This document shows positions 1-11,341 of a stretch of 11,341 nt of DNA, one piece after another. Numbering within the stretch: the stretch's first letter is position 1; each line of letters starts with the position of its first letter. A program made the translations under genes and the position numbers. The stretch spans positions 1 through 11,341 of the forward strand of contig JZWU02000039.1 in NCBI GenBank assembly GCA_000960865.2, read 5' to 3'. Below the pieces are notes generated by a model that made no database searches, was not told the origin of the DNA, and saw nothing but the letters and a program-made list of their open reading frames with translations. Source of the DNA: Vulcanisaeta sp. AZ3 (GTDB taxonomy: Archaea > Thermoproteota > Thermoprotei > Thermoproteales > Thermocladiaceae).

Positions 1-1
1 G

Positions 2-409
2 CTTTATGTATTAAGGACTATTGAACTCATATATTTGTTAATGAGTGAGTATAGAGTTGTGATTGATGGGAGGGAGGTTAACGTTAATGAACTTGTTAAG
101 CATATTAACAATCCATACGCATTAACTGTGTACCTCGACATGAGGAAGAGGGGTTATTTCATAAGGCCCGTGGCTAATGGACCTGTGGACTTCTTGGTCT
201 GGGATAAGGGTAAGAGCCCGATTGATTCAAGTCCTAGGTATATGATTAAGATTGTGACTGAGGGACTTGAAATACAGATCATGAAGTTACTTAACGTACT
301 TAAGTATAGTGAGAGCATGGGCGCACAATTAGTCTTGGCCTTGGTTAGTTCTGAGGGGGTTATTACTTATTATAAGGCGTTTACTTTTAAGCCTGTTAGG
401 GGGGATTAA
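2..409 (+). CDS. tRNA splicing endonuclease, structural (non-catalytic, beta-type) subunit; 5'-truncated by the window edge
   Basis: The frame is open from base 2 (LYVLRTIELIYLLM..., matching the LxxxEaxYL motif), so the true start is upstream of the window. Family hallmarks are VYLDMRKRGY, DFLVW and LVLALVSSEGVITYY. The positions expected for the catalytic Tyr/His/Lys read W, no His and A. Confidence 0.8.
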   Translation, partial: LYVLRTIELIYLLMSEYRVVIDGREVNVNELVKHINNPYALTVYLDMRKRGYFIRPVANGPVDFLVWDKGKSPIDSSPRYMIKIVTEGLEIQIMKLLNVLKYSESMGAQLVLALVSSEGVITYYKAFTFKPVRGD

Positions 410-411
410 TT

Positions 412-711
412 ATGGTTACGATTAAAGATTTGGAGCAAGTACTGCTCATTGTCAGGAGCAAGGGTTTAAGGGTCATTATTAAGCTTAAGGGCACTAGGAG
501 CGCAATAGCCCTAGAGAGGGAGATTAGGGCTTTGAGTCCTGAGGGTAATTACATAGCCTGGACCACTGCATTTCCTGCAGCACCTCATCAAGTTCTTGAT
601 GCTTACGGTATAGCATCAGTAGAGATCTATTGTAGGGGCGAACTAATCAAGCAGGTTGGTAGCTGGAGGGAACTGGTGAGGGAGCTTCAGGTAATTAATG
701 AGTGTAGGTAA
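412..711 (+). CDS. Hypothetical protein (99 aa)
   Basis: ATG lies 2 nt after the upstream stop, with a G-rich Shine-Dalgarno-like GGGGGGA at 399-405. Codon usage resembles the neighbours (AGG, GAG, ATT). No recognisable motif. Confidence 0.75.
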   Translation: MVTIKDLEQVLLIVRSKGLRVIIKLKGTRSAIALEREIRALSPEGNYIAWTTAFPAAPHQVLDAYGIASVEIYCRGELIKQVGSWRELVRELQVINECR

Positions 712-1605
712 TCACCTCTCAACAACGTAATCCCTACCCCCAATCCTCAACTTAATGATAGAACCCTCCCTAACAGTACCATCATCAATAATAAACTCCC
801 CACCAGCACTGGACCTAAGGCTAATCCTAAATAACCTAGCTCCAATCTGAGCAAGGTCCTTAGACCTTGATGAACACACATTAACATTAATCCAAGGCCA
901 CCTACGCCTCACCTCACTCGCTAACTTAACACCAACATCTAAACTACCAACAACACTACCATCAGGACCCGGCACGTAGTCCATCCTAACCAGGTTATTA
1001 ATATTCGCAGGGCTCACGTCAAGTTCGTTAATGTTTATGAAACCTATTAATCCATTATTGATGAGAACCTCCGCAACCCTCAAAATATTATCCTCAAACC
1101 TGGGCAGTGCAGGTACCTCGAGGCCAAGAGTTATTCCTGAATCCTTAAGTATCCTGATAAGCCCTAACTTATTACTTAACTGGGTTGGGTTTATTGCATG
1201 AATCCTAACCTCATCAATCCCACTGCCTGCTAACTTCCTAACGGCCTCCTCACTTAGGTTTAGGGCGTGGGTGTACATGTGTATGTGGAATTTCTGCCCA
1301 TACAAATCCTTAAGGATCCTTACCAAATCGACGACTCTATCAACAACAACAATTGGATCACCACCACTTATGGCAAGACCATTAGACCCAGCCCTATCTA
1401 ACTCCCTAATTATATCATCGGGATATTGCTTAACTGGCACATCATTTATGAACATGACATCTCTACCAAACCTATCCCTATCCACAGGGCAGTAGAAGCA
1501 GTTTAGTGGACAAAGCCCAGTTATGAAAAGTACGCTCTTAGTGCCTAGTAGGCATTGTCTGCATCCTCTTGTTAACTCGCCAAAGACTGTATTTAATGGA
1601 CGCAT
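712..1605 (-). CDS. Radical SAM protein, uncharacterised archaeal family (COG2108-like)
   Basis: CxxxCxxC motif (CPLNCFYC), an additional N-terminal GCRQC, the SGGDP SAM-binding motif, HIHMYT, GIDEVRIH and FININEL. Confidence 0.88.
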   Translation of the reverse strand: MRPLNTVFGELTRGCRQCLLGTKSVLFITGLCPLNCFYCPVDRDRFGRDVMFINDVPVKQYPDDIIRELDRAGSNGLAISGGDPIVVVDRVVDLVRILKDLYGQKFHIHMYTHALNLSEEAVRKLAGSGIDEVRIHAINPTQLSNKLGLIRILKDSGITLGLEVPALPRFEDNILRVAEVLINNGLIGFININELDVSPANINNLVRMDYVPGPDGSVVGSLDVGVKLASEVRRRWPWINVNVCSSRSKDLAQIGARLFRISLRSSAGGEFIIDDGTVREGSIIKLRIGGRDYVVER

Positions 1606-1632
1606 GGAGCTTGATCTTCTATAAAAGGCCTA

Positions 1633-1664
1633 TTTTAAACTCCTGTGCGTTAAGCATTTTAATA
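1633..1664. promoter_or_regulatory. Putative divergent TATA boxes for the radical SAM gene (-, 1633-1639) and the rhomboid gene (+, 1657-1664)
   Basis: TTTAAAA on the minus strand lies about 27 nt before ATG 1605. TTTTAATA on the plus strand lies about 21 nt before ATG 1686. This spacing is typical of leaderless archaeal transcripts. Confidence 0.5.
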
Positions 1665-1685
1665 ATAACCACCGCAGACTGAGCG

Positions 1686-2255
1686 ATGTATAGATTTAGG
1701 AGCACATTGATCGCCTTCATAATATCGACAATATTCACGTTACCAGTGCTCATAAACTACAGCAACCAAGCAATATACAGTGCCCTAGTAAACTTACTGG
1801 GTAGTACCTGGCCGCCAATAACGCCCTGGGGCTTCATAACAGCAATATTCATGCATCCAACATTCCTAGACTACGTCTTTGACATGATGACTTTGTGGTT
1901 CATAGGGCCCTTCTTTGAGAGCATCTATGGGACTAGGAACTTCTGGATAACCTTTCTACTCAGTGGTTTTGCCTCAACTTTATCGCCAGCACTGTATTAT
2001 ATCATGGGTACGCCGGTCATTGTTGGCGGATCGTCAGGGGCACTCTTTGGTTTAGTTGGTTTCATAATAGCGACACCGCATAGGGGGGTTATACTTTCGA
2101 ACCCAATAAACATATTGGCAATAATCTTCTTACTATCACCCCTGGCCTTTGCCTTCGGCATAGCATATCTAGGGCATCTCCTAGGCTTCATTATAGGACT
2201 ATTACTCGGTTACTCATACAGCAAGAGAGCGGTTTTGCCTATTCCTGCATTTTAA
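1686..2255 (+). CDS. Rhomboid family intramembrane serine protease
   Basis: About six hydrophobic helices, PWGFITAIFMH (WR/H region), GSSG carrying the catalytic Ser, and GHLLGFIIG carrying the catalytic His. Confidence 0.88.
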   Translation: MYRFRSTLIAFIISTIFTLPVLINYSNQAIYSALVNLLGSTWPPITPWGFITAIFMHPTFLDYVFDMMTLWFIGPFFESIYGTRNFWITFLLSGFASTLSPALYYIMGTPVIVGGSSGALFGLVGFIIATPHRGVILSNPINILAIIFLLSPLAFAFGIAYLGHLLGFIIGLLLGYSYSKRAVLPIPAF

Positions 2256-2329
2256 GGCGAAGTTAATAGCAGAAAGTAAAATAAGGACTAAGCACAATAT
2301 TTATTAATAGGATTAGCATAATTAATATT

Positions 2330-4147
2330 ATGACAAAGGCATTAGTAACGAGGTTAACATATCCGGTGATAGTACTAACCATAGTATTGGCATTAGTAAC
2401 ACCGGTAGTAACGGCAGAGCAGGTAATACATCCAGTGATGTATAACATGACAACAATAACAGAGTCTAATGACCCATTCGTAACATATAATGGCTTTTAC
2501 TCCTTCGAGGCATACCAACCATTACCTCCAGGTAAGCCAATAGTAATACCGGTGCTCACTAATGCTGTATTCCCATATAAGCTAAGCAATAATTACGCGA
2601 CTGTGCCTCAAAATGCGACGGTGTGTATACCACCTGGTACCTATAGTATAATTCTACTAAATGTAACAATAACAGAGACCGGTGGGCCTCAGTATGATAG
2701 GGCATTCTACATATTCGCAAATGGGATACCCGTGTTCTGGGGTAGTACGCAGGAAATACTCAATTCAACGGCCTGGTCTGATTTGACACTCTTTGAGAAT
2801 ATGCTGGCCGGGAATTGTGTTATATTTAGGGCTATATTGCCTAATTGGATAGTGCCTTCGATAGGGGTTACTGGGTATTACGTGGTAAATATAACTCTAT
2901 ATCTATACAAGGGGCCAGAACCATCAAACTTGCCTAATTACTTCATACCAATCGCACCCAATGCCTATGGAGTATCTCTGATTGGGTTAAATCCGTTTCA
3001 TGACGATATAACGTATATGGTAAACCTTCCTAATGGTACATATAGAGCCCTCATACTTATGTACATGGAGGGTGGTGAATTAGATGAGTTCTGGTACACA
3101 AACGAACCTGCAACAAGGAACCTACTCATTTACTACAATGGTTACCTGGCCTCTGTCTTTAATCCATTCGAAACAATATACACTGGCGGTATTGACCCAT
3201 TCATGTGGAAGCCCATGCCCTCAATAAACACTTTGTCCTTCCATAACCCATATGTAGCCGATATAACGCCCTTACTTGCTACAGGTCTTAGGGGCAACAT
3301 AACTATAACAATGACAAATCTATACGAGGCATACGAATTAACAGGATTACCTTACTATACCTGGACAGTCTCGGGAGTACTCATGCTTTGGGTAAATAAC
3401 TCTAACAAGTTGGTAGGTGGTAAATTAATAACCGCGCAATCAAGATTCTTTGATTCAGGGCCGAAATTCTCAACAACGTCAACGGGCCTAACGGAATATG
3501 TTGAATATGGTAATTATAGCATTAATTACGTGGCTGAGTTATATTATCAACACGGAACCGAGATTTCCCATACAGAACAGAGCGGTGTGTTTAATGCATT
3601 CCAGCTATTTAACCAGGTTATGGAATACGGAACATTAAATGAGAACTTCACTGAGACGTCCATGGACACATTCTTAGGTATGGGTAATCCATTCACACTA
3701 TCCTTTGAAGGTAAATACCCAATAGTATTTAATATAACTGCGTATGTAACACCACTCGGACCAACAACTCATTACCCGTATCCAGCTGCTTATATTCAGT
3801 ACGCAACGATTTACATACCAATGAGCACTCATGAATTAATGTCAACGCCTAGAATGACCTACACATCAGATATTAAGGATACACTTAATTCTTACGGCTT
3901 CATGAACCTTACATTGGAGATAATTAATCCATACGGAGGAGCCGTGGTCACTGGAATATCAGGCAATTACGCAAGAACAAGTAAGAACCTAACTTCAACT
4001 ACAATCTACTCAACCCCCGCTAGCACATGGGGTTGGCTTGAGAGATTCAGTGCATTAGCAATATCGCCAAATGCCACTGACCTAATTGGTTATTACCAAT
4101 ATGTAACGCTTAGGTTATTGCATATTGGCGTACCAATGTGGAAGTAA
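2330..4147 (+). CDS. Secreted peptide-N4-(N-acetyl-beta-glucosaminyl)asparagine amidase A (PNGase A) family protein
   Basis: N-terminal signal peptide (basic n-region, hydrophobic core, ...VTA). PNGase A-type motifs GPQYDR, DEFWY, IYTGGIDPFMWKP and DITPLL. 14 N-X-S/T sequons counted by eye. Confidence 0.82.
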   Translation: MTKALVTRLTYPVIVLTIVLALVTPVVTAEQVIHPVMYNMTTITESNDPFVTYNGFYSFEAYQPLPPGKPIVIPVLTNAVFPYKLSNNYATVPQNATVCIPPGTYSIILLNVTITETGGPQYDRAFYIFANGIPVFWGSTQEILNSTAWSDLTLFENMLAGNCVIFRAILPNWIVPSIGVTGYYVVNITLYLYKGPEPSNLPNYFIPIAPNAYGVSLIGLNPFHDDITYMVNLPNGTYRALILMYMEGGELDEFWYTNEPATRNLLIYYNGYLASVFNPFETIYTGGIDPFMWKPMPSINTLSFHNPYVADITPLLATGLRGNITITMTNLYEAYELTGLPYYTWTVSGVLMLWVNNSNKLVGGKLITAQSRFFDSGPKFSTTSTGLTEYVEYGNYSINYVAELYYQHGTEISHTEQSGVFNAFQLFNQVMEYGTLNENFTETSMDTFLGMGNPFTLSFEGKYPIVFNITAYVTPLGPTTHYPYPAAYIQYATIYIPMSTHELMSTPRMTYTSDIKDTLNSYGFMNLTLEIINPYGGAVVTGISGNYARTSKNLTSTTIYSTPASTWGWLERFSALAISPNATDLIGYYQYVTLRLLHIGVPMWK

Positions 4148-4191
4148 CTTAGTCCCTAATTTACTAATTCATGCATAAAATTCTATTCCTT

Positions 4192-4249
4192 TTATCAGAC
4201 CTCCAGGTGTTCATCACTGTTCTGCTGTCCCGACAGCCATCATCACCTT
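4192..4249 (-). ncRNA. C/D box guide sRNA
   Basis: The minus strand reads GTGATGA (box C, 4246-4240), TGGCTGTCGGGACAG, CAGA (D', 4224-4221), ACA, GTGATGA (C', 4217-4211), ACACCTGGAGGT, CTGA (D, 4198-4195). Box order and size are canonical for archaea. A possible TATA box CTTAATA lies at 4278-4272. The ends are approximate. Confidence 0.85.
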
Positions 4250-4597
4250 TATCATACTCAGTAGTTATGCCTATTAAGGATTTGCCGTAAGTATTTACGA
4301 TGATTAGAGTTTAATGATCTTGACTGTCATGTAATTATTAATGCTAATACCCATTGAGACGACTTGCTCTTCGTGAATGTGTCTTTTGATTATGTTTTGA
4401 ATAACTTAATATTTATTGTTATAAGTATAATCTCTTCGTGGTCTCCATTAACATAATCAATAATGCATTGAATAGATTAGTTTCCTAGACTTTCCTCACA
4501 TTGTCATTAGTTGTAATGTTGTGGTAATGGGTGTTGGTTGTATTATTCTTATTGCCGTAATAAATGGTTTTATGCTCCTCTGTAGTGAATTTGTGCT

Positions 4598-5305
4598 GTG
4601 GTTGAGGTTTTTGTGGGGACTAGTGGTTGGCTTTATGATTGGAATGCGGAGTCAACCTTTGATTGGTATGTGAATAACACTGGTTTAAATGCTGTTGAAC
4701 TTAATGCCTCATTCTATAGATTCCCCTTTAGAAACCAGGTCCTTTCTTGGTCGCGGAAGGGATCTACCTTGCGCTGGGCTGTTAAGGTTCATAGGTACAT
4801 AACGCATGTAAGGAGGCTTAAGTCTGAGGCCTTGGATACTTGGCGTAGGTTTAAGGATTTATTTACTCCGTTAGATCCGTATGTGGATTTCTATTTGTTT
4901 CAAATGCCTCCGAATTTTACGTTTAATGATGAGAATATTGCGAGGATAAGGGAGTTTGCGGTTGGGAGTGGGCTTGGTTGGAGGTTTGCTATTGAGTTTA
5001 GGCATGGATCTTGGTTTAGTGATGATGCTTTGGGGAGGCTTAGGGGTCTTGGTGTTACTGTGGTTTCTGTGGATGAGCCTGGTGTTACTTGGGTCGTGAG
5101 TAGTAATGGTGTTGTTTATTTAAGGCTTCATGGTAGGTCTGATTGGTATTGGTATGACTATAGTGAGGGTGAACTTGAGGATTTAGCTAATAGGGTTTTG
5201 GCTTTGGGTCCGTCTAGGGTCTATGTTTTCTTTAATAATGATCATTGGATGCTTGAGAATGCTAGAAAAATGCTCTCTATACTCCGTAATCTCGTGAATA
5301 CATGA
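4598..5305 (+). CDS. DUF72 (YecE/UPF0759) family protein
   Basis: Motifs VGTSGWLY, AVELNASFYRFP, AVKVHRYITH, LFQMPP, AIEFRHGSW, YLRLHG and VYVFFNND. GTG start. Confidence 0.92.
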   Translation: MVEVFVGTSGWLYDWNAESTFDWYVNNTGLNAVELNASFYRFPFRNQVLSWSRKGSTLRWAVKVHRYITHVRRLKSEALDTWRRFKDLFTPLDPYVDFYLFQMPPNFTFNDENIARIREFAVGSGLGWRFAIEFRHGSWFSDDALGRLRGLGVTVVSVDEPGVTWVVSSNGVVYLRLHGRSDWYWYDYSEGELEDLANRVLALGPSRVYVFFNNDHWMLENARKMLSILRNLVNT

Positions 5306-5361
5306 TTCGCTGTTTATTGTTGTGGTTTTAAACATAATCATTATATCTATTTCATTGCAGG

Positions 5362-6564
5362 TTATTGTTTTCTTGATAGAGCTAGTAAGCCTGCTATTGT
5401 TAATGTTATTCCGATGATCATGAAGGTTATCATGCCTAGGTTCATGGGTGCTATTAATGCCACTAACATGGGGCCCCAACCTCCAATTAGGAGGCCCCAG
5501 TTATACGATATGCCTAGACCACTTGCCCTGTGATGTACCTCGAATTTATCAATTAGTGTGTATGGTACAAGGCCCATTGCGAAGTTCTCTATGAAGGCTA
5601 GTAGAATTAGGTTTATGGGGCTTGGCTGTAGAATTAAGGCTAGGGGCGCGTAGGCTAGGGATATTACTAATGTACTGATAATGACCCACCTATAGTTAAT
5701 AATTAGGGCTAAAGGTCCTGCAAGGAGGACGGCAATTACTGCGGCTATTGTTGATAGAAGCATTACGCTGGGTATTAGGTATGGTTTGTGGAGGACATAT
5801 AATAGGTCTGAGTACACTAGGTACGTGGAGTAATAAACCATTAGCAAGCCTCCAGTGAATAATATGCCAAAACCTAACCACTTACTTCTCTGCTTAAACA
5901 AAACCTTGAGTGGGTTGGCTCTGGGTCTAGACCATATTGGTGATTCAACTAATCTACTCCTCACTAGGAATGCTATAAGTGCCACTATGGCTCCAGTGGC
6001 TAGGTAAATTCTCCAACCATAGTATTCGAAGCTCACCGAACCCATTAGGCCCATGAATAGTGAGTATACTATTGTTGCGATAACTACACCTATTGGGTAG
6101 CCACTTTGTACGAAGCTTGACGTTAGTTCTCCTCTCCATTTACTCCATTCCATTATCATTGCTGTACCGGGCCCCCACTCACCGCCTAGGAATATGCCCT
6201 GCAAGAACCTGAGTGTTAATATCGTGATTGGCGCTAAGACTCCTATTGCCTCATACGTAGGCAATAATGCCATTATTAAGGCTGGTATGCTATAACCAAT
6301 AACTGTAATCAAAAGACCAATCCTCCGCCCAAACTTATCACCAACATAACCCATGACCACGGAACCCAGCGGTCGCCCAACTAGTGTTGCGACCAAGGTC
6401 GATGCACCGCCAAGGATTGAGTAAGGCCCTGGAAAGAAGAGTTCGCCAAGTAATGGTATTATTGGTGTTACGAGGAGGGCGTCATAACCGTCTAGTACCC
6501 AACCAAGGTAGGCGCCTGTGATTGCTCTCCATCTTATTTTTTCAATGGCACCTTCAGTGTTCAT
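5362..6564 (-). CDS. MFS transporter (metabolite:H+ symporter-like)
   Basis: About 12 hydrophobic segments. Motifs DGYD in TM1, RPLG...GYVGDKFGRR (motif A), RFLQGIFLGGEW, WRIYL and LVESP. Confidence 0.92.
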   Translation of the reverse strand: MNTEGAIEKIRWRAITGAYLGWVLDGYDALLVTPIIPLLGELFFPGPYSILGGASTLVATLVGRPLGSVVMGYVGDKFGRRIGLLITVIGYSIPALIMALLPTYEAIGVLAPITILTLRFLQGIFLGGEWGPGTAMIMEWSKWRGELTSSFVQSGYPIGVVIATIVYSLFMGLMGSVSFEYYGWRIYLATGAIVALIAFLVRSRLVESPIWSRPRANPLKVLFKQRSKWLGFGILFTGGLLMVYYSTYLVYSDLLYVLHKPYLIPSVMLLSTIAAVIAVLLAGPLALIINYRWVIISTLVISLAYAPLALILQPSPINLILLAFIENFAMGLVPYTLIDKFEVHHRASGLGISYNWGLLIGGWGPMLVALIAPMNLGMITFMIIGITLTIAGLLALSRKQ

Positions 6565-6603
6565 GACTTGAGTCTAGCCTTAAAAATGCCATTTAAGTAT
6601 TGC

Positions 6604-7542
6604 TTAAATTGAGAGTGGTGGGTATATGCGTGCTATTATCATTGATACTATGAATATTATGAGCATTATTAATCTAATACTGAAGGGCCCAGCCCATAGC
6701 TTTCTAAGTTCCTTCCACCTCTTCTTAACCTCGGTCTCATCGCCACTGAGTAGGGGGTTTACGAGGCTTACTATCTCTGGTATTAATAGTAGGGTTATTA
6801 GGGAGGTGTATGGTAGGTAATGGAGTATAGTGGAGGTTATTATGGCCAAGTACATAACAGTTATTGATGTATAAATCACGTATTTTATATTCTTAAACCC
6901 AAGAAGGAGCACCAGTGTTTTCTTACCAACCTTCCTACAAGCGTCTAGTTCAAGGGCTCCTGAACCCAGTAGTATTAATAGTGTAAATATGCCATTAGGT
7001 ATACCGACAATCAGCGGTGCTAGGTTTGTGTATATCCCTGTTTGTACTATGAATGAGCCCCAAGTCACGAGGGGTCCCATGGCTATTGCAGCTAGTAATT
7101 CGCCATAACCATTATAGTGGAATTCGAGCGGTGGGGCTGTATAACCAATACCAATGATTAAGCCCGTTAGTGCTAGGGGGAGGATGGGCCAGCCGACAAT
7201 TATGACTAGGTAGATTCCGGCTAGGAATGCTATGGTGAGGAATGCATAACCAACGGTGATTACATCCCTAGACTTGAGTCCAAGGTCTATTATTGGGTGT
7301 GGCCTATGGGCGAAGCCACTTGCTCTATAGAGTATGTCAACGCCTTTTATATAATCGTAGTAATCACTGACTAGGTTCACACCTGCCTGAGCTAATAGTA
7401 GGGCTACAAGGGTTATTATATAGATCGCTAGGTTAAATTTATCGGCTAGGTACCAGGCTAATGCTGTACCGAGGGTTACGGATGAGAAAGCGCTCAAGAG
7501 TGTTGTTGGGCTGAGTGAAAGTAACCATGATTTTAGGTTCAT
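6604..7542 (-). CDS. UbiA-superfamily membrane protein, MenA (1,4-dihydroxy-2-naphthoate prenyltransferase)-like, with degenerate catalytic motifs
   Basis: QAGVNLVSDYYDYIKGVD, YTAPP...YNGYGE, GPLVTWGSFIVQ and GKKTL align with the MenA consensus. ATG 7542 was chosen; an in-frame TTG lies at 7545. Confidence 0.8.
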   Translation of the reverse strand: MNLKSWLLSLSPTTLLSAFSSVTLGTALAWYLADKFNLAIYIITLVALLLAQAGVNLVSDYYDYIKGVDILYRASGFAHRPHPIIDLGLKSRDVITVGYAFLTIAFLAGIYLVIIVGWPILPLALTGLIIGIGYTAPPLEFHYNGYGELLAAIAMGPLVTWGSFIVQTGIYTNLAPLIVGIPNGIFTLLILLGSGALELDACRKVGKKTLVLLLGFKNIKYVIYTSITVMYLAIITSTILHYLPYTSLITLLLIPEIVSLVNPLLSGDETEVKKRWKELRKLWAGPFSIRLIMLIIFIVSMIIARIYPPLSI

Positions 7543-7564
7543 CAATTTTTGGGCATTGGTATGG

Positions 7565-7577
7565 ATTTAAGTTTTTC
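7565..7577 (-). promoter_or_regulatory. Putative BRE/TATA for the MenA-like gene
   Basis: The minus strand reads GAAAAACTTAAAT, ending about 22 nt before ATG 7542. Confidence 0.5.
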
Positions 7578-7628
7578 TAAGGGATGTAGAGAATAATTGT
7601 TTTAGTTGGGGTCTTACGGTTTATTTTA

Positions 7629-9044
7629 ATGCCACTTAATAGTCTTAGGGAGTACCTGGATCTATTGAGGGGTAAGGGTGAACTTGTTGAGTTGAATGAG
7701 GAGTTAAGCTTGGATTTAGAGGTTGCTGCGTTCCTTAGGGAGTTAATGTATAGAGGAGGCCCTGCAGTTCTTATTAGGAAAATTAAGGAGGGTACATTAC
7801 CCATAATCGGTAATCTATTTAGTAAGTGGGATAGAGTTTTCATGGCGCTTGGCGATAGGGATCCTGAGAAGGCTGTTGGTGAGTTGATTAATATGCTTGA
7901 TGTTAGGATACCTAGTGGATTTTTCGATGCTATGAGAACTTTGGGCGAGTTAAAGAGATTTTCCCGGTACTTCTCGAGGACTGTTAATGAAGGACCCGTT
8001 AGAGAAATTGAATGGGATGGAATTGACCTCACAAGAATACCTGCAATTAGGCAGTGGCCTCACGAACCTGGTCGTTTCATTACCATGGGTCTTACCTTCG
8101 TGAGGCATGGTGATTATAGGAATTTCGGTTATTATAGGTTGCAGGTTATTGGCAGAGATCGCTTTATAATGCATTGGCAGCCGTGGCGTAGGAGTGCCAT
8201 GTATGGTGAATTGGGTGAGGGTGAGGTTGCCGTTGTCTTTGGTCCTGACCCAGTGACTATGCTTATGGGTGGTGTTCCAATACCTCATCCTCTGGATAAG
8301 TTGTTGGTGACCGGCGTAGTTAGGGGTGAGGGTATTGAGTTGGTGAGGGGTTCTACTGTGGGTGTTGAGTATCCTGCAAATGCGGAGTTAGTCATTGAGG
8401 GTAGGTTGACGGGTGAGTATGCTAGAGAGGGGCCTTTTGGTGATCATGTTGGTGTTTATTCCATAGCTAAAGAGTACCCTGTGGTTAAGGCCACGGCAAT
8501 TTACTCTAGGGAGGATGCCTTGATACCCGTAACGGTCACCGGGAAGCCGTTGCTTGAGGATGCGAGTATCATTAGGTTTGGTAATATGGTTGTCAAGCCA
8601 CTGCTTAAGATGTTATTGCCTGAGGTTGTTGACATATCAATACCGCCGGAGGGTTTAAGCTACATCGTGATCGTCTCGATTAGGAAGAAGTACCCTGGAC
8701 ATGCTAGAAGGGTTATGCTGACATTATGGGGTTTGGTTCCCGTGCTAGGTAAGGTGATGATTGTCACGGATCACGACATAAACATAAATGATTGGAGGCA
8801 AGTGATGTATGCTGTTGCGGCTCATGTTAATCCATCGAGGGATATACTCATTATTAATAATTATCCAGTGGAGGAACTTGATCCATCAACACCAATACCG
8901 AACCTGGGTAGCAAGGTTGGGATTGATGCAACTAGGAAGTTGCCAGAGGAGTATGGTGGTGAGTACCCAATGGATGCTGATGCTAATGTGCCTAGGGAAA
9001 TTATTGATAAGGTAAGTAGAATACTTAGTAACCTTAAGCATTAA
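7629..9044 (+). CDS. UbiD family prFMN-dependent decarboxylase (possibly MqnL-like, menaquinone biosynthesis)
   Basis: Motifs LREYLDLL..KGEL, IIGNLF, RNFGYYRLQ, PANAELVIEG, EGPFGDHVGVY, YPGHARRV, LDPS and GSKVGIDATRK. Confidence 0.92.
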   Translation: MPLNSLREYLDLLRGKGELVELNEELSLDLEVAAFLRELMYRGGPAVLIRKIKEGTLPIIGNLFSKWDRVFMALGDRDPEKAVGELINMLDVRIPSGFFDAMRTLGELKRFSRYFSRTVNEGPVREIEWDGIDLTRIPAIRQWPHEPGRFITMGLTFVRHGDYRNFGYYRLQVIGRDRFIMHWQPWRRSAMYGELGEGEVAVVFGPDPVTMLMGGVPIPHPLDKLLVTGVVRGEGIELVRGSTVGVEYPANAELVIEGRLTGEYAREGPFGDHVGVYSIAKEYPVVKATAIYSREDALIPVTVTGKPLLEDASIIRFGNMVVKPLLKMLLPEVVDISIPPEGLSYIVIVSIRKKYPGHARRVMLTLWGLVPVLGKVMIVTDHDININDWRQVMYAVAAHVNPSRDILIINNYPVEELDPSTPIPNLGSKVGIDATRKLPEEYGGEYPMDADANVPREIIDKVSRILSNLKH

Positions 9045-9182
9045 TATCAGCTAAAAATGTTCTTTGAAAAATGCATGGTGGATATCATGATGAAACTTAT
9101 CATAAATAATGCATTCAAAACAATACTATAATGAGACACGGTAGAATTATTATAGAGATAATAGCGACAAAACATACTAAGC

Positions 9183-9284
9183 TGGTGCCGGGGCCGGGAT
9201 TTGAACCCGGGCCCCCTTGCGGGGACGGACTATCTAGTTCTTAACTCCAGGCCCGCGCCTTGGACCTGGCTCGGCCACCCCGGC
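9183..9284 (-). tRNA. tRNA-Ser(GGA) with a 13-nt intron at position 37/38 (9232-9244) and encoded CCA
   Basis: Minus strand: acceptor stem GCCGGGG/CCCCGGC followed by ACCA, D-arm GCCG..AGGC, anticodon stem CGGGC/GTCCG, loop CT-GGA-G^A interrupted by TTAAGAACTAGAT, long variable arm TCCCCGCAAGGGGG, and T-arm CCGGG-TTCAAAT-CCCGG. Confidence 0.96.
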
Positions 9285-9306
9285 GAGTTTATTTGTGCTT
9301 GTTGAA

Positions 9307-9319
9307 TTATAAAGTTTTG
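9307..9319 (-). promoter_or_regulatory. tRNA-Ser promoter (BRE/TATA)
   Basis: The minus strand reads CAAAACTTTATAA, ending 22 nt upstream of the tRNA 5' end. Confidence 0.65.
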
Positions 9320-9324
9320 CTCAT

Positions 9325-9584
9325 TTAATATTTCACGGTATTTTCTTCTTTAGCAAGTCTCACGTAGCTCCTCGGCATTCCTATGCATATTCTCCTCCAT
9401 ACGTTTATTATTGTTTTCGTGAATCTTCTCAGCTCTTTAATCTTAATTAGCAGGCTCTTCTCCTTATTGTTGGTATTTCTCTGCACATTCTTTTCCTTAC
9501 ATTGTGCTTCTTCTCTTCACTTAGTATTTCCTCGGCGCATTGTGGTTTTAATGCCATTAATACGCAATCGATCGTATTATTCAA
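9325..9584 (-). pseudogene. Degraded ASCH/PUA-like domain gene (COG4933-like), frameshifted and internally deleted
   Basis: Frame A (9584-9447) gives ..VLMALKPQCAEEILSEEKKHNVRKR.., resembling the ASCH N-terminal lSIkPxyaexIlxGxKxxExR motif. Frame B (to the stop at 9325) gives ..LIKIKELRRFTK..GMPRSYVRL.., resembling the C-terminal aIxi..vxxf..PxSyxyl. An in-frame ATG at 9599 is followed by TAA TGA. Confidence 0.55.
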
Positions 9585-9669
9585 TCATTAATTCTCCATG
9601 CATTCATCTCTCGTCACCACTTATATAATGATGTTGGTTATGGTTTTTAAGGGAGTGCTTCGTGAGTAT

Positions 9670-9725
9670 GTGCGTGAGGAGTTCTGGGGTTCTGAGTTAT
9701 GATGATGGAAGAGACGAGCCGAAGG
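9670..9725 (+). ncRNA. C/D box guide sRNA
   Basis: GTGAGGA (C variant, 9674-9680), GTTCTGGGGTT, CTGA (D', 9692-9695), GTT, ATGATGA (C', 9699-9705), TGGAAGAGACGAG, CCGA (D variant, 9719-9722). A TATA-like TTTTTAAG lies at 9644-9651. The ends are approximate. Confidence 0.75.
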
Positions 9726-10676
9726 TTACTTTGGTACGGGTAGTTTTTCTAGGTATTCTCTTACTACGTCTTCTCCGGTGACACCTTCTAGAGATACTTC
9801 GGGTTTTAGGACTATTCTGTGGCTTAGGACATCCATGGCTACGCTCTTCACATCATCTGGTATTACGTAATCTCTCCCCTCTATCACAGCCATAGCTCTT
9901 CCCATCTTCATGAGGTTTATTAAGCCCCTTGGACTTGGGCCTGCTAAAACTCTTGGGTCTTTCCTAATGGTCTTGAAACCTTCTATGTACCTCATGACTT
10001 TCTCATCAACAATTACGTTGTTCTCCACGAAGTCCTTAATGGCTAGGACAAGGCCTTGGTCCATTACTGTCTTTGCATTACCCGTTGGGTCATCAGATTT
10101 CCAGGAAATTCTCCTCTTCAATAACTCAGCCTCATCATCTGGATAGCCAAGCCTTAACTTAATCATAAACCTATCCAACTGCGCTTCTGGTAGTGGGTAT
10201 GTGCCTTCTAGTTCTATTGGGTTTTGTGTTGCGATTACTATAAACGGCTTCGGTAATGGTATTGTCTCACCCTCAATGGTGACTTGACCCTCCTGCATAG
10301 CCTCAAGCAACGCAGACTGAGTCCTCGGAGGAGCCCTATTAACCTCATCAGCCAATATTAAATTCGCAAATATCGGACCTAGGACTAGGTCGAAGACTCC
10401 CTTATCCTGCCTCCATACCTTAGTACCAAGTATATCGCTCGGTAATAGGTCTGGTGTGAATTGTATCCTACTAAACCTAAGCCCTAGAGTCCTCGAGATT
10501 AACTTGGCTACGAATGTCTTACCAACCCCAGGATTATCCTCTAGCAATACATGGCCTCCAGCAATTACAGCCGCTACTGCTTTCTTCACTATAGTTTTAT
10601 CTCCGAGGAAGAACGTCATCACTTCATTAATTACATCATTTAGCATTCCATGCACATAATCAATAGTTAATTTCAT
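9726..10676 (-). CDS. moxR: MoxR family AAA+ ATPase
   Basis: Walker A region GHVLLEDNPGVGKT, RIQFTPDLLPSDILG, Walker B LADEVNRA, ATQNPIELEGTYPLPEAQLDRF and SPRG. ATG 10676 was chosen; TTG 10679 is an alternative. Confidence 0.95.
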   Translation of the reverse strand: MKLTIDYVHGMLNDVINEVMTFFLGDKTIVKKAVAAVIAGGHVLLEDNPGVGKTFVAKLISRTLGLRFSRIQFTPDLLPSDILGTKVWRQDKGVFDLVLGPIFANLILADEVNRAPPRTQSALLEAMQEGQVTIEGETIPLPKPFIVIATQNPIELEGTYPLPEAQLDRFMIKLRLGYPDDEAELLKRRISWKSDDPTGNAKTVMDQGLVLAIKDFVENNVIVDEKVMRYIEGFKTIRKDPRVLAGPSPRGLINLMKMGRAMAVIEGRDYVIPDDVKSVAMDVLSHRIVLKPEVSLEGVTGEDVVREYLEKLPVPK

Positions 10677-10698
10677 CAATTACTTCCAGTATTAATAA

Positions 10699-10707
10699 TT
10701 TTAAAAA
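10699..10707 (-). promoter_or_regulatory. Putative TATA box for moxR
   Basis: TTTTTAAAA on the minus strand, about 22 nt before ATG 10676. Confidence 0.5.
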
Positions 10708-10747
10708 CTTACAACAATCCTAGGTTTTAAGGTTGGTTAATTGGATT

Positions 10748-11341
10748 TTATGGGAAAGCCTTTGAAAGCCTTATAAGGTAATCCCAATATTCATCAAGTT
10801 CCTTCTCGAACTCCTTAATATCCTCATCTCTCAGATGAGCAAATCTACCTTGGGGCTTTAGGAACTCCTTCAAGGGCTTTCTCCTGGACTTATCCACATG
10901 GGTATTGCTTGGTGGATTGAATCTGAAGTGTCCATGGTCCCACTCATATAGTGGGAAGTACCCTGTTTCCGTAGCCAGTCTGGCTACCTCGACGGTTAAG
11001 CTTTCATCATACTTCCAACCTGGTGGGCAAGGTGCCAGTACATGTATAAATGCCGGGCCCTCGTTTAGGTAATCAAGGGCCTTTCTAACCTTATTCGCTA
11101 GGTCTATTGGGTATGCTATGTTTGCTGTGGCTGCGTATGGTATGTGATGCCCAATCACAATACTCATAATATCCTTCTTCCTCTGAGCCTTGCCCCTTAA
11201 CTTCTCGCCAACGGGTGATGTTGTTGTCCAGGCGTAATGCGGTGTTCCTCCACTTCTCTGTATTCCTGTATTCATATAAGCCTCATTGTCGTAGAGCACA
11301 TACAAAACACCATGACCACGCTCAAGCATACCACTAAGAGA
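10748..11341 (-). CDS. porB: Pyruvate/2-oxoacid:ferredoxin oxidoreductase beta subunit, C-terminal part (5'-truncated by the window edge)
   Basis: The frame is open to the window edge (SLSGMLERGH...). It contains the end of the TPP-binding motif YDNEAYMNTGIQRS, GPAFIHVLAPCPPGW, ETGYFPLYE and QGRFAHL. Substrate specificity cannot be assigned from sequence alone. Confidence 0.88.
   Translation of the reverse strand, partial: SLSGMLERGHGVLYVLYDNEAYMNTGIQRSGGTPHYAWTTTSPVGEKLRGKAQRKKDIMSIVIGHHIPYAATANIAYPIDLANKVRKALDYLNEGPAFIHVLAPCPPGWKYDESLTVEVARLATETGYFPLYEWDHGHFRFNPPSNTHVDKSRRKPLKEFLKPQGRFAHLRDEDIKEFEKELDEYWDYLIRLSKAFP

Follow-up and report, generated by a model that had tools for sequence, protein, structure and literature searches.

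A conserved clade of archaeal MenA/UBIAD1-like proteins with a variant second aspartate-rich motif, a candidate replacement for MqnP

Two aspartate-rich motifs are regarded as the catalytic signature that defines every enzyme of the UbiA superfamily. In the member from Archaeoglobus fulgidus (AfUbiA), the substitutions R22A, N68A, D72A and K146A are reported to abolish GPP binding, and D198A and D202A to weaken it 45- and 21-fold, respectively (PMC4106721); the same source equates N102, K181, D236 and D240 of human UBIAD1 with N68, K146, D198 and D202 of AfUbiA. The prenyltransferase of the late futalosine pathway, MqnP, is presented by Ravcheev and Thiele (2016, PMC4746308) as a comparative-genomics prediction. 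Where plant UbiA enzymes are called 'non-canonical' in PMC12172877, the term denotes reverse prenylation and not missing motifs. The literature searched, which included few subscription journals, gave neither an account of the present clade or of a UbiA protein without motif II nor any quinone measurement for Vulcanisaeta, Caldivirga or Thermocladium.

The window, i.e. the whole stretch of 11,341 nucleotides from Vulcanisaeta sp. AZ3 that was analysed, contains a gene for a UbiA-family protein between an MFS transporter gene and a divergent UbiD gene:

5362..6564, minus strand: MFS transporter (metabolite/H+ symporter-like), 39 nt downstream of the prenyltransferase-like gene, from model matches and locus comparison
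6604..7542, minus strand: coding sequence of the MenA/UBIAD1-like UbiA-family membrane protein (P0001, 312 aa), with an in-frame TTG one codon upstream (7543-7545)
7546..7628, no strand: spacer of 83 bp between the divergent prenyltransferase-like and UbiD genes, from the ORF coordinates
7629..9044, plus strand: UbiD-family decarboxylase of the MqnL (menaquinone-pathway) type, 471 aa, from TIGR03701, TIGR00148 and orthologue comparison

If started at the TTG, the prenyltransferase-like reading frame spans 6604..7545; the ATG at 7540-7542, where the orthologues begin, gives the protein of 312 residues, and the stop codon occupies 6604-6606. The Pfam model UbiA (PF01040) matches residues 23-254 with 63.7 bits against a gathering score of 34.2 and, as judged from the sequence, homology to the UbiA superfamily is far beyond chance. 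The top NCBIfam matches are MenA models, with all ten of those listed lying under their cut-offs (the best at 137.6 versus 277, and TIGR00751 at 51.4 versus 102.15), and neither an MqnP model nor TIGR01475 is among the NCBIfam matches at E <= 0.1. The best solved structure found by sequence is UBIAD1 (E 3e-17, or 2.4e-24 with a profile of the clade). AfUbiA and ApUbiA were reached by neither sequence nor profile search of the solved structures; as AfUbiA was unmatched by sequence, residues were mapped via UBIAD1 and the motif register. A hydropathy scan with a 19-residue window, a rough way of counting segments that involves no topology predictor, gave eight clear hydrophobic segments and a weaker N-terminal one, about nine in total, in line with the eight or nine transmembrane helices typical of the superfamily.

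The sequence was aligned with its relatives from Vulcanisaeta, Caldivirga, Thermocladium, Caldisphaera and Conexivisphaera, giving 41 clade sequences including that of the window, at 47–78% identity. Among 21 members spanning the same range of identity, 57 positions are invariant. The following features of the protein are relevant to its presumed active site:

7501..7512, minus strand: SPTT, residues 11-14, at the RPxT site; 39 of the 41 sequences have S at position 11, one has T, one a gap and none R
7336..7377, minus strand: motif I, NLVSDYYDYIKGVD, residues 56-69, from the alignment of 41
7303..7308, minus strand: H79-R80 in the loop joining TM2 to TM3; histidine in 41/41, arginine in 40 with one lysine
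7138..7143, minus strand: Y134-T135 in TM4, the near-universal UbiA tyrosine (AfUbiA Y139-S140, UBIAD1 Y174-T175); Y in 41/41
6913..6963, minus strand: variant motif II, SGALELDACRKVGKKTL, residues 194-210, in place of NNxRDxxxDxxxGKxTL
6673..6717, minus strand: WKELRKLWAGPFSIR, a conserved stretch specific to the clade that precedes the last helix; W283, P286, F287 and R290 invariant in 21 aligned members

At the sites of the MenA signatures RPxT and NNxRDxxxDxxxGKxT the protein has SPTT and SGALELDACRKVGKKT, respectively. The preliminary description had read SPTT, SDYYD and the variant motif II exactly, on an intact reading frame, and had counted three signatures as replaced. These departures are real and clade-wide, but motif I, with SDYYD for NDxxD, loses the Asn alone and retains the aspartates D60, D63 and D69. 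Residues N56, D60 and D69 are kept in all 41 sequences and position 63 is aspartate in 36 and glutamate in 5. At the site that corresponds to AfUbiA N68 and UBIAD1 N102, residue 59, only the window's protein has serine, the others having histidine (34) or asparagine (6); within the clade alignment Ser59 is the sole motif feature peculiar to the window. A serine at this site is also found in a Vulcanisaeta paralogue (L146). In motif II, Glu198 occupies the site of the first aspartate and Cys202 that of the second, with the acidic Asp200 between them, so that the DxxxD motif is replaced by E198-L-D200-A-C202 and its i,i+2-spaced acidic pair. Aspartate at position 202 occurs in 0/41 clade sequences; the lysine of the GK pair, Lys207, is kept in 38/38 filled alignment rows, and an acidic residue stands at position 200 in 38/39, the exception being a truncated row of 204 aa. 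The H79-R80 pair is a candidate for a substitute basic residue.

The view that the gene is maintained, put forward in the preliminary description, is borne out by substitution rates: pN (0.059–0.238) is far under pS (0.587–0.764) in 28/28 pairs, and dN/dS for pairs with the window's sequence is 0.076–0.133. It had also allowed for close orthologues with canonical motifs, meaning recent decay; none of the 41 aligned sequences has Arg at position 11 or Asp at position 202. A MenA gene that decayed recently in this genome, i.e. a young pseudogene still reading open, would agree with the uniqueness of Ser59 among the clade sequences, with the negative search for head-group genes in the window's genome, and with the identity of its protein to Caldivirga orthologues, 64.5–66% versus 69–73.6% for three other Vulcanisaeta, a lag absent from the adjoining UbiD. 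Against this stand the odd motifs common to all 40 relatives, dN/dS values of the window pairs similar to those of other pairs, the recurrence of the serine at site 59 in paralogue L146, and the presence of only 2 private changes at sites at least 90% conserved, with neither stop nor frameshift inside the reading frame. Since the odd motifs are conserved clade-wide under purifying selection, they do not reflect recent decay, which is extremely improbable. For the motifs, recent decay was ruled out by the orthologue alignment.

The window UbiD scores 345.2 bits on TIGR03701 (under the cut-off of 495.9) and 333.6 bits on TIGR00148 (over 244.85). The same head-to-head layout is seen in Vulcanisaeta and Caldivirga loci; a UbiD homologue is present in 17/26 related loci, directly adjacent in 13, and in whole genomes of the window's family UbiD adjoins the clade gene in 7/7 (g1 and g2). 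Genome G078 has a sister-type MenA-like gene as the neighbour of UbiD. Orthologues of the MqnL-type UbiD (at least 41% identity) were found only in the window's family (f1, 11/11), its sister family of the same order (f2, 20/21) and f5 (2/3), and the UbiD matches in other families belong to a second type, about 25–32% identical. Models of metabolite/H+ symporters, with shikimate and aromatic-acid transporters among them, give the best matches to the MFS protein, each under its cut-off. Its link to the prenyltransferase-like gene, for which a partnership had been proposed, holds inside Vulcanisaeta, where two MenA-like and MFS pairs exist, one orthologous and the other, in L038 and L146, paralogous, but not beyond: Caldivirga loci show no MFS link, and those MFS genes that lie close to the clade genes of Hestiella and Thermocladium do not match that of the window at E 1e-8. 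Owing to this restriction, the MFS link was kept out of the main explanation.

An MqnP-type UbiA was found in 21/21 genomes of the sister family f2 and in 0/12 of the window's family (0/11 in f1 and 0 in the window's genome), with 0 elsewhere in the class sample. Furthermore, in 7/7 genomes of g7, in the sister family, the canonical MqnP-type gene adjoins the MqnL-type gene. In two genomes, G024 and G056, genes of the MqnA/D and MqnC/E types are present, and their UbiA-family matches are heme O synthase, a DGGGP synthase-like protein and the clade protein only. Ten further clade-bearing genomes contain MqnL-type UbiD (10/10) and no MqnP-type gene (0/10); seven have no other MenA-like gene, and full-length MqnA/D-type genes are present in 7/10, with three lacking full ones. 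Several relatives possess futalosine head-group genes and no quinone-type UbiA enzyme besides the clade protein, and most clade-bearing genomes contain Mqn head-group genes alongside the clade gene. The genome of the window (G000; an assembly of 1.51 Mb, 89.85% complete) contains an MqnL-type gene and two UbiX genes; no MqnC/E was found, and an MqnA/D-type gene only as a remnant of about 111 codons. It has no MenB (best 146.4 bits versus 342.7) and no MenG/UbiE above cut-off, the classical Men pathway being judged from the MenB search alone. A canonical paralogue, for which a search had been proposed, does exist in the same genome, as the MenA/UBIAD1-like L002, and others in G039, G084 and G089. 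The head-group pathway was not found in G000, G082 and G084 and only as a remnant in G089, where the clade protein and MqnL-type UbiD persist; the Caldisphaera genomes searched gave no head-group genes.

Taken together, the clade protein is probably an active enzyme that derives from MenA and replaces MqnP, its diphosphate/metal site being altered. This reading is based on motif conservation, purifying selection, the MqnL linkage, the complementarity with MqnP and the absence of another candidate in several genomes; the activity and the substrate are themselves inferred. The protein, of the MenA/UBIAD1 branch of the superfamily, would act in the membrane as a polyprenyltransferase in the synthesis of a respiratory quinone of the menaquinone type, having assumed the late-futalosine-pathway role of MqnP in the window's family and in certain other archaea of acidic hot springs. 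Its acceptor would be a naphthoate head group, with 1,4-dihydroxy-6-naphthoate as the likeliest, and after prenylation the adjoining MqnL-type UbiD would take off the carboxyl group with prenyl-FMN from UbiX. The donor diphosphate may be held by motif I (N56, D60, D63, D69), Lys207, the re-spaced E198/D200 and perhaps Arg80, residues that presumably stand in for the canonical DxxxD and the N-terminal arginine. Several observations speak against an active MqnP replacement: the window's protein appears to differ at four or five of the six AfUbiA sites (S11, S59, H142, E198, C202), the genome of the window shows no full head-group gene set, three of the ten further genomes likewise have no full MqnA/D-type genes, the canonical MenA/UBIAD1-like paralogue could do the job there and in some relatives, and the protein reaches no NCBIfam cut-off for MenA or MqnP.

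A pseudoenzyme, i.e. a non-catalytic UbiA-fold protein that binds lipid or quinone or serves as a membrane partner of UbiD or the MFS transporter, would also account for several observations: AfUbiA and E. coli MenA depend on the N-terminal Arg, the Asn of motif I and the two aspartates of motif II, all of which are replaced here; canonical paralogues exist in G000, G039, G084 and G089; and the pairing with UbiD is conserved. Such a protein would leave G024, G056 and 7/10 further genomes without any quinone prenyltransferase, although most of them have head-group genes, and despite an MqnL-type decarboxylase, and a mere binder would not need the retained D60, D63, D69, Y134, K207 and acidic residue 200; the clade gene moreover sits beside MqnL in the slot of an active-type MqnP. 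A pseudoenzyme is rather unlikely, and less likely than an active MqnP replacement. The preference for a non-catalytic role in the preliminary description does not fit with the kept motif I aspartates, tyrosine, GK lysine and conserved acidic pair, nor with a gene beside the MqnL-type UbiD whose product is the only UbiA left for quinone in several head-group-bearing relatives.

The clade-wide, non-random replacement of residues that in characterised members bind the second Mg2+ and the diphosphate would also suit a protein of the same fold and pathway neighbourhood with a different donor-site chemistry, such as a one-metal mechanism or a donor other than Mg2-bound polyprenyl diphosphate, or one acting at a different step, for example the prenylation of another imported aromatic acid (in Vulcanisaeta by way of the linked MFS) that MqnL then decarboxylates. 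The persistence of the clade protein and MqnL-type UbiD where the head-group pathway was not found (G000, G082, G084, with the remnant in G089) points in the same direction, as do the doubled MenA-like and MFS pair of Vulcanisaeta and the resemblance of the MFS protein, under cut-off, to metabolite/H+ symporters. Positive support for another donor or acceptor is lacking, however; motif I, the tyrosine and the two acidic residues favour a prenyl diphosphate that is ionised in the ordinary way, loci beyond Vulcanisaeta do not show the MFS link, and genes missing from metagenome-assembled genomes do not prove absence. A different chemistry or step is regarded as unlikely. A more radical reading, which we put forward tentatively and consider doubtful, holds that the clade comprises UbiA-fold prenyltransferases that ionise their polyprenyl diphosphate without canonical motif II and N-terminal Arg, by means of a rebuilt metal/diphosphate site, and that displaced MqnP in several acidic-hot-spring lineages and work with MqnL-type UbiD on an imported aromatic acid where the head-group pathway was not found (the window's genome and Caldisphaera relatives), uptake in Vulcanisaeta being via the MFS transporter.

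A clade under purifying selection that lacks motif II and the N-terminal Arg and supplies the only quinone prenyltransferase candidate in several genomes would show how far the donor site can be rebuilt, and would offer natural variants for mechanistic work. If the clade protein does replace MqnP, an as yet unassigned late step of menaquinone synthesis would be filled in one archaeal family and in Conexivisphaera and Hestiella relatives. Caution is also advisable with the automatic label '1,4-dihydroxy-2-naphthoate octaprenyltransferase' that the clade proteins currently carry.

In the evolutionary tree, the clade (SH-aLRT 96) and its sister types (100; the taxa of their representatives, P0118 and others, rest on the named loci L037 and L038) are nested in the MenA/UBIAD1 radiation (98), far from MqnP. 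The closest branch by sequence is MenA of the E. coli type, and bacterial MenA adjoins the clade on the tree; MenA and the window protein have in common the tyrosine, the GKxT lysine and a MenA-style motif I with G..D (N..xDxxDxxxGxD), apart from the leading Asn of the full form, NDxxDxxxGxD in MenA and NDxxDxxxD in the superfamily. Unlike MenA, the window protein lies under every MenA model cut-off and has neither the RPxT arginine nor NNxRDxxxD. MenA is not known to need a separate UbiD decarboxylase, whereas the window gene is paired with one, and no Men pathway was found in its genome by the MenB search. Canonical archaeal UBIAD1 relatives with an RPWSF or RAWSL N-terminal motif form a separate paralogue group, the RPWSF type comprising L002 of the window's genome, L102, L134, L135, L143, L145, L148 and L149; the window protein has neither RPWSF nor NNxRDxxxD. 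MqnP is the candidate that the protein would resemble in function, as the window gene adjoins an MqnL-type UbiD and phyletically excludes MqnP, but there is no homology to it at the subfamily level, the true MqnP-type L101 and L105 (228.6 and 207.6 bits on TIGR01475) being distant on the tree. UBIAD1, the human menaquinone-4 synthase (chain 8djk_B), is the sole solved structure found by sequence; its nearly full-length alignment fixes the register of both motifs and places S59, H142, E198 and C202 of the window at N102, K181, D236 and D240. With AfUbiA as the reference for the Mg2+/diphosphate residues, the equivalents of N68, K146, D198 and D202 and, by our own mapping, R22 are replaced, and those of D72 and Y139 are kept as D63 and Y134.

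The UbiA-family gene is flanked by a UbiD-family gene and a gene for an MFS transporter.

6604..7545, minus strand: UbiA-family ORF from TTG, intact; counted from the ATG (7540-7542), it encodes 312 aa
7629-9044: UbiD-family gene, 471 aa, head-to-head with the UbiA-family gene, 83 bp between them
5362-6564: MFS transporter gene, 39 nt after the UbiA-family gene

Orthologues begin at the position of the ATG. The encoded protein matches Pfam PF01040 with 63.7 bits (gathering score 34.2), its hydropathy indicates about nine hydrophobic segments, and by sequence it is a UbiA-family membrane protein. MenA models are the nearest curated ones, all 10 listed scoring well under cut-off (best 137.6 versus 277), and the sole solved structure reached by sequence is the UBIAD1 chain 8djk_B (E 3e-17; 2.4e-24 with the clade profile). 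The preliminary description of a MenA-like protein with replaced signatures was confirmed, its three motif readings being exact to the letter: SPTT at residues 11-14, NLVSDYYDYIKGVD at residues 56-69 and SGALELDACRKVGKKTL at residues 194-210.

A word-indexed search with this protein returned 117 matches, 40 of them at 47-78% identity, after which identity drops to 35% or less. These 40 relatives, named in the source as Vulcanisaeta, Caldivirga, Thermocladium, Caldisphaera/Caldisphaeraceae and Conexivisphaera, form with the window's protein a clade whose members carry only generic labels, and no description of it was found in the literature searched.

Residues at motif positions in the 41 clade sequences, fragments included
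11: S 39, T 1, gap 1; R never
59: H 34, N 6, S 1 (the window's protein)
60: D 41/41
63: D 36, E 5
69: D 41/41
134: Y 41/41
142: H 33, K 6, V 2
198: E 30, K 6, M 2, R 1, gaps 2
200: D 21, E 17, M 1, gaps 2
202: C 19, S 14, Y 4, I 1, A 1, gaps 2; D never
207: K 38/38 filled rows

A single truncated row of 204 aa accounts for the outliers R, M and A at 198, 200 and 202. The clade therefore lacks the N-terminal arginine and the DxxxD motif, yet keeps an acidic pair spaced i,i+2. Ser59 is the sole motif departure among the 41 sequences that is private to the window's protein. Across 21 members 57 positions are invariant, including H79, R80 and a clade-specific stretch, W..ELR.LWAGPF, ahead of the last helix.

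The orthologue alignment and dN/dS comparison proposed earlier bore out that the departures are clade-wide and that the gene is under constraint: among eight orthologous coding sequences pN was far below pS in 28 of 28 pairs (0.059-0.238 versus 0.587-0.764), and dN/dS was 0.042-0.133 in the 26 pairs with computable dS, ratios that are rough since dS is saturated. Judged from the alignment, the odd motifs are a family trait, not decay; recent decay of this gene is ruled out for the motifs by their conservation across the 41 sequences. The window's protein has two private changes at sites at least 90% conserved (0-1 in the seven other members compared) and is 64.5-66% identical to Caldivirga orthologues, against 69-73.6% for three other Vulcanisaeta proteins; the neighbouring UbiD shows no comparable lag. 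The lower identity to Caldivirga amounts to a mild, unexplained acceleration.

At E <= 0.001 a profile search of 1.84 billion representatives gave 7766 proteins; the score falls from 507.7 bits for the clade's representative to 252.7 for the next protein. In an alignment of 151 rows (150 listed hits and the window's protein), eight sister types among the first 60 rows also lack the arginine (P0118, P0119, P0120, P0122, P0124, P0125, P0127 and P0161); their motif II is another variant, ..[RH]x[DE]xD.., with the acidic pair again at i,i+2. On a quick-search tree of 59 chosen rows, with the remaining hits left out and SH-aLRT as the only support measure, the clade (16 rows) had a support of 96 and the clade plus sisters (24 rows) 100. 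This group is nested beside bacterial MenA in a MenA/UBIAD1-like radiation (53 rows, 98), outside which lie the rows of MqnP type and those of heme O synthase and DGGGP synthase.

The locus comparison covered 26 related loci of named public genomes. A homologue of the window's UbiD is present in 17 of them, directly adjacent in 13 (head-to-head in Vulcanisaeta and Caldivirga, tail-to-tail in Hestiella) and 1.2-2.6 kb off in four (Conexivisphaera and Nitrososphaeria relatives). The other nine (Caldisphaera/Acidilobaceae, Thermocladium, a 4.4-kb contig and paralogue loci) showed no UbiD homologue in the stretch examined. Within whole genomes of the window's family the two genes are adjacent in 7/7 genomes of genera g1 and g2, and in genome G078 the UbiD orthologue has a sister-type gene directly upstream. 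All eight Vulcanisaeta loci of the locus comparison have the MFS gene after the MenA-like gene; those of Caldivirga lack it.

Vulcanisaeta also has a second, paralogous MenA-like and MFS pair (L038:6004-8030, L146:3345-5503), 41-42% and 33% identical to the window's, respectively; in the L146 MenA-like paralogue, too, the Asn of motif I is replaced by Ser. The sister-type MenA-like gene of two other genera in the family belongs to a conserved row (L144:3955-9481, L147:2373-7273, L037:2588-6906) with genes for a DsrC-like protein (L147), a nitrate-reductase-gamma/DsrM-like membrane protein (L144), a Fer4+CCG DsrK/HdrD-like protein and a 212-aa TP_methylase-family protein; in L144 an MqnL-type UbiD comes after it. 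The row thus places quinone synthesis genes beside a likely quinol-interacting Dsr module. Elsewhere in the window, 2330-4147 (plus strand) encodes a protein of 605 aa that begins with a hydrophobic segment near its N-terminus and contains a PNGase A domain (100.5 bits), a family unusual for an archaeon; its position next to the rhomboid and DUF72 genes is conserved in Vulcanisaeta loci. Five draft genomes of cultured strains (loci L027, L030, L035, L036, L039) have their MenA-like, UbiD, MFS and DUF72 genes broken into several matching pieces that lie in different frames, which look like assembly errors, not gene decay; compared with P0038, also from Thermocladium modestius, L039 seems to contain small insertions.

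The best model for the window's UbiD is TIGR03701, the menaquinone-pathway decarboxylase, at 345.2 bits, under the cut-off of 495.9; it passes the UbiD subfamily model TIGR00148. The AZ3 genome contains a second UbiD (C10:17437-18702; L009:1144-2538), 28% identical to it, and two UbiX genes, on C35 and C50. In a class sample of 81 genomes, with orthologues defined by at least 41% identity, the window's type occurs in 11/11 genomes of its family, 20/21 of the sister family (one split) and 2/3 of family f5, while matches in the remaining families are of the other type, that of the second AZ3 copy, at 25-32% identity. The split gene (G072:C1:124185-125553) consists of two overlapping frames of 236 and 313 aa and is split or frameshifted. 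The widespread type, including the C10 copy, probably serves the archaeal mevalonate pathway as its UbiD-type decarboxylase, and for this reason we regard the window's UbiD as the quinone-pathway copy. PMC4746308 gives such a decarboxylase the name MqnL.

MqnP, the predicted prenyltransferase of the late futalosine pathway, has the opposite phyletic pattern to the clade. Canonical MqnP-type UbiA proteins occur in 21/21 genomes of the sister family (for instance L101, 228.6 bits with TIGR01475, above cut-off, and 155 bits with an MqnP model), directly beside the MqnL-type gene in 7/7 genomes of its genus g7; at E <= 1e-25 none was found in the window's family (0/11), in AZ3 or elsewhere in the class sample. 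Given this complementary distribution and adjacency, the sister family has MqnP, and the window's family the variant MenA-like protein, in the same slot beside MqnL. In two genomes with MqnA/D-type and MqnC/E-type genes (G024, G056), the only UbiA-family matches besides the clade protein are heme O synthase and a DGGGP synthase-like protein. Ten further clade-bearing genomes (G081-G090) have no MqnP-type gene (0/10); heme O synthase is present by best match in 10/10 (eight above cut-off, one cut by a contig end, one just under), a DGGGP synthase-like gene in 9/10 and MqnL-type UbiD in 10/10 (322-471 bits except one partial at 188). Seven have no further MenA-like gene, while a single canonical paralogue is present in one genome and a pair of them in another; MqnA/D-type genes are full-length in seven, absent in two and a remnant in one. 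Where no other candidate UbiA exists, the clade protein would by elimination be the quinone prenyltransferase.

The AZ3 genome itself fits poorly. Its MqnA/D-type gene is only a remnant of about 111 codons with stops (C7:31061-31393), 54% identical to the gene of genome G039; the rest of the G039 mqn cluster has no match in the assembly, and no MenB or MenG/UbiE model exceeds its cut-off. Since the assembly is small and incomplete (1.51 Mb in 55 contigs, 89.85% complete, versus 2.0-2.4 Mb for the genus), absence of head-group genes cannot be taken as real. On C7 (29446-31393; L113:5447-7394) the EPSP synthase gene aroA is two ORFs in different frames (profile 10-222 and 233-414), followed about 430 bp downstream by a 75-aa MqnA/D-type remnant (profile 197-251 of 252); other futalosine head-group genes were not found in the assembly. 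This state reflects either real loss of chorismate/futalosine genes or assembly error. Caldisphaera/Acidilobaceae genomes show the same shortage, and in genomes lacking head-group genes the clade protein and MqnL must be without work or use an acid from some other source. The search for a canonical paralogue, also proposed earlier, was successful in AZ3: L002, MenA/UBIAD1-like and 30% identical, carries NDYFD and NNYRDREYD and could do the job in this genome.

The window's protein is best read, with somewhat better than even confidence, as an active, MenA-derived, variant-motif prenyltransferase that would have taken over the place of MqnP beside MqnL. The preliminary proposal of a pseudoenzyme or new chemistry stands only in second line, both options ranking behind an active enzyme. 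An altered chemistry or substrate is the stronger of the two, though improbable. A pseudoenzyme is less probable still. Mutational data on EcMenA and AfUbiA nevertheless provide a real argument that the donor site cannot function as in the textbook mechanism. For the active prenyltransferase, the mechanistic question, which assays can address, is how catalysis by a UbiA enzyme proceeds when motif II is missing.

According to the AfUbiA structure study (PMC4106721), two Mg2+ ions are bound by motif I through N68 and D72 and by motif II through D198 and D202, and R22 and K146 contact the diphosphate. GPP binding was abolished by R22A, N68A, D72A and K146A and was 45-fold and 21-fold weaker in D198A and D202A; E. 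coli MenA requires its counterparts of N68, D72, D198, D202 and the conserved tyrosine Y139 both in vivo and in vitro. UBIAD1 residues N102, K181, D236 and D240 correspond to N68, K146, D198 and D202 (PMC4106721). Mapped through HMMER alignments to UBIAD1 and the motif register, K146, D198 and D202 of AfUbiA are replaced in the window's protein by H142, E198 and C202, and S11 would occupy the place of R22, because R22 was taken as the first-helix arginine that opens RPxT. Asp72 and Tyr139 are kept, as D63 and Y134, whereas S59 replaces N68, a position at which the deposited UBIAD1 chain, too, has serine in place of N102.
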